Made by a program: the position numbers and the translations under genes. The notes under the pieces were generated by a model. That model was not told the origin of the DNA. It was given only the letters and a program-made list of their open reading frames with translations, and made no database searches. Below, piece after piece: positions 1 to 64,000 of a stretch of 64,000 nucleotides of DNA. The DNA comes from an uncultured Chloroflexia bacterium (lineage in GTDB: Bacteria > Chloroflexota > Limnocylindria > Limnocylindrales > CSP1-4): positions 352,001 to 416,000 of the forward strand of contig OY970218.1 of the NCBI GenBank assembly GCA_963713975.1. The letters run 5' to 3'. How positions within the stretch are numbered: the first letter of the stretch is position 1; each line of letters begins with the position of its first letter.

Positions 1-582
1 AAGGACAAAGTAGTAGGCGGCCCTCGTATTGACGATGAACAGCGAGACCATGACGACGCTCGTCAGCACGACGGCATTCACCACCTGCCGGTCCCAGGTC
101 TTGAGGATCGCGTTCACGACGTCCACGAACCCCGGCAGGAGCGCGACGCCCTCGAGCAGGACCAGCCAGCCCACGATGGCGATCGTAAGGTGGAGCGCCT
201 GGTCCGCCAGAAACAGCAGCCCGGGCCACGGTGTCCAGGCGGCGCCGAGGCCGGACGTCGGCACCTCGCCGGTCCCCGTCATGCGGCGCCGGGCCGTCGC
301 GAGGGCCGCGTGCTCCGCCCGGCGCGTCGCCTGGACCTTCCAGCGGTCGACGGCGACGTGCGACAGGCCCACGACCAGGAGGTAGGCGACGCCGGGCAAC
401 CCGAACGCCAGCACGACCGGGATGAGACACAGGGCCACGTGGAGGCCGTGCGTGGACAGCGCGGCCCAGCCACGGCGTCCACCCGCGCCCTTGTTGATCG
501 CGATCCAGTCGTTCTGGAGCACGAAGTCCGCGATCAGGTGCGCCAGCACGAGCCAGGCGACGACCAGCACGGGATCGGTCAC
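1..582 (-). CDS. DUF3307 (SatE-like) membrane protein, runs off the window start
   Basis: Not in the ORF track. GTG at 582 overlaps the SatD stop (GTGA). Translates MTDPVLVVAWLVLAHLIADFVLQNDWIAINKG, the AHLxxDFxLQ signature; hydrophobic. Confidence 0.8.
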   Translation of the reverse strand, partial: MTDPVLVVAWLVLAHLIADFVLQNDWIAINKGAGGRRGWAALSTHGLHVALCLIPVVLAFGLPGVAYLLVVGLSHVAVDRWKVQATRRAEHAALATARRRMTGTGEVPTSGLGAAWTPWPGLLFLADQALHLTIAIVGWLVLLEGVALLPGFVDVVNAILKTWDRQVVNAVVLTSVVMVSLFIVNTRAAYYFVL

Positions 583-1256
583 GACGCGCTCCCTGCAGCA
601 TCTCCGGCCGCGGCCGCGGCATCGCCGGCTCTCGTGACACCGTCGCAGAAGATGGTCGCGAGCGCGGTCGCCAGCCGCCCAAGGTGCCGGATCCGGCCGC
701 GGCTCGCGATCACGGAGACGGTCGCCCGGCTCACGCCGAGGCGCTCCGCTGCGTCCGCCCGTCGGAGCCCGTCGACCAGCAGGAGCCGTCCGACCTCGCG
801 CTGGCGCTCCGTCAGCTCATCGAGCAGCGCGGGAAGGAGTGGTCCGAGGTCGGCGAGCAGCCCATCGGCCACCGGGTCACCGGTCACCGCGAGCAGCCCC
901 TCCCGGTGCGTCCGCGCCTGGTCCAGGAGCTGGCGAGCCGCGTGGAAGGCAGGCCCGGTGCGCTCCGTCGCAGGTCCCTGGCCCGGCTGGACCTCCCCGG
1001 CAACGATGACCCACCGGAGGACCCGCGAGCCGGGGAGCAGGGCCGCGCGCACGACCGCCGTGAACGGGTCCGCGTCCGGGGCGAGCAGCAGCTGGACCTC
1101 GTCGCCCTGCGTGAACCCTGCCGGCGCGATGCGCTGGCCGGCATAGGCTCGCTCCAGCTCGTCCCGGAGGGTTCGGAGGTAGTCAGACGCGCCGGCATCA
1201 CGCCGCGAATCCACGACGTCCCCGAAGACCACGGTCGCCGCGATGTCCGATGTCAC
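579..1256 (-). CDS. SatD-family protein (nucleotide-cyclase-like fold) with C-terminal HTH
   Basis: GDVVDSRR, TQGDEVQ and GPAFHAAR motifs; C-terminal LTERQREV...RADAAERLGVSRATVS HTH. Confidence 0.8.
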   Translation of the reverse strand: MTSDIAATVVFGDVVDSRRDAGASDYLRTLRDELERAYAGQRIAPAGFTQGDEVQLLLAPDADPFTAVVRAALLPGSRVLRWVIVAGEVQPGQGPATERTGPAFHAARQLLDQARTHREGLLAVTGDPVADGLLADLGPLLPALLDELTERQREVGRLLLVDGLRRADAAERLGVSRATVSVIASRGRIRHLGRLATALATIFCDGVTRAGDAAAAAGDAAGSAS

Positions 1257-1282
1257 GCGCCGGAGCCTACTCCATCACGAGT

Positions 1283-1327
1283 TAGCCACAAATGGCTATG
1301 TAGCCCACAGGTAACCACAAATGGCCA
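1283..1327. promoter_or_regulatory. Tandem palindromic operator-like sites upstream of the SatD gene
   Basis: TAGCCA-CAAA-TGGCTA (1283-1298, perfect arms) and TAACCA-CAAA-TGGCCA (1312-1327) in an AT-richer patch; minus-strand -10 TAGGCT at 1264-1269. Confidence 0.6.
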
Positions 1328-1340
1328 TCAAGCCGCAATG

Positions 1341-2873
1341 TCAAACCGGCGACACCCCGGATCGAGCGACGAGACCTTCGACCGCGACCTCCAGGGCTGC
1401 GTGGTGGGCGTCCGTCGCGAAGTCGAGGAGCGGGTCTGCCTGGAGGACGTGCTCGCTCAGCGCCCCACCCACGCGCACGTATACCACCGGGTAGAGGCCG
1501 CCTTTGCCGTCCGACTCGATCGTCATAGCCGCCAGGTCCGTGGTCATCCCGTCCAGGGCGTGGGCGAGCGGCAGGATCCCCTCGTCACGGAGCCCGCGGT
1601 CCCCCGACGCGGACACGACGCGGGCGAGGTACGCCTTCTGGTGCCACAGCTCGGGGGCGGCGGTCGCCTCGCGCAGGAGATACGGGACCAGGTCCACCGG
1701 GCTCACGGCAGGCGCCTCGACCGTGATCCCGAAGCGAGTCCGGGCGATGTGCCGGGCCAGGACCATGCTGTTGTACCGGTGCCCGTGGACCGCGCCGGAG
1801 TTGGCGGGGATCCCGTGCTTGCGCAGGCCCGGTGCGGCCTGGCTGATGGTCCCGGCAAAGAAGATGCCGGGTACCGTCGTGCTCTCCCAGAACGGCGTGA
1901 CGGCGGGCAGCCGACTGGCGCCGAACGTCGCGACGCCGAGCTCGGGCAGGTCCAGCAGAGGGCAGGTGAAGCCCGTGGCCGCGATGACCTCGTCGGCCTG
2001 CACGCACATCGGCTCGCCGTTGTCGGTGCGCCGGAGGTCCACCCGCACGGCCTCGCCGTCGGGGGTGAGTCCCGTGATCGAGGCGTCCAGGATGCTCACT
2101 CCAAGACCCAGGAAGCCGTCCTCGAACGGCTGGACGTAGCGGGCACGCACGCCCACCAGGGACTTCGTCTGGATGCTGGTCTTCGCGGGCGACGGCGAGC
2201 AGACGGTGATCGAGGATGCCCACGGGGCAAGGCCGGAGGCCAGCTCGAACCCGGAGTTCTGCTTCCCGATGATGAACACCCGCCGCCCCGCATACGAGGC
2301 GGCGTCCCGGGTCTCGGCGTAGTGATTGGCAAGCTCGATGCCGGGCGTCGCCGGGCTCGAGGGTTCGGCGATCCCGACCGCCAGGACGAGGGTCCGACAG
2401 CGGTACTCGCCGTCGCTCGTCTCGAGGATGAAGGTGGCGCCGTCCGGACCGTCCTCCCGGCTCGTCCGCTCCCAGCGACAGTCGTAGCGGACCCGGATCC
2501 CGGCCCGTTCGGCAAATGCCTCGAGGTTGGCCTGCATCCCGGGGCGGGACGGGAAGTACGAGGTCCCGTCGAGGAAGTCAGCCTGGAGGGAGCGCAGCTC
2601 GGGCTCGTCGGCCAGCAGGCTGTTCCAGTCGTAGCGCTCGTACTCGCGGCTGCCGCGCTCGACCGGCGCATAGGGCTTCGTCCACGACAGCAGCCGCTGG
2701 AAGAACGGCCAGCGGCGGAACATCCCGCCCGCGCCGGAGTCCGCGGACAGGACGGCGTGCGGCACCCCGAGCCGGCCGAGCCCATACGAGAGCTGGAGGC
2801 CGCCGGGCCCGGAGCCGACGACGATGACCGGGTAGTCGCCAGGGGGGAAGGGACGGTCGGCTGCGTCCACCAC
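1341..2873 (-). CDS. FAD/NAD(P)-dependent oxidoreductase, FOXRED2/flavin monooxygenase-like
   Basis: GSGPGG FAD motif, RYDWNSLL, IIGKQNSG second Rossmann motif, ATGF, VHGHRYN. Start re-assigned to the GTG overlapping the upstream stop. Confidence 0.85.
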   Translation of the reverse strand: MVDAADRPFPPGDYPVIVVGSGPGGLQLSYGLGRLGVPHAVLSADSGAGGMFRRWPFFQRLLSWTKPYAPVERGSREYERYDWNSLLADEPELRSLQADFLDGTSYFPSRPGMQANLEAFAERAGIRVRYDCRWERTSREDGPDGATFILETSDGEYRCRTLVLAVGIAEPSSPATPGIELANHYAETRDAASYAGRRVFIIGKQNSGFELASGLAPWASSITVCSPSPAKTSIQTKSLVGVRARYVQPFEDGFLGLGVSILDASITGLTPDGEAVRVDLRRTDNGEPMCVQADEVIAATGFTCPLLDLPELGVATFGASRLPAVTPFWESTTVPGIFFAGTISQAAPGLRKHGIPANSGAVHGHRYNSMVLARHIARTRFGITVEAPAVSPVDLVPYLLREATAAPELWHQKAYLARVVSASGDRGLRDEGILPLAHALDGMTTDLAAMTIESDGKGGLYPVVYVRVGGALSEHVLQADPLLDFATDAHHAALEVAVEGLVARSGVSPV

Positions 2874-3295
2874 TAGCTCCGCCAGCGGTTGGCGTTGCGC
2901 AGGCGGCGGGCCTGGGCCTGCAGCATCCGCAGCATGACCGTGGGGTTGGCGAGCAGGAACGGCGCCACGGCCGAGGGCCCCATCACGAGGCAGTGCAGCG
3001 TGCTCTTGGCGACCACGTCGGCGGTCGGCGGTTCGCCGAGCAGGATCGACACCTCGCCGAAGAAGTCGCCGCGGTGCAGCGTGCTGCGCACGGTCCCGTC
3101 GATGCAGACCTCGGCGGACCCCTCCAGGATGAGGTAGAAGCCCGATCCGGTCATCCCCTGGCGGAGGATCCGGTCGCCCTCGGCAGCGACGGCCTCCTCG
3201 AACATGCCGGCGACGCTGAGCAGCTGGGGTGACCCCATGTCGGCGAACAGGGCAAACCCGGACAGCGTGTCGGCGAGCTCTTCGCGGCTGGCCAC
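2873..3295 (-). CDS. Stand-alone cyclic nucleotide-binding domain protein
   Basis: ILRQGMTGSGFYLILEG...GDFFGEVSILLGEPPTADV; GGAG RBS before GTG at 3295; no HTH. Confidence 0.85.
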   Translation of the reverse strand: MASREELADTLSGFALFADMGSPQLLSVAGMFEEAVAAEGDRILRQGMTGSGFYLILEGSAEVCIDGTVRSTLHRGDFFGEVSILLGEPPTADVVAKSTLHCLVMGPSAVAPFLLANPTVMLRMLQAQARRLRNANRWRS

Positions 3296-3458
3296 GAGTC
3301 CTCCATTCTCCCCGGCCAATCGCGGCCCGCGGGGTGGCGTGCATGGTCCCACACTCCGCTCCATCGAGTGGGGGCGGGTCGGGTCGTGGCGGCGGCAATC
3401 CGTTGACGACGGGCCGCCGTGCGGCGCACCATGGCGACCCATCCATCCGGAGGAATCG

Positions 3459-3887
3459 ATGCCGCTTGCCGCGTCCCAGCGCGAGGCACTTGTCGCTGCC
3501 TGCCCGCTGTTCCATGGCCTCGATGCCGAGGGCCTGACCGCCGTGGGCAATGCCGTGATCGAGGTCGACTTCCCGGCCGAGCGGGTCATCGCCCGACAGG
3601 GCGAGATCGGGACCGGGCTGTTCATCGTGGCCGAAGGATCCGTCCGGGTCGTTCGCGAGGGAACGCTCCTCGCGCGGCTGGGCCCGGGTGACTTCTTTGG
3701 CGAGCTCTCCGTCCTCGACGGCGGCCCGCGCAACGCCCATGTGATCGCCGACCAGCCCACGACCTGCCTCGCGCTCGCGACCTGGGACGCGGAGCGGGTG
3801 ATGCGCGAGCAGCCGGGCGTCGCGCTGGCAGTGGTGCGAGTCCTGGCGGCGCGGCTGCGTGAGGCCACGGCGGATTACAGGATCTGA
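3459..3887 (+). CDS. Stand-alone cyclic nucleotide-binding domain protein
   Basis: IARQGEIGTGLFIVAEG...GDFFGELSVLDGGPRNAHV with intact phosphate-binding Arg; GGAGG RBS. Confidence 0.88.
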   Translation: MPLAASQREALVAACPLFHGLDAEGLTAVGNAVIEVDFPAERVIARQGEIGTGLFIVAEGSVRVVREGTLLARLGPGDFFGELSVLDGGPRNAHVIADQPTTCLALATWDAERVMREQPGVALAVVRVLAARLREATADYRI

Positions 3888-4091
3888 GGGCCCGGCATCC
3901 CGTCGTCGCGAGACGGCGTAGCATGGCGTGGTGCCGGCCGGCGACATCGCCACCGCCCCCGATCCCGGGGCGCCCGGCCCTATTTGGCTGACCACAGGCA
4001 CCTGAGGGAGGGCCCGACGATTGGATGACGGCGCGCCCCGTCCCGGCGTGACCCGGCAGCCCGACCTCCACCGCACGGCTCACGACGGCAC

Positions 4092-5417
4092 ATGAGCGGC
4101 GGCAGGCGGCTCGGACCGATCGCATTCCGGGCATACGGCCAGTTCAGCCGGGACGCCCGCCTGATCCTCGTCACCAGCCTCGTGGTGGGGGCGACGGTCA
4201 GCCTGTGGTGGATCGACTTCAACCTGTACCTCGTCTCGCTCGGCTACTCGACCGCGACGATCGGGCTGGTGTCGACGCTTGCGGCGCTGGCCGGCGGGCT
4301 GATCGCGTTTCCCGCGAGCGCCGCGTCGGATCGGGTCGGGCGACGAATGGTGTTCTTCGCCGGGCTCGTCGCCGCGATCGTCGCCCTGGTGGCGCTGCTC
4401 GCGAGCGAGACGCTGATCGTGGTCGCGCTCGGGGCCGCCCTGTGGTCGATGGGGTTCCAGGCCTTCCAGGTCGTGATCGCGCCCTACATGACCGAGCACA
4501 GCACCCCGTCGCATCGCAACGAGCTGTTCGCGGTGCAGTTCGCCATCCAGAACATGACCAATATCGCCGCCGCCATCCTCGGTGCGGTGGTCGCCACGTG
4601 GCTTGCCGGCGCCCTGGGGATGGCCGCTGACGGCCCGGGCGTCTACCGGATCATCCTCGTGATCATGCTGGCGCTGACGGTGCTCGGGCTCGTCACGGTC
4701 GCCAGGCTCAGGGACGACCGGCCCTCGCGGATCGTGGGTGCCCGCCTCCGCAGCCTCGGCGAGCCCGCCGCGTTCCCGGCCGATCCGCGCCGTCCGAGGA
4801 CGATGCTGGGGATCACGATCCGCGATCGGGCCAGGTTCGCGAAGCTGCTGATCCCGGGCTTGCTCATCTCGATCGGCGCGGGCCAGATCATCCCGTTCCT
4901 CAACGTCTACATCCAGCGGAAGTTCGGGCTCGATCTGGCGGAGCTCAACGCCGTCTTCGCACTGACGTCGCTGGGCACGGTCGCGGCCATCCTCGCCCAG
5001 CCGTGGCTGGCCCGCCGGTTCGGCCAGATCACATCGGTGGTGCTGGTCCAGGCGGCGTCGATCCCCTTCCTCGTGATCCTCGGCTTCTCGCCCATCCTGT
5101 GGAGCGTGATCCTCGCGATGGCCGTCCGGAACTCGCTGATGAACGCGGGCAACCCGATCTTCAACGCATTCGCGATGGAGCAGGTGTCTCCTGTCGAGCG
5201 CGCGTCCCTCTCGGCCGCGATGAGCGTGCTGTGGCAGGTGGGCTGGGTGATCGGCGGCACCTGGTATGCGCTGCTCCAGGCATCACTGGGGTTCGAGGCC
5301 GGCTACACGATCAACTTCATCACGATCATTGCCCTGTACTCGATCGCCACTGCGCTGTACTGGATCTGGTTCCGGGAGGCGGACCGGCGAGCCCTTCGAG
5401 CCCGGCAGGCCACCTGA
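4092..5417 (+). CDS. MFS transporter
   Basis: About 12 hydrophobic segments; ASDRVGRR motif A. Confidence 0.9.
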   Translation: MSGGRRLGPIAFRAYGQFSRDARLILVTSLVVGATVSLWWIDFNLYLVSLGYSTATIGLVSTLAALAGGLIAFPASAASDRVGRRMVFFAGLVAAIVALVALLASETLIVVALGAALWSMGFQAFQVVIAPYMTEHSTPSHRNELFAVQFAIQNMTNIAAAILGAVVATWLAGALGMAADGPGVYRIILVIMLALTVLGLVTVARLRDDRPSRIVGARLRSLGEPAAFPADPRRPRTMLGITIRDRARFAKLLIPGLLISIGAGQIIPFLNVYIQRKFGLDLAELNAVFALTSLGTVAAILAQPWLARRFGQITSVVLVQAASIPFLVILGFSPILWSVILAMAVRNSLMNAGNPIFNAFAMEQVSPVERASLSAAMSVLWQVGWVIGGTWYALLQASLGFEAGYTINFITIIALYSIATALYWIWFREADRRALRARQAT

Positions 5418-5483
5418 CCGCAGGGCAGGCCAGGGACGGTGGATGGATACCGTCCGTCCGCACCGGCCGGTAGACTGCGCGCC

Positions 5484-6341
5484 ATGGCAGACACCCACGC
5501 CCCCGGTCGCGCGAAGACGGGGATCCCCCGCAACCCGGGCCGCCACGAGCTGGGGATGAGGGCGACGCTCCTGTTCCCCGACAAGGAAATCGTGGAGCGC
5601 TTCTACGTGCCGCTGGTCTACACGGCGTGCCGTACCTGCTACTCGGAGCTGGAGCCCCAGGAGATCTTCCGGCGGGCGGTCGAGGGCGAGGTCGCGCCGG
5701 CCTCCATGCAGCGGCTCATTTCGAACGTGATCGAATCCGGCCACGGCTCCACGATCGAGCACATCGTCTTCACCTTCGGCCTCTCGGGCGTGTCACGGAC
5801 GCTGTCCCACCAGCTCGTCCGCCACCGCGCCGGTGTCGCCTTCGACCAGCAGAGCCAGCGCTATGTGAAGTTCAAGGGCGCGGCCACGATGCTGCCGGCG
5901 ACCATCGCGGAGGCCGAGCCCGACCTCCGCGCGCGCTACGAGGACCAGGTCGACGGGGCGCTCGGCCTGTACGCCGAGCTGGTGGAAGCCGGGGTGCCCG
6001 GCGAGGACGCCCGGTTCGTCTTTCCCAACGCGACGCGCACCAACCTCGTCATGACGACGAACCTGCGCGCCCTCATCCACATGTCGGGACTGCGCCTGTG
6101 CACCATGGCCCAGTGGGAGATCCGCCGGCTGTTCCAGCTGATGCGCCACGAGGTCTTTGGCGTGTCGCCGTTCCTGGGCTCGTTCCTGGCGCCCAAGTGC
6201 GTGCCGCTAGGCTACTGCGACGAGTTCAATAACCGCGACGAGCACTGTCCCATCCGGCCGCACAAGGACAACGTCCTGGGTGCCTGGGCGCAGGGACGCG
6301 ACGCCGCCCGCGCGGCGGGGCGCGACCTGCCGGTCACCTGA
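5484..6341 (+). CDS. thyX: FAD-dependent thymidylate synthase
   Basis: GHGSTIEH, SHQLVRHR..QQSQRY, EDARF, NLRAL, AQWEIR; leaderless start after TAGACT. Confidence 0.93.
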   Translation: MADTHAPGRAKTGIPRNPGRHELGMRATLLFPDKEIVERFYVPLVYTACRTCYSELEPQEIFRRAVEGEVAPASMQRLISNVIESGHGSTIEHIVFTFGLSGVSRTLSHQLVRHRAGVAFDQQSQRYVKFKGAATMLPATIAEAEPDLRARYEDQVDGALGLYAELVEAGVPGEDARFVFPNATRTNLVMTTNLRALIHMSGLRLCTMAQWEIRRLFQLMRHEVFGVSPFLGSFLAPKCVPLGYCDEFNNRDEHCPIRPHKDNVLGAWAQGRDAARAAGRDLPVT

Positions 6342-6423
6342 CCGATACTGTGTGGCCGCCGCCGTCACAGAGCACAACCGCCCAGGCGCCCGCCGTGGCG
6401 CGCCGTCCAGAGGAGCATCGAGC

Positions 6424-6609
6424 GTGAAGAAGCTTGGCGTCGTCGCCTTTGTCATCGCCGCCGCCATCACCGGCGCGGCCGGGCTGTCGGGAACGGCATG
6501 GTCCGGCTACGACCACATGATCGTGCTGTTCTGCGCGATCTTCTTCGGGATCATCGTGCTCGGCGCAGTCCTCGATCGCGCCGCGCGAAACGCCGCAGGC
6601 GGCGGCTGA
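6424..6609 (+). CDS. Small two-TM membrane protein (61 aa)
   Basis: GAGGAG RBS then GTG; MKKLGVVAFVIAAA...MIVLFCAIFFGIIVLGAVL. Confidence 0.65.
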   Translation: MKKLGVVAFVIAAAITGAAGLSGTAWSGYDHMIVLFCAIFFGIIVLGAVLDRAARNAAGGG

Positions 6610-6649
6610 CCTCGTCCCTGCCCCGGGAACCAGGGCGCCGGCACCCCGA

Positions 6650-7513
6650 TCAGCTATCGCCGAGCCCGGCGATGAAGCGGCGCAGCACCCTGGCGAGCCG
6701 CGGCCCCGCCTCGGCGCCTGCCTTGAGCACCTCCTCGTGGGTCAGCGGCTGCCCGCTGTAGCCGGCACCCGCGTTGGTCACCAAAGACACGCCACAAACC
6801 TCGAGACCGACCCAGCGTGCCGCAACCGCCTCGAGCACCGTCGACATGCCGACGGCATCGGCGCCCATGGCGTGCAGCATGCGGACCTCGGCCGGCGTCT
6901 CGTAGCTGGGACCCAGCAGCCCCACGTAGACCCCTTCCTCAAGGGGCACACCCTCGGCCACGCCAGCGGCCCTGAGGACTGCCCGGTGGGCAGGGGTCCA
7001 GACATCCGTCATGTCCGCGAACCGTGGTCCGAGCTCGTCCGCGTTCTGGCCAAGCAGCGGCGTCATCCCGGTCAGGTTGATGTGATCCGCGATCACCATC
7101 AGCGTCCCCGGTCCATACGCGGGATTCGCACCGCCCGCTGCGTTGGTCAGGATCACCAGGCTCGCACCCAGCTGCCGGAAGAGCAGCACCGGCTGGACGA
7201 CGAGGCCCGGGGCGTTGCCCTCGTAGAGGTGGAGCCGGCCCTGGAGCGCGGCGACCGGGACACCGGCGAGGCTACCCAGCAGCAGGCGGCCGGCGTGGCC
7301 CGGGGCGGTCGCGACTGGCCACCCGGGAAGGTCCTCGAAGGGGATCGAGACCACGTCCTCGATGTCATCGGCGAGGCTGCCCAGGCCGGAGCCGAGGACG
7401 ATGGCGACACGCGGCACGAGGTCCGTGCGCGAACGCACGGCAGCGACAAGCGCGGCCAATCGGACCGGCTGCTCGGAGGGGGGGATCGGACGGGAGCGGT
7501 CGATGTCTGCCAT
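6650..7513 (-). CDS. punA: Purine-nucleoside phosphorylase (trimeric type)
   Basis: VLGSGLG, PGHAG, QGRLHLYEG, TNAAGG, GPSYETPAE, VGMSTV. Confidence 0.93.
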   Translation of the reverse strand: MADIDRSRPIPPSEQPVRLAALVAAVRSRTDLVPRVAIVLGSGLGSLADDIEDVVSIPFEDLPGWPVATAPGHAGRLLLGSLAGVPVAALQGRLHLYEGNAPGLVVQPVLLFRQLGASLVILTNAAGGANPAYGPGTLMVIADHINLTGMTPLLGQNADELGPRFADMTDVWTPAHRAVLRAAGVAEGVPLEEGVYVGLLGPSYETPAEVRMLHAMGADAVGMSTVLEAVAARWVGLEVCGVSLVTNAGAGYSGQPLTHEEVLKAGAEAGPRLARVLRRFIAGLGDS

Positions 7514-7591
7514 GCGAGGAGGATAGGCCGGGCCGACCACGGGGTCTCGCCTGTCGTGCTGGGTGATGGCCGCGGCGGGCCTTAAACTCCG

Positions 7592-7834
7592 ACGCCCGGC
7601 AGGAGTACCGACACCGGGATGCCGGTCGCGTCCTTTCGGGCGCCCAGGCCGACGACCCTCGCGGGCTGTCTGCGCTGGTGAACGAAGTGCCCGAAGCAAC
7701 CGGAGAGCGCCGGACCTTGATGTGATCGCGGTCATGGCGCCGACCTGGCGTCGATGCGATCTCGGCCTGGCCGGGTGGAACGGGCTTGAGGCAATCGCCC
7801 CCGTTCCGGGCCTCCTATCGGCCCCCTCGGGCAC
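7592..7834 (-). ncRNA. Putative ~245-nt structured non-coding RNA of unknown class
   Basis: 5' and 3' ends pair over about 17 bp with G-U pairs; nested 8-9 bp stems; GAAA, GCGA and UUCG tetraloops on the minus strand; promoter directly upstream. Confidence 0.65.
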
Positions 7835-7839
7835 GACCA

Positions 7840-7868
7840 ACGTTACGACCCGACCGCGCCCAGTCCAA
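7840..7868 (-). promoter_or_regulatory. Sigma70-type promoter of the putative ncRNA
   Basis: -35 TTGGAC (7863-7868), 17-nt spacer, -10 TAACGT (7840-7845). Confidence 0.6.
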
Positions 7869-8028
7869 CGGGGTTGTCCACGAACCACCGGCCGGCGGAG
7901 CCGGCTCCGTCCACGACTTTGCCACCGCTGTGGATGGCCTGTGGACGGCAGGCATGGGCCTGCGGGCATACCCGCAACGCTGCGCAAGCGCCCCACGCCA
8001 ACGCTGCACCAGCGCCGCCAGCGAACGA

Positions 8029-9126
8029 TCAGCCACCGAGGGCGAACATCTCCACCTTCGGGAGCCGTTCCGTCGCCGCGCTGCGCAGCTCCGAGTAGCG
8101 GTCAGTCCGGGCGCCCCACGAGGCCCGGATCCGGGCCTCGAGGTCCGAGTCGGTCTCCCCGTTCCGCAGCGGGGCCTTGAGGTCCGTGCCGTCGACGGCG
8201 AACAGGCACGTGTAGAGGTGCCCGTCCGCGGACAGTCGCGCCCGCGTGCAATCACCGCAGAACGGCTTCGTGACCGACGCGATGACGCCGATCTCGCCGG
8301 ACCCGTCGCGGTACCGGTAGCGACCCGCAACCTCGCCCCGGTAGTTGGCGGCGACGGGCTCGAGCGGCAGCTCCCCGTCGACGATGCCGAGGATCTCGTC
8401 CGCCGGCACGACATCGTCAAGGCGCCAGCCGTTCGCAGTCCCGACGTCCATGTACTCGATGAACCGCAGGATCAGCCCCTCGTCGCGAGCCCAGCGGGCG
8501 AGCGGCAGCACCGAATCCTCGTTGATCCCGCGCCGCACGACGGTATTGACCTTGATCGGCGCGAGGCCGGCGGCCCGCGCGGCCGCGATCCCGTCCAGGA
8601 CCCGGGAGACCGGGAACTCCACGCCGTTCAGCGCACCGGACACGGCATCGTCGAGCGAGTCGAGGCTCACCGTGATGCGCGTAAGGCCGGCCTCGCGCAG
8701 CGGCCCCGCGAGCGGTCGCAACGCCGAGCCGTTGGTGGTCAGGGTGAGGTCGACCGCATCACCGGCCGGCGTCCGCAGCCGCGCCAGCTGGCCGACCAGG
8801 AGCGGCAGGTCTCGGCGCAGCAGCGGCTCGCCGCCGGTGATCCGCAGCTTGCCCACCCCGAGGGTCAAGAAGATCGAGGCCAGCCGGCTGATCTCCTCGA
8901 AGGACAGGACCTGGTCGTGGGGCAGGAAGGCGAAGTCACGCCCGAACAGCTCCGCCGGCATGCAGTACGGGCAGCGGAAGTTGCAGCGGTCCGTGACCGA
9001 GATCCGCAGGTCACGGAGGGCCCTGCTGAACCGGTCCGGCAGGCCGGTCGGCTCGTCGAATGCGCCGGTGGCCCCCGGCGCGGCACCCACCTTCGGGGAC
9101 GGATCAGGATTGGTGTCAGGATTCAC
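8029..9126 (-). CDS. moaA: GTP 3',8-cyclase (Moco biosynthesis radical SAM)
   Basis: LRISVTDRCNFRCPYC, TGGEPLLR, FCGDCTRARL..LYTCLF, C-terminal GG. Confidence 0.96.
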   Translation of the reverse strand: MNPDTNPDPSPKVGAAPGATGAFDEPTGLPDRFSRALRDLRISVTDRCNFRCPYCMPAELFGRDFAFLPHDQVLSFEEISRLASIFLTLGVGKLRITGGEPLLRRDLPLLVGQLARLRTPAGDAVDLTLTTNGSALRPLAGPLREAGLTRITVSLDSLDDAVSGALNGVEFPVSRVLDGIAAARAAGLAPIKVNTVVRRGINEDSVLPLARWARDEGLILRFIEYMDVGTANGWRLDDVVPADEILGIVDGELPLEPVAANYRGEVAGRYRYRDGSGEIGVIASVTKPFCGDCTRARLSADGHLYTCLFAVDGTDLKAPLRNGETDSDLEARIRASWGARTDRYSELRSAATERLPKVEMFALGG

Positions 9127-9359
9127 CCGCCTATGGTAGACCGGGTCGGCGAGCGGGCCCGCGGCCGGCGGGCTCGCGGCGGGCCGGGTCGCGGACGCGG
9201 GCCAAGTCGATCCGACCAGATCACAAATGAGTGGTGCGCCCCGGTACCACCGGGACCACTGGCTGGTACCTCTAGCGAGTGCACCGGAGCCCACTCGGCC
9301 GCCTATGGTGCACGCAGGCCCCGGCCCTGCCTGCCGCTCACGAGGAAGAGAACCCGACC

Positions 9360-11084
9360 ATGGCGACCACCGACACGCGCTCCGGTTTCCGGCTCCCCTG
9401 GAGCTCCGATCGCGCCATCGATGCCGACGAGCATGCGCCTTCCGATGTCGCAGCCGAGACCGACGACGATGCGCCTTCCGATTCGGCCGCGTCAGAAGGC
9501 AGCGACCCCAATGCCAGCGCCGAGCCCGGCGCCCAGCCCCCCGAACCCGCCGCCGCGGGGCCGACCGGACCCCAGGAGCCCGCCATGATCGATCTGTATC
9601 CCACGGCCCCCCAGGTCCAGCAGGCGCCGAGAAAGCCATCCAAGCTCATGGCCGAGCTGACGACGGCGATCCGGGGCACCGCGGAAGCGGCCAGCGAGCA
9701 CGCCCTGACCCAGGTGGACACGGACCTCGCCCAGGTGGTCGAGACGATCCGGAACCTCGCCAAGGACGGCGAGGCCTCGCTGCGCGTCCGGTCTGACGAG
9801 GACACCGCCGCGATCAAGGAGTGGTCGCGCCTGGAGATCCAGCGGATCAAGCAGGAGACGGAGGCGAAGATCGACGCCCGCAAGGCGGCCCTCGACGGTG
9901 AGCTCGCGGCCCATGCGACTGCCATCGAGCAGCGTGTCGGCGATGTCAGCATCTCGGCCGATGCCTTCAGGTCGGAGATGGCCGCCTACGCTGAGCGCAT
10001 GGGGCAGGAGGAGGATCCCTCCCGTCTGGCCACCATGGCCGAGTCGATGCCCGAGGCCCCCCAGCTGGATGCCTGGGCGGATTTCGATGCCTTCCCGCTC
10101 GACCTCCCCGCCGCCGCGCTCGCCGTGGCGGCACAGACGGAGCGAGAGGCCGCTCTCGAGGCCGAGGCCCAGGCGGCGCTGCAGGCGGAGGCCGATGCGG
10201 CCCTGCAGGCGGAGGCCGATGCGGCCCTGCGCGCGGAGGCCAACGCGGCGTGGCAGGCACAGGCCGACGCGGCCGCGGACGAGGACGGCGCCGAGGAGCC
10301 GGAAACGGAAGCCGACTCGCAGGCCCGCGCCGACATGATGCTGGAGCCCGACCATACGGCTGAGGCGGTGACCGTGGACCAGGTCGAGGTCGAGGCCGAG
10401 CCAATCGTGGCCGAGGTCGAGGTCGAGGCCGAGCCAATCGTGGCCGAGGTCGAGGTCGAGGCCGAGCCAATCGTGGCCGAGGTCGAGGCCCAGGCCGAGC
10501 CAATCGTGGCCGAGGTCGAGGCCAGCCCCCCGCAGGCCACGAGGACCACGAACCCGTGGGGCGACGCGGAATCCGGCTGGGGCAGCGGCGCCACCAAGGC
10601 TGTTGCCAGCGCCATTCCCGCGTCAGATGACGCAGCCCGGGCCGCAGAAGCCCAGGCGGAGCTCGAGACAGGCCTCCTGGAGGCAGACGACAGCGTTGAG
10701 CCCGAGGCCGATGCCGCGCTGTCGGCCCGGCTGAGCGCCATGGGGTTCGATGCTGCCTACGCGGACGCGACGGCCTCCCTCGCGCTGGACGCCAACGGCG
10801 TCGCTGCAGGGACCGAGATGCTCGTGACCCAGGTCGTGGTCTCGGGGCTCGTCTCCGTCGCCAGCATCGCCAGCTTCAAGCGCCATCTCGGCCGCATCGG
10901 GGGAGTGCAGGCGGTCGCCGTTGCGTCCGGACCGAACGGAGAGTTCGTGTTCAACGTGACGCATGCGCCGAACGTCTCGTTCCGCGAGGCGCTCCCGACC
11001 CTGCCCGGGTTCGCGGCCCGGGTGACGAGCACCGGGAACGGCGTGGTCCAGGTCACTGCCCGAGATCCAGAGTCCGAGGCCTGA
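9360..11084 (+). CDS. Hypothetical coiled-coil/acidic low-complexity protein with conserved-looking C-terminal domain
   Basis: GAGGAAGAG RBS; helical Ala/Glu-rich region, tandem repeats, C-terminal beta-alpha-beta domain (VVVSGLVSVASIASFKRHL). Confidence 0.8.
   Translation: MATTDTRSGFRLPWSSDRAIDADEHAPSDVAAETDDDAPSDSAASEGSDPNASAEPGAQPPEPAAAGPTGPQEPAMIDLYPTAPQVQQAPRKPSKLMAELTTAIRGTAEAASEHALTQVDTDLAQVVETIRNLAKDGEASLRVRSDEDTAAIKEWSRLEIQRIKQETEAKIDARKAALDGELAAHATAIEQRVGDVSISADAFRSEMAAYAERMGQEEDPSRLATMAESMPEAPQLDAWADFDAFPLDLPAAALAVAAQTEREAALEAEAQAALQAEADAALQAEADAALRAEANAAWQAQADAAADEDGAEEPETEADSQARADMMLEPDHTAEAVTVDQVEVEAEPIVAEVEVEAEPIVAEVEVEAEPIVAEVEAQAEPIVAEVEASPPQATRTTNPWGDAESGWGSGATKAVASAIPASDDAARAAEAQAELETGLLEADDSVEPEADAALSARLSAMGFDAAYADATASLALDANGVAAGTEMLVTQVVVSGLVSVASIASFKRHLGRIGGVQAVAVASGPNGEFVFNVTHAPNVSFREALPTLPGFAARVTSTGNGVVQVTARDPESEA
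10175..10270 (+). repeat. In-frame 24-bp tandem repeat (ALQAEADA-like, about 4 copies)
   Basis: GCCCTGCAGGCGGAGGCCGATGCG unit with variants. Confidence 0.8.
10381..10523 (+). repeat. In-frame 33-bp tandem repeat (EVEVEAEPIVA, about 4.3 copies)
   Basis: CCAATCGTGG recurs at 10401, 10434, 10467 and 10500. Confidence 0.92.
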
Positions 11085-11088
11085 CGCC

Positions 11089-12321
11089 GTGGCCACCTTC
11101 CTCACGCGACCGGCAGTCGCCCTCCTCCTCCCGCCGGCCGAGCGCGATCCCGTTGCCAGCGAGCTCCACGCCGGCGGCTTCGATCCACTGCCGGTCGCCG
11201 ACCTTGATGCGCTCGATGCACTCGTGGCTGCTCGTTCAGACCTCGCGGTAGGGATCATCGACGCCGACGTGGAGCCGGAGGTGGCCGCGCAGGCGTGGGC
11301 AATGCTGCACGACCGCGGGCGCTCCATCCCGGCGCTGCTCATCGTCAACCCGTCCAACATGGACGCGCTGGACCTGGACGGGCCCGGCCACGAGGATGAC
11401 GAGTACCTGACGCGGCCCTACTCCGCGGAGGCGATCCGCTGGCGGGTTGAGGCGATCTGCATCCGCTCCATGGCCGTGGACGACGGCTCCGGGCCCGTGC
11501 TCCAGGGCACCTTCGACCCTGGCGAATGGAGCCGGCCCGGGCAGTTCATCAGCGTCTTCAACCCCAAGGGCGGCGTCGGCAAGACGATGCTGGCAACGAA
11601 CCTCGCGGCCACGCTTGTCGCCAAGGGACAGCGCGTCCTCCTGCTCGACGGGGACACTGTGACCGGCCATGTCAACATCTCGCTGGGCATGGATGCGGTC
11701 CCCACCGTCGTCGACGCCTGGCGCGACGAGCTGGAGGGCGGACCCTCGGTGTCGTTCCTCGAGCTCGCCTCGGCCCACTCGACGGGGCTCCGGATTCTGC
11801 CCCTGTCGGCGAGCCCCATCCATACCGAGCTGCTGGACCCCGAACGCGTCGCCACAGCTGTCGCCGTCGCGCGCCGTGCGGTCGACTTCGTGATCGCCGA
11901 TCTCCATCCGTCCTATAGCCCCCTTAACCGCGCGCTAATCGACAAGGCGGACCGGATCCTGGTGCCCGTCACGCCGGACCTGCCCGCGATCCGTGCCGTC
12001 GTCAAGCTCCGTGACGTCGCCGACGAGCTGGGCATGCGCGATCGCCTGACGCTGATCGTCAACCGGGCCGGAACCGGGGTTCCGGTCGAGGACATCGAGA
12101 AGGCGATCGGGGTCCCGTGCTACGCCGAGATCCGCTCCGCGGGCCTGATCGTCGTCAAGGCGGGCAACGAGGGCCGCACGCTCGTGGAGATCGCTCCGAG
12201 GGACGCGATCACGCGCGACTTCGACATCCTGGCCGATCGCCTGCTGGGCCGAACCACGGCGCAGCCCGCCAAGGCCGGCCTCGGCATCTTCGGGCGGCTG
12301 CAGCAGGCGGCGCGGGCCTGA
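11089..12321 (+). CDS. MinD/ParA/CpaE-family ATPase with N-terminal atypical receiver domain
   Basis: Deviant Walker A PKGGVGKT; receiver-like IIDAD...EYLTRPYS; C-terminal amphipathic GLGIFGRL. Confidence 0.88.
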   Translation: MATFLTRPAVALLLPPAERDPVASELHAGGFDPLPVADLDALDALVAARSDLAVGIIDADVEPEVAAQAWAMLHDRGRSIPALLIVNPSNMDALDLDGPGHEDDEYLTRPYSAEAIRWRVEAICIRSMAVDDGSGPVLQGTFDPGEWSRPGQFISVFNPKGGVGKTMLATNLAATLVAKGQRVLLLDGDTVTGHVNISLGMDAVPTVVDAWRDELEGGPSVSFLELASAHSTGLRILPLSASPIHTELLDPERVATAVAVARRAVDFVIADLHPSYSPLNRALIDKADRILVPVTPDLPAIRAVVKLRDVADELGMRDRLTLIVNRAGTGVPVEDIEKAIGVPCYAEIRSAGLIVVKAGNEGRTLVEIAPRDAITRDFDILADRLLGRTTAQPAKAGLGIFGRLQQAARA

Positions 12322-12390
12322 ACCGGCGCCGGCCGGGCCTGAACCCAGGTCCTGCGGCGCCTGGCCCGGGCGGGCCGCGCTTTCCGGCTC

Positions 12391-13074
12391 CTAGCTCCGT
12401 TCCTGCCAGCTCGTGCCGCCCATCGGCGCCCCCGGCAGGCGCTGGTGGGGCTGGCCCGTCCGCTTGTCCACCTGGACAACACCCCGCAGGTAGAAGCGGT
12501 TGATCAGGATCACCTCCACGTCCGGGTCGGTGACCTCGACATCCCCCAGACGTGCCGAGGCGTCCGCCACGGCGACGAACATCTCGGTCGAGCGGTCCAG
12601 GAGGCGGTCCGGCTCCGAGCCGGGGTGCAGGTACACGGTGCCGACCACGCGGAACGGCGGAACCTCGAGGGCGACGTCGTAGGCCACCTTGTGGACCTTG
12701 AGCGCGGCCCGCTCCGTATCGGTGAGGGGCGGCAGGCTGCCCTCACCGGCCGTCACCAGGATGAGGTCGTAGGGATCGACGCTCTTCAACCCGGGCGCCG
12801 GGTCCAGGGAGTCCGCGGCCGGCGCACCCCAGGTCACGTCCGTGATCTCGATGGCCTCGCGCTTGTTGAGCGCATCCGACAGGCGGCCCGTGATCTGCAT
12901 CCGGCCGCGGAGACGCCATTCCTCCGTGAGCGCGGTGAACGCGACACCGCGGGCCGCCCCCGCACGCATCTGCGCAAGGTCACGCCCCGCCGGCTGGCCG
13001 GCGCTCCCGGACCCGGCGGCCTCGGTTCCGCTCGTGCTCTCGGGCTTGCTTCGCTTCAGAAATCCGAACGGCAC
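12391..13074 (-). CDS. Hypothetical protein with two repeated beta-rich modules (DUF6812-like)
   Basis: RLRGRMQITGRLSDALN and RVVGTVYL..PDRLLD repeated modules; starts 5 nt after the acs stop with GGAGG RBS. Confidence 0.7.
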   Translation of the reverse strand: MPFGFLKRSKPESTSGTEAAGSGSAGQPAGRDLAQMRAGAARGVAFTALTEEWRLRGRMQITGRLSDALNKREAIEITDVTWGAPAADSLDPAPGLKSVDPYDLILVTAGEGSLPPLTDTERAALKVHKVAYDVALEVPPFRVVGTVYLHPGSEPDRLLDRSTEMFVAVADASARLGDVEVTDPDVEVILINRFYLRGVVQVDKRTGQPHQRLPGAPMGGTSWQERS

Positions 13075-13078
13075 CCGG

Positions 13079-15049
13079 TCATTCCTCCTCGGCCTTGCCG
13101 GTATTCGACCGGATGGTATCCACGACGGTGGCGTCTGCGAGCGTGGTCACGTCGCCCAGCGGCCTGCCCTCGGCGATGTCTCGCAACAGCCTGCGCATGA
13201 TCTTGCCGGACCGTGTCTTGGGAAGGTCCGGGACGAACATGAGGTGCTTGGGCCGGGCGATTGGACCGATCACGTAGGCGACGTGCTCTCGCAGCTGGAT
13301 CGCCAGCGTATCGGATGGCTCCTGCCCGGACTTGAGGATCACGAAGGCGAAGATCGCCTGGCCCGAGATGGCATCGCTCTTGCCCACCACGGCGGCCTCC
13401 GCGACCGACCGGTGGTCGACGAGCGCCGACTCCACCTCGGTCGTGCTGATCCGGTGGCCCGCGATATTCATGACGTCGTCGACGCGGCCCAGCAGCCAGA
13501 GGTAGCCCTCCTCGTCCCGCTTGGCGCCGTCGCCTGCGAAGTACATGCCCGGGAATCGGCTCCAGTACGTCTGCCGGAACCGGTCCGGGTCGCCGTAGAT
13601 ACCGCGGAGCATGCCCGGCCAGGGTCGCTTGAGCACGAGGTAGCCGCCGCCTCCCAACGGGACGGACCGCCCGTCGCCGTCGACCACGTCCACGTCGATG
13701 CCCGGCAACGCGAACGTCGCCGAGCCCGGCTTCGTGGTGGTGACCCCCGGCAGCGGACTGATCAGGATCTGGCCTGTCTCGGTCTGCCACCAGGTGTCCA
13801 CGACCGGCGTCCGGTCGCCCCCGATCACGTCGCGATACCAGCGCCAGGCCTCGGGGTTGATGGGCTCGCCGACCGATCCCAGGAGCCGCAACGACGAGAG
13901 GTCGTGTGCTCGGGGGATCTCCTCCCCCTCTTTCATGAAGGCGCGGATCGCCGTCGGGGCGCAGTACAGGATGCTGACCTTGTACTGCTCGATGATCTCC
14001 CACCAGCGATCCCACGTCGGGGCGTCCGGGGCGCCTTCGTAGAGGACCCCGGTGGAGGCGTTGGCGAGCGGGCCATAGACGATGTAGGAGTGCCCGGTCA
14101 CCCACCCGATGTCCGCGGCGCACCAATAGACGTCGTCGGGCTTGATATCGAACACGGCCCAGTGGGTGAACGCCGCACCCAGGAGGTAGCCGGCCGTCGT
14201 GTGCAGGATGCCCTTGGGCTTGGCGGTCGTGCCGGACGTGTACAGGAGATACAGCATGTGCTCGCTGTCCACGGGCACGGGCCGGCACACGTCGTCCTGG
14301 CGGTCCACGATCTCGTGCCACCAGTGGTCACGGCGCGGGACCATGTGGACCCCGTCCCCGAAGCGGTCGACCACGATCACGTGCTCGATCGAGGGCGTGT
14401 CCGCGACGGCCGCGTCGACGTGGTGTTTGAGGCCCACCTTCTTGCCCCGGCGCCAGCCGCCATCGGCGGTGATCAGCACCTTGGCGCCGCAGTCGTTGAT
14501 GCGACCCGACAGGGCTTCCGCCGAGAACCCGCCGAAGACCACGGTGTGGGGGGCGCCGATCCGGGCACAGGCCAGCATGGCGATCGGAAGCTCGGGCACC
14601 ATGGGCATGTAGATCGCGACCCGATCGCCCTTGCGGACACCCAGCTCCAGCAGGGCGTTGGCGGCCCTGGAGCTCTCGCGCATGAGGTCCGCGTAGGTCA
14701 GCGTTCGGGTGTCGCCGGGCTCCCCGATCCAGTGATAGGCCACCCTGTCACCCAGGCCGCGCTCGACGTGGCGGTCCACGCAGTTGTAGGCGACGTTGAG
14801 CTCCCCGCCGGTAAACCACCTCGCGTCCGGGAGGTCCCACTCCAGGGTCCGGTCATAGGGCGTGAACCATGAGAGGCGCTCCCGCGCCTGCCTGTCCCAG
14901 AACCCGACGTAGTCCGCATCGGCCTCGTCGTACAGGGCGGCGGTGGCGTTGGCCTGGGCGACGAACGCCGGATCCGGCGGAAACGTCCGCTTCTCGGCGA
15001 GGAGGTTCTCGATCTCAGGCCCTGCCTGGGCCTGGGGGTCGACAGTCAC
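13079..15049 (-). CDS. acs: Acetyl-CoA synthetase
   Basis: YTSGTTAKPKG, DTWWQTETG, GRVDDV, LPKTRSGKIMRR; GGAGG before GTG at 15049. Confidence 0.96.
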   Translation of the reverse strand: MTVDPQAQAGPEIENLLAEKRTFPPDPAFVAQANATAALYDEADADYVGFWDRQARERLSWFTPYDRTLEWDLPDARWFTGGELNVAYNCVDRHVERGLGDRVAYHWIGEPGDTRTLTYADLMRESSRAANALLELGVRKGDRVAIYMPMVPELPIAMLACARIGAPHTVVFGGFSAEALSGRINDCGAKVLITADGGWRRGKKVGLKHHVDAAVADTPSIEHVIVVDRFGDGVHMVPRRDHWWHEIVDRQDDVCRPVPVDSEHMLYLLYTSGTTAKPKGILHTTAGYLLGAAFTHWAVFDIKPDDVYWCAADIGWVTGHSYIVYGPLANASTGVLYEGAPDAPTWDRWWEIIEQYKVSILYCAPTAIRAFMKEGEEIPRAHDLSSLRLLGSVGEPINPEAWRWYRDVIGGDRTPVVDTWWQTETGQILISPLPGVTTTKPGSATFALPGIDVDVVDGDGRSVPLGGGGYLVLKRPWPGMLRGIYGDPDRFRQTYWSRFPGMYFAGDGAKRDEEGYLWLLGRVDDVMNIAGHRISTTEVESALVDHRSVAEAAVVGKSDAISGQAIFAFVILKSGQEPSDTLAIQLREHVAYVIGPIARPKHLMFVPDLPKTRSGKIMRRLLRDIAEGRPLGDVTTLADATVVDTIRSNTGKAEEE

Positions 15050-15119
15050 GGGTCCCTCCAACAGCTCACCTGGGTCGGGTCATTCTACGCGCCAGCCGGG
15101 CGAGGTCTCGCCGGTCGCG

Positions 15120-16067
15120 TCAGTCGGGCTCCCCGTCGTCCTCGTCACCGGTCTCGGCCCCGTCCGCCCCGGGGGCTCGGGCCGCCGTCCCGGCCGCCGT
15201 CTCGCGCGAGATGAACACTCGGTGCGGGAACGGGATCACGATCCCCGCCTCGCCAAACGCCACGAGCAGCCGGTGGCGGAACTCGCCGGCGGCGGCCCAT
15301 TGCTCGGAGGCCCGGACTGTCCCCGTGATCTTGAGCGTCACGCCCAATTCGTCGAGGGACTGGACGCGCAGCACGCTCGGGGCCTCGAGGACCCGTCGCC
15401 GCCACTCAGGATCCTCGTACATGGCGCGGCCCACGTTGTTGACGACCTCGATGGCGCGATCGATGTCCGTGTCGTAGGCAACCTGGATGTTCTCGTTGAC
15501 CCGGGCCCAGGTCCGCGTGCTGTTGGATGCGACCCGGATCTCACCGTTGGGGACCGTGTGGACCACCCCGGACAGGTCGCGCAGGGTGGTCCGCCGCAGG
15601 CTGAAGCTCTCGACGGTCCCGGTGGTGTCCGCGATCGTGACCACGTCTCCGATGCCGAACTGGTTCTCGACCAGGATGAGGGCCCCGTTGAAGTAGTCCC
15701 GGACGATGCTCTGCGTCCCGAAGCCGACGGCGATGCCCACGACGCCGAGACCGGCGAGAGCCGGACCGATGTTCAGGTTCAGCTCGCCGAGGATCATCAC
15801 GCCGGCGATCAGCAGGATGAACACGCGGATCACGTTCGTGCCCAGCCCGTCGAGGGTGTCGATCCGCTTCTGGACCTCCAGGGCCGACAACTCCTGGGCC
15901 GTGCCCTCGAGCTTCTCCCGGTCCAGCAGCCGCCTCACGACGCCGTGGACCGCCCCACGCGCGATCCGGATCAGGACGAGCGCGATGATGATGATCAGGA
16001 CGATCGGCACGATCGTCCCCTGGAAGAGCGTGAGCAGCCGCTCCTGCATTGCCGGCGAGATATCCAT
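15120..16067 (-). CDS. Small-conductance mechanosensitive channel family protein
   Basis: GIAVGFGTQSIVRDYFNG, ENQFGIGD, GTVE..SLRRT..VPNG. Confidence 0.92.
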   Translation of the reverse strand: MDISPAMQERLLTLFQGTIVPIVLIIIIALVLIRIARGAVHGVVRRLLDREKLEGTAQELSALEVQKRIDTLDGLGTNVIRVFILLIAGVMILGELNLNIGPALAGLGVVGIAVGFGTQSIVRDYFNGALILVENQFGIGDVVTIADTTGTVESFSLRRTTLRDLSGVVHTVPNGEIRVASNSTRTWARVNENIQVAYDTDIDRAIEVVNNVGRAMYEDPEWRRRVLEAPSVLRVQSLDELGVTLKITGTVRASEQWAAAGEFRHRLLVAFGEAGIVIPFPHRVFISRETAAGTAARAPGADGAETGDEDDGEPD

Positions 16068-16114
16068 CGGCGCCTAGCCTAGCGCCGCCGGGCATGCTGA
16101 CGCGAGACCGAAGC

Positions 16115-16885
16115 TCAGGCCGCCGTGCCCCCAAGCCGGATGGAGACCGCCGCGGCGGACTCGCGAACCTGCTGGACGAGCTCCGGCACGCGGCGCGGCG
16201 TGACCCGAAATGACGGGCCCCAGACGTCCACGGCGGCGGTGACCTGCCCTCGTGCGTCATGGACCGGGGCGGCCACGCCGTTGAGACCGCTGTCGTATTC
16301 GCCGAACGCCGTCGCGTAGCCGCGCCTGCGCACGCGCGCCAGCTCCTCCAACAGCGGCTCGAGCTGCGTGAGCGTCCGATCCGTGAAGCGGTCGAGGCCC
16401 CGCCGGACAAGCCGCAGGATCTCGCGCTCAGGCATGGCGGCAAGGAGCACCTTGCCCGCGGCGACGGAGTGGAGCGGTACGCCACGACCCGTCCAGTCGC
16501 CCACGGCCACCAGGTTGGGACCGTCGGCCTGGGCAACCGTCAGGAACAGGTCCCCGTCCACCACGCCCAGACCAGTCGTCTCGCGGGTGGCCCGGGCGAG
16601 TCGGTCAAGCTCCGGCATGGCAATGGCGCGCAGGTCCAGGGTGCGCTCCGCTCGCTCGGCGAGGCGGATCACGACCAGGCCCAACCGGTACTTGCCGGTC
16701 TCGTCGTCCTGTTCCACGAGGCCGCGCTTCTCGAGCGTCGCAAGCAGGCGCGACGCCGTCGACTTGTGGAGGCCCAGGCGGCGGGCCAGGTCGGTCACCC
16801 CGGCCTCGGCGTGGCATTCGCCGAGGGCGAGGAGGAGGGCCGCGGCGCGATCCACGGACCGGACGGCGTTCCCATCGAGCGTCAT
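16115..16885 (-). CDS. IclR-family transcriptional regulator
   Basis: VRSVDRA..LARRLGLHKSTASRLL HTH; PLHSVAAGKVLLA; RRRGYA..GVAAPV. Confidence 0.93.
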   Translation of the reverse strand: MTLDGNAVRSVDRAAALLLALGECHAEAGVTDLARRLGLHKSTASRLLATLEKRGLVEQDDETGKYRLGLVVIRLAERAERTLDLRAIAMPELDRLARATRETTGLGVVDGDLFLTVAQADGPNLVAVGDWTGRGVPLHSVAAGKVLLAAMPEREILRLVRRGLDRFTDRTLTQLEPLLEELARVRRRGYATAFGEYDSGLNGVAAPVHDARGQVTAAVDVWGPSFRVTPRRVPELVQQVRESAAAVSIRLGGTAA

Positions 16886-16907
16886 GCAATCGTCTCCGCT
16901 CGCGGGC

Positions 16908-18320
16908 TCACTGGGCCGCGGTTTCCGGGGAACCGCCGTAGGCGGCCTCGGTCTCGTGCGGGAGCGGCATGCCCTTCGCCCGCAGGTCCAGGGCCGCATC
17001 GAGCAATTCGCCGAAGATCGTCAGCGTCCGGTCCACGATGTCGCCCTGTGCGTGGGCCTCGCAGATGAACCACGGCTCACGGCTGTCCGGCTCCGGCATG
17101 GCGCCACGCGCATGCATCCCGACGGCGATGGCGTCGTAGAGCTCGTGGTCCGTGACCGCCCAGTCCCGGTACTCGCTGGCGACGTGCTCCGTGAACATGA
17201 TCCCGAACATGGACGGATGGCCCGTGAGCTGGTAGGCGAGGCCCTTGGGGTCCAGCAGCTGGCGGATGCCGGCCTGCACGCGCTCGCCGGTCCGCCGGAT
17301 GGTGTCGAGGGCGTCCGTGTCGCGGATGATCTCAAGGGTCTTGACCGCGGCCGAGGCTGCCACCCGGTTGCCGGCGTAGGTGCCGCCGTGGCTGACCTTG
17401 TCGGGCAGCACCGCCATGACCTCCTCGCGCCCGCCGAAGGCCGCGGCCGGGTAGCCGTTGCCCATGGCCTTCGCGTAGGTCGCGATGTCCGGCGTGATCC
17501 CGAAGAACTCCGCGGCGCCGCCCTTCGCGAAGCGGAACCCCGTCTTTACCTCGTCGAAGATCAGCAGGATCCCGAACTCCTCGGTCAGCGCCCGCATCGC
17601 CTGGTGGAAGCCGGGCTTGGGCATGATGCCCTGGGCGTTGCCCAGCACCGGCTCGACGATGACTGCGGCGATCTCCTCGCCCTGGCGCTCGAACAATGCC
17701 CGCAGGCGATCGATGTTGTTGTACCGGGCCGGGATGATCGTGGTCGCGACCTCGGCCGGGATGCCACGGCCCCATGCCAGGCCGACGGGGTTGTCCTCGT
17801 CGCCCAGGTCGGCCATGTTGTTGGGAGCGACGCTGATCAGGGCGTAGTCGTGGACGCCGTGGTACTGGCCCTCGAACTTGACGATCTTCGTGCGCCCCGT
17901 GTAGGCCCGCGCGACACGCATGGCGTGCATCGTGGCCTCGGTGCCCGACACGGTCATCCGGGCCTGCTTGACCCAGGGGTTGAGCTCCCTGAGGAGCTCC
18001 ATCGCCCGGACCTCGTCCTCGCTGGTCAGGGAGAAGCTGACACCCCGGCGCATGCGCTCGTTGACGTAGTCGTCCACACGGTCGTCGCCGTGACCCAGGA
18101 TCACCGGACCGTAGCCCATGCGCAGGTCGACGTACTCGTTGCCGTCCAGGTCCCAGACCATGCCGCCCTTGCCGCGGTCGACGTAGACCGTGTCGTCGCC
18201 CCACGCGCGGAAGTTGGAGTTCGTGCCCCCGGGAAGCGTCCGCATGGCCCGCTGGTACATCGCTGACTGGCGCTCGCGACGCAGGGTCGGTACGGGGCGG
18301 GCGGTGGGTTCGGCCGTCAT
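16908..18320 (-). CDS. Class III PLP aminotransferase (glutamate-1-semialdehyde aminomutase-like)
   Basis: PGGTNSNFR, SGTEATM, FEGQYHG, FDEVKTGFR, YAKAMGNG (PLP Lys), HGGTYAGN. Confidence 0.88.
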   Translation of the reverse strand: MTAEPTARPVPTLRRERQSAMYQRAMRTLPGGTNSNFRAWGDDTVYVDRGKGGMVWDLDGNEYVDLRMGYGPVILGHGDDRVDDYVNERMRRGVSFSLTSEDEVRAMELLRELNPWVKQARMTVSGTEATMHAMRVARAYTGRTKIVKFEGQYHGVHDYALISVAPNNMADLGDEDNPVGLAWGRGIPAEVATTIIPARYNNIDRLRALFERQGEEIAAVIVEPVLGNAQGIMPKPGFHQAMRALTEEFGILLIFDEVKTGFRFAKGGAAEFFGITPDIATYAKAMGNGYPAAAFGGREEVMAVLPDKVSHGGTYAGNRVAASAAVKTLEIIRDTDALDTIRRTGERVQAGIRQLLDPKGLAYQLTGHPSMFGIMFTEHVASEYRDWAVTDHELYDAIAVGMHARGAMPEPDSREPWFICEAHAQGDIVDRTLTIFGELLDAALDLRAKGMPLPHETEAAYGGSPETAAQ

Positions 18321-18483
18321 GGTGCCTCCAGGCTTCTGCCCCGCTCGACCCGGTCGGTCGGTCGCCGCCCGGGGGGCCGGCGTGCGGGGAGCCCGCGACG
18401 TCCTGGTGCATGGACCGGGACAGGCGTTGCGGGCAGTGCAACAGGTGCGGGGATCGTGCCATAGGGTCAACCGGGGCGTCAAC

Positions 18484-18565
18484 ACGGATATCGTCCGTCT
18501 TCGCCCGGATAGGCTGCGAATATCGCAGTCATGCGGCAGGTTCCACTTGCAGATCCGCGTACATT
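18484..18565. promoter_or_regulatory. Divergent promoter region with palindromes (candidate IclR operators)
   Basis: CTGCGA-ATA-TCGCAG (18514-18528), ACGGA-TATCG-TCCGT (18484-18498); -10 TACATT at 18560-18565. Confidence 0.5.
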
Positions 18566-18571
18566 GGTCAG

Positions 18572-19963
18572 ATGAAGAGCAACGACGCATCGGCGGGTGG
18601 CAGCTTCTGGTACCTCTCCGGCGATCCCGGCCCGCGGCGAGAGCCGGTTGCCGGCACGCAGCGTGTCGATGTCGCGATCGTCGGAGGCGGGTTCACCGGC
18701 TTGTGGTCGGCGATCGGGTTGCTGGAGGCGGATCCGTCGCTGCGGGTGGCCGTGCTCGAGGCCGAGCGGGTGGGCTGGGGCGCGAGCGGCAGGAACGGCG
18801 GGTTCTGCGCGGCGTCGCTCACCCACGGCCTGGCCAACGGCCTGCTCCACTTTCCGGACGAGATCGAGGAACTCGAGCGGGAGGGGGTCGCGAACCTGGC
18901 CGGGCTGGTGGCCTTCGTGCGAGCCGAAGGCTTCGACTGCGAGCTGGAGGAGACGGGGACGCTCGACGTGGCGACCGAGCCGCACCAGGTGGTCGAGCTG
19001 CACGAGTTCGCCGACCTCGCGAACCGCCACGGCCACGGTGCTGAGCTGTTGGGGCGCGACGAGATCCAGGCCGCGGTCCACTCTCCGCGATTCCTGGCGG
19101 GGATCCGCTCCGGCGGCGACAGGACCGTGATGGTCAACCCGGCCAAGCTCGCCTGGGGTCTCGCTGCGGCGGTCGAGCGCCGGGGCGGCGTGGTCTTCGA
19201 GGGATCGCGCGTGACCGGCCTGCGCCGGCGGGCCGACGGCGTCACCGTCGACGTGGCCGGTGGTGCGCAGGTCGAGGCGTCTCAGGTCCTCGTCGGGACG
19301 TCTGCCTACAGCGGCTGGCTGCGCCGGCTGGTGCCGGCGTTCGTCCCTGTCTACGACTACGCGCTGATGACCGAGCCAATGACGCCGGCTCAGATGGGCT
19401 CGATCGGCTGGCAGGGCCGCGAGGGTCTGGGTGATTCCGGCTACCAGTTCCACTACTTCCGGCTGTCCGCGGACAACCGGATGCTGTGGGGTGGCTACGA
19501 CGCGATCTACCACCCGGGCAACGGCGTGCGGCCCGCGTACGACCGGCGGCCCGCGACCTTCGAAGCCCTGGCCAGGAACTTCGCCGCCACCTTCCCGCAG
19601 CTGGACGGGATCCGCTTCACGCACCGGTGGGGCGGGGCCATCGACACCACGACGCGGTTCCACGTGACCTTTGGCGATGCACTCGGGGGCCGTGTCCACT
19701 ACGCGCTCGGCTACACCGGCCTCGGGGTGGGCGCGTCGCGCTGGGCTGCCGGCATCCTGCGCGACCTGATCCTGGACCCGGCATCACCGCGGCTGCGCCT
19801 GCGGTTCGTCCGGTCGCGGCCGTTCCCGATCCCGCCGGAGCCCCTGCGGGCGCCGGCGGTGGCGCTGATGCGGCGCGCCGTCATCGACGCCGATGCCCAC
19901 GAAGGGCGGCCGGGCATGTTCCTGCGGGCCATGGACGCGCTGGGGATCGGGTTCGACAGCTGA
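18572..19963 (+). CDS. FAD-dependent oxidoreductase (PuuB/DadA amine oxidase family)
   Basis: DVAIVGGGFTGLW, GASGRNGG, VNPAKLAWGL, GYTGLGVG. Confidence 0.88.
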   Translation: MKSNDASAGGSFWYLSGDPGPRREPVAGTQRVDVAIVGGGFTGLWSAIGLLEADPSLRVAVLEAERVGWGASGRNGGFCAASLTHGLANGLLHFPDEIEELEREGVANLAGLVAFVRAEGFDCELEETGTLDVATEPHQVVELHEFADLANRHGHGAELLGRDEIQAAVHSPRFLAGIRSGGDRTVMVNPAKLAWGLAAAVERRGGVVFEGSRVTGLRRRADGVTVDVAGGAQVEASQVLVGTSAYSGWLRRLVPAFVPVYDYALMTEPMTPAQMGSIGWQGREGLGDSGYQFHYFRLSADNRMLWGGYDAIYHPGNGVRPAYDRRPATFEALARNFAATFPQLDGIRFTHRWGGAIDTTTRFHVTFGDALGGRVHYALGYTGLGVGASRWAAGILRDLILDPASPRLRLRFVRSRPFPIPPEPLRAPAVALMRRAVIDADAHEGRPGMFLRAMDALGIGFDS

Positions 19964-20017
19964 GCGACCACCGTGCGGCACAGTGCCGGGGTGGGATCGC
20001 GAGTCACCGCCCCCGGG

Positions 20018-21700
20018 TCAGCCCGCCGGCGCCACCCAGCGGGGCAGCTCCCTGGCCAGGGTCGCGAGCGGCAGGGAGCCGTGGGCGATCAGCTCATCGT
20101 GGAAGAGCCTGAGATCAAACGCCGACCCGTCGCGCGCCTCCAGCTCCCGGCGCAGCCGCCGGATCTCGCGCATCCCGATCATGTACGAGAGCGCCTGGCC
20201 GGGCCACACGATGTAGCGATCGGTCTCGATCACCGCATCGGTCTCGGACAGCCCGGTGCGGAGCAGCCATTCGATCGACCGCTGCCGCGACCAGCCCAGG
20301 CCGTGCATGCCGGAGTCCACGATGAGTCGCGAGGCCCGCCACGCCTGGGCGTCGAGCATCCCGAAGCGCTCGGCCTGGTTCCGATACAGGCCAAGCTCGT
20401 CGGCGAGGCGCTCGACGTATAGGCCCCACCCCTCGGCGTAGGCGCCTCCCACCATCCGGGAGCCCAGCCGGCGGAAGACGTTGAGGCTCGGGTGCTCCAT
20501 CTCGAGGCTGATCTGGAAGTGGTGCCCGGGGATCGCCTCGTGATACGTCGTCGCCGCCAGCTTGGAGTAGGTCCGGCTGGGCAGGTCGTAGGTGTTCACG
20601 TAGTAGATGCCGGGCCGCGAGCCATCGAGCGAGGGCGGGAAGTAGTAGGCGAACGGGGCGTCCCGCTCCTTGAACGGCTCGACCGGACGGACCTCGCACG
20701 ACGCGGCCGGCAGCCGACCGAAGACGCGAGGTGCGATCTCGGCGGCGCGCACGATGTCCTCGTTCGCCCTGGCGACCAGCTCCTCGACGGTCGCGGCCTG
20801 GTTCGCGGGATCCGTCGCGAGGGCAAGCCGGTAGGCGGCGACGTCGTCCCCGAAGCCCGCGTCGCGCGCGATCTCCCGCCGCTCGACGTCGATCAATGCC
20901 AGCTCGTCGAGGCCCACCTGGTGGACGTCGGCCGGCTCCATGTCGAGCGTGGTCCAGGACCGGATGGCGTAGCGGTAGAGGCGGTCTCCGTCCGGCGCCG
21001 AGACGAGGCCGGGCTCCTCGCGCGTTGCGGCAAGGTACTCGCCCTCGAGTGCCTCCAGGTATCGCCGGTCTGCAGGGTAGACGACCTCGCGGACGACGTC
21101 ACGGACCCGCTCCCGGTCCTCGTCGCTGGCGACCCGGGACATCGCCGGGATGATCGCCTCGTCGATCGGGATCGCGAGCAGCTGCCGGAGCTGGCGGATC
21201 GTCCGCTCGGCGACGATCCTGGCCGCGGTCCGGCCGGACTCCCGGCTCTCCGCAAGGATCTGGATGTTGGCGTCGATCAGGTCGCCGTACCCCCGGATCC
21301 GGGCCAGCCAGGCGTCGAGGCGCTCCGGCGTGTCGGCCGGCTGGAAGTGCACGATCTGGGCGAGCACAGTCTGCGGTCCGTTGATCTGGTCCACCGCCCT
21401 GACCTCGTGGACGGCCAGGTCGTCGCCCTCCACAGCGAGGTCCGCCACGATCAGCAGCATGTCCCGCGTGATGCCGTCCTCGACGGACAGGCCCTCCGCG
21501 GGGACGGCAGAGGCCTCACGCCGCACCCGTTCGGCGAGGGCACGTGCGGCGGCACGCCCTTCGGGTCCCGGGTCGTCAAGCCGGTCGTCGAACCGGTCGT
21601 CGCCGTACACCGTCGCTGTCAGCGGCGACAGGCGCAGGTAGTCGTCCCAGAAGCGAGTGGCGATCTCGTCGATGCGGGTGGCGGGCTCGGTCACGTGCAT
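20018..21700 (-). CDS. DUF885 family protein (putative metallopeptidase)
   Basis: HEAIPGHHFQ, YAEGWGLYVE, RLIVDSGMH, PGQALSY. Confidence 0.9.
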   Translation of the reverse strand: MHVTEPATRIDEIATRFWDDYLRLSPLTATVYGDDRFDDRLDDPGPEGRAAARALAERVRREASAVPAEGLSVEDGITRDMLLIVADLAVEGDDLAVHEVRAVDQINGPQTVLAQIVHFQPADTPERLDAWLARIRGYGDLIDANIQILAESRESGRTAARIVAERTIRQLRQLLAIPIDEAIIPAMSRVASDEDRERVRDVVREVVYPADRRYLEALEGEYLAATREEPGLVSAPDGDRLYRYAIRSWTTLDMEPADVHQVGLDELALIDVERREIARDAGFGDDVAAYRLALATDPANQAATVEELVARANEDIVRAAEIAPRVFGRLPAASCEVRPVEPFKERDAPFAYYFPPSLDGSRPGIYYVNTYDLPSRTYSKLAATTYHEAIPGHHFQISLEMEHPSLNVFRRLGSRMVGGAYAEGWGLYVERLADELGLYRNQAERFGMLDAQAWRASRLIVDSGMHGLGWSRQRSIEWLLRTGLSETDAVIETDRYIVWPGQALSYMIGMREIRRLRRELEARDGSAFDLRLFHDELIAHGSLPLATLARELPRWVAPAG

Positions 21701-21843
21701 ACCCCGATGCAGCCTGGAACCGGTCGCGGTCACACGGCCGCGGGGACCTGGCGGACAGACAAGAAGCGTACCCCGGTCGGCCCGCCGACCGCGGCCGTGG
21801 TGCCGGCCCGCTCAGCGGCGGAGCCCACTCGCGTGCGGCCGTC

Positions 21844-24672
21844 TCACCCGGCCGGCCCCGGGTCGCCCGCTGCCGCGCCATCCGGCGCCGCGCCATCAGC
21901 GGCCGGGCCGTCCGCCACCTCGCCGTCGGGCGCGTCGCCGCCGGGTGCCTGGGCTGCCGCGCCACCGAAGAGGGCGAGCTGGTCGCCGGTCCGCTCCACC
22001 GCCGGGTCGAGACCGAGGAGCGGCTCCAGATCGGCCAGCTGCACGTCCTCGCGCGCGGCCCAGGCCCGGACATGGTCCGCCTTGACGAGGTGCCAGCCGC
22101 CGGTCTCCAGCCCCTCGCGGAGCAGCGGCGAGCGCTCGAGCTTGTGGCGGACGAGCTCCGCCCGCTCGGGCAGGACGACGAGGAACCGCACCAGCCGGTC
22201 GTCCGGTGGTATCCGTGCATGGCGGCGGAGGACGGTGTCTGACAGCATCGCCGTCCACTCCACCTCCCAGGCGAGGGCTGCACGCCCACGCACGTACCAG
22301 ACGACATCGACGTCCTCGAGGTCCCGCGAGGCGATCCGGCCCAGGCTGGGCGGGCCGTTGAGCTCGCGGTCACCAAGGTGGTCTGCGAGGGTCCAACGGC
22401 CGACCCTGCGCGGCTGCTGGCGCTCCCCGACCCAGCACTGGAACCCCAGCCTGTGGCCGAGGTCGACGAGATCGACGATAAGCCTGCTGTGCTCCTCGCT
22501 GCGGCGCGCCAGGTCGTCGCCGGTGGCGAGGCGCTCCGGCCGGCTGGCCATGCTCCGGTAGCTCTCCAAGCAGGCCCGCACGAGGGCCTCATCCGGGAGG
22601 TCGGGGCCCGTGAACAGGCCGGCGACCCGGTCCAGGAACGCCGCCTCGGACAACGGGCCGGCCGTCGACAGGAGGCTGAACACCGCCCACTCCACGCGAT
22701 CGGCCAGCGGCACCGCGGCGAGCTCCCGATCGGCCTTTTCGCCCAGCCACCAGCGGTCGTCCCCCAACCGGACGAGGCGCCGACCCTCCGCGCCCGCGAG
22801 CGCGGACCGGACGAGCGCGAGCAGCCGGTCGACGTGATCCTGCGTGGCCGGCGTCGCAGCGGCATCCTGGGCCTCGGCCGGGCCCGGGTCCCGCCTGCCG
22901 GCCGCTTCCGGCACGCCACCCGCAGCGGGATCTGCCGCGGCGGGCGGACGGACCAGGCGCCGAAGGTGGCCCGTCCGGTCGAGGCCAACGAGGATCTCAC
23001 CCAGCAGCCCCTCGAAGGAGACGGGCTCGCCGCGCAGCTTGAGAACGTCAACGGCGGCATCGACGACGGCGCGCTCGGCATCGCCGGCCGAGAACGGCGC
23101 GCCGGCCTGGTGCTCGGCGGGGGCGAACAGCCGGCCCGGCGCGATCGCGTCCGGATCCCCGGCTCCGCCGGGCTCGGGAGGGAGCGCGACGTTGGCCCGG
23201 GTGCGCGGGCCCCCGGGCACCGCGCCGGAGCCGGGGGGCACGAGCTCCACGACACCACCTGTGTCACGTCCCGCCTCGGGCAGCCTGGCCCCCGCCATCC
23301 GGTATCCGGCGGACACCCCACCGAGCGCGCAGGCGACGAGCGATTCCGGGCCGTCACCCTCCAGCAGGAACACGACGCGGGCGTCCCGGCCCATCACCGG
23401 CTCGACCGCGCGCAGCGACCTCGTGATCACGGCGGCCTGCCAGCCCCACGTGGGCCGGATCGCCGGCCCGAACAGCGGCTCGAGAGGCAGCGTCGAGGCG
23501 GCCTCGCGCCCCAGCGCCCATGCCGTCGCGTGGTAGGACCAGGCGAGCCGCTCGGCGACCGGGCGGAGCGGCGGTGTCCCGACCGCAAGCCGGACCCTTG
23601 GCCTGATCCCGGCACCAACCTGTCGGCGCGCCTCGAGGCCGAGGGCGTCGATGGCCGCCGGCGTGCCCTGCCTGACGACCGCGGTCGCGGCGCCCTCCGC
23701 CAGGCTCCGCATATCGTCGCCGAGGCGGGCCGGCACGGGTCCCCAGGCCCCGCTCTCCAGGCGCTGGATGAACCCGCGGACCACCCGCACGCCGTCCTCG
23801 AAGGCCAGCCACGGGTTGCGCTCGCGCCATTGGGCGTTGCCCGGCAGCTTCACGTGGCCGCTGGCGATCCGGATCGGCGCCACACGGCCCGTGGACGTGG
23901 CGAGTCGGCTCGCAGGTGCCACCGCGTGCATCAGGGCGAGCCGAAGCGCGGCGGCGATCGGCGCGGCCCGCAGGTCACCCTCCACGCGCTCCAGGATCGC
24001 CGCCAGGGCGACGATCTGGCGAGGGGTGTGAAGGTCGAGCAGCTCGTCCGCGAGCGCCTCGCCCCCCTCGAGGACGGGGAAACGGTCACGCAGCTCGCCG
24101 CGGACCTCCGCGCCTTCCTGGTCGAGGGCCCGGGCGATGTCGGCAGCGTCAACGGGCGCGTGCCGGTTCTCGCCGCCGCCCAGCTGGTCCCGACAGACGG
24201 GGCAGCGGTAGTGCTTGCGCACGGGCCGGGGCCCGGCGAGCTGCCCGTCCTCATCACCGGCATCGGCGGACCAGGTGACATCGTCGAGGATGACCTGGCG
24301 GTCACAGGTCGCACACCTGCTCAGGTAGCGGTCCGTGATCGACGCCTTGAGGCTGGATTCCCGGCGCGCGGACGCGGCAAGGGACTGGACGGCGGCGTCC
24401 AGGTGGCGCAGGTCCGGTGGCCGCAGCACGATCTCCGCCAGCAGCCGGTCCAGGGCCGTGCTCTCGAGGCTGACGGCCTTGCGCTGCCGGTCGATCGCAG
24501 ACCGGGCCACCCAGCCGCCCCGTCCGAACAGGTCCAGGACGATATCGCCCGGCGACGACGACGCCTCCAGCCGGGCCGCGACCAGGGCGGGCGGCGGCGG
24601 CGGGGCGAAGCGCTCGTACGCCGGCAGGCTGAAGCCCGGTTCGGCGCGGAGGAGCAGGGCGCGGCCAGCCAT
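21844..24672 (-). CDS. Large degenerate DNA methyltransferase-like protein with Zn ribbon and C-terminal nuclease-like domain
   Basis: GDIVLDLFGRGG (motif I-like), CATC/CPVC, GTPPL where DPPY is expected, DVDVVW..WEVEW. Confidence 0.65.
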   Translation of the reverse strand: MAGRALLLRAEPGFSLPAYERFAPPPPPALVAARLEASSSPGDIVLDLFGRGGWVARSAIDRQRKAVSLESTALDRLLAEIVLRPPDLRHLDAAVQSLAASARRESSLKASITDRYLSRCATCDRQVILDDVTWSADAGDEDGQLAGPRPVRKHYRCPVCRDQLGGGENRHAPVDAADIARALDQEGAEVRGELRDRFPVLEGGEALADELLDLHTPRQIVALAAILERVEGDLRAAPIAAALRLALMHAVAPASRLATSTGRVAPIRIASGHVKLPGNAQWRERNPWLAFEDGVRVVRGFIQRLESGAWGPVPARLGDDMRSLAEGAATAVVRQGTPAAIDALGLEARRQVGAGIRPRVRLAVGTPPLRPVAERLAWSYHATAWALGREAASTLPLEPLFGPAIRPTWGWQAAVITRSLRAVEPVMGRDARVVFLLEGDGPESLVACALGGVSAGYRMAGARLPEAGRDTGGVVELVPPGSGAVPGGPRTRANVALPPEPGGAGDPDAIAPGRLFAPAEHQAGAPFSAGDAERAVVDAAVDVLKLRGEPVSFEGLLGEILVGLDRTGHLRRLVRPPAAADPAAGGVPEAAGRRDPGPAEAQDAAATPATQDHVDRLLALVRSALAGAEGRRLVRLGDDRWWLGEKADRELAAVPLADRVEWAVFSLLSTAGPLSEAAFLDRVAGLFTGPDLPDEALVRACLESYRSMASRPERLATGDDLARRSEEHSRLIVDLVDLGHRLGFQCWVGERQQPRRVGRWTLADHLGDRELNGPPSLGRIASRDLEDVDVVWYVRGRAALAWEVEWTAMLSDTVLRRHARIPPDDRLVRFLVVLPERAELVRHKLERSPLLREGLETGGWHLVKADHVRAWAAREDVQLADLEPLLGLDPAVERTGDQLALFGGAAAQAPGGDAPDGEVADGPAADGAAPDGAAAGDPGPAG

Positions 24673-24740
24673 GCGCGGGATTGTCGCAGACGGGGCCGGG
24701 ATGGGGGTAGTGCCTTCCCGGCGCCCTCGCCGGCGTCCGG

Positions 24741-25622
24741 TTACGGCTCGTCGAGCTCGTCGGTCTCCTCGACGAACGCCTCGTCCGTCGTCTCCTCCGG
24801 CGGCAGGACTCGGTCGAGGTTCTCGATCTCCTCGTCCTCGACGTCGTCCTCGAGATCGTCCTCGAGCTCCTCGTCCTCGCGGACCAGCGTGCCCTTCGTG
24901 TACGGGCGCAGGTCGGTGGACTTGGCCGCGGTCGGGAAGCTGACCTTGCCGTAGTTGCGCGGGTCCTGGAAGATCTCGCGGATGATCAGGCGGACGTCGC
25001 GGTCGCCCAGCGAAGTGACCCCGGCGATGTACCGGTTGCCATCCGCCATGAGCTTGAGCAGGCGGGCGGCCACGCGGGGCTCGACGATGCCGATCCGGAC
25101 CCCGTTGCTGTTGGCGATCAGCCGGTTGCCGTCGGGAACGAGCTCCACCGCGTCACCCGGGTTGACCTGGGCGAGCTCGGCGGGTCGGGCGAGGTTGGTC
25201 AGGTGGGCGAACCCGGTCTTGCCGGTCTCCTCCACGAAGATGCTCACCGGCGCCTTGGAGCCCTTGACCGCCGGCACCGTCTTCTCGCCGGCCTCGACGA
25301 GCAGGACCTTCAGGCGGTCGATGTTGCGCTCCGCGATGCGGTTGGTGGGATCCAGCGCCAGCGCCTTCTGGTAGTGCTCCCGGGCGGTCCCCAGCTCGCC
25401 GAGCTCCCACAGCGACTTGGCCAGGCGGTTCTCGGCCTCGGAGTCCGGACCCAGCTCGATGAGGCGCCGGTTGGTCTCGGCCGCGTCCGCCCACTGGGCG
25501 GCGTTCGCATGCGCGATGGCCTGCTCGACCAGCTGCCGCTTGAGCCGGGTCTGGCCTGCTGGCGTCTGGGCGGCGGCGTCGATCTCGGGGAAGGTCACGT
25601 AGGGGTCGTCCTTTCGGTCCAT
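24741..25622 (-). CDS. TPR protein with C-terminal beta domain (HIRAN-like) and acidic tail
   Basis: AENRLAKSLWELGE..AREHYQKALALDPTNRIA TPR; FVEETGKT; D/E-rich tail. Confidence 0.8.
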   Translation of the reverse strand: MDRKDDPYVTFPEIDAAAQTPAGQTRLKRQLVEQAIAHANAAQWADAAETNRRLIELGPDSEAENRLAKSLWELGELGTAREHYQKALALDPTNRIAERNIDRLKVLLVEAGEKTVPAVKGSKAPVSIFVEETGKTGFAHLTNLARPAELAQVNPGDAVELVPDGNRLIANSNGVRIGIVEPRVAARLLKLMADGNRYIAGVTSLGDRDVRLIIREIFQDPRNYGKVSFPTAAKSTDLRPYTKGTLVREDEELEDDLEDDVEDEEIENLDRVLPPEETTDEAFVEETDELDEP

Positions 25623-25734
25623 CGGGACGCGGCGCGCCGGGGCGTGACGAGACATGCCACACCGGACCGGCGACGAACGCGGGCACTGGTTTCTAGCACT
25701 CCCCGGCCCCGCCGTCAAACGCGTGCGAGCCCGG

Positions 25735-26553
25735 TCAGATGCGCAGGCGGAGGTTCCAGGCCACCACGACCACCGCGAGCACCGCGAGGAGGACCGTCTC
25801 CCACAGGAAGCGGGGCTCCCGGCGCCTCGCCGGGGCGGTGGCATGGAGCGCGTCCCACAGGTAGAACACCAGGGTGAGGGCGGCAGGACCGACGAGGCGT
25901 GGCACGTCCATGGCACGGATGGCGCCCGCCGCGACGGCGATGACGATCGCGTATGTCACCGCCGAGCGCAGGGCGTCACGGGCGTTCCCGTAGCGGACGC
26001 ACGCCACCCGGTAGCCGAGCACCAGCGCGACCACGGCGTCGGCGGCGGCGAGGACCAGCAGCCAGCCCTCGGTCAGTCCCGAATCGGCGCCGGTCGCGCC
26101 GGGTTCCGGCAACCCGCCCGGCACCAGGACGGCGACCCCGGTGAAGGCCACGAAGGCGGTGAGCACCGCGGCTGCCAGGATCCGGGCCCGATCCGCATCC
26201 GTCGTGCCCGTCGCCTGGACCAGGAGCCGCAGCTCCAGCACGAGGATCCGGTCCAGGGCGAAGCCGAACAGGGCGAGCGCCGGCACCAGGCCGAGCCCAG
26301 CCGGCACCAGCTGGATGGCAGCGGCCGTCCCGCCGGTCAGCACGGCGGGGACCAGCAGGGACTCGAAGGGGCGCCTCGGAAGATCGTCGGCGCGAAGGAC
26401 CGCCGACCCGGCGAGGATCATGGCGATCGGGAGCAGGGCGACGACGATGAACGCGTCGGACTGGTCCACGAGCCGCGTGATCGCCACGAGGACGACCGCG
26501 ACGAGCACGAGCTCGCGGCGGGCCAGGGCGGCGTCAGGGTCCCGATCAACCAT
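25735..26553 (-). CDS. Multi-pass membrane protein (DUF5656-like)
   Basis: About 9 hydrophobic segments; ATG overlaps the polX stop (ATGGTTGA). Confidence 0.75.
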   Translation of the reverse strand: MVDRDPDAALARRELVLVAVVLVAITRLVDQSDAFIVVALLPIAMILAGSAVLRADDLPRRPFESLLVPAVLTGGTAAAIQLVPAGLGLVPALALFGFALDRILVLELRLLVQATGTTDADRARILAAAVLTAFVAFTGVAVLVPGGLPEPGATGADSGLTEGWLLVLAAADAVVALVLGYRVACVRYGNARDALRSAVTYAIVIAVAAGAIRAMDVPRLVGPAALTLVFYLWDALHATAPARRREPRFLWETVLLAVLAVVVVAWNLRLRI

Positions 26554-28387
26554 CGGGGGCGATGGTACGTCCCGCCGCACGGGCACGGTCGGGTTTCGCG
26601 GCCACCCAGGCCATGAGATCCGGGCGCGACCTCGTGTTGAGCACGTTCCGCGGCTCCAGCCATGCCCGGCGAGCCTGGTCCACGCCCCATCGGACGTAGT
26701 CCAGCTCGTCCGTCCGATGAGCGTCCGAATCGATGGCCAGGATGCAGCCGGCCTCGCTCGCCCGCCTCGCGCGTTCGGGAGCCAGGTCCAGGCGGTGCGG
26801 CGAACCGTTGATCTCCAGGGCCGTGCCCGTCACCGCGGCCGCCTCGAACACTGCGTCCCAGTCGAGATCCAGGTCGTCGCGGGCCTGGATCATTCTCCCC
26901 GCCGGGTGGGCGATCACGTCCACATGCGGGCTCTTGATGGCGTTGAGCGTCCTCCTGGTGAGCTCCGCGCGGGACTGGCGGCGAGCCACGTGGACGGATG
27001 CGACGACGACATCGAAGCGGGCAAGCAGGTCGTCGTCATAGTCCAGGGTGCCGTCGGCCCGGACCTCGAGCTCGCAGCCGTGGAGCAGGCGGAATCCGTC
27101 CGGGGACGCGCCCGCCGGCAGGGCGCCGGCCGACTCCTCCGCGGCGAACCGGGCGTTGAGCGCGCCGATGATCCCGCGTTGCAGCTCCACCCGCGTGCGG
27201 TCCAGGCCATGGGCGATGGCAAGGCCATGCGAGTGGTCCGTCAGGACCTGGTAGGCATAGCCACGACGGCGGGCGGCCTCGGCCATCACCTCGATGCTGT
27301 GCGCGCCGTCGCTCCACTCGGAGTGACTGTGGAGGTCGCCGCGCAGGTCGTGGAGCGCGATCAGGTCGGGCAGGCGTCCATCGCGCGCGGCATCCATCTC
27401 GCCGCCGTCCTCGCGGAGCTCGGGTGGGATCCAGGGCAGGTCCAGGAATCCGTAGACCTCCGCCTCATCGGCACAGGTCCGGAGCTCCTCCGCGTCGCCG
27501 GTGAGCGGCTGGCCGTCCGGGCCGAGACGCAGGAACCCCTTCTCGGACAGGCTCCAGCCCCGGTCGCGCGCCAGCGCCCGCAACCGGACGTTGTGGGCCG
27601 CGGACCCCGTAAAGTGCACGAGGTACGATCCGGCCCCGCCCGGCGGCATGATCATCAGGTCGACCTGCGGCCCGCGGGCGAGGACTACCGAGGCCTTTGC
27701 ACTGCCCGCCCCGAGCACCCGCTCGACGGCCCCGAGGGTCGTGAACCGCTCCACCGCCATCTCCGGCAGGTCCGTCTCGACGAGCAGGTCCAGGTCACCG
27801 ATCGTCTCCCGGCGGCGGCGCAGTGAGCCCGCCTGCACGACCCGCCGGACGCCCGGCGTGTCGGCGAGCAGCGTCGCCAGTTCGTCGGAGATCGACTGCG
27901 CGTGGTGGAGGAGCAGGCGTCGCGACCTCGACTCCAGCTGCTCGATGCCCTCGAGGATCCGCTGCTCCGTGCCGCCGGAGATGCCCTTGAGGCCACGCAG
28001 GTGCCCGGCCTGGGCCGCTCGGCGGAGGTCCTCGAGGCTCTCGATGCCGAGCTCCAGCCAGACCAGCCGGACGGTCTTGGGTCCCATGCCCGGGATGCGC
28101 AGCAGGTCCACGAGGCTGGGCGGGACCTCCTCGTGCAGGCGTTCGAGGAGCGAGATCCGGCCGGTGGTGGCCATCTCGACGATCTTGTCGCCGATCGCCT
28201 TGCCGACGCCCTGGATCGGCCGGCGGTCGCCGCGCGCGTAGACGGATGCGACGTCGAAGGGAGCACGCTCGATCGCGTCGGCCGCGCGGTGATAGGCGAT
28301 GGTCTTGAAGGGGATCTCTCCCTTGACCTCGAGGATGTCACCGATCTCGTGGAACGCCAGAGCGAGGTCGGCGTTGGATTGGGGCAT
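26546..28387 (-). CDS. polX: DNA polymerase X / PHP 3'-5' exonuclease
   Basis: GSLRRRRETIGDLDLL, HFTGS, PPELRE, DLHSHSEWSDG, TDHS, DSDAH. Confidence 0.94.
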   Translation of the reverse strand: MPQSNADLALAFHEIGDILEVKGEIPFKTIAYHRAADAIERAPFDVASVYARGDRRPIQGVGKAIGDKIVEMATTGRISLLERLHEEVPPSLVDLLRIPGMGPKTVRLVWLELGIESLEDLRRAAQAGHLRGLKGISGGTEQRILEGIEQLESRSRRLLLHHAQSISDELATLLADTPGVRRVVQAGSLRRRRETIGDLDLLVETDLPEMAVERFTTLGAVERVLGAGSAKASVVLARGPQVDLMIMPPGGAGSYLVHFTGSAAHNVRLRALARDRGWSLSEKGFLRLGPDGQPLTGDAEELRTCADEAEVYGFLDLPWIPPELREDGGEMDAARDGRLPDLIALHDLRGDLHSHSEWSDGAHSIEVMAEAARRRGYAYQVLTDHSHGLAIAHGLDRTRVELQRGIIGALNARFAAEESAGALPAGASPDGFRLLHGCELEVRADGTLDYDDDLLARFDVVVASVHVARRQSRAELTRRTLNAIKSPHVDVIAHPAGRMIQARDDLDLDWDAVFEAAAVTGTALEINGSPHRLDLAPERARRASEAGCILAIDSDAHRTDELDYVRWGVDQARRAWLEPRNVLNTRSRPDLMAWVAAKPDRARAAGRTIAPDG

Positions 28388-28407
28388 GCCCCCATGGTAG
28401 GCGGATC

Positions 28408-29853
28408 CTAGGAGGCCACCACGCGGTTGCGCCCGGCTCCCTTGGCCCGATAGAGCGCCAGGTCGGCCCGTGCGATCACCCGCTCGAGCGGCTCGTCCGG
28501 CTCCTCGCCGACCGCGACGCCGACCGAGACCGAGACCCCGGGGACACCCAGGCGACGAAGGTCCAGCTGCGACACGGCCCCACGCACACGCTCGCCGATC
28601 TCCGCGGCGACCTCCCGCGATGGGTTCCTGAGCAGCACCGCGAACTCCTCGCCCCCGTACCGCGAGGGAACGTCATCGTCGCGGACCGCCGAGGCGATGG
28701 CCTGCGCGACCTCGCGCAGGACGTGGTCACCGACCGCATGCCCGAAGGTGTCGTTGAGCCTCTTGAACCGGTCGATATCGACCATGAGCACGCCCACACG
28801 GTCCTCCGCGCGCCGACGACGGGCCAGCAGCCCGAGGTACTCGTCGAAGTAGCGACGATTGGGGAGACCCGTCAGGGCATCAGACGTCGCCCGCACCTCC
28901 GCGTCCCGCAGCGAGTAGACGCGTGCGAGCGCGGCGGATGCCTCGGCCGCCGCGGCCGCCAGGAAGCGGTGCGTGCTCTCCGGCCACTCGGTGTCCAGCC
29001 GCCGGGAGAGCACGATCGCCCCTTCGACACGTCCATCCACCCGGAGCGGAGCCGCCAGCTGGTTGCGCAGCCCGTACGTGTCGCGCAGGCGGGCCGCGAT
29101 CCGGTCCGCGATCCGCTGTCCGGCACCCTCGCGTGACGATGTGGCATGACCGGGCCGGCGCGTCCTCGGCTGCACGGCCAGCGCGACCGCGCCATTGCCC
29201 CGCGCACGATCCCCCACGGACCCCGCGCGTTCGCCGGGCCGGGCGCCGAGGCCGAGCAATACGAGCTCGGGGTCCCCGTCCGGGTCGGGCTCGATGGCCA
29301 CCGCGGTCAATCGACGGCCCCGCGCCGCCGCGATCGCCAGCTCCGCCATGGCCCGGTCGACCGCTGGATCCTCCAGCTCGCCCAGCGGCAGCGTGGTCCG
29401 GGAGGCCGGAGCGCCGGCGCGGGTCGGCGACAGGATCGCCTCGAGGTTCCGGGTCTCGGGCCGGCGGCGGACCACGGCCACGTAGTCGGCGCCGGTCCCG
29501 GCGCCCAGCTCCTCGACGATCGCAGCGACGATCGCATCGGGCGACACCGAGCGCGCCAGGCCGCGCAGGATCCGCGCGAACGACTCCGCCTCGCCGCGAC
29601 GGCTGCCCTCGGCGCCGGCCACCACGTCACGCTCGCGCACGGCAGCGAGACCCACGAGCCCCACGAGCACGATGCCCAGCAGGTCGAGCGGACCCGGGGC
29701 GAGGACGAACCGGATGACCTCGAGCATGCCCAGGACCAGGAGAGAGAGAAGGAGGGGCCGCCGGACCATGGCCCGCAGGTCGCTGCGCAGCCTATCGCCC
29801 CCGATTGACCGTCCGCGGTGTCTCACCCTGAGTCCCAAGGATGGGGGAGACAT
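28408..29853 (-). CDS. Membrane-anchored GAF-GGDEF diguanylate cyclase
   Basis: DALTGLPNRR, DIDRFK, RDDD I-site, RYGGEEF; start may be ATG 29769. Confidence 0.9.
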   Translation of the reverse strand: MSPPSLGLRVRHRGRSIGGDRLRSDLRAMVRRPLLLSLLVLGMLEVIRFVLAPGPLDLLGIVLVGLVGLAAVRERDVVAGAEGSRRGEAESFARILRGLARSVSPDAIVAAIVEELGAGTGADYVAVVRRRPETRNLEAILSPTRAGAPASRTTLPLGELEDPAVDRAMAELAIAAARGRRLTAVAIEPDPDGDPELVLLGLGARPGERAGSVGDRARGNGAVALAVQPRTRRPGHATSSREGAGQRIADRIAARLRDTYGLRNQLAAPLRVDGRVEGAIVLSRRLDTEWPESTHRFLAAAAAEASAALARVYSLRDAEVRATSDALTGLPNRRYFDEYLGLLARRRRAEDRVGVLMVDIDRFKRLNDTFGHAVGDHVLREVAQAIASAVRDDDVPSRYGGEEFAVLLRNPSREVAAEIGERVRGAVSQLDLRRLGVPGVSVSVGVAVGEEPDEPLERVIARADLALYRAKGAGRNRVVAS

Positions 29854-29917
29854 CGGCCGGCGGCAACCCGGATGGTTAGTACTGTCGGCGACCCGGTCGC
29901 GGTACTTCAGTACCGGG

Positions 29918-31795
29918 TCAGTGCTCCCCGGACCTCACCTGAGCCTCCACCATCGCCCCGGCAGCCGGCCGCTCATGGCGGCCTGCGCGCGGGCCGTGGC
30001 CGTCCGGCCTGGATGGCCCGGCGTCGCCGGCAGCGTCACCCGCGGACCGGGCGCGATTGCCTCCGTCGTGCTTGGCGTCGTAGAGGCGTACGTCCGCGAT
30101 CGCGATCAGCTCGGTGGCCGACCGCCCGTGCTCCGGATGTGTGGCGATGCCGATCGAGGCGCCGATGGGGATCGGCTGCCGGCCGTCGGCCGCGAACGGA
30201 GAGCGCCGGAAGGCCTCGAGGATCCGGTCCGCCACCACCGCGGCCGCCTCGTCCGCGGTCTCCGGCAGGATGAGGGCGAACTCGTCCCCGCCATAGCGGG
30301 CTGCGACGTCCGAGCCGCGCAGCACGGATCGGATGAGCCCTGCGACGTGGACCAGGACCCGGTCTCCGTACAGGTGCCCGAACGAGTCGTTGACGAGCTT
30401 GAAGTCGTCGAGGTCGAGCATCACCACGCTCAGCGGACGCCGGGTCCGGACAGCGCGGACAACCTCCTCGGCCAGCCGCTCGCGCAGGTACCGGTGGTTG
30501 TAGAAGCCCGTCAGCGGGTCGCGATCCGCCAGGTCCCGGGCGGTCTCGTAGAGGCGCGCATTCTCGAGTGCCATGCCCGCCTCATGGGCCATGGTGCGGA
30601 CCAGGGTGATCAGGCCCGAGTCCGTGACTGGCGGACCCTTGAACGTCAGCTCGACGATGCCGATGCCGGCGTCCTTGGCGACCAGCGGCAGCATGACCAG
30701 GCCCCGCACGCCGTCGTGATGCAACAGGGCGACCTCCGCCGGGTCCGCGTCCGGGTCCTCCACGTCGACGATGGCAATCACCCGTTCCTCCAGGACGCGG
30801 CGGGTCAGCGGATAGCCCTCCAGCTCGTAGTAGTCATCGAGATCCAGTCGCCGCCGCGCCGGGTGGCAGCCCAGCGTGCGCAGCCGATCGCCGGGCACAT
30901 CCCAGTCGCTGATCTGGACCTCCTCCGCGCCGACCGCCCGCGCGAGATGCTCGGCCATCAGGTCGGCCACGGCAACGGGGTCGAGCGAGCGAGAGAGCGC
31001 GCTGCTCATGTCCAGCAGCTGTCGCAGCTCCTCCGCGAGACGCCGGGTCTCGGCCAGGTGGCGGGCGCCCGTGAAGGCGGTCGCCGCCTGGTCCGCCAGG
31101 ATCAGCAGCAGGCGCAGGTCGTCGTCGTCGAACTGGCGCAGGCCCAGCTTCGAGAGCGCGATGACGCCGACCAGCGCTCCGTCGTGGAGCATCGGCACGA
31201 CCAGCATCGACTCCACCACGTCGTCCGTGCCGGGGATCGTCATGCCCCTCGGGTCCGCCTGGGCGTCGTCCACCCGGATCGCGGCGCGGTGCTCGCCGAC
31301 CCACCCGGTGAATCCCTCGCCGAGCCTGGTCCGCAGGATGTCCAGGTCCACCTGCTCGTAGGCGCCCACCCGCCCCTCGAAGGCCACGGGCACCAGCAGG
31401 TTCGGGGGTTCCAGCAGGTACACCCGGGCGTTGTGGTAGTCGATGATCCGTCCCGTCTCCTCCACGACGGCGCGCCCGACATCCTCGTTGGTCATGCTCG
31501 CGCTCATCCGGTGGGCGGCCTGCTGGAGAACCCCCAGCTGGGCGGTCCGGCGGGCCTCGACGGCGCGTGCACGGCCCACCAGCGCGCCCGTGATCAGGAC
31601 GGTCCCGCCGATCGTGAGGTCCAGGACGAGGATCAGGTCCTCGAGCGAGGCCGGTCCTCCGTGCGCAATCCAGCCCGCCACGCCGAGGGAGAGGATGACG
31701 AGCCCACCGCCGAGCGCGAGCAGGTGCAGACGGGCCGACCCGGCGCGGGTGCGTGGGCGGACGTTGCGGCGGGGAACGGCGGACACGCTTGGCAC
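29918..31795 (-). CDS. Membrane-anchored GAF-GAF-GGDEF diguanylate cyclase
   Basis: Two TM, two GAF domains, DPLTGFYNHR, RGSD I-site, RYGGDEF. Confidence 0.92.
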   Translation of the reverse strand: MPSVSAVPRRNVRPRTRAGSARLHLLALGGGLVILSLGVAGWIAHGGPASLEDLILVLDLTIGGTVLITGALVGRARAVEARRTAQLGVLQQAAHRMSASMTNEDVGRAVVEETGRIIDYHNARVYLLEPPNLLVPVAFEGRVGAYEQVDLDILRTRLGEGFTGWVGEHRAAIRVDDAQADPRGMTIPGTDDVVESMLVVPMLHDGALVGVIALSKLGLRQFDDDDLRLLLILADQAATAFTGARHLAETRRLAEELRQLLDMSSALSRSLDPVAVADLMAEHLARAVGAEEVQISDWDVPGDRLRTLGCHPARRRLDLDDYYELEGYPLTRRVLEERVIAIVDVEDPDADPAEVALLHHDGVRGLVMLPLVAKDAGIGIVELTFKGPPVTDSGLITLVRTMAHEAGMALENARLYETARDLADRDPLTGFYNHRYLRERLAEEVVRAVRTRRPLSVVMLDLDDFKLVNDSFGHLYGDRVLVHVAGLIRSVLRGSDVAARYGGDEFALILPETADEAAAVVADRILEAFRRSPFAADGRQPIPIGASIGIATHPEHGRSATELIAIADVRLYDAKHDGGNRARSAGDAAGDAGPSRPDGHGPRAGRHERPAAGAMVEAQVRSGEH

Positions 31796-31912
31796 GGTTC
31801 CGATAGTGGCAGCCGTGCGTGCTCGGGGGCACCATCCGAAGGTACCGGCGAGGTTGGGCGGACGGCGGGCTCAGCCGGGGGCGGCGCGTGGCGGCCCGGA
31901 CGGCCCCGGCGG

Positions 31913-33217
31913 TCAGGTCGCGGTGGACCACCCCGCGCCAAGCCGGAGGACCTGGCGGTCCCGGACGACGCGATCCCGTGAGGTGTTGACGGTGTCCACG
32001 ACCAGGTCGGCTGAGGCGTACAGGTGATCCCAGTCCACCTTCCGGTGGCCCGTGACCACGACGAAGACGTCGGCCCAGTGGATGAGCGCGTCCAGACCGA
32101 CGCCCTGATGCTCACGTCCGGACTCGTCCGAGAAGCGCTGGATGTACGGGTCGTGGTAGCGGACCTCTGCACCGCGCTCCACCAGACCCGCGAGGACGGC
32201 AGCAGCCGGTGAGTTTCGACCGTCCTGGACGTCCGGCTTGAACGCGACGCCGATGACGCCGACGCGCGAGCCGTTGAGCGCCTTGGAGCGTGCGTTGAGC
32301 GCCTCTGCGGTCAGCTCCACGACATGGCGCGGCATCCCGAAGTTGATGTCGCCGGCTGCCTCGATGAACCGGTCGGTGACATCGAACGCCCGGGCACGCC
32401 AGGACAGGTAGTAGGGATCCACCGGGATGCAGTGGCCGCCGACCCCGGGTCCCGGCGTGAAGCGCATGAAGCCAAACGGCTTGGTGGCTGCGGCGTCGAT
32501 GACCTCCCAGACGTCGAGGCCCATCCGCTCGCACAGCAGCGCAAGCTGGTTCACAAAGGCGATGTTGACGTTGCGGAACGTGTTCTCGAGCAGCTTCGCC
32601 ATCTCGGCGGCATCGGGCGACGACAGCTCCACCACCCGGTCGTTGACACGTGCCAGCAGCGCCGCGGCCCGGGCCGTCGCGGCCGGCGTGATCCCGCCCA
32701 CCAGACGGGGCACGTCCCGGGCGGCGCTGGCAGGATCGCCTGGGTTGATGCGTTCCGGGGCGAACGCGAGGTCGAAGTCCGTTCCGGCACGAAGGCCCGA
32801 GCGCTCCAGCACCTCGCGGAACGGACCGGTTGTCGTACCCGGGAACGTGGTGCTCTGGAGGACGATGAGCTGGCCGGCATGGAGGTCCGCGGTGACACGC
32901 TCTGCCGCGGCCAGGACGGGCCCGAGATCGGGATCCTTGGTCGAGGTGATGGGCGTGGGCACGCAGACGAAGACGGCATCGGACGCGGCGAGATCCGCCT
33001 CGCCCGTGTGCGCGACGCTGAACCCGCCGCCCAGGGCGGCCGCCAGCCGTGCGTCAGAGATGTCGTCGATCGGTGAGCGGCCGGCGGCGAGCTCGGCCAC
33101 CCGGGACGACGAGGCATCGACGCCCTGGACCTGGAGACCCGCCTCGACGAATGCAATCGCGAGGGGAAGGCCCACGTACCCGAGACCGATGACGGACAGG
33201 CGGTGATCTTGCGTCAT
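31913..33217 (-). CDS. Nucleotide-sugar dehydrogenase (UDP-GlcNAc/ManNAc 6-dehydrogenase type)
   Basis: GLGYVGLP, CVPTP, PERINPG, KLLENTFR, GGHCIPVDP. Confidence 0.93.
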   Translation of the reverse strand: MTQDHRLSVIGLGYVGLPLAIAFVEAGLQVQGVDASSSRVAELAAGRSPIDDISDARLAAALGGGFSVAHTGEADLAASDAVFVCVPTPITSTKDPDLGPVLAAAERVTADLHAGQLIVLQSTTFPGTTTGPFREVLERSGLRAGTDFDLAFAPERINPGDPASAARDVPRLVGGITPAATARAAALLARVNDRVVELSSPDAAEMAKLLENTFRNVNIAFVNQLALLCERMGLDVWEVIDAAATKPFGFMRFTPGPGVGGHCIPVDPYYLSWRARAFDVTDRFIEAAGDINFGMPRHVVELTAEALNARSKALNGSRVGVIGVAFKPDVQDGRNSPAAAVLAGLVERGAEVRYHDPYIQRFSDESGREHQGVGLDALIHWADVFVVVTGHRKVDWDHLYASADLVVDTVNTSRDRVVRDRQVLRLGAGWSTAT

Positions 33218-33391
33218 GCACAGAGAATACGGAACTCGCCGCGGTTGCGTGTCCATCCGTCCGGATGCTGCCGGCGCCCGGTGCGCGCACCTGGGCATTC
33301 CTCGCGGCCCGGTACGCCGTCGCCGGCCGAGGCGGCGGGGCGCCGCGTCAACTATCCTCAGGTCATCCCACCCGCTGAGCCCAGCAACCTC

Positions 33392-34489
33392 ATGCCCCAG
33401 TCACCCAGGCCGGTCGTCCATATCGTTGGCGCCCGTCCCAACTTCATGAAGGCCGCACCGGTGGTCTCCGCGCTCCGGCGCGCGGGAGTGTCGCAGGCCG
33501 TCGTCCACACCGGCCAGCACTACGATCCGCTCCTGTCCGACGTGTTCTTCGCCGACCTCGGGCTGCCGGAGCCGGCCATCAACCTCGGGGTCGGCTCGGG
33601 CAGTCACGCGGAGCAGACCGCCGCGCTCATGGTGGGCCTCGAGCGCGCTCTCATCGACCTCGATCCCCGGCTGGTCATCGTCTACGGCGATGTCAATTCC
33701 ACGGTCGCGGCCGCGCTCGTCGCGGCCAAGCTGCTGATTCCGGTCGCGCATGTCGAGGCCGGCCTACGAAGCTTCGACAACACCATGCCCGAGGAGATCA
33801 ATCGCCGGGTCACGGACCTGCTGTCGGACCTCCTGTTCGTCACCAGCCCCGAGGCCGTCGACAACCTGGTGGCGATGGGCGTGCCCGGGCCAGCGATCCA
33901 CTTCGTCGGCAATCCGATGATCGACACCCTGCTCGCCAACCTGGGCCGGCTGGATCCAGTGCCGGTGCTTGCGAAGCTGGGGCTCGCTGCTCCCTATGGG
34001 GTGGCCACCATCCACCGGCCGGGCAACGTTGACGACCCCACGCAGGCGCGACGGATGGTGGACATGCTGCGCCACGTCGCGGAGCACGTGCCGCTCGTCA
34101 TCCCGCTCCATCCCCGCGGCAGACCACTGCTCGAGGCGGCCGGCCTCCACTCCGATGATCGGCTTCGGATCATCGAGCCCATGGGCTACGTGGAGTTCCT
34201 CTCGCTGGTCCGCGGGGCAGCATTCGTCGTGACCGATTCGGGTGGCATCCAGGAAGAGACGACCGTGCTCGGCGTCCCCTGTCTCACGGTCCGCCCGAAC
34301 ACGGAGCGTCCCGTCACCCTCACCCTCGGCACCAACCGGCTCGTGGAACCGGAGGAGGTGGGGCCCGCCGTGGTCGAGATGCTGATTGCCGGACCGGACT
34401 CCGAGCCACGGTCCATCCCGCGGCTGTGGGACGGCCATTCGGGCGATCGCATTGCAGGCATCGTCGTGGCGTGGCTGGAAAACCCGTAA
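33392..34489 (+). CDS. wecB: UDP-N-acetylglucosamine 2-epimerase (non-hydrolysing)
   Basis: GARPNFMK, HTGQHY, HVEAGLRS, TDSGGIQEE. Confidence 0.94.
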   Translation: MPQSPRPVVHIVGARPNFMKAAPVVSALRRAGVSQAVVHTGQHYDPLLSDVFFADLGLPEPAINLGVGSGSHAEQTAALMVGLERALIDLDPRLVIVYGDVNSTVAAALVAAKLLIPVAHVEAGLRSFDNTMPEEINRRVTDLLSDLLFVTSPEAVDNLVAMGVPGPAIHFVGNPMIDTLLANLGRLDPVPVLAKLGLAAPYGVATIHRPGNVDDPTQARRMVDMLRHVAEHVPLVIPLHPRGRPLLEAAGLHSDDRLRIIEPMGYVEFLSLVRGAAFVVTDSGGIQEETTVLGVPCLTVRPNTERPVTLTLGTNRLVEPEEVGPAVVEMLIAGPDSEPRSIPRLWDGHSGDRIAGIVVAWLENP

Positions 34490-34614
34490 CCGCGCGGACC
34501 GCGTAACCGAAGGCGCGATCCGCGCCCAGCGCGGGGTTGCACTGATCTGCCGGGGGGCGATCGAACGGGCGGGCGGCGTCCCGGATCCCGGTCAGGGTCG
34601 CGGGGGGTCGCCGA

Positions 34615-36366
34615 TCACCAGCGTGCGCCGATCGGTGTCCGGTGCGGACCAGCCGTGTACTCGCGCGATGCGCGCGAGATCCGCAGGAACCCGGCGTCGC
34701 CCGCCGTCCGGGACAGGTACTTCGGCGCCCACTTGTTGAGGGCCGCGGTCCCGACATGGCCGCGGATCGCTCCCGCCTTGTTGCCGGCGATCCCGACATG
34801 GGAGAGGACGCCACGGCTCGCGCCTCGTGCGTCGATCCCGTAGCCGGCATTGTGGGTGATGAGACTGCGCTGGATCAGCACCTTGGCGGTCGTGCCGCCC
34901 GAGAGGCCGACTCGCACCCCGTCACCGTTGTTGTGGTAGACGGTGTCGAATCGCAGCACCTTGTTCGTTGAGCCCCGGTCGACCCGAACGCCGATGCCGT
35001 TGCCCCAGATCAGGTCGTGGATCGACTTCACCTCGCCGTTCCCGTTGCCATACATCCCGTCATAGAAGTAGATCCCATAGCGGCTGTTTGCCGAGATCGC
35101 GTTCCACTTCAGGACATTGCCCTGGAGCGACAGCCTGCCCTTGCCCTCCTGGGTGACATGGATCCCCACCAGGTTGCGGTAGATCCGGTTGCCCGAGATC
35201 GTGTTCGACCGCGCCCCGTTGGCGATCGTCATCCCGGACGTGTTCGCGTACGGACTGCCCGTCGGGTTCGAGGTGTTGTCGTGGAGGTTGTTGCGGCAGA
35301 CGGTGTTGTTGCGCGTCACCAGGAGGTTGGCCATCCCCGATGGGGCGCCCTGGAGCTTGATCCCGGCGAGCCCGCTCCCGCTGATGTCGTTGTCGCAGAA
35401 GGTCGAGGACTGGGTGCCCCGGTCGATCTTGATGCCCTGCAGCGTGTTGGCGACGAAGACATTGCGGCTCACGGTGTTCCCGGTGGCGGGGTCCCGCGCG
35501 CTGCCGGAGTCGTTGCCCGAGACCTGGATGCCCATGTACAGGTTCCCGACCAGGAGGTTGTCTGCGGCGACCGCGGCATCGACGCCCGCCTTGAAGGCAA
35601 TCCCGTTGGCCGCATGACGAACCTCGAAGCCACGGACCTCGACGCGCGACGTGCCCTGGTCTCCCTTGAAGTAGAACGCGTTCCTGGTGACGACATCGAA
35701 GGCGTGCCCGTGCGGCTCCGTCGCTGCTGTGCCCAAGGGCGCGGCATACAGCCATCCCGAGCTGTAGAAGTACCCGCCCGTCCCGTCCTGCGCCGCGGAA
35801 GCGAGCTCGGCGAGGCTGTCCCGCTCCCAGAGCCACCTTGTCTCATCCTGGAAGACCACGGTGTCGAGGCCGCGGCCGAAGTCGAACGGCGCCGTCACCC
35901 ACTCGGTGCGCCAGACGCCGCTCGTGCCGGCCGGCTCCCACTCGAAGCCCGCCGCGGGCGCCGGATCCGCGCCGGACACGATCGGCTTCACGTAGCCGGT
36001 ACCCCCGGCAACATAGCCGGCCGCTGCGAACACGATCGGCGACCCGACCGCACCGGCCCGGTTCCAGCCCGGACTGATCGGCCGTTCCCGGTACACGTAG
36101 TCGGAGTAGCCGTGCACGATCACGCGGCTGCCTGCCGCAGCGCTCCCGAGCGGGATCGCATCCGCGGCGCGGTGGATCGTACGGAAGGCGTTCGAGGGCG
36201 TTCGCCCGTCGTTCGCATCGCTGCCGGCCTTGCCGTCGACGTACCACGTTGAACCAGCCGCGGCCACCGGCGTCGGAATCGCCAGGAAGGCGAGCATCGC
36301 GACGGACGCCAGCAGGCGACGGACGTTGGACCGGGGCTGGAGCCCGGGCAGGTGCAGACAGGCCAT
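34615..36366 (-). CDS. Secreted right-handed parallel beta-helix protein
   Basis: Signal peptide ending AIPTPVAA; TWYVDG..DANDG..AFRTI N-terminus; Asn/Gly-rich PbH repeats; exact start uncertain. Confidence 0.82.
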   Translation of the reverse strand: MACLHLPGLQPRSNVRRLLASVAMLAFLAIPTPVAAAGSTWYVDGKAGSDANDGRTPSNAFRTIHRAADAIPLGSAAAGSRVIVHGYSDYVYRERPISPGWNRAGAVGSPIVFAAAGYVAGGTGYVKPIVSGADPAPAAGFEWEPAGTSGVWRTEWVTAPFDFGRGLDTVVFQDETRWLWERDSLAELASAAQDGTGGYFYSSGWLYAAPLGTAATEPHGHAFDVVTRNAFYFKGDQGTSRVEVRGFEVRHAANGIAFKAGVDAAVAADNLLVGNLYMGIQVSGNDSGSARDPATGNTVSRNVFVANTLQGIKIDRGTQSSTFCDNDISGSGLAGIKLQGAPSGMANLLVTRNNTVCRNNLHDNTSNPTGSPYANTSGMTIANGARSNTISGNRIYRNLVGIHVTQEGKGRLSLQGNVLKWNAISANSRYGIYFYDGMYGNGNGEVKSIHDLIWGNGIGVRVDRGSTNKVLRFDTVYHNNGDGVRVGLSGGTTAKVLIQRSLITHNAGYGIDARGASRGVLSHVGIAGNKAGAIRGHVGTAALNKWAPKYLSRTAGDAGFLRISRASREYTAGPHRTPIGARW

Positions 36367-36511
36367 CAGGCGCCATGGTCCGTGCTGCCGGCCCGGCGCG
36401 CAACAGCACGATAGTCCCGTGCGCCCGTGGGTTTGGCGCCCAGTGACGGCGCCGTTCGAGCTCATGGCAGAGTTAGCGGGGGTCCGCCCCACCGCAGGTA
36501 GACTGGAACTC

Positions 36512-37285
36512 ATGACGGACGTCGTGCCTGCGTGGAGCCTCGTCGAGGCACGCCGCATCCGACTGCTCGGCATGCCGATCGATGATCTAACGATGGACGA
36601 GACGCTGGGTGTCATCGACCAGTTCATCGCCACCCGCCGAGTCCACCAGCATGTCGTCGTCAACGTGGCGAAGGTCGTGCAGGCCGATAGGGATCCGGGA
36701 CTTCGGGCGATCATCGAGGCGTGTGACCTCGTGAACGTGGACGGACAGCCGATCATCTGGGCAGCGCGCTGGCTCGGCAGCCCACTGCGGGACCGGGTGG
36801 CAGGCATCGACCTCATGTTCCGCCTCATCGAGCGCGCCGCCGACCGCGGCCATCGGATCTACCTTCTCGGGGCGCGTGACCGTGTGGTGCGCGGCGTCGT
36901 CGCGCGCATCGACCTCGAGTACCCGGAGGCTCTCGTCGCAGGCTGGCACGACGGGTACTGGTCGCCGGAGGATGAGCCCGAGCTGGTGCGTCGGATTGCA
37001 GAGACGCGCCCTGACATCCTGTTCGTGGCCCTGCCGTCACCGCGGAAGGAGCAGTTCCTGGCCCGCTGGAAGGACCTCATCGGGGCGCCATTCGTGATGG
37101 GCGTCGGTGGGTCTTTCGACGTGTATGCGGGAGTCACCCGGCGCGCTCCACGCTGGATGCAGCGAGCCGGATTGGAGTGGTTCTTCCGGGTCGCGCAGGA
37201 ACCGCGCAGGATGTGGCGCCGCTACGCCGGCGATGCCCCACGATTTGCCCGACTCGTCATCCGCGCGAAGCTCGGACGGCGATGA
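36512..37285 (+). CDS. WecB/TagA/CpsF-family glycosyltransferase
   Basis: VNVAK, DGQP..RVAGIDL, PRKEQF, GVGGSFDV..RAPRW..GLEW. Confidence 0.93.
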   Translation: MTDVVPAWSLVEARRIRLLGMPIDDLTMDETLGVIDQFIATRRVHQHVVVNVAKVVQADRDPGLRAIIEACDLVNVDGQPIIWAARWLGSPLRDRVAGIDLMFRLIERAADRGHRIYLLGARDRVVRGVVARIDLEYPEALVAGWHDGYWSPEDEPELVRRIAETRPDILFVALPSPRKEQFLARWKDLIGAPFVMGVGGSFDVYAGVTRRAPRWMQRAGLEWFFRVAQEPRRMWRRYAGDAPRFARLVIRAKLGRR

Positions 37286-37336
37286 CCTCCCTCGCTACCC
37301 GCCGCGAGCGCGACCACGGGCAGGCCGCTGATCGGC

Positions 37337-38701
37337 TTGGGACGGACGGCGGGGATCCAGGCTCACCCGACGTTGGCTGAGGCGCCTGCGGGGCCGAACT
37401 CGCTCGGCCGTGACATCGGCCTGCTGGCCGGTGTGCGCCTTGCATCCGTTGGTGCGGGGTTCCTCACCAGCGTGCTCGTGGCAAGGACGCTTGGCCCGCC
37501 GGCACTCGGCGCGGCAGCCGTCGGCCTGACCATCGGGACGATCGCGGCGCTGCTCGCGAACGGCGGTCTCAACATCTCGAGCATCTACTACCTCGGCCGC
37601 CGCCCGGCCGAGCGTGGCCCCATCACCAACCGCTCCTTCAGCCTCGGCCTGGTTGCCACGGCACTGGCGGCTCTCATCGTCGTCATCGCGGGACGGGTGC
37701 TGTCCCCCGCGACCTTCGACGGCGGGGCCGCGGATCTCGCGATCGCGGCAGCCTTCCTGGCGGCCAGCATCGTGGCGTTCGAGCTTGCGGGCTCCCTGTT
37801 GCTGGGCCACGACCGCCGGACGGCGTATCTCGCGACGCAGGCGATCGAGGGGATGGGCTCGCTGTTCCTGATCGGGCTCCTGTTCGCCCTCGGAGCCACG
37901 ACGTCCGCGGGATACGTTGCGGGCGCCGCGCTCGCAGCCATGATTGCCGCGGTCTTCGCGACCGGCGTCGTCGCACGAGCGATCGGAGGCCTCAGGCTCT
38001 CGTTCGACGCGGGCTTCACCCGCGAAGCGCTCTCGCTGGGGCTGCGCGGGCAGGTCGGGAACATCCTGCAGATGTTGAACCTTCGCCTGGACCTGCTCCT
38101 GGTGCCCCTCTTCGTTGACCTGAGGGCGGCGGGCATTTACCTGATCGCCGTCCGGATGTCGGAGGTCATCGCCCAGATCGCAAGCTCCGGGGCTGCCTAC
38201 CTGTTTCCCGCGGTCTCGAGACTCGACCTCAAGCAGACCGACCTGACCGAGCGCACCGTGCGGCTCACGCTCATCGTGGTCGTCGGCATCGGACTGGTGA
38301 TCGGAGTGTTCGCACCGCTCCTCCTGGGGGTCTTCTTTGGCCCCGCCTACATCGAGGGCACGGGTGCCCTTCGGATCACCATCATCGCCATGGTCCCGCT
38401 CTCCCTCCAGCGCCTGATGGGCAGCGACATGAAGGGTCGCGGGCACGCTGGCCTCGTCTCCATCTCGGCCGGCGCCGCCTTGATCGCCACGGTCGCCCTC
38501 GACGTGCTGCTGATCCCCGCGCTCGGCATCGAGGGGGCCTCGCTCGCCTCGTTGATCGCGTATTCCACCGGCGCGGCGGTGCTGCTGATCGCGTACCGTC
38601 GGGTCACCGGGTCATCACTGCTTGCGCTCGTACCGCGCGTGGAAGATGCGAGACAGCTCGCGGCGGCCTCGCTCCAGCTGCTCCGTGGGCAGGCCCGCTG
38701 A
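37337..38701 (+). CDS. Polysaccharide flippase (Wzx/MOP family)
   Basis: About 12 TM; VARTLGP, LRLDLLLV, LIPALGIEGASLAS; 5' end uncertain. Confidence 0.85.
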   Translation: MGRTAGIQAHPTLAEAPAGPNSLGRDIGLLAGVRLASVGAGFLTSVLVARTLGPPALGAAAVGLTIGTIAALLANGGLNISSIYYLGRRPAERGPITNRSFSLGLVATALAALIVVIAGRVLSPATFDGGAADLAIAAAFLAASIVAFELAGSLLLGHDRRTAYLATQAIEGMGSLFLIGLLFALGATTSAGYVAGAALAAMIAAVFATGVVARAIGGLRLSFDAGFTREALSLGLRGQVGNILQMLNLRLDLLLVPLFVDLRAAGIYLIAVRMSEVIAQIASSGAAYLFPAVSRLDLKQTDLTERTVRLTLIVVVGIGLVIGVFAPLLLGVFFGPAYIEGTGALRITIIAMVPLSLQRLMGSDMKGRGHAGLVSISAGAALIATVALDVLLIPALGIEGASLASLIAYSTGAAVLLIAYRRVTGSSLLALVPRVEDARQLAAASLQLLRGQAR

Positions 38702-38726
38702 TCCCGGGGCGGGAGGCCCCGCCATC

Positions 38727-39962
38727 TCAGTGCGCGGCCGCTCCGCTGAGCTCGCGATGTGCGTCGAAGTACGGACGCAGCGTCTCGCGGGGCGTGAACG
38801 GTGCGACGGCGACGCGTGCGGCAGCGGCCAGTCGCTCCCTCGGAGCCTCGAGGACCCAGACGGCGGCCGCCGCGACCGCTCCAGGCGAATGGTCCCGGAC
38901 GAGGCGGCCGTTCACCATGTCCTTGACCACGAGGGGCACTTCGCCGACCGCCGTTGCGACGACTGGAAGCCCGCAGGCGAGCGCCTCGAGCACCGAGATC
39001 GGCATACCCTCGAACCTCGAAGGGAGCATGAGAGCGTCAGCGCCGTTCATGAGGCGTGGCATCTCGGCCCGGCTCCGATACCCGGACCAGAGGATGGCGT
39101 CACCGACACCGAGCTCCCGCGCGAGATCCTGCGCCGCGGGCCGCAGGCCCCCCTCCCCGACGATCACGAGGCGGGCGTCCGCGACCTTCCGGCGGATTGC
39201 GGCGAATGCTTCGATCAGCAGCAACGGGTTCTTCTGTTCCTCGATTCTGCCGACGAACAGCAGGACCGCACCGGGCGCGCCGGGGTCCCCACCAGCCTGG
39301 CCGACGAGCTCCGCTCGAGCGGCGCTGCGCTCCTCCGCCGGAAGCGGCCGGAAGTGCTCCTGATCGACCGACGTGGGAAGGAATGCGCAACGATCCGCCA
39401 CGTGCGGGTGCCGGCTGCGGTAGAAGTCCAGGCCCGCGCGATTGACGACGAAGATCCGGTTCATCCTGGGCAGCGTCACGTCCTCGAGCCGGTGCAGGGC
39501 TCCCGGGAGTCGCCGCCACCGGCTCTCGCCAGCGTCGCCGTCGATGTCGGCGACGTTGAGATGGACCGTCAGGATCTTCGGAGCATCGATCGCGAGGAAG
39601 GCGATCGGGGGGCCCGGGTGGTGGAACTGGAGCACCCGCCCACGGAAGCGGTGCGCCTGGCGCCTCGCCATCGCCGCGACCGTGAACTGGAACGAGAGGG
39701 GGACCAGCGGGCGGCGATGGACATCGGGCGTGGCCAGCACGGGGAGGAAACCCAGCGGGCGTCCGTCCAGGTGGTGCTGCTGCCACCGCCCCACCGGGCG
39801 TCCGATCGGGTCTGCCGTGCACCCGATGACCTGGGGCTCGAAGTCGTCGGGAGCGAACCGCACGAAATCCGCGATGAACGTCTTGATCCCGCCGATCTTG
39901 TCGCCGAAGGGATCGATCGGCACGATGATCAGCGGACGCACGGGCTGACGGGCGCGACTCAT
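38727..39962 (-). CDS. Glycosyltransferase family 4
   Basis: FVGRIEEQKN, PSRFEGMPISVLEALACGLPVV; ATGA overlap with the upstream gene. Confidence 0.92.
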   Translation of the reverse strand: MSRARQPVRPLIIVPIDPFGDKIGGIKTFIADFVRFAPDDFEPQVIGCTADPIGRPVGRWQQHHLDGRPLGFLPVLATPDVHRRPLVPLSFQFTVAAMARRQAHRFRGRVLQFHHPGPPIAFLAIDAPKILTVHLNVADIDGDAGESRWRRLPGALHRLEDVTLPRMNRIFVVNRAGLDFYRSRHPHVADRCAFLPTSVDQEHFRPLPAEERSAARAELVGQAGGDPGAPGAVLLFVGRIEEQKNPLLLIEAFAAIRRKVADARLVIVGEGGLRPAAQDLARELGVGDAILWSGYRSRAEMPRLMNGADALMLPSRFEGMPISVLEALACGLPVVATAVGEVPLVVKDMVNGRLVRDHSPGAVAAAAVWVLEAPRERLAAAARVAVAPFTPRETLRPYFDAHRELSGAAAH

Positions 39963-41467
39963 TGGCCACCACGTTGGCTGGGCTCCCGGTCCCGGGCACC
40001 CACCCAGCTGAGGGTACCGGCGATCGCCAGCATCACCAGATACGCCTGGGACGGCGAGCCAAGGATCGCACTTGCCACCGACTCCACGAGCGTCTGGGCG
40101 AACAGCATGAGGGTCCCGAGCACGACGGCGGTCATGGCCGGCGGCAGGTCCCGAACCCGACGCAACCGAAGCAGCTCCACCCCCATCCATCCGATGACGA
40201 CCGCGTAGGCAAAGAACCCGATCACGCCCGTCTCGCCCAGGATCTGTGGCCAGAACGTGTCGTTGATGAACTGCGGGCTCTCCGGGCTCAGGCCGAAGAT
40301 CCGGTCCATCCCGTACTCGCGGTACACGTCGCTGTACTCCACGCGGCTCATCCAGCTGCCATACCTGCCAAGGCCGGCGCCGAGAGGGAAGTTGTCGATC
40401 GCGATCATCACCGAGCCCTCATAGAGGGCGATGCGAGCCGGAGTGTCCGCGTGGATCTCCCCCTGCGGAGCGCCGTTGCCGCTGCTGCCGCCCTGGATGA
40501 CCGGATCCGCGTACCCCTGGATCGTCATGGCGTAGAGGCCGCTGAAGACCGGCATGAACGCGACGGCGATGAGCGCAACGCCCACCCCTGTCGGCAACCA
40601 CCCGAGCAGGCGCATTGCCCGCCCGCGGCCACGCACCACCTCCGTGGCGGCACCTGTCGCCAGGCCACCGACCAGCGCCAGCATCGAGCGTCGACGTCCC
40701 GACAGGATGGTCCCGAGGGAGAACAGCATGGCGAGGGCGAGCATCCAGCGACGACGCATCACGACGTGGTGCGCCACCAGGTAGATCGCAGCGGTCGCGC
40801 ACAGCCAGCCAAACAACTGTGGGTGATAGAAGACCGAGGCGATCACCGGGACCCCGGCCCGTTCCCCATCGGCGCCGAGGCCGACCACCATCGCGCCGGC
40901 GAGCTGGAGTGCGCCGACAGCGAGGATCCCGCTCGCGAGCACCAGCCAGGACGTGAGCAGCCAGCGAACGTCCGCGTCGGTGACCTCGTGCAGGAGGACC
41001 ACGTAGAACACGGCCAGCGCCTTGAGCAGCAGCGACATGCCGGGCACCCATACCTCCGGGCGCACGCCGCTGATCATGGACGATGCCAGGGCGGCGCCGA
41101 TGAGCACGAGCAGCGCGACATCCCGAACGGGCCGGACCTGGCTGCGCAGTCGATGGCGACAGGTGAAGACCGTGATCAGGACCATGGCGGGGATGAACAG
41201 CTCGTCGAGAAGCTTGATCCGGCCCCCGGCCACCGGCACCAGGGAGTCGATCACGAGCATGTACGCTGCGAACATGCCGATCGCCCGGACCGGGGTGAGG
41301 AGGAAGGCGACCACCAGGACGAGCAGGGCAATCGCAACGGCCGCCCACTCGCCGCCGGCAGGGGCCAGCCTCGCCGCAAACACCGGCAGGATCAGCAGCA
41401 GCGCGCCGAGGATTCCGAGCGTCCACCGGTTCCGGGCCATCTCTGCCACCGAGCCGGCGAGGCGCAT
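39959..41467 (-). CDS. Wzy polymerase / O-antigen ligase-like membrane protein
   Basis: Multi-TM with a large loop; RIALY..PLGAGLG, ILGETGVIG. Confidence 0.8.
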   Translation of the reverse strand: MRLAGSVAEMARNRWTLGILGALLLILPVFAARLAPAGGEWAAVAIALLVLVVAFLLTPVRAIGMFAAYMLVIDSLVPVAGGRIKLLDELFIPAMVLITVFTCRHRLRSQVRPVRDVALLVLIGAALASSMISGVRPEVWVPGMSLLLKALAVFYVVLLHEVTDADVRWLLTSWLVLASGILAVGALQLAGAMVVGLGADGERAGVPVIASVFYHPQLFGWLCATAAIYLVAHHVVMRRRWMLALAMLFSLGTILSGRRRSMLALVGGLATGAATEVVRGRGRAMRLLGWLPTGVGVALIAVAFMPVFSGLYAMTIQGYADPVIQGGSSGNGAPQGEIHADTPARIALYEGSVMIAIDNFPLGAGLGRYGSWMSRVEYSDVYREYGMDRIFGLSPESPQFINDTFWPQILGETGVIGFFAYAVVIGWMGVELLRLRRVRDLPPAMTAVVLGTLMLFAQTLVESVASAILGSPSQAYLVMLAIAGTLSWVGARDREPSQRGGQ

Positions 41468-42711
41468 CAGCTGACCGATCCCGCGAGTTCCTCGATGAAG
41501 CCCGCGAACCTGCCCTGGACGGCCGCGAAGGCCTCCTGCGTGCGGACGCGCTCCTCCGGTGCTCTCAGGCGAGTGACCAGGGCTGCGATCTGCCCCGCGG
41601 CCAGGTCCGCCGTTGGAGCGATGACCCGGTCCGCGAGCCCCAGATCGCCGAGGATCCCGAGAACCTTGGGCTCGTACGCCAGGGCGGCAGCGGGCGTTCC
41701 CACCGCCGTGGCAAAGATCGCGGCGTGCATGCGCGACGTGATCAGCACATCGAGCGACGCGAACGAAAGCACGGATTCCTCGAGCGTGGATGGGGCCGGC
41801 GCGACGTCGGTCCGGCTCCGCTCACCCACGGTGAGCCGTCCGATCAGGCGGTCAACCGCGTGGATGTCGTCGTCGAGCGTCCCCGCCCGCACGTGCGGGA
41901 TGAACCGCAATCGGTCCTCGGTCGTGTCGAGGATCGAGCGGACCGCCGCGAGCGTGGCTTCCTCGGCCTGCTCCGGCGACCCCCATGCCGCATGTTCGGC
42001 ACGATAGCTTCGTGGCGACCACCCGATGACACCACCCGAGGATGGGCCAGCCGTCGGGGGGCGGCGCTCACTGGCTGCGCGCAGCGACGGTGCCCGCAGG
42101 GCGAGATCCGGAGCGAACCGTGCATCCAGACCCAGGTCGCGCAGGCGACCGGCACTCGCCTCGTCGCGACCGAAGACGACGGCTCCGCGAAGGCCCCAGC
42201 GCAACGTACGCGCAACGTTGCGAGAGCATGGGTTGACGGACACCGGGGCAACGATGGTCGGCTTCCCGGCCATCACCCCGGCCTGGATGTTGGCCACCTT
42301 GACCAGGTTGGCCCCGGCCTTCGCCCCCCCCAGGAAACCACCGCCTACGGAGACCACGAGATCGGCGTCGTGGTAGCTGGCCGTCGCCCGGTCGGCAGGC
42401 CATCCGACCCGGGCGCGAACGAGGCGGCCCATGACCCACGCCAGCGTAGACGGCTTGAACCGACGCAGCGCGGGAGGCACGTCGTAAAGGCTGGCGAGCG
42501 GCGGCACGATCTCATCGGCGTCCGCCATGATCCGCCCGCTCTGGCGCGTCGGCCAATCAACGGGCGCCATCGCCACGTGCCCGAAGCCGGCGAGCCTGAG
42601 GGCGTCGATCAATCCCTCGGCGATTGCGGTATCGCCCCAGTTGCCCAGCGTGTAGGCGTTGACGACCAGGGCTCGCAGCGGTCTCACCTCGGGCGAGCCT
42701 GCGCCCCTCAT
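41467..42711 (-). CDS. Polysaccharide pyruvyl transferase family protein
   Basis: GNWGDTAI, VGGG, GRDEAS..PDLAL, SRMHAAI, YEPKV. Confidence 0.88.
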   Translation of the reverse strand: MRGAGSPEVRPLRALVVNAYTLGNWGDTAIAEGLIDALRLAGFGHVAMAPVDWPTRQSGRIMADADEIVPPLASLYDVPPALRRFKPSTLAWVMGRLVRARVGWPADRATASYHDADLVVSVGGGFLGGAKAGANLVKVANIQAGVMAGKPTIVAPVSVNPCSRNVARTLRWGLRGAVVFGRDEASAGRLRDLGLDARFAPDLALRAPSLRAASERRPPTAGPSSGGVIGWSPRSYRAEHAAWGSPEQAEEATLAAVRSILDTTEDRLRFIPHVRAGTLDDDIHAVDRLIGRLTVGERSRTDVAPAPSTLEESVLSFASLDVLITSRMHAAIFATAVGTPAAALAYEPKVLGILGDLGLADRVIAPTADLAAGQIAALVTRLRAPEERVRTQEAFAAVQGRFAGFIEELAGSVS

Positions 42712-44090
42712 CTGCCGGAGAGCATGGCGGGCACGGTCCTCACCATGATCTTGAAGTCCAGCCACAGCGACCAGCGGTCGATATAGATGAGATCGAGCTC
42801 CACCCACCGGTCGAACTCGGCCTCGAGTCGCGCGGAGACCTGCCACAGGCCGGTGATGCCGGGCTTCATCGACAGCCGCCGCCGGTGCCACAGGTCGTAG
42901 CCGGCGACCTCGCCCGGCAACGGCGGACGCGGGCCCACGATGCTCATGTCGCCACGCAGCACGTTCCAGAACTGCGGCATCTCGTCGAGACTCGTCCTCC
43001 GGAGCACGTGGCCGACGCGGGTGACGCGCGGGTCATCCGCGACCTTGAAAGCATGCCCGCTGATCTCGTTGCGGTCGGCGAGCGCCGCGAGGCGGCCCTC
43101 GGCGTCGGGCACCATGGTGCGGAACTTGACAACCGTGAATGCCCGCCCGTGCAGGCCGCTCCGCGCCTGGCGGAAGAACACCGGACCCCCGTCCTCCAGC
43201 TTGACCGCGACCGTCACGGCCGCCGCGATGGGCGCCAGCACCAGGAGGGCGAAGGATGAGAGACCGATGTCCAGCATCCGCTTGAGCAGGAGGCCGAGGA
43301 CGCGGTCCGGCCCGTTCGCGACCGTCAGGACCTGATCCCCGTGGAACGTCTCCACCCGGCCACCGGCGACCGGCACCCAACCCGACGAGAGGACGACGCG
43401 GAGGCGCTTGCCTTCCTGCGCACACAGCGACCCGATCGGGGCGAGATACGGCTCCTCGTCGGGGTCGAGAACGGCCAGGACCTCGTCGACCACCGTGGAA
43501 TGCAGGATCCGCTCGATGTCGGCGAGCGCGCCAAGCACGCTCGGGCAGGCCGCGGTCGGCTCCCCGAGATGGCCGACAAGCCCGTAGCCGAGCGAGGGGT
43601 TCAAGACGAGCCGCTGGGCTACAGTGACGGATCGCGCCGACGTTCCAAGGACCAGCAGGTTCCGGACCGCGACGCCTTGACGGTGACGCAGACCAAGCCG
43701 CAGGAGGCCCCGCTCCGTCAGGGAGAGCAGCACCTGGCTGGCGAACAGCACCAGCAGGAAGAGCCTGCTCACCTCGGGCGCATGAACCAGGAACAGAATG
43801 CTGAACACGGCGACGGCCGCCAGGAGCGCGGCTCGCACGATCGCCATGGCCTCGCCCCGCAACGTCCACCTGGCTCGGAGCTGGTCCAGGCTCAGGAGCC
43901 ACTCGCAGCAGATCCACAACAGGCCGTAGCCGATGGCCCAGGCCAACCATGGCGCGCCCGCAACAATCCACGCAGCCTGCCAGCCTGGGCCGAGTCGTAG
44001 CATCGATACGACCGCGAACAGGGCCACCGCCGCGATCCCGTCGGCCAGCAGCAGCGAGAACCGTGCCAGGCGGAGGTGGTGGCGAAGCAT
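42708..44090 (-). CDS. Polyprenyl-phosphate sugar-1-phosphate transferase (WcaJ/CpsE-like)
   Basis: KRMLDI, KFRTM, DDPRVTRVG..SLDEMPQ, KPGITGLWQV. Confidence 0.94.
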   Translation of the reverse strand: MLRHHLRLARFSLLLADGIAAVALFAVVSMLRLGPGWQAAWIVAGAPWLAWAIGYGLLWICCEWLLSLDQLRARWTLRGEAMAIVRAALLAAVAVFSILFLVHAPEVSRLFLLVLFASQVLLSLTERGLLRLGLRHRQGVAVRNLLVLGTSARSVTVAQRLVLNPSLGYGLVGHLGEPTAACPSVLGALADIERILHSTVVDEVLAVLDPDEEPYLAPIGSLCAQEGKRLRVVLSSGWVPVAGGRVETFHGDQVLTVANGPDRVLGLLLKRMLDIGLSSFALLVLAPIAAAVTVAVKLEDGGPVFFRQARSGLHGRAFTVVKFRTMVPDAEGRLAALADRNEISGHAFKVADDPRVTRVGHVLRRTSLDEMPQFWNVLRGDMSIVGPRPPLPGEVAGYDLWHRRRLSMKPGITGLWQVSARLEAEFDRWVELDLIYIDRWSLWLDFKIMVRTVPAMLSGR

Positions 44091-45454
44091 CAGCTGTCCG
44101 AGTAGCGGCTGTCGGCGCCGAAGAGCTTCTGCGACAGCTTCGCGAGCCGGTCCATGTGGAGCTGCAGCGTCCAGACGCCCCCGGTGGACGCGGTCGGTGG
44201 GTGGAACGTGATCGGATACGTGATCACCTGACGCTTGATGGCGTCAGGCCCGACCTCGCGGGCGAGCGTGATGAACTCGTCGAGCCGGTCCGTCGGGAGG
44301 TTCGTGCGCACGGTGTCGCCCGCGGCCCTGATGATGTCGGGCAACGTGGTGATCATCGTGGGTGATGCGAGCTTGTTGCGCAGGGCGACCAGCAGCTGCT
44401 GCTGGCGAGCAGCCCGGGTGAAGTCCGAATCCCCGGCACCCTGCCGCGAGCGCGCATACGCAAGCGCCTTCTTGCCGTTGAGCTTGACCTTGCCCGCCGG
44501 CAGGGTGAACCCGTGTGTCCCGTCGAGCCAGGCGTACCGCGGGTCGTTGATCGCCTTGGGGTTGTCCACGGTCACGCCGCCGACGGCGTCGACCATCTTC
44601 CGGAACCCCTCGAGGTCGATCGCGGCGAAGTAGTGGATCGGCACGCCGACGAGGAACCCGATCTCCTTCATCAGGGCGGGGAAGGGCTTGTCCTGGAACT
44701 GGTTCGGGTGGTTGCGAACCCAGGTCATGAAGGAGTTGAGCTTTCCCTTGAACGTGCCGCCGTCGTAGAGCGGGAAGTTCGAGATGTCCCTGGGCAGGCT
44801 GACCATGACGACCGACTTGTCGGCCGGGTTGACGCTCAGCACGATCATCGTGTCGGTCAGGGCGGTCGTCCGGGTCTCCGCCGAGTCAACGCCCGTGAGG
44901 AGGATGTTGACCCGGGACTGCGCCGTCTCGGGCGTCACCTCGGGCGCCACCTGGTAGTCGTCGGACTCGGTCGGGGTCGGCGCTCCCGGCTCGCTCGGGG
45001 CGCCGGTTCCGGCGGGTACCGGGGTGCCGTTGCCGTCGTCAGGTCCGGCAGCCACGAAGATCTTGCTGCCGGCGTCGTAGGTGGTGTACGCGACGTAGGC
45101 CGCGGCGCCGTGCATCCCGCCGGTGAGCAACAGCAACACCGCCGCCACGACGATCGCCGGTGCGCCGAGCCCCGAGTCCCGCCTGGCGATCAGGACCGCG
45201 TCGACCATCGCGACGATCCGCCAGCCGCCGGTCAGCAGGATCAGGACCAGGGCCGTCATGGACCCCGACGGCGTGATGAGGTTGCCGAGCGCGGCCTCGG
45301 GGCTGGACAGCAGCTCAAGGCCCACGGCCACGGCGACGAGCAGCGCGGGCAGCGCGAAGACCAGGGCCTGCCTGCGCCGGCCGAGGTAAAGGTGCCCGAG
45401 CCCCGGGAACACGAACGAAAGGATGGCGGCAATTGCCGCGGACTTGCTCTTCAT
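44090..45454 (-). CDS. LytR-CpsA-Psr (LCP) family glycopolymer transferase
   Basis: NILLTGVD, TDTMIV, SLPRD, ALAYARSR, SDFTRAARQQ; N-terminal TM region. Confidence 0.92.
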   Translation of the reverse strand: MKSKSAAIAAILSFVFPGLGHLYLGRRRQALVFALPALLVAVAVGLELLSSPEAALGNLITPSGSMTALVLILLTGGWRIVAMVDAVLIARRDSGLGAPAIVVAAVLLLLTGGMHGAAAYVAYTTYDAGSKIFVAAGPDDGNGTPVPAGTGAPSEPGAPTPTESDDYQVAPEVTPETAQSRVNILLTGVDSAETRTTALTDTMIVLSVNPADKSVVMVSLPRDISNFPLYDGGTFKGKLNSFMTWVRNHPNQFQDKPFPALMKEIGFLVGVPIHYFAAIDLEGFRKMVDAVGGVTVDNPKAINDPRYAWLDGTHGFTLPAGKVKLNGKKALAYARSRQGAGDSDFTRAARQQQLLVALRNKLASPTMITTLPDIIRAAGDTVRTNLPTDRLDEFITLAREVGPDAIKRQVITYPITFHPPTASTGGVWTLQLHMDRLAKLSQKLFGADSRYSDS

Positions 45455-45661
45455 GACCCCCACGTGGTCTTGCCGGCCGGGCCGAGCCACCCGGTCGCTG
45501 GGCGAACGGTACGGCGTCCCGGCCGCACCCAACACCCCCCAAACGTACCCATCTGCCCGCGATGCCCCGACCCGCGGTCACATGGCCCCGGCGCAGGATA
45601 CCGGCAGTCCGGCTCTCCCGCATGGAGACGCTGGAGCGTCCCACCCGTTGCGGCGGGTGGC

Positions 45662-46246
45662 TCAGCTCCCGCCGGGGGTGTCCCGGAACGCCTCGGCCTC
45701 GGGTCGCGCCAGCCATTCCGCCAAGGTGCCCGCCGCCGCGTCCCTGGGGGCCAGCCGGCGCTCCGCCACCGCCGGCCACGGGATGCCCAGGGCCGGGTCG
45801 TCCCAGCGGATCACGGACTCGCAGCGCGAGTTGTAGATCGCCGTGCAGAAGTACTCGATCTCGGTGGCGTCCGCCAGGGAGCAGAAGCCGCGTGCAAACG
45901 AGGCCGGCGCCCAGAACAGGACGGGCTCGTCCTCGGATCCCTCCACGGTCACCGTCTGACCCAGCGTCGGCGAGCCGGGCCGGATGTCCACGGCCACCAT
46001 GAACGCCCGGCCACGCACCACGCGCATCAGCTTGGCCTGGGGTGGATCCCACTGGAAGTGCAGTCCCCGGACGACGCCCGCCCCGGACCGGGACTGGTTG
46101 ACCTGGACGAAGCTGTCGGGCAGTCCGAGCGCCGCGAACGCGTCCGCCCGGAGGACCTCGGCAAACCAGCCGCGCTCGTCGCCGAACAGTCGGGGCCGGA
46201 CGACCCTGACCTCCGGGATAGGGGTCTCCTCGACGGTGAACGGCAC
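45662..46246 (-). CDS. rfbC: dTDP-4-dehydrorhamnose 3,5-epimerase
   Basis: FGDERGWF, QVNQSRS..VVRGLHFQ, DIRPGSPT, IRWDDP. Confidence 0.9.
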   Translation of the reverse strand: MPFTVEETPIPEVRVVRPRLFGDERGWFAEVLRADAFAALGLPDSFVQVNQSRSGAGVVRGLHFQWDPPQAKLMRVVRGRAFMVAVDIRPGSPTLGQTVTVEGSEDEPVLFWAPASFARGFCSLADATEIEYFCTAIYNSRCESVIRWDDPALGIPWPAVAERRLAPRDAAAGTLAEWLARPEAEAFRDTPGGS

Positions 46247-46248
46247 CG

Positions 46249-46998
46249 CTACATCATCACCAGGCCGCCATCGACCGCGAGCACCTGTCCCGTGATGTAG
46301 CCCGCCTCATCCGAGGCCAGGAAGGCGACGGCGTTGGCGATGTCATCCACGGACCCGAAGTGCCCGAGCGGCGTGGCCTTCTTGAGCTGGTCCTGCAGCT
46401 CCGCCGGCAGGTCCTGCGTCAACTCGGTGACGATGAAACCCGGCGCCACGGCGTTGACGGTGATCCCCCGGGAGGCGACCTCCCTGGCGACGGCCTTGGT
46501 CAGGCCGATCAGGCCGGCCTTGGACGACGAGTAGTTCGCCTGGCCCGCCTGACCCGCCTGACCCGAGACGCTGGACATGTTGATGATCCGCCCGCCGCGA
46601 GCCCGCAGCATCGGGCGGAGGACGGCCTTGGTGCAGTAGAAGGCCCCGAACAGGTTGACCTCGAGGACCATCTTCCACTCGTCGATGCCCATCCGCATCG
46701 CGAGGTCGTCGCGCGTGATGCCGGCGTTGTTGACCAGGATGTCGACCTTGCCGTAGGCGTCGATGGCGGCCTGCACGAACGCCGCGCACGCCGCCGGGTC
46801 GGTCACGTCGCCGGGGAAGAAGATGGCCCGCCGGCCGAGCGCCTCGATGTCGGTCCGGGTCTGGGCGCCGACCTCCGGGCTGCCGCGATCCATGAACGCG
46901 ATGTCGGCGCCCTGCGTGGCAAGCTTGAGGCCGATGGCACGGCCGATGCCGCGCGAGCCGCCGGTGACGATGGCGACCTTGCCGGTGAGATCGAGCAT
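46249..46998 (-). CDS. fabG: 3-oxoacyl-ACP reductase
   Basis: TGGSRGIG, NNAGITRD, YSSSK, VAPGFI. Confidence 0.93.
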   Translation of the reverse strand: MLDLTGKVAIVTGGSRGIGRAIGLKLATQGADIAFMDRGSPEVGAQTRTDIEALGRRAIFFPGDVTDPAACAAFVQAAIDAYGKVDILVNNAGITRDDLAMRMGIDEWKMVLEVNLFGAFYCTKAVLRPMLRARGGRIINMSSVSGQAGQAGQANYSSSKAGLIGLTKAVAREVASRGITVNAVAPGFIVTELTQDLPAELQDQLKKATPLGHFGSVDDIANAVAFLASDEAGYITGQVLAVDGGLVMM

Positions 46999-47043
46999 GT
47001 GCGGTTCCTCCTCAGGGCTCGGGCCGGGCGTGCCGCCCGGGGG

Positions 47044-48240
47044 TCAGCGGACGGGGTGGCTCGCGGGCTCGGGGTCCCCGGGCACGACGTCGGAGAGATC
47101 CAGGTCAACGGGCAGCGGGCGGGCCAGGACCTCCAGGAGCGCGGGCGGGATCGGGTCCACCGAGTCCCAGTCCACCGGCAGCCGGACCGAGACGTCCTCG
47201 GCCCGGACGGCGGCATCGGCACCACGGCCGCGCGCCGGATCCGCGGTCCATTCCAGGGCCACGGCGCCGGAGGTGAACCCGGCCCCGAACGCCACGAACA
47301 CGATCTTGTCGCCGACCTTCACGCGGCCCTCGTTGACGGCCTCGGCCAGGGCCATGGGCACGGACGCGGCGGAGGTGTTGCCGTAGCGGTCCAGGTTGAC
47401 GTAGATCCTGTCCATCGAGAGCGACAGGCCCTTGGCCACCGCCTCGATGATCCGGATGTTCGCCTGGTGGGGCACGATCAGGTCGACGTCGTCCTGCGTC
47501 CAGCCCGCCTTGCCCACCGCGGCAAGGGCAGTGGAGGCCAGGGTCCGGGTGGCGAAGCGATAGGTCTCCTTGCCCTCCATGCGGATCTTGTGCTCGCCGC
47601 GGGCCACCGTCTCGGCCGACGGCGGGCTCTTGGAGCCGCCCGCGGGCAGCCAGATCATGTAGGCGCCCTGGGGCTCGGTCGTCAGCTCGATGCCGACCGG
47701 CGTCCCCTCCCCCTCGCCGGCGGAGAGCACGACGGCGCCGGCGCCATCCCCGAACAGGATGCAGGTGCCCCGGTCGGTGTAGTCCAGGAACCGGGTCAGG
47801 AGCTCCGCGCCGATGACCAGCGCGTGCTTGGCCATGCCGGCGGAGATGTAGGCACTCGCGGTCGCGTAGGCGTAGACGAAGCCGGAGCAGGCTGCCGCGA
47901 CATCAAAGGCCGGGGCGCGCGTGTTGCCGATGGCCTCCTTCACGAGCGCGGCCGTGGACGGCATCCAGTAGTCCGGTGACAGCGTCGCGAGGATGATGAG
48001 GTCGATGTCCTCGGGCACCAGGCCCGCGGTGTGGATGGCGCGCAGCGAGGCCACGGCGGCCATCGACGCGGTCGTCTCGTCGGCCGCGGCCACCCGCCGT
48101 TCACGGATGCCGGTGCGGGTCACGATCCACTCGTCGGAGGTGTCGACCATGCGCTCCAGGTCCGCGTTGGTCAGGACCTGGGCCGGGGCGTAGCGGCCCC
48201 ACCCGGTCAGGCGGACGGAGCGGGCGGCGGTGTCGGTCAT
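47044..48240 (-). CDS. fabH: Beta-ketoacyl-ACP synthase III
   Basis: AACSGF, PHQAN, YGNTSAAS, FGAGFT; extra C-terminal tail. Confidence 0.94.
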   Translation of the reverse strand: MTDTAARSVRLTGWGRYAPAQVLTNADLERMVDTSDEWIVTRTGIRERRVAAADETTASMAAVASLRAIHTAGLVPEDIDLIILATLSPDYWMPSTAALVKEAIGNTRAPAFDVAAACSGFVYAYATASAYISAGMAKHALVIGAELLTRFLDYTDRGTCILFGDGAGAVVLSAGEGEGTPVGIELTTEPQGAYMIWLPAGGSKSPPSAETVARGEHKIRMEGKETYRFATRTLASTALAAVGKAGWTQDDVDLIVPHQANIRIIEAVAKGLSLSMDRIYVNLDRYGNTSAASVPMALAEAVNEGRVKVGDKIVFVAFGAGFTSGAVALEWTADPARGRGADAAVRAEDVSVRLPVDWDSVDPIPPALLEVLARPLPVDLDLSDVVPGDPEPASHPVR

Positions 48241-48884
48241 GACGGCTCCACCTCGATCAGCGCCTGCTTGGCCTTGACCAGCATGCCGCTGTCCGCGCAC
48301 ACGCGGGTGACGCGACCGCCGAGGTCGCTCTTGATCTCGTTGAACAGCTTCATCGCCTCGATCAGGCCGATGATCTGCCCGACCGCCACGTGGTCGCCGA
48401 CCGAGACATAGGCCGTGGCGCCGGGCGACGGAGCGCTGTAGAAGATGCCGGTCAAGGGTGCCTTGACGGAAGGCTTCGCAGCCGGAGCGGCGCCCGGCAC
48501 GGCGGCGCCCGTGGGAGAGGCATCGGTCGGGATCGGGGCGGGCGCGCCGTCCGACGCGACCGGACCCGGCTCCACGGCGACCGGGATCGAGGCCGGTCGC
48601 TCGATGGCGGCAGGCGAGCGGAGGATGATCGTGGTACCGCCCGTCGCGACCTCCAGCTCGCCGAGATCGCTCCTCTCGAGCAGCGCTGTCAGGCGGTCCA
48701 CCAGCGCCAGCAGCGACAGGTCCGCGTCGTCGGGCAGCGCACCGGACGCCGGGTCTCCCGGGCCGACGGCCACGGGCTCCACGAGATGCGGTGTCTCCAC
48801 GAGATCGGCTGCCTCCACGATGCCGGGCTCCGTCATCGGCGGGTCCTCCGCTGGCTGCTGGGGCTCCGTTCCATCCGCGTTCAT
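48237..48884 (-). CDS. accB: Acetyl-CoA carboxylase biotin carboxyl carrier protein
   Basis: APLTGIFYSAPSP thumb and EAMKL biotinylation motif; ATGA overlap with fabF. Confidence 0.9.
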   Translation of the reverse strand: MNADGTEPQQPAEDPPMTEPGIVEAADLVETPHLVEPVAVGPGDPASGALPDDADLSLLALVDRLTALLERSDLGELEVATGGTTIILRSPAAIERPASIPVAVEPGPVASDGAPAPIPTDASPTGAAVPGAAPAAKPSVKAPLTGIFYSAPSPGATAYVSVGDHVAVGQIIGLIEAMKLFNEIKSDLGGRVTRVCADSGMLVKAKQALIEVEPS

Positions 48885-50152
48885 CCGTCCCACCGCCGGA
48901 ACACGAGCGCCGTGTTCTGGCCGCCGAACCCGAACGAGTTGGACATCGCCACCCGCAGCGGCCGCCTGGTGGGGATACCTGGCGTCAGGTCGAGCCCGGC
49001 CGCCAGGGGATCCGGGTCCTCGAGATTCAGGGTCGGCGGTACGCACCCGTCGCGCAGGGCACTGATCGTGGCGATGGCCTCGATCGCGCCGGCGGCACCG
49101 AGCGTGTGCCCGATCATGGACTTGTTGGCCGTGACCGAGACCTTTGGCGCATGGTCGCCGAAGATGGTGCGGAGCGCCTGGAGCTCGGCCTTGTCGCCCT
49201 CCGGCGTGGACGTCGCGTGGGCGTTGACGTGGTCCACCTCGGCCGGGTCGATGGCCGCCTTCTCGAGCGCTCGGCGGGCCGCCCGAACGGCGCCGATCCC
49301 GCCCGGGGCCGGCAGCGTGATGTGCGACGCATCGGCCGTGGCCCCGTAGCCCACGAGCTCCGCCAGGGGCGCCGCGCCGCGGGCCTCCGCGTGCTCGAGC
49401 GCCTCCAGGATGAGCGCCCCGCCGCCCTCGCCCACCACGAACCCGTCGCGGCCCGTGTCGAACGGGCGCGAGGCTCGCTCGGGCTCGTCGTTGCGCGTGG
49501 AGAGGGCCTTCATCGACGCGAAGCCGCCCACGGTCGCCTCGTGGATGCTGGCCTCAACGCCGCCCGCGATCATGATGTCGGCATCGCCGCGCCGGATCGT
49601 CTCCCAGGCCTCACCAAGCGCATGCCCACCCGTCGCGCACGCGGAGACCGTGGCGAAGTTGGGGCCGAGCGCACCGCATGCGATGGCGATCTGGCCGGCT
49701 GCGACGTTGGCGATGCCCATGGGGATGAAGAACGGCGAGATCCGGTCCGGACCCCGCTCCCCCATCAGCAGCACGTTGTCGAACAGGGTGGCCACGCCAC
49801 CCAGTCCCGAGCCCATGATCACGCCGGTCCGGGCGGCGATCTCGTCGTCCAGGCGGCCGGGTAGGCCGGACTCGTCCAGGGCCTGGCGCGCGCACACCAG
49901 CGCGAACTGGATGTAGCGGTCCGTGCGCCGCATCTCCTTGCGATCCAGGATGCCCGACGGGTCGAAGTCCTTGACCTCGGCCGCCACGCGACTCGCGACA
50001 CGCGACGGATCGAAGCGGGTGATCGTCGCGATGCCGGAGCGACCTTCCACCAGGCCTGCCCACGTCGTCGCAACGTCCTGGCCGAGCGCCGTGACGGCGC
50101 CCATGCCGGTGACAACGACGCGGCGCGGGTGATCCGGCCAGCTCCACCTCAT
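48881..50152 (-). CDS. fabF: Beta-ketoacyl-ACP synthase II
   Basis: VVVTGMG, SACATG, NAHATST, GHTLGAAG, SNSFGFGG. Confidence 0.95.
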   Translation of the reverse strand: MRWSWPDHPRRVVVTGMGAVTALGQDVATTWAGLVEGRSGIATITRFDPSRVASRVAAEVKDFDPSGILDRKEMRRTDRYIQFALVCARQALDESGLPGRLDDEIAARTGVIMGSGLGGVATLFDNVLLMGERGPDRISPFFIPMGIANVAAGQIAIACGALGPNFATVSACATGGHALGEAWETIRRGDADIMIAGGVEASIHEATVGGFASMKALSTRNDEPERASRPFDTGRDGFVVGEGGGALILEALEHAEARGAAPLAELVGYGATADASHITLPAPGGIGAVRAARRALEKAAIDPAEVDHVNAHATSTPEGDKAELQALRTIFGDHAPKVSVTANKSMIGHTLGAAGAIEAIATISALRDGCVPPTLNLEDPDPLAAGLDLTPGIPTRRPLRVAMSNSFGFGGQNTALVFRRWDG

Positions 50153-50895
50153 CGGACGAGCTTCCCCGTGCGCACCGTCGCCGCCCGGTAGACGTCGCCC
50201 GGCAGTCCTCGCTCGGAGATGGCGTTGGCGACGCCCAGGACATCGAACTCGGTACGGCGGATCTCGGCGGTCACGACCCCGTCATCGATGGAAACCATCG
50301 CCCACGACGCGGTTGGGTCCCCATCGAACACGTAGCCCGCGGACCCGGCATTGACGATGACCTTCCAGCCCAGGTCCCGCACCTCGGGGACGTGGGTGTG
50401 GCCGACGCAGATCACCCGGGCATCGGTCGCGGCCGCGCGCTCGAAGATGATGTTGGCGTCGAGCGCCTGGTCGAACCCCCGGGTCTGCGATCCCGGCGAG
50501 GCATGCACGACCAGAACCAGCGTGTCGTCCGGGGTCCGCAGCCGGCGCTCAGCCGGCAGGCGTCGCAGCCAGTCCAGCTGCTCGTCCCCAAGCTCATCGT
50601 GCGCCCACTCGGTCGCGACGCTCACCATCTCCGGGACACCATCCTGGTACTGGGGGAACGCCGACCCGTAGTCGAAGTCCCCGACGGCGATGTCCGTGTT
50701 CCCCGAGACGATCAGCCCGCCCTCGGACTCCAGCACCCGCAGGGCGTCGATGGAGCCGTTGGGATCGGGGCCGTTGAGCACGAGGTCACCGGCCACCAGC
50801 ACCGCATCCGGACGCTCACGGCGGATCTCGGCCAGCACCGCCTCGAGGGCGACCCGGTTGCCGTGGATGTCCGACAGGAGGGCGATCCGCATCAC
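50149..50895 (-). CDS. Metallophosphoesterase (YfcE/calcineurin-like)
   Basis: SDIHGN, AGDLV, GNTD, VHASP, GHTH, NAGS. Confidence 0.9.
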   Translation of the reverse strand: MMRIALLSDIHGNRVALEAVLAEIRRERPDAVLVAGDLVLNGPDPNGSIDALRVLESEGGLIVSGNTDIAVGDFDYGSAFPQYQDGVPEMVSVATEWAHDELGDEQLDWLRRLPAERRLRTPDDTLVLVVHASPGSQTRGFDQALDANIIFERAAATDARVICVGHTHVPEVRDLGWKVIVNAGSAGYVFDGDPTASWAMVSIDDGVVTAEIRRTEFDVLGVANAISERGLPGDVYRAATVRTGKLVR

Positions 50896-51395
50896 CCGAG
50901 CACCCCGGCGGGCGGGATCACGAACGACAGCAGGCCCTCACAGGCCACCTCCCCGTTCACCGACGCCACGCCCCGACCCTTGCCGAAGCGGCTGCCCAGC
51001 TTCTCCATCGTGATCTCCAGGCGCAGGGTGTCACCCGGCATCACGACGCGCTTGAAGCGGACCTCGTCGATGCCCGCGAACAGCCCCATCCGGTTCCCGA
51101 AGCCCGGCTGGCAGGCGACGTAGCAGGCCATCGTCTGGGCGAGCGCCTCGACCTGGATGACGCCGGGCATGACCGGCAGGCCCGGGAAGTGGCCCTGGAA
51201 GAACCACTCGGTGGCGGTCACGGCCTTGATGCCCACGATCCGCTTCTCGGCGGGCTCGTACTCGACGATCCGGTCGACGAGCAGGAACGGCCAGCGGTGC
51301 GGGATCAGGCCCTCGATGACCTTGACCGAGAAGGGTGCCGCGGGCGATGGGATCGCGTCGGGCGTGACGTCGGGGGTGAGGTTGGCGTCGCTCAT
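50892..51395 (-). CDS. fabZ: 3-hydroxyacyl-ACP dehydratase
   Basis: PHRWPFLLVD, FQGHFPG.PVMPGV..EALAQ. Confidence 0.95.
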   Translation of the reverse strand: MSDANLTPDVTPDAIPSPAAPFSVKVIEGLIPHRWPFLLVDRIVEYEPAEKRIVGIKAVTATEWFFQGHFPGLPVMPGVIQVEALAQTMACYVACQPGFGNRMGLFAGIDEVRFKRVVMPGDTLRLEITMEKLGSRFGKGRGVASVNGEVACEGLLSFVIPPAGVLG

Positions 51396-51508
51396 GGGGC
51401 AGCTCCAGGGGGATCAGCGAGAAGGGTGGCGGCTGGCGGCCGACGCGCCCGGGGGCTTGCGTGCAGCCCTGCACGCGGGACTCGGCACCGGAGGCCGGAC
51501 CGCGGCCC

Positions 51509-52879
<1,371 letters not shown>

Positions 52880-52880
52880 C

Positions 52881-53420
52881 TCAAGCCTCCCCGGCCACGG
52901 CGGGATCGTCGGGCAGTACCAGCGGCTCCTGGATGGCCGCGACCTGCTCGCCGTACTCCACGGCGTCCCCGGTCTCCACGAGCACCTCGACCAGGATGCC
53001 GTCGATGGGCGCGACCACGTCCTGCGGGATGCCCAGCAGGTCCACAACGGCGATGCGGTCGCCCGAGCGCACCCGGCTGCCGACCTGCGCGATGGCGCGG
53101 AACTGGCCGACGGACGGCGAGGTCGCGATGGCCCGGTGCGGGTCCGGCGCGACGGCGACCAGGGGCGCGGCCACGGTGGACCGTGCAGGGGCGAGGACAC
53201 CGGGTCGCGACCGCTCACGACGGGTGACGACCGAGGCGCCCGCGGGGCGGCGGAGCCGGATGGCCCAGTCCCCTTCCCGGACCTCAAGCTCGCCGAGCCC
53301 GGAGCCGTTCAGCTTCTCGACCAGGGCAGGCAGGAGCGTCTCCGACAGACGGGCGAGACCGGCATGGTCGGCCTGGCGCTGGGCCGGGCTGCGATCGCTC
53401 GTGCGGTGCGGTTCGGGCAT
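52881..53420 (-). CDS. BCCP-like protein lacking the biotinylation lysine (BADC-like)
   Basis: BCCP N-terminal GLGELEV motif and biotinyl-fold pattern SPSVG..VEYGE, but VDLLGI instead of IEAMKL. Confidence 0.82.
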   Translation of the reverse strand: MPEPHRTSDRSPAQRQADHAGLARLSETLLPALVEKLNGSGLGELEVREGDWAIRLRRPAGASVVTRRERSRPGVLAPARSTVAAPLVAVAPDPHRAIATSPSVGQFRAIAQVGSRVRSGDRIAVVDLLGIPQDVVAPIDGILVEVLVETGDAVEYGEQVAAIQEPLVLPDDPAVAGEA

Positions 53421-53423
53421 CGG

Positions 53424-54455
53424 CTAGACGTCCTCACGGGCGGGTGGTTCCTGGCGACGCCCGACGGGGAGCGGCGCGGGCATGGCGCGCTGGCCGGCTT
53501 CGATCAGCCCCCGCAGTCGGTCCGCAAGACCGGTCCTGGGGGGCACGGGCGGGATGGCTGACGGCACGGCGATCTCGCCGAATGCGCCGAAGGCACGGTA
53601 CCGGCGATATCGCTGCTCCACCAGCACGTCCACGGGAATGGCCGTCAGGCGGTCAAGCTCGCGGACGATGACCGCCTTCAGGCGGGCTCCGGTCTCGGCC
53701 GGATCCGTGTGGGCGCCGTCCGGCGGTTCCGCGATGACCTCGTCGACGACGCCCAGCTCCAGCTGGTCCTGGACGCTCATCCGCATGGCCAGGGCGGCCG
53801 TGGCCGCCTCGTCGGTCGTGCGCCACAGGATGCTGGCACAGCCCTCCGGGGTGATCACGGAGTACACCGCGTTCTCGAGGGCAAGGACCACGTCGCCCAC
53901 CGCGATGGCCAGGGCCCCACCGGAGCCGCCCTCGCCGGTGATCACGGCCACGATGGGCGTGCGGAGACGGGTCATCAGGCCCACCGAGCGGGCGATCGCC
54001 TCCGCGATGCCCCGCTCCTCGGACTCGGGGCCCGGGTGCGCCCCGGGCACGTCCACGAACGTCACGACCGGCAGGCCGGACCGTTCCGCCAGCTCCATGA
54101 CCCGCATTGCCTTGCGGTAGCCCTCGGGATGCGGCATGCCGAAGTTGCGGCGGACGTTCTCCTCGGTGTCCGTGCCCTTCTGCTGGCCGATGACGGCGAC
54201 GCGGTGGCCGCCGATGATCGCGAAGCCCGCGACGATCGCCTCGTCGTCGCCGAACAGCCGGTCCCCGTGGAGCTCCACGAACTCGTCGGCCATCGAATCG
54301 ACCAGCTCCAGCGTCCGCGGGCGGCGGAGGTTGCGCGCCAGCTGGATCCGGCCCCACACGACGGCCTTGCGGTCGACGGGCGGCTCGGGATCGGGGGCGG
54401 CACCGGCCTCCGCGTTCTCCGGGTCCCGCCCGCGTCCCAGGATCCGCTCAACCAC
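53424..54455 (-). CDS. accA: Acetyl-CoA carboxylase carboxyltransferase alpha
   Basis: ELHGDR, RNFGMPHPEGYRKA, GEGGSGGAL, YSVITPEGCASILW. Confidence 0.95.
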   Translation of the reverse strand: MVERILGRGRDPENAEAGAAPDPEPPVDRKAVVWGRIQLARNLRRPRTLELVDSMADEFVELHGDRLFGDDEAIVAGFAIIGGHRVAVIGQQKGTDTEENVRRNFGMPHPEGYRKAMRVMELAERSGLPVVTFVDVPGAHPGPESEERGIAEAIARSVGLMTRLRTPIVAVITGEGGSGGALAIAVGDVVLALENAVYSVITPEGCASILWRTTDEAATAALAMRMSVQDQLELGVVDEVIAEPPDGAHTDPAETGARLKAVIVRELDRLTAIPVDVLVEQRYRRYRAFGAFGEIAVPSAIPPVPPRTGLADRLRGLIEAGQRAMPAPLPVGRRQEPPAREDV

Positions 54456-55299
54456 GGCTCGCCTCCACGGGCTGCGGCGCGAGGTAGCGCAGGATCCGCG
54501 CCAGCTCCTGGCGCAGCTCCGGGCGGGCCACGACCCGGTCCACGAACCCGTGGCGGTAGAGGAACTCCGAGCGCTGGAAGCCCGGAGGCAGCTCGACCCC
54601 GATCGTCCCCGCACCGACGCGCGCGCCGGCGAACCCGATCAGAGCGTTGGGCTCAGCCAGGTTGACGTCGCCCATCGCGGCATAGGAGGCGAACACGCCG
54701 CCCGTCGTCGGATCGGACATCACCGACACGTAGGGGACGCGCGACGCGCGCATCCGCTCCAGCGCGGCCATGGTCTTGGCGAGCTGCATCAGCGCCAGCG
54801 TCCCCTCCTGCATCCGCGCACCGCCCGATGCGGACACGATCACCAGCGGCACCCGCTCCGCGAGCGCGCCCTCTGCGGCCCGCGCGACCTTCTCCCCCAC
54901 GACCGCGCCCATCGATCCCCCCATGAACCCGAAGTCCATGACGAGGATCGCGATCCGCTGGCCCTCGATCCGTCCGTACCCCCAGACGGCAGCATCACGC
55001 ATCCCGGTGGCCAGCTGGGCCGCGGCCACGCGGTCAGGGTAGGGCTTCTGGTCCACGAAGCCCAGCGGGTCCTCGGAGACGAGGCCGGGGTCGCGCTCCT
55101 CGAACGTGCCCCCGTCCAGCAGCTGGCTCAGGCGGACCGGCGCCGGGAGGCGGAAATGATGCCCGCAGGACGGGCAGACGCTCATCGCCTTCTCGAGCTG
55201 CTTGTTGAACAGCTGCTCCTCGCAGCTCGGGCAGCGTGTCCACAGCTTCTCCGGGAACGCGTCCCGGCGGGGTCGGAACTGGGGGAACTTCACGGGCAT
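54448..55299 (-). CDS. accD: Acetyl-CoA carboxylase carboxyltransferase beta
   Basis: CPSC..CPSC Zn finger, FMGGSMG, SGGARMQEG, PTTGGV, GFQRSEF. Confidence 0.95.
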   Translation of the reverse strand: MPVKFPQFRPRRDAFPEKLWTRCPSCEEQLFNKQLEKAMSVCPSCGHHFRLPAPVRLSQLLDGGTFEERDPGLVSEDPLGFVDQKPYPDRVAAAQLATGMRDAAVWGYGRIEGQRIAILVMDFGFMGGSMGAVVGEKVARAAEGALAERVPLVIVSASGGARMQEGTLALMQLAKTMAALERMRASRVPYVSVMSDPTTGGVFASYAAMGDVNLAEPNALIGFAGARVGAGTIGVELPPGFQRSEFLYRHGFVDRVVARPELRQELARILRYLAPQPVEASRG

Positions 55300-55910
55300 C
55301 AGGCGGGCCCTCCGAGGCCGACGCCGGCGAGCGCCGCCGCACGGCGCGCACGAGCGACACGGACGGCTCGACCCATGGCGCCGCCGCCCGAGCGACCGGC
55401 TGGACGGGACGCCCGCCAGGCCACCCACGCGACGCCCGCGATGGAGATGGCGGCGGACGTGATCGCCCCACCGACCAGGAGGGGCCGACGGTCGGCAGAC
55501 CCGACGGTCACGCGCTCCACCGCAGCCGCATCGGATGGATCGAGGTCGCCGCGCAGGATCGCGTCCAGGACGGGGTCGGCTCCGTCCGCGCGCCGGCCGT
55601 TGCCCGGCATCCGGCCGGCCAGCGGGACGACGGCACCCGACGACGCAGCGCCGGCAGCGGCAGCCTGAGATGCGGCGAGCTCGTTGAGGCGCCCGGCGAG
55701 GCGCTCCTCGAACCGGAATGACGGATGGACACGGACCAGCACGCGTCGGAGCACCCGCGCAGCGTCGCGCAGGTCGGGGTCCAGGGCGGCGTCGGCCGGG
55801 GCGTCGAGCGCGTGGCGGTCGCCCGCGGCCAGCAGGTCATCGAGGTAGCGGTCCGCGACCAGGGCATCCACCTCGATGGCGTCGCGGTCAGGCAGTCGCG
55901 GGAGGGTCAC
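55299..55910 (-). CDS. Single-TM hypothetical protein, putative anti-sigma factor
   Basis: GTGA overlap with the ECF sigma stop; PSFRFEERL motif then a C-terminal TM helix. Confidence 0.6.
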   Translation of the reverse strand: MTLPRLPDRDAIEVDALVADRYLDDLLAAGDRHALDAPADAALDPDLRDAARVLRRVLVRVHPSFRFEERLAGRLNELAASQAAAAGAASSGAVVPLAGRMPGNGRRADGADPVLDAILRGDLDPSDAAAVERVTVGSADRRPLLVGGAITSAAISIAGVAWVAWRASRPAGRSGGGAMGRAVRVARARRAAALAGVGLGGPA

Positions 55911-56545
55911 GATCGGGCCCCACGGTCCCGGCCGAGCTCCCGGGCGACGGAGCCGAGGGCGCGGTGGATGAGCACCCGGACGGCGCCTTCCGACCGGCCC
56001 AGGATGCCGGCGATCTCGGCCGTGCTCATCTCGTCCACGAACCGGAGGACCAGGGCACGGCGGCGGTCGTCGGGGAGCGCCTGGAGCGCCCGGAGCGCCT
56101 CGGCGGCCTCGTCCCGGATGACGACCTGGGCCTCGATGTCCTGCGCGTCCTGGAGCGCGAGGCCGGCGCCCAGCGCCACCTCGAGCGAATCCGCGGGGCG
56201 CCGGCGCCGGGATCGCCGCTCGTTGGCCACGACGTTGCGGGCGATGCGGAACAGCCAGACCCGGAACGTGGACGCGTCGGGTCCGTCCTCGGGGCGTGCC
56301 TGCTCGCGGAAACGGGGCAGCGCGGCGAGCGCCCTAAGGAAGGTGCGCTCAGTCGCGTCCTCGGCGGCGTGATGGTCGGCAAGCTCGTAGAGCGCGTAGG
56401 CGTACACCTGGGCCAGGTACTTCCGGTAGAGCGCGTCGAAGTGGGCAGGGTCCCGGCGGGCCGCCTCGACGAGGGAGCGGTCGCGGTCGAGGACAACGAC
56501 CGGGGCCGTCGTCCGCTCACGTCTTCCCAACACCGGTCGTGCCAT
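55907..56545 (-). CDS. ECF-type RNA polymerase sigma factor
   Basis: FDALYRKY..AEDATERTFLRAL, WLFRIARN, LRF..STAEIAGILGRSEGAVRVLIHRA. Confidence 0.92.
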   Translation of the reverse strand: MARPVLGRRERTTAPVVVLDRDRSLVEAARRDPAHFDALYRKYLAQVYAYALYELADHHAAEDATERTFLRALAALPRFREQARPEDGPDASTFRVWLFRIARNVVANERRSRRRRPADSLEVALGAGLALQDAQDIEAQVVIRDEAAEALRALQALPDDRRRALVLRFVDEMSTAEIAGILGRSEGAVRVLIHRALGSVARELGRDRGARS

Positions 56546-56550
56546 CGGCG

Positions 56551-57438
56551 TTACACCCGTCCCGGCGCCAGGCGCACGCGAACGACGTCGCCCGCATGGA
56601 CCCCGCGCTCGCCGCCGGGGGCGGCGGCGTCCTCCACGACCAGCGCGCCCGTCGCGGCGTCGACGCCGAGAGCGGCCACCGGTTCGGCAACGGAGCCGTC
56701 GGCCGCCTCGAGGGCCACGAGCCGGCCGGTCGTCGCCTGCCGGTCCGCCCAGGTGGCGATGTCGAAGTAGCCGGCTCGCAGGCTCTCGACTCGCGCATCG
56801 AGGCGCTCCATGAAGCCCGCGAGCAGGTGGTCGCGGTCGATGGGCCGCCCGCCCGATGCCTCGCGCAGGCTGGTCATGGTCGGGGCGAGGTCGGACGGGA
56901 AGTCGCCGGCCGCCCAGTCCGCGTTGAGCCCGATGCCCACCACAACGCGCGGGTCGTCGGTGCCCAGCGCCTCCGTCTCGCCCAGGACTCCGGCCACCTT
57001 GCGCAACGCGAGGGGCGCCGCCAGGCGTGCCGCCGCCGCCTCGTGGGTCAGATCGCCCACGAGCAGCGCCCTCGGTCCCGCGGTCTCGATCACCAGGTCG
57101 TTGGGCCACTTGAGGCGGAGCGCGCCCACCGGGAGCCCGGCCTCGTCCTCCGCCGCATCGCACATCGCGAGCGCGACGGTGGCGGCGATGCGCCACGCGC
57201 GGTCGGGTGGCAGCCACGCGGGACGGAAGCCCATGGACATCAGCAGCGCCGCACCTGCCGGCGCCGTCCAGGTCCGTCCCAGGCGACCCCGGCCCGCGGT
57301 CTGCTCGTCGGCCACGGCAAGGCACACCTCGGGAACGCCGGCGCCCAGCCACGACCGTACGAGGTCGTTGGTGCTGCCGACCGCCGCGAGACGCTCGACG
57401 CGGCTGAACAGGCTGCTGGCGGCTGCCGCCTCGATCAC
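56551..57438 (-). CDS. birA: Biotin-[acetyl-CoA carboxylase] ligase (no N-terminal HTH)
   Basis: GSTND, QTAGRGRLGRTW, LKWPND, KVAGVL, GIGLN. Confidence 0.92.
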   Translation of the reverse strand: MIEAAAASSLFSRVERLAAVGSTNDLVRSWLGAGVPEVCLAVADEQTAGRGRLGRTWTAPAGAALLMSMGFRPAWLPPDRAWRIAATVALAMCDAAEDEAGLPVGALRLKWPNDLVIETAGPRALLVGDLTHEAAAARLAAPLALRKVAGVLGETEALGTDDPRVVVGIGLNADWAAGDFPSDLAPTMTSLREASGGRPIDRDHLLAGFMERLDARVESLRAGYFDIATWADRQATTGRLVALEAADGSVAEPVAALGVDAATGALVVEDAAAPGGERGVHAGDVVRVRLAPGRV

Positions 57439-57445
57439 CGGGCGA

Positions 57446-58750
57446 TCAGCCCGCGCCGGAGCCGGCGGCCTCGACGGCTTCGGGCTGCTCCAGCTCGAAG
57501 CCGGCATGGAGTGCGCGAACCGCCTCTTCCACGCGGTCCTCGGCGATGATCGTCGTGATCCGGATCTCGGACGTGGAGATCATCTCGATGTTGATCCCGT
57601 GATCCGCCAGGGTCCCGAACATGCGGGCCGCGTAGCCCGGCGCGTTGTGGATCCCTGCCCCCACGATCGATACCTTGGCGACGGCCGAGTCCGTCGTCAT
57701 GTCCCGGAAGCCGAGATCGCGGATGAGCGGCTCGAGGATCCGCTTGGCCTTCGCCAGCTCCACCCGCGGGATGGTGAACGAGAGGTCCGTGGCGCCGCCG
57801 TGGCCCACGTTCTGAACGATCATGTCCACGTTGATCCCGTTGTCCGCGAGCGGACCGAACACGCTGCGGGCCACACCCGGCTTGTCCGGCACGTCGACGA
57901 GCGTGACCTTGGCGACGTTCCGGTCATGGGCGATCCCCCGGACCTTGTTCCGCTGCTCCACGAGCGGGTCCTCCCTGATCTGTGTGCCGGGCGCGTCCTC
58001 GAACGAGCTGAGCACCTCGATGACGACGTCGTTGACCCAGCCGAGCTCCACGGCGCGGACCTGCATCACCTGGGCGCCCTGGTGGGCCAGCTCCATCATC
58101 TCCTCGTAGCCCACGATGGAGAGCTGGCGTGCATCCCCGGCGATCCGGGGGTCTGCGGAGTAGATGCCCTTGACATCGGTGTAGATCTGGCAGCGGTCCG
58201 CATCGAGCTGGGCGGCCAGCGCGACCGCCGTGGTGTCCGAGCCGCCACGCCCCAGGGTCGTCATCTCGGCTGCGTGCACGTCGCTCGCGGTCGGGCTGGA
58301 CGCGAGGACCTCGAGGGGAGCGACGCTCATGCCCTGGAACCCGGCGACGATCACGACCTTGCCGGCGGCGAGCTCCGCACGGACGCGCCGGGGGTCGATC
58401 CCCGCGATCCGTGCCTTTCCATAGCGGCCGTCGGTGGTGATCCCGGCCTGCGGCCCCGTGAGGCTGATAGCGGGCACGCCCATCGAATGCAGGGCCATGG
58501 ACATCAGGGTGGCGCTCTGGTGCTCGCCCGTGGCCAGCAGGACGTCGAGCTCGCGGGCGTCCGGGTCGTCCGTGACCGCGGCGGCCAGGGCGAGCAGCTC
58601 GTCAGTGGTGTCGCCCATCGCGGACACGACGACGACCAGCTGCGAGCCATTGGCCCGCTCGCGGGCGATGCGGCGGGCGACGCGCTTTACGCGCTCCGCG
58701 TCCGCGACCGACGAGCCACCGAACTTCATGACGACGAGGGGGCTGGGCAT
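57446..58750 (-). CDS. lysC: Aspartate kinase
   Basis: KFGGSSV, VSAMGDTTD, TLGRGGSD, two ACT domains. Confidence 0.95.
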   Translation of the reverse strand: MPSPLVVMKFGGSSVADAERVKRVARRIARERANGSQLVVVVSAMGDTTDELLALAAAVTDDPDARELDVLLATGEHQSATLMSMALHSMGVPAISLTGPQAGITTDGRYGKARIAGIDPRRVRAELAAGKVVIVAGFQGMSVAPLEVLASSPTASDVHAAEMTTLGRGGSDTTAVALAAQLDADRCQIYTDVKGIYSADPRIAGDARQLSIVGYEEMMELAHQGAQVMQVRAVELGWVNDVVIEVLSSFEDAPGTQIREDPLVEQRNKVRGIAHDRNVAKVTLVDVPDKPGVARSVFGPLADNGINVDMIVQNVGHGGATDLSFTIPRVELAKAKRILEPLIRDLGFRDMTTDSAVAKVSIVGAGIHNAPGYAARMFGTLADHGINIEMISTSEIRITTIIAEDRVEEAVRALHAGFELEQPEAVEAAGSGAG

Positions 58751-58881
58751 GCCGCGCATTCTAGCGGAGCATGCGCCTCGCTCCATCGACAGCGGCGGAG
58801 GCGCGACGGATCCCCGTCAGCGGGCGACAATCCGGGCCACGGTATCCACCACCCGGACGCGCGCCCCAGGAGGTCCTCCAG

Positions 58882-59652
58882 ATGTGCTTCGACCACGACT
58901 CCCGTCCGCCGATCGCACCCATCGAGGGCGGATCGCTCGACGCACAGGAGATCGCGATCGAGGCCGCCGACGGCAACCGTTTCGCCGCCTTCATGGCGCG
59001 CGCCGTCGAGCCTGGTGGTGGCGGCATCGTCGTCCTGCCCGACGTCCGCGGGCTGCATGCCTACTACCGGGAGCTCGCGCTGCGGTTCGCCGAACATGGC
59101 GTCGAGGCGCTCGCCATCGACTACTTCGGGCGCAGCGCCGGGATCGGCGACCGGGGCCCGGACTTCGACTGGCAGACGCACGTGCCGCAGACCACCTACG
59201 ACGGCCTTCGCGCCGACGTCACGGCAGCGGTAGCGCAGCTTCGGGCGATGACGGCGGTCACCCGCGTCTACACGATCGGCTTCTGCATGGGCGGGCGACT
59301 GGCGTTCCTGAGCGACGGCTTCGGCCTTGGCGTGGCGGGCGTCATCGGGTTCTACGGATGGCCAACGGGCCCCTCCCGCAACGGGACTCCGGCACCCGCA
59401 GAGGTGGCGGCGACCTTCGAGGCTCCCGTGCTCGGGATCTTCGGCGGCGCGGACGAGGGGATCGACCAGGAGGCCGTGGCGGCGTTCGAGCAGGCGCTGA
59501 GCGATGCGGAGGTCACGCACAGGGTGATCACCTACCCCGACGCTCCGCACTCGTTCTTCGACCGCAAGGTGGACGCGTTCGCGGGTGTCTCGTCCCTGGC
59601 CTGGGACGAGGTCCTGGATTTCCTCGGCCGCGGGACCGACGCCGCACGATGA
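58882..59652 (+). CDS. Dienelactone hydrolase family protein
   Basis: GFCMGG nucleophile, GGADEG, YPDAPHSF; AGGAGG RBS. Confidence 0.92.
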   Translation: MCFDHDSRPPIAPIEGGSLDAQEIAIEAADGNRFAAFMARAVEPGGGGIVVLPDVRGLHAYYRELALRFAEHGVEALAIDYFGRSAGIGDRGPDFDWQTHVPQTTYDGLRADVTAAVAQLRAMTAVTRVYTIGFCMGGRLAFLSDGFGLGVAGVIGFYGWPTGPSRNGTPAPAEVAATFEAPVLGIFGGADEGIDQEAVAAFEQALSDAEVTHRVITYPDAPHSFFDRKVDAFAGVSSLAWDEVLDFLGRGTDAAR

Positions 59653-59927
59653 GCTTCCTGCGGCGGCTCCTCGGGGGCACGAGCGGCGGCCATGACGGCG
59701 GCCGGGGGGACGGCGCAGCGGCAGGTCCCACGACGGCCGCCCCCGTCGAGACAGACGAGGTGGACCGCGATCGCGAGCTCCTTCGCGCCGACGCCGCCCG
59801 CCTGGAGAATGACCTGCTCCAGCGCCAGCTCCGGTACGCGGATCGGGCCTGGACGCCGCCTGCCCAGGGTGGCGAGCGGCGGGCCGACGACGGCGCCCAC
59901 AGGGATGACGACGGAGATGCCCGGTAG
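59649..59927 (+). CDS. Small hypothetical protein (92 aa)
   Basis: ATGA overlap with the upstream gene; MSFLRRLLGG N-terminus; LLQRQLRYADRAWTPP core. Confidence 0.6.
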   Translation: MSFLRRLLGGTSGGHDGGRGDGAAAGPTTAAPVETDEVDRDRELLRADAARLENDLLQRQLRYADRAWTPPAQGGERRADDGAHRDDDGDAR

Positions 59928-59929
59928 GC

Positions 59930-61129
59930 CTACGCGCCCATGCGCCGTGCCGTCCACGCCGCGATGCCGGAGGCGAACGCCAGGGCCGCGGCCCCGAGCA
60001 TCGCCACCTGCATGCCCACCGTCGCCGACATGAACCCGACGGCCGGCGGGTAGACGACGGCACCGACCACTGCGGCGAAGATCAGGGTCCCGCTGACGGT
60101 CGCCGAACGGCCCGGCATCCGCTCCCCGGCGGCGGCGACGATCAACGGGAAGATCGGGCCGAAGGCGAGCCCCACCGCGCCGAACAGGACCGGCGACAGG
60201 GGCGACACGGGCACCAGCACGGCCACGGCCAACAGGATCGAGCCCGTCATCGCGAGCACCGCCGTGGCCGCCTGCGGCTCCACCCGGTTCCCGATCCTCG
60301 CGAACACCAGCCGTCCCATCGCGATCCCGCCCCAGAACAGCGTCAGGGCGGTGCTCGCGAGGGTCAGCGACAGGTCGTCCAGGTAGCGCACGAGCCAGTC
60401 CGAGACGCCGGCCTCGGCGGCCACGTAGCAGCCCGAGGCCAGCGCCAGCACGAGCAGGAAGCGGGGGAGCCGCCGGGCCGCCGGCGCATCCGTGATCGGC
60501 ATGTCCCGCGGTGGCTCCGGGACGATCGCGTGCGCCGGTACGGTCAACGCCAGGCCGACGGCGGCCACCAGGACGGCGAAGCCCGTGGCCGTCATGACCA
60601 GCTGCCATGGGGCCCCGGCACTCACCGCCGTGGCGATCACGAGGGGCGCCATCAGAGCCCCCACGCTGTAGGAGACGTGCAGCAGGTTCAACGCCCGGCC
60701 ACGAGCGTGCGGGAACAGGTCCAGCACGAGGGCATTGAGCCCGACATCCGCGGTCGACGCCCCGATGCTGACGAGGATCCCCGCCAATGCGAACACGACC
60801 CAGGCACCCGTGAACCCCTGGACCATCAGCCCGCCCGCCATCAGCAGCGCGGCGCCGGTCAGGACGAGCCTCGACCCGGCCCTGCGGATGATCCGCCCGC
60901 CGAACACGGAGCCAAACCCGTAGGCGAGCGCGGTGACCAGGAAGTAGCCGCCCATGCCCGCGTCGGTCTGGTCGAAGGCCGGCAGCACGAACAGGATGAG
61001 GGACGGGACGAGGAGCGCCCGCCAGCCGACCAGGATGTAGGCGAACCCCGCGACGAGGCCGGTCCGCAGGGCGCCGTCCGATGTGCGGGTCGTGCTCCCG
61101 CTGCCGGAGGCTGGCACGGGGTCACTCAT
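59930..61129 (-). CDS. MFS transporter (FucP/TsgA-like)
   Basis: 12 TM; RGRALNLLH..GAL.AP, FWGGIAMGR, GPIFP. Confidence 0.88.
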   Translation of the reverse strand: MSDPVPASGSGSTTRTSDGALRTGLVAGFAYILVGWRALLVPSLILFVLPAFDQTDAGMGGYFLVTALAYGFGSVFGGRIIRRAGSRLVLTGAALLMAGGLMVQGFTGAWVVFALAGILVSIGASTADVGLNALVLDLFPHARGRALNLLHVSYSVGALMAPLVIATAVSAGAPWQLVMTATGFAVLVAAVGLALTVPAHAIVPEPPRDMPITDAPAARRLPRFLLVLALASGCYVAAEAGVSDWLVRYLDDLSLTLASTALTLFWGGIAMGRLVFARIGNRVEPQAATAVLAMTGSILLAVAVLVPVSPLSPVLFGAVGLAFGPIFPLIVAAAGERMPGRSATVSGTLIFAAVVGAVVYPPAVGFMSATVGMQVAMLGAAALAFASGIAAWTARRMGA

Positions 61130-61252
61130 GCGCCGATGGTATCGGGGGTCCGATCCTCGGGCGGCCCGGAGCGGCAGGTGGCCCGGGACGGTGCGCCGTC
61201 GTCGCGCGGCGCGTACGCTGTCGGCGACCAATCCCACCACCAAGGGGGCTCG

Positions 61253-61480
61253 ATGAAGGAACGGCTCATCGGCGACGACCAGCTGCTGGTCACGGCCGAC
61301 ACGACCATGGGCGACCCGCTCTGGGACTGGGTCGCCGCAGACGCGGCCCGACGCGCACCGGACGGCTGGCGCATCACGAACATCGGTGCCGTGCCCACGG
61401 GCCAGGCAGCCCCGAACCCGGCATACGGCTACGCGCCGGCACCAACGGGCGTCACCCTCTGGGTGCTCTACCGGCGGTGA
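61253..61480 (+). CDS. Small hypothetical protein (75 aa)
   Basis: AAGGGGG RBS; MKERLIGDDQLLV..GWRI..LWVLYRR; GTGA overlap with the next gene. Confidence 0.6.
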   Translation: MKERLIGDDQLLVTADTTMGDPLWDWVAADAARRAPDGWRITNIGAVPTGQAAPNPAYGYAPAPTGVTLWVLYRR

Positions 61481-62115
61481 GCCAGGAGCCCGCGTCCGAT
61501 CGCACCCGGGTCCGCAGGCTGCCGAAACGCGGCCAGTACGACCGCACGACCATCGACGCCATCCTGGACGAGGCGATGGTGGGGCACGTCGGGTGGGTGG
61601 CGGACGGGCAGCCCTACGCGACCCCGACCTCCGTGTGGCGCATGGGGGACCGGCTCTACTGGCACGGCTCGTCGGCCAGCCGGATGCTGCGCGCGACGGA
61701 CGGGCAGCCAGTGTGCGTCACCGTCACGCACCTCGACGGACTGGTCCTCGCGCGCTCCGGCTTCAACCACTCGGTCAACTACCGGTCCGTGATGGTGCTC
61801 GGCACGGCCCACCTCGTGACCGACGCGGCGGAGGTGGACGCGAGCCTCGAAGGGCTGATCGAGCACCTGTATCCCGGCCGCTGGCCGGAGCTCAGGCCGA
61901 TGACGGCCCAGGAGCGCAAGGCGACGTCCGTCCTGTGGATGGATCTCGAGGAGGCCTCCGCGAAGATCCGTGCCGACGCGAACCATGACGACGAGGGTGA
62001 CGAGACCTGGCCGACCTGGGGCGGCGTGGTGCCCGTGCGCATGGTCCGGGACGAGCCGCAGCCCGACGAGCACGTAGCGAGCGGGATGGCAGCGCCGGCG
62101 GTGCGCCTGCCGTAG
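61477..62115 (+). CDS. Pyridoxamine 5'-phosphate oxidase-like flavin-binding protein (NimA family)
   Basis: LYWHGSSASRM, DGLVLARSGFNHSVNYRSV. Confidence 0.9.
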   Translation: MSQEPASDRTRVRRLPKRGQYDRTTIDAILDEAMVGHVGWVADGQPYATPTSVWRMGDRLYWHGSSASRMLRATDGQPVCVTVTHLDGLVLARSGFNHSVNYRSVMVLGTAHLVTDAAEVDASLEGLIEHLYPGRWPELRPMTAQERKATSVLWMDLEEASAKIRADANHDDEGDETWPTWGGVVPVRMVRDEPQPDEHVASGMAAPAVRLP

Positions 62116-62118
62116 ACG

Positions 62119-62138
62119 GGCGTCGGGGCCCCGACGTC
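62119..62138. terminator. GC-rich hairpin between convergent genes
   Basis: GGCGTCGG-GGCC-CCGACGTC right after the stop; no U-tract. Confidence 0.4.
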
Positions 62139-62184
62139 ACCGACCGAGCGGTCAGCGCCGTCCATCAGTCGCCGTTGCCGTCCA

Positions 62185-63192
62185 TCAGCCGCGCTCGATG
62201 ATCTCCGGCCCGGCGTTCCGCGGCGCGACGATCAGCGTCCGACCCTCCAGCCCTGCGTCCGCGGCCGCCCCCGCAAGCGCCGCCTCGACGGGATCGGGAT
62301 CCGCGCCGGGTGCGACGAACGCGAGGACCGTTGACCCGGCGCCGGAGAGGAATGCCCCAAGGGCCCCGGCGGCCCGCGCCGCCCCGGTGAGCCGCGGCAG
62401 CTGGGGGTAGGCAACGGAGCGGTACGGCTCGTGGATCCGGTCCACGGTGAGGTCCGCCAGGAGCTCGAACCGTCCCGACGCGATCCCGGCGACGCCGATC
62501 GCGATCCGGCTCATGTTGCTGACGGCGTCGCGCAGCGGGACCTCCGCCGGCAGGACCCGGCGCATGTCCGCCGTCGACAGGCGCCGTTCCGGGATGAAGA
62601 GCACGGTCCGCAGGCCGTCCGGCGCGTCGAACCGCACCGCCTCGACGCGATCGCCCAGGTGCGCCGACACGACGAAGCCGCCCAGCAGGGCGGCGGCCGC
62701 GTTGTCGGGGTGGCCTTCGATGGACGTGGCCAGCCGCAGGCGCTGCGCAACCGTCAGTCGCTCCCCGCCCAGCACGTGACCGGCGACCACGCCACCAACG
62801 GTGGCCGCCGCGGACGAGCCCATCCCGCGAGCGAGCGGGATCCGGTTGTGCATCACGATCCGCCAGCCGGCCGATGCCGGCCGCGGCCCGATCACGGCCT
62901 CGAGCGCCGCCTCGAGCCCGGCCACGAACCGGTTCGAGCGCACCGGGGGCAGCTCGCCCTCGCCCTCGCCGGTGACCTCCAGCTCGACCGATCCGTCGCC
63001 GTCGACGGCCTCCACCGAGACGCGGTTGCAGACGTCGAGCGCGAGACCCAGGCAGTCATAGCCCGCGCCGAGGTTGGCGGTGGACGCCGGGATGTCGATC
63101 ACGAGCCGGCGTCCCGCGAGGGCGGCCCAAGCCGCCTCGTCGGCGGGTGCCGGCGGCAGCGGCGGCAGCGGCGGCGGCGTCCCCTTGCTCAC
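62185..63192 (-). CDS. thrB: Homoserine kinase
   Basis: PASTANLGAGYD, IPLARGMGSSAA, EGHPDN, LSGAGST. Confidence 0.95.
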   Translation of the reverse strand: MSKGTPPPLPPLPPAPADEAAWAALAGRRLVIDIPASTANLGAGYDCLGLALDVCNRVSVEAVDGDGSVELEVTGEGEGELPPVRSNRFVAGLEAALEAVIGPRPASAGWRIVMHNRIPLARGMGSSAAATVGGVVAGHVLGGERLTVAQRLRLATSIEGHPDNAAAALLGGFVVSAHLGDRVEAVRFDAPDGLRTVLFIPERRLSTADMRRVLPAEVPLRDAVSNMSRIAIGVAGIASGRFELLADLTVDRIHEPYRSVAYPQLPRLTGAARAAGALGAFLSGAGSTVLAFVAPGADPDPVEAALAGAAADAGLEGRTLIVAPRNAGPEIIERG

Positions 63193-63196
63193 CGGG

Positions 63197-64000
63197 CTAC
63201 CACCAGCCGAGCGCACGACTGACCCCGGCGATGGTCGGCTCCGCCTCGATCACGTTCACGGCGAGGCCGGACTCCGCCGTGTGGGGGTCCTTGAGCCCGT
63301 TGCCGGTCAGGACGCAGACCACCAGCGCATCGCTGTCCACCTCGCCCGCCGCAGCCGCCGCGGCCACGCCGGCCACCGACGCGGCTGACGACGGCTCGCA
63401 GAACACCCCCTCGAGGCGCGTCAGCTCGCGGTAGGCGTGGAGGATCTGCTCGTCCGAAACGGCGGAGATGCGACCGGCGGAGTCGTCGCGCGCGGCGACG
63501 GCCAGGTCCCACGACGCCGGGTTCCCGATGCGGATGGCGGTCGCGATCGTCTCCGGGTCGTCGATGGGGTGGCCGGCCACGAGCGGCGCCGCTCCGGCGG
63601 CCTGGAAGCCCCACATCCGCGGCACGGACGTCACCCGCCCGGCATCGCGGTACTCGCGGAACCCGCGCCAGTACGCACTGATGTTGCCGGCGTTGCCCAC
63701 CGGGATGGCCAGGATGTCCGGCGAGCGGCCCAGGTCGTCGCAGACTTCGAACGCGGCCGTCTTCTGACCCTCCAGCCGGAACGGATTGACGGAGTTGACA
63801 AGCGTGATCGGGTGCTCGTCCTGTTCGGAGAGCGCACGCACGACCCGCAGCGCCTCGTCGAAGTTCCCCGTGACGGAGACCACGCGGGCCCCGAACACCA
63901 GGGCCTGCAGGAGCTTGCCCAGCGCGATCTTGCCCGCGGGCAGGACGACGACGCACTCGAGCCCCGCGGCGGCGGCGTAGGCGGCTGCCGATGCCGAGGT
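63197..64000 (-). CDS. thrC: Threonine synthase, 5' part outside the window
   Basis: [43 protein letters not shown]. Confidence 0.94.

Follow-up and report, generated by a model that had tools for sequence, protein, structure and literature searches.

The minus-strand island in the gap between moaA and punA encodes a folded small RNA of about 248 nt that is strongly conserved and has a promoter of its own. The RNA is the largest member of an undescribed, multi-copy small RNA family that is restricted to the class Limnocylindria, and it would most likely serve as a stable decoy or scaffold RNA under DnaA control. The sequence-only reading had proposed an unannotated, independent, structured non-coding RNA with its own promoter at this site, which was borne out by conservation, covariation and fold. 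In the window, which is the whole stretch of 64,000 nucleotides that was analysed, the gene and its neighbours are arranged as follows.

6650 to 7513, minus strand: punA (purine nucleoside phosphorylase), downstream neighbour; Pfam PNP_UDP_1, E = 7e-47
7520 to 7525, minus strand: leaderless-type -10 hexamer of punA, TATCCT, 6 nt before the ATG at 7513-7511; outside the RNA
7584 to 7832, minus strand: the small RNA, ~247-249 nt; 5′ end predicted, 3′ end near 7586-7584
8029 to 9060 (start approximate), minus strand: moaA, upstream neighbour; Pfam Radical_SAM and Mob_synth_C

Of 24 same-genus genomes, 22 retained the island from 7947 to 7579 (minus strand) at 72-82% identity, with flanks that were unconserved. 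Within the genus alignment, conservation of the RNA itself began at 7832 and ended at GUUUAA (~7584), and the size of ~245 nt proposed earlier was about right. The G at 7832, lying 8 nt past the -10 hexamer, is the putative start. At the family level, the RNA was matched by BLAST in 111 of 137 genomes and by a covariance model in 35 of 44; scores of at least 72 bits were reached in 30 genomes, all within the family. Records carrying the invariant hairpin of the RNA were titled Chloroflexota, Chloroflexia or Limnocylindria in 74 of 80 named cases and Pseudonocardiaceae in one.

Rfam was searched as the sequence-only reading had suggested, and at gathering score no family matched anywhere in the window. 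When the region 7400-8100 was searched at E up to 10, chance matches only were returned (mir-1203, GRIK4 3′ UTR and Twister-sister, 15-20 bits). SRP RNA, RNase P RNA and tmRNA, whose hallmarks had been reported missing, were excluded as identities, their genes lying elsewhere in the genome. Since no Rfam family matches, a new class is to be preferred over the other option put forward earlier, a 6S/Ms1-like RNA. None of six conserved strings of the RNA was found in any paper.

A two-domain fold of the RNA is supported, with the following predicted elements.

7689 to 7832, minus strand: domain 1, in which the P1 clamp (7832-7819 with 7702-7689, 13 bp) surrounds three hairpin modules; MFE fold
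7777 to 7807, minus strand: module 1 hairpin, stem 7807-7800/7784-7777, loop with GCGAUUGCCUCAAG; stem covariation at 2-3 pairs
7740 to 7774, minus strand: module 2 hairpin, loop with GAGAUCGCAUCGAC; fold and genus alignment
7708 to 7739, minus strand: module 3 hairpin, loop with GCGAUCACAUCAAG; 6-9 of 20 sequences show covarying stem pairs
7586 to 7688, minus strand: domain 2, in which P2 (7688-7683 with 7591-7586) encloses P3 and P4; MFE fold
7592 to 7643, minus strand: P4, a long, near-invariant 25-bp hairpin with a CCCG loop, ...GACGYGAYCGGCAU-CCCG-GUGUCGRUACU...; invariant in the genus

Folding with the exact ends gave -131.2 kcal/mol and z = -3.25, one of 200 shuffles being as stable; the looser ends of the sequence-only reading, which had asked for this comparison, gave z = -2.19. 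For a 190-nt relative, z was -4.10 and 0 of 200 shuffles were as stable. Covariation, likewise proposed as a check, was assessed in the corresponding regions of relatives, where a conserved RNA with compensatory changes was found. Among 20 genus sequences, 89.9% of the cells paired, versus 35-44% with slid partners, and compensatory changes occurred at 22 of 90 pairs versus 3-9. For 76 distinct single-module relatives, in an alignment fitted to the model, the values were 92.0% versus 36-48% in the control and 34 of 70 pairs versus 11-17; 0 of 500 shuffles of this model-fitted alignment reached the observed pairing values.

In domain 1, the first 13 nt of the RNA would pair with nt 131-144 in its middle to form P1. 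Compensatory changes affected three P1 pairs (G:C to A:U in 8 and C:G to U:A in 4 of 20 genus sequences) and were also present between families; among the 76 single-module relatives P1 was invariant, and it is the genus alignment and the between-family comparison that support it. In this genome P1 encloses three copies of the GAGAUCACAUCAA hairpin, and in relatives the copy number is 1, 2, 3 or 5. The conserved module loop reads G(A/C)GAUYRCMUCAA. Module 3 is the one retained in all relatives, and GAU...AUCAA was invariant in 63 of 63 single-module relatives. In domain 2, P2 covaried (G:C, U:A and A:U, 15 and 11 cells) and is followed by UUU at the RNA end. P3 (7678-7644, minus strand) is variable, carries a GCGA loop and covaried at every pair. 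P4 contains a 32-nt stretch that is 100% identical in another genus, and its Y:R covariation was seen in 25 of 76 sequences. Outside coding sequence the P4 apex occurs only once in the genome; one further match (..GFEGGIPVSLDGE..) lies inside a coding region and was dismissed as chance.

Covariation supports the two-domain fold and rejects the helix that had been drawn earlier between the 5′ and 3′ ends. The latter comprises 17 pairs, of which 0 showed compensatory changes and 5 were broken in 5-12 of 20 sequences. All strings named as paired in the sequence-only reading are present and complementary, but not all the helices are supported by the genus alignment: in the 20 genus sequences GGAACGGG/CCCGUUCC was retained with compensatory changes at 3 pairs, whereas CCAGGCCGA/UCGGCCUGG paired in only 57.8% of the cells. 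Of the three loop caps it had listed, only GCGA closes a hairpin in the supported fold; UUCG falls in the 3′ strand of P1, and GAAA sits in a P4 internal loop.

The RNA of relatives is present in RNA libraries. Soil and sediment metatranscriptome contigs from relatives fell only on 7582-7815; they measured 58-271 nt, came from 4 runs (two probably being one data set), were 80-95% like the window and reached depths of ~240. As assembled contigs of relatives, they are silent on strand, level and 5′ end. Several bridged the boundary between the two domains, and one carried a poly(A) run directly after P2 (...UGAAGU). Because the flanks are unconserved, the contigs could not align there, and uncovered parts of the stretch do not amount to silence, since the contigs derive from relatives with differing flanks.

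Upstream of the RNA, the promoter and four DnaA-box-like sites were recognized, all named for their sequence likeness.

7939 to 7947, minus strand: DnaA-box-like site 1, CGTCCACAG; TCCAC core unchanged in all 20 genus sequences, relatives having TTATCCACA or GTCCACA
7928 to 7936, minus strand: DnaA-box-like site 2, CATCCACAG; direct repeat of site 1, 11 nt on, conserved in genus and family
7906 to 7914, minus strand: DnaA-box-like site 3, inverted, CGTGGACGG; GTGGA invariant in the genus alignment
7874 to 7882, minus strand: DnaA-box-like site 4, inverted, CGTGGACAA; GTGGA.AA invariant in the genus alignment
7863 to 7868, minus strand: -35 hexamer TTGGAC; TTGG nearly invariant in the genus, TTGAC in other genera
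7840 to 7845, minus strand: -10 hexamer TAACGT (TAnnGT); the T, A, G and T positions unchanged in all 20 sequences

Both hexamers, separated by a spacer of 17 nt, had been named earlier at 7868-7863 and 7845-7840; the sequence is there and is conserved. A simple consensus scan called neither a promoter nor a terminator at the locus; being too strict for a high-G+C host, it missed the promoter, which was called on conservation instead. Box 4 lies 5 nt upstream of the -35 hexamer, and this position beside the -35 was kept in all family members seen. Its sequence GCGTGGACAACC was found again in the dnaA-dnaN spacer of the genome, which is filled with the same box type (5 sites beside an AT-rich stretch); the same type also occurs upstream of parA. 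At least four [GA]TCCAC sites per 100 bp were found at 7 places in the genome, including the RNA island. Only box 4 was within one mismatch of the DnaA-box consensus. A replication origin at the locus was ruled out, since dnaA maps to 1.072 Mb and the minimum of the GC skew to 1.079 Mb, ~715 kb off.

The box-promoter-GCCCGARGGGG pattern was found at 4 loci in the genome, giving a family of at least four genes. In this RNA, as in the pattern, a helix of 12-14 bp would run from the first transcribed base, GCCCGARGGGG pairing with CCUUCGGGC, and a DnaA-box-like site stands beside the -35 of a sigma-70-type promoter. The three other genomic members have 12-14-bp clamps followed by U-rich (GUUUCG-like) tails; here the 13-bp clamp is followed by domain 2, the equivalent stretch ACUUCGUU forming the 5′ strand of P2, and the RNA ends in UUU past P2. 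Members measure 75-250 nt and have the box-promoter unit and the clamp in common, whereas the 'payload' enclosed by the clamp differs. The box-promoter-clamp pattern was present in 78 of 151 Limnocylindria genomes with 1-4 copies each, and a reversed-pattern control gave 0. Across a sample of the phylum it was found in 18 of 23 Limnocylindria versus 1 of 178 other Chloroflexota genomes; the single match outside the class was an AT-rich chance match. All 12 weak model matches that were fetched, from other families or genera, proved to be domain-1 homologues with the same box-promoter unit. Neither moaA nor punA occurred within 2 kb of any of these 12, and no shared neighbour gene was found across families. 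As domain-1 homologues of other families have no adjacent punA, the RNA is, by this comparison of loci, an independent small RNA gene. Domain 2 was seen at the moaA-punA locus only.

The preferred reading, to which we assign a probability of roughly 0.45, is that this independent gene of a soil lineage of the Chloroflexota encodes an abundant, very stable, trans-acting RNA with a DnaA-linked promoter, which serves as a decoy or scaffold. Transcription would start ~8 nt past the -10 of the sigma-70-type promoter, whose -35 abuts one DnaA-box-like site, with three more within 80 bp upstream. Judging from these sites, DnaA would bind the boxes and set the RNA level, and the RNA would in this way be tied to replication and the cell-cycle state. 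Acting in trans, the RNA may present, in its invariant loops, a series of sites to which a partner, most likely a protein, binds, and its capacity as decoy or scaffold would then scale with module number. A bolder version, which we regard as speculative and quite unlikely, is a DnaA-wired RNA regulon: clamped small RNAs from initiator-gated promoters would broadcast the replication-initiation state, and the GAUCACAUCAA hairpins would titrate a factor that binds DNA or RNA, possibly DnaA, closing an initiation feedback loop. The GAUCACAUCAA hairpin motif is one base off the TATCCACA box core and varies in copy number. Counting against the preferred reading, no CsrA, Hfq or Ro60/TROVE gene was found in the single-contig genome.

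That the RNA instead regulates by base pairing, the invariant loops (GAUCACAUCAA and the P4 CCCG apex) being mRNA seeds and clamp and tail serving for stability only, we consider unlikely. Conservation falls on single-stranded loops, a feature of many seed regions, a common scaffold with differing payloads is expected if each member has different targets, and searches of the genome for the known decoy partners CsrA and Ro60 were negative. Set against this, much of the invariant sequence is double-stranded (P1 and P4), an identical seed repeated 3-5 times would be unusual for pairing small RNAs, and the search for Hfq (PF17209) was negative. No targets emerged, since the exact complement of the 11-nt loop occurs in the genome only at the RNA gene itself and at a site within the punA coding sequence. 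Control of punA in cis is improbable: the RNA, or at least domain 2 (P2-P4), would then lie in the punA 5′ UTR as an attenuator or riboswitch governing read-through or translation. Throughout the family, moaA, the RNA and punA follow one another on a single strand, with moaA preceding the RNA in 28 of 30 loci and punA coming after it in 29 of 30; the gap to punA, 60-110 nt in those 29 loci, is only ~35-110 nt overall, domain 2 is confined to this locus, and in several genera the punA Shine-Dalgarno sequence CUGGAGGCCCG can pair with GCGGGCCUC directly 3′ of the RNA. Yet conservation ends abruptly at GUUUAA, 70 nt short of punA, and the poly(A) run in the relative's contig directly follows P2. 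The punA gene also has a leaderless-type promoter of its own, as had been noted earlier: of 25 genus loci, 24 have a TATCCT-like hexamer (TATCCT, TATGCT or TAGACT) 6-7 nt ahead of the ATG, 20 of them flagged by a script and 4 more by inspection. The 12 domain-1 homologues elsewhere without punA also argue against control in cis, as do the variable module number and the nucleotide-invariant stems, atypical of riboswitches, and the lack of a match to Rfam riboswitches.

That the region has no RNA function, being either a MITE-like selfish or structural repeat bounded by terminal inverted repeats or a coding extension of PunA at its N terminus, is already contradicted and has next to no chance of being correct. 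The clamp does form a 13-bp inverted repeat at several loci per genome, and a 448-aa ORF (6650-7996) traverses the region in frame with punA. However, orthologues are syntenic across the whole family and their helices covary, while copies within the same genome are wholly different inside the clamp. No Pfam family matched the ORFs overlapping the RNA, the extension included, and coding is excluded by 1-nt, frame-breaking indels inside the RNA region among the genus sequences together with the changing number of modules. Very improbable, finally, is a functional analogue of 6S or Ms1 RNA that binds RNA polymerase and replaces a 6S RNA undetectable in the class. In its favour, the Rfam 6S model matched 35 of 151 Chloroflexota genomes and 0 of 16 Limnocylindria, including the genome of the window, and the common form of the RNA is ~190 nt and appears abundant. 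Against it, the RNA gave no 6S match even at E up to 10, its 5′ end is paired to an internal stretch and not to the 3′ end, so that no rod arises, it has no central bubble, its family is multi-copy with members of 75-250 nt, and the host range and synteny of Ms1 are not those seen here.

Soils and fresh water are rich in Limnocylindria (formerly Ellin6529), a class that is almost wholly uncultured. To our knowledge essentially nothing has been described of its RNA biology; no paper pairing the class name with small RNAs was found in the literature. The locus supplies a well-delimited, covariation-supported RNA with a defined promoter and a modular build with evolving copy number, and paralogues under one common regulatory unit. 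If the boxes truly bind DnaA, this would be a small RNA family under the control of the replication initiator, a case not found in the literature searched. An easy mistake is corrected as well: high G+C content and Ms1-like neighbours pointed wrongly to an actinobacterial Ms1/6S RNA.

6S RNA binds the sigma-70 holoenzyme and templates pRNA; it is a rod with a closing stem of 5′ and 3′ ends and a large central bubble. Like 6S RNA (RF00013), the present RNA is highly structured, stands alone at ~190-250 nt, has its own sigma-70-type promoter and is apparently abundant. It differs in lacking a covariance match (at E up to 1, RF00013 had no match anywhere in the genome), in its open ends and missing bubble, and in belonging to a multi-copy family with variable payloads. 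Ms1 (PMC4191392, PMC9130861) is listed for certain actinobacterial orders in Table 4 of PMC9130861, and its genomic neighbours are a HAD-IB hydrolase/phosphoserine phosphatase (or CpaE) gene at one end and, at the other, a gene for an oxidoreductase, a glycosidase or Fic. Compared with those loci, the present RNA is in a similar size class and has a CpaE/ParA-like ATPase gene (11089-12321, 3.3 kb from the RNA) and acs, both within 6 kb; it is set apart by its host, a member of the Chloroflexota, by its flanks, moaA and punA in place of HAD-IB hydrolase and oxidoreductase genes, and by a fold that is no rod. The tested ORFs between 9227 and 11360 gave no Pfam match, HAD included. The Ssd/CpaE and acs synteny raised in the sequence-only reading is a coincidence, the argument falling with a host in the class Limnocylindria of the Chloroflexota.

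With Y RNAs and YrlA the RNA has in common a long helix clamping the ends of domain 1 (of the whole RNA in small members), a variable payload and several paralogues per genome. It differs from them in that no Ro60/Rsr gene was found (a search of the single-contig genome for TROVE PF05731 was negative, while a Deinococcus control matched), in having no tRNA-like domain and in lacking an Rfam match. CsrB/RsmZ sponges resemble it in the repetition of one conserved hairpin motif, here with 1, 2, 3 or 5 copies by lineage, but the loop is GAUCACAUCAA (GAUYRCMUCAA) and not GGA, and the search for a CsrA gene was negative. DnaA-regulated promoters and DnaA-box clusters are known from E. coli (dnaA, nrd, datA and DARS) and as clusters in B. 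subtilis. The present promoter resembles them, by sequence likeness of the sites, with 3-5 DnaA-box-like sites within ~110 bp, one of them abutting the -35; the putatively regulated product is here a small RNA family and not a protein gene. Orphan structured RNAs, such as raiA-motif RNA, have come from comparative genomics. Like them, the present RNA is defined by conservation and covariation alone; unlike them, it is confined to one Chloroflexota class, is modular, and has a promoter tied to DnaA-box-like sites.

The sRNA, a structured RNA of ~248 nt, was placed on the minus strand at 7832-7584. The promoter hexamers and 17-nt spacing described in an earlier sequence-only reading were present at the coordinates given there, as were all strings it had paired, which are complementary. 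DnaA-box-like sites (boxes) lie upstream of the promoter, and the MFE fold comprises two domains.

Features of the locus (window coordinates)
8029, minus, stop of moaA (Pfam Radical_SAM and Mob_synth_C), on one side of the sRNA
7947-7939, minus, conserved box, TCCAC or GTGGA core
7936-7928, minus, conserved box, TCCAC or GTGGA core
7914-7906, minus, conserved box, TCCAC or GTGGA core
7882-7874, minus, conserved box, TCCAC or GTGGA core, ending 5 nt before the -35
7868-7863, minus, -35 hexamer TTGGAC
7845-7840, minus, -10 hexamer TAACGT, after the 17-nt spacer
7832, minus, G, 8 nt past the -10 hexamer
7832-7819 with 7702-7689, minus, P1, clamp of domain 1, 13 bp, MFE fold
7807-7777, minus, hairpin within P1, MFE fold
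7774-7740, minus, hairpin within P1, MFE fold
7739-7708, minus, hairpin within P1, MFE fold
7688-7683 with 7591-7586, minus, P2, domain 2, MFE fold
7678-7644, minus, P3, inside P2, MFE fold
7643-7592, minus, P4, inside P2, MFE fold
7513-7511, minus, ATG of punA (Pfam PNP_UDP_1), on the other side

Conservation was searched with window 7515-8030 as query in 24 same-genus and 16 sister-family genomes. A conserved island with 72-82% identity was found in 22 of the 24 and in 0 of the 16, the sister family within the order having genomes of ~1.1 Mb. The island corresponds to query 84-452 (window 7947-7579), with unconserved flanks on either side, and extends ~120 nt further upstream than the feature first reported because it includes the conserved promoter region. 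In a 20-sequence alignment, the transcribed part is conserved from 7832 to GUUUAA at ~7583; the -35 (TTGGA or TTGAC) and -10 (TAnnnT) are kept across genus and family. A 20-letter pattern from the invariant hairpin, run against species-representative genomes, gave at least 119 loci. Among the 80 matches listed with titles, 74 were MAGs titled Chloroflexi, Chloroflexota, Chloroflexia, Anaerolineaceae or Candidatus Limnocylindria/Limnocylindrales, and 6 carried other labels. These titles point to a host in Chloroflexota, class Limnocylindria (sampled here as five families only, f1 to f5), and reading the host as an actinobacterium is wrong.

An open frame of 448 aa (6650-7996, minus), in frame with punA, spans the whole sRNA gene. 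Its reading as a long PunA was rejected: indels in relatives break the frame, and the Pfam search gave no match for the upstream extension. A coding reading of the sRNA region is excluded because the genus alignment shows single-base indels and entire modules (hairpins inside P1) are inserted in relatives. The frame is an artefact of 71% G+C, which an automatic gene caller could mistake for a long PunA. Long ORFs on both strands also occupy the ~2 kb from moaA to a ParA/CpaE-like ATPase gene (9060-11089), where the Pfam search gave zero matches.

Long ORFs in 9060-11089
9279-11084, plus, 601 aa, without Pfam match
9986-10741, minus, without Pfam match

With conserved ends, the MFE was -131.2 kcal/mol (z = -3.25), equalled by 1 of 200 shuffles, so that the comparison proposed in the sequence-only reading came out better than chance; for a 190-nt relative, z was -4.10 and none of the 200 shuffles did as well. 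Tested on the genus alignment, the two-domain fold pairs 89.9% of cells versus 35-44% with slid partners and has compensatory changes at 22 of 90 pairs versus 3-9. P1 has three covarying pairs: one is A:U instead of G:C in 8 of 20 sequences, and another is U:A instead of C:G in 4 of 20, yet C·A in 4 others. The helix proposed earlier to join the 5' and 3' ends failed on this alignment (compensatory change in 0 of 17 pairs, 5 pairs broken in 5-12 of 20 sequences), and only 57.8% of cells pair in the separate CCAGGCCGA/UCGGCCUGG helix of that reading; the GGAACGGG/CCCGUUCC helix is the module 1 stem and was supported. The suggested covariation test was extended to relatives by a covariance model built from 63 single-module sequences; the alignment made with it contains 89 matches, of which 76 are distinct. 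In this set, biased towards structure by the fit to the model and by taking the structure from one member's MFE fold, 92.0% of cells pair versus 36-48% slid, and 34 of 70 pairs are compensatory versus 11-17; both values were reached by 0 of 500 shuffles. In these relatives P2 covaries between G:C, U:A and A:U, P3 covaries at every pair, and in the otherwise invariant P4 apex 25 of 76 sequences have Y:R covariation.

The loop displayed by the hairpin inside P1 is G(A/C)GAUYRCMUCAA, and its copies were counted in 73 named loci with a placeable 5' end. With three copies, the sRNA measures ~248 nt in the window's genus, compared with ~190 nt in most genera of the family, where a single copy is present. 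Just one further genomic copy of the module 11-mer GATCACATCAA was found, at 7077-7087 (minus), in sense direction in punA, 640 nt downstream of the sRNA in codons for ..ADHINL..; it is probably a coincidence.

Module copies per locus
one, 52 of 73 loci
two, 3 of 73 loci
three, 15 of 73 loci
five, 2 of 73 loci
none, 1 of 73 loci (mis-set start)

Four loci in the window's genome (G000:C1) combine box, -35, -10 and the clamp start GCCCGARGGGG. The three others have box, promoter, a GCCCGAAGGGG clamp of 12-14 bp and then a U-rich tail; they measure about 75, 180 and 118 nt, and their interiors are unrelated, the one exception being a single module carried by the 75-nt member.

Members of the clamped family (genome positions)
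359.8 kb, the window's sRNA
1770.4 kb, G000:C1:1770439-1770496, minus, outside the window
2498.9 kb, G000:C1:2498948-2499005, minus, outside the window
3040.2 kb, G000:C1:3040179-3040237, plus, outside the window

The pattern GGAYAA-N25-38-TANNNT-N4-11-CCCGARRGGG was present in 78 of 151 class genomes, at 1-4 copies each (f1, 34/44; f4, 43/50; f2, 0/6; f3, 0/49; f5, 0/1), and the reversed-pattern control gave zero matches in the same 151. Class tallies of homologues and patterns each take in at most three unpublished-flagged genomes, whose sequences were unused. In a phylum sample the pattern occurred in 18 of 23 Limnocylindria genomes versus 1 of 178 others, with 1 control match; the single outside match was rejected as an AT-rich chance match. 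At two f3 loci (L208, L211), further GTGGA boxes come after the domain-1 homologue, together with a second promoter and its own clamp start, an arrangement that looks like tandem gene copies. A further box-promoter unit (CGTGGACAAG, TTGACG, TACCGT; G000:C1:1140300-1140580, minus, outside the window) precedes a GC-rich, structured-looking transcript, which differs from the family in having no GCCCGARGGGG start.

In other genera the boxes read TTATCCACA, GTCCACA and CGTGGATAA, which is the DnaA-box consensus known from E. coli and Streptomyces. Only 7 places in the genome, the sRNA promoter among them, have at least four box hexamers per 100 bp. Five boxes lie in the 530-bp dnaA-dnaN spacer, beside an AT-rich stretch; one of these boxes, GCGTGGACAACC, is shared with the sRNA promoter, and near-perfect boxes also lie upstream of parA. 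There, at G000:C1:3364737-3364790 (outside the window), TATCCACAA and TGTGGACAA stand immediately 5' of the parA/soj-like gene (..VIAIANQKGGVGKTT..). Whether DnaA binds the predicted boxes at the sRNA promoter is, on this evidence, an even bet. A replication origin at the sRNA locus was rejected on account of the positions of dnaA (1.072 Mb) and of the GC-skew minimum (1.079 Mb). A further cluster far from dnaA, at G000:C1:238768-238990 (outside the window), has five DnaA-box-like sites within 110 bp and after them an unusually AT-rich stretch; it may serve to titrate or reactivate DnaA, or be another regulated promoter.

A small share of the window's sampled words was present in ten metatranscriptome runs, belonging to 4 studies, and contigs of four of these runs were compared; the tables for two of the four, X4 and X7, were near-identical, so the pair may represent a single data set. 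These contigs (58-271 nt, depths to ~240) stem from relatives, since they are only 80-95% like the window. They are confined to 7582-7815, with zero on 7400-7567 or 7832-8100, and several bridge the boundary between domains 1 and 2. RNA of relatives is thus present in RNA libraries; being contigs and not reads, they speak to presence, not to strand, level or 5' end. One contig terminates in a tract of 24 or more A immediately past ...UGAAGU, the end of P2, a hint of the sRNA 3' end.

The order moaA-sRNA-punA is almost fixed within the family (punA downstream at 29 of 30 loci, moaA upstream at 28 of 30), which could suggest that the sRNA, or at least domain 2, is a punA leader. That reading is improbable. 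The covariance model also gave weak matches, of 30-39 bits, in f3, in f4 and in another genus of the family; these are true domain-1 homologues: all 12 fetched have the box-promoter unit, the clamp, one module and a U-rich tail without domain 2, none lies within 2 kb of moaA or punA, and no neighbour gene shared across families was found around them. Moreover, punA in the window's genus has a -10-like hexamer (TATCCT, TATGCT or TAGACT) 6-7 nt before the ATG at 24 of 25 loci (20 flagged by script, 4 read from the printout at an earlier in-frame ATG), in agreement with the leaderless promoter proposed for it. Outside that genus punA has a GGAGG Shine-Dalgarno, and in several genera (L039, L045, L049, L052 and similar loci) GCGGGCCUC, immediately 3' of the sRNA, can pair with CUGGAGGCCCG, which contains it; the predicted hairpin may be a terminator or control translation, and given this pairing domain 2 could have a cis role there. 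The independent sRNA gene, as the sequence-only reading had it, is supported by the 12 homologues and is given a probability of about 0.8.

Gene, fold and family are observed; the following mechanism is proposed for them. P1 would begin at the first transcribed base, with the U-rich tail next in small members, and would act as terminator and as an end-clamp stabilising the RNA. Domain 2 would be a family-specific extension, with P2 built from the old tail, and the invariant loops and P4 apex would be recognition sites. A protein decoy or scaffold is our tentative reading, at slightly under even odds; it fits better than a pairing seed because one loop is repeated and its copy number shifts between lineages. 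A base-pairing sRNA appears unlikely. A MITE is excluded by orthologous synteny, covariation and the unrelated interiors of copies in one genome.

No Rfam 15 family matched the sRNA in the scan proposed earlier, and SRP RNA, RNase P RNA and tmRNA are ruled out, their genes being located elsewhere in the genome. The Rfam 6S model matched 35 of 151 Chloroflexota genomes, 0 of 16 Limnocylindria genomes and nothing in the window's genome. A functional replacement for 6S is thinkable but disfavoured by the fold and the multi-copy family, and an RNA-polymerase binder is very improbable. Y RNAs usually partner with Ro60 (TROVE), CsrB-type RNAs with CsrA and Hfq-dependent sRNAs with Hfq; genes for these proteins were not found in the window's genome, and these usual partners are therefore missing. 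In the searched library, none of six conserved strings was found in any paper, nor was 'Limnocylindria' paired with 'small RNA'. The parts of the literature on DnaA boxes and small RNAs that were consulted describe DnaA-regulated protein genes and no DnaA-controlled sRNA family; there, the CcnA RNA of Caulobacter is CtrA-dependent. As described in PMC9130861, Ms1 RNA differs from the sRNA in host range and synteny, contrary to the Ms1-like identity suggested earlier.
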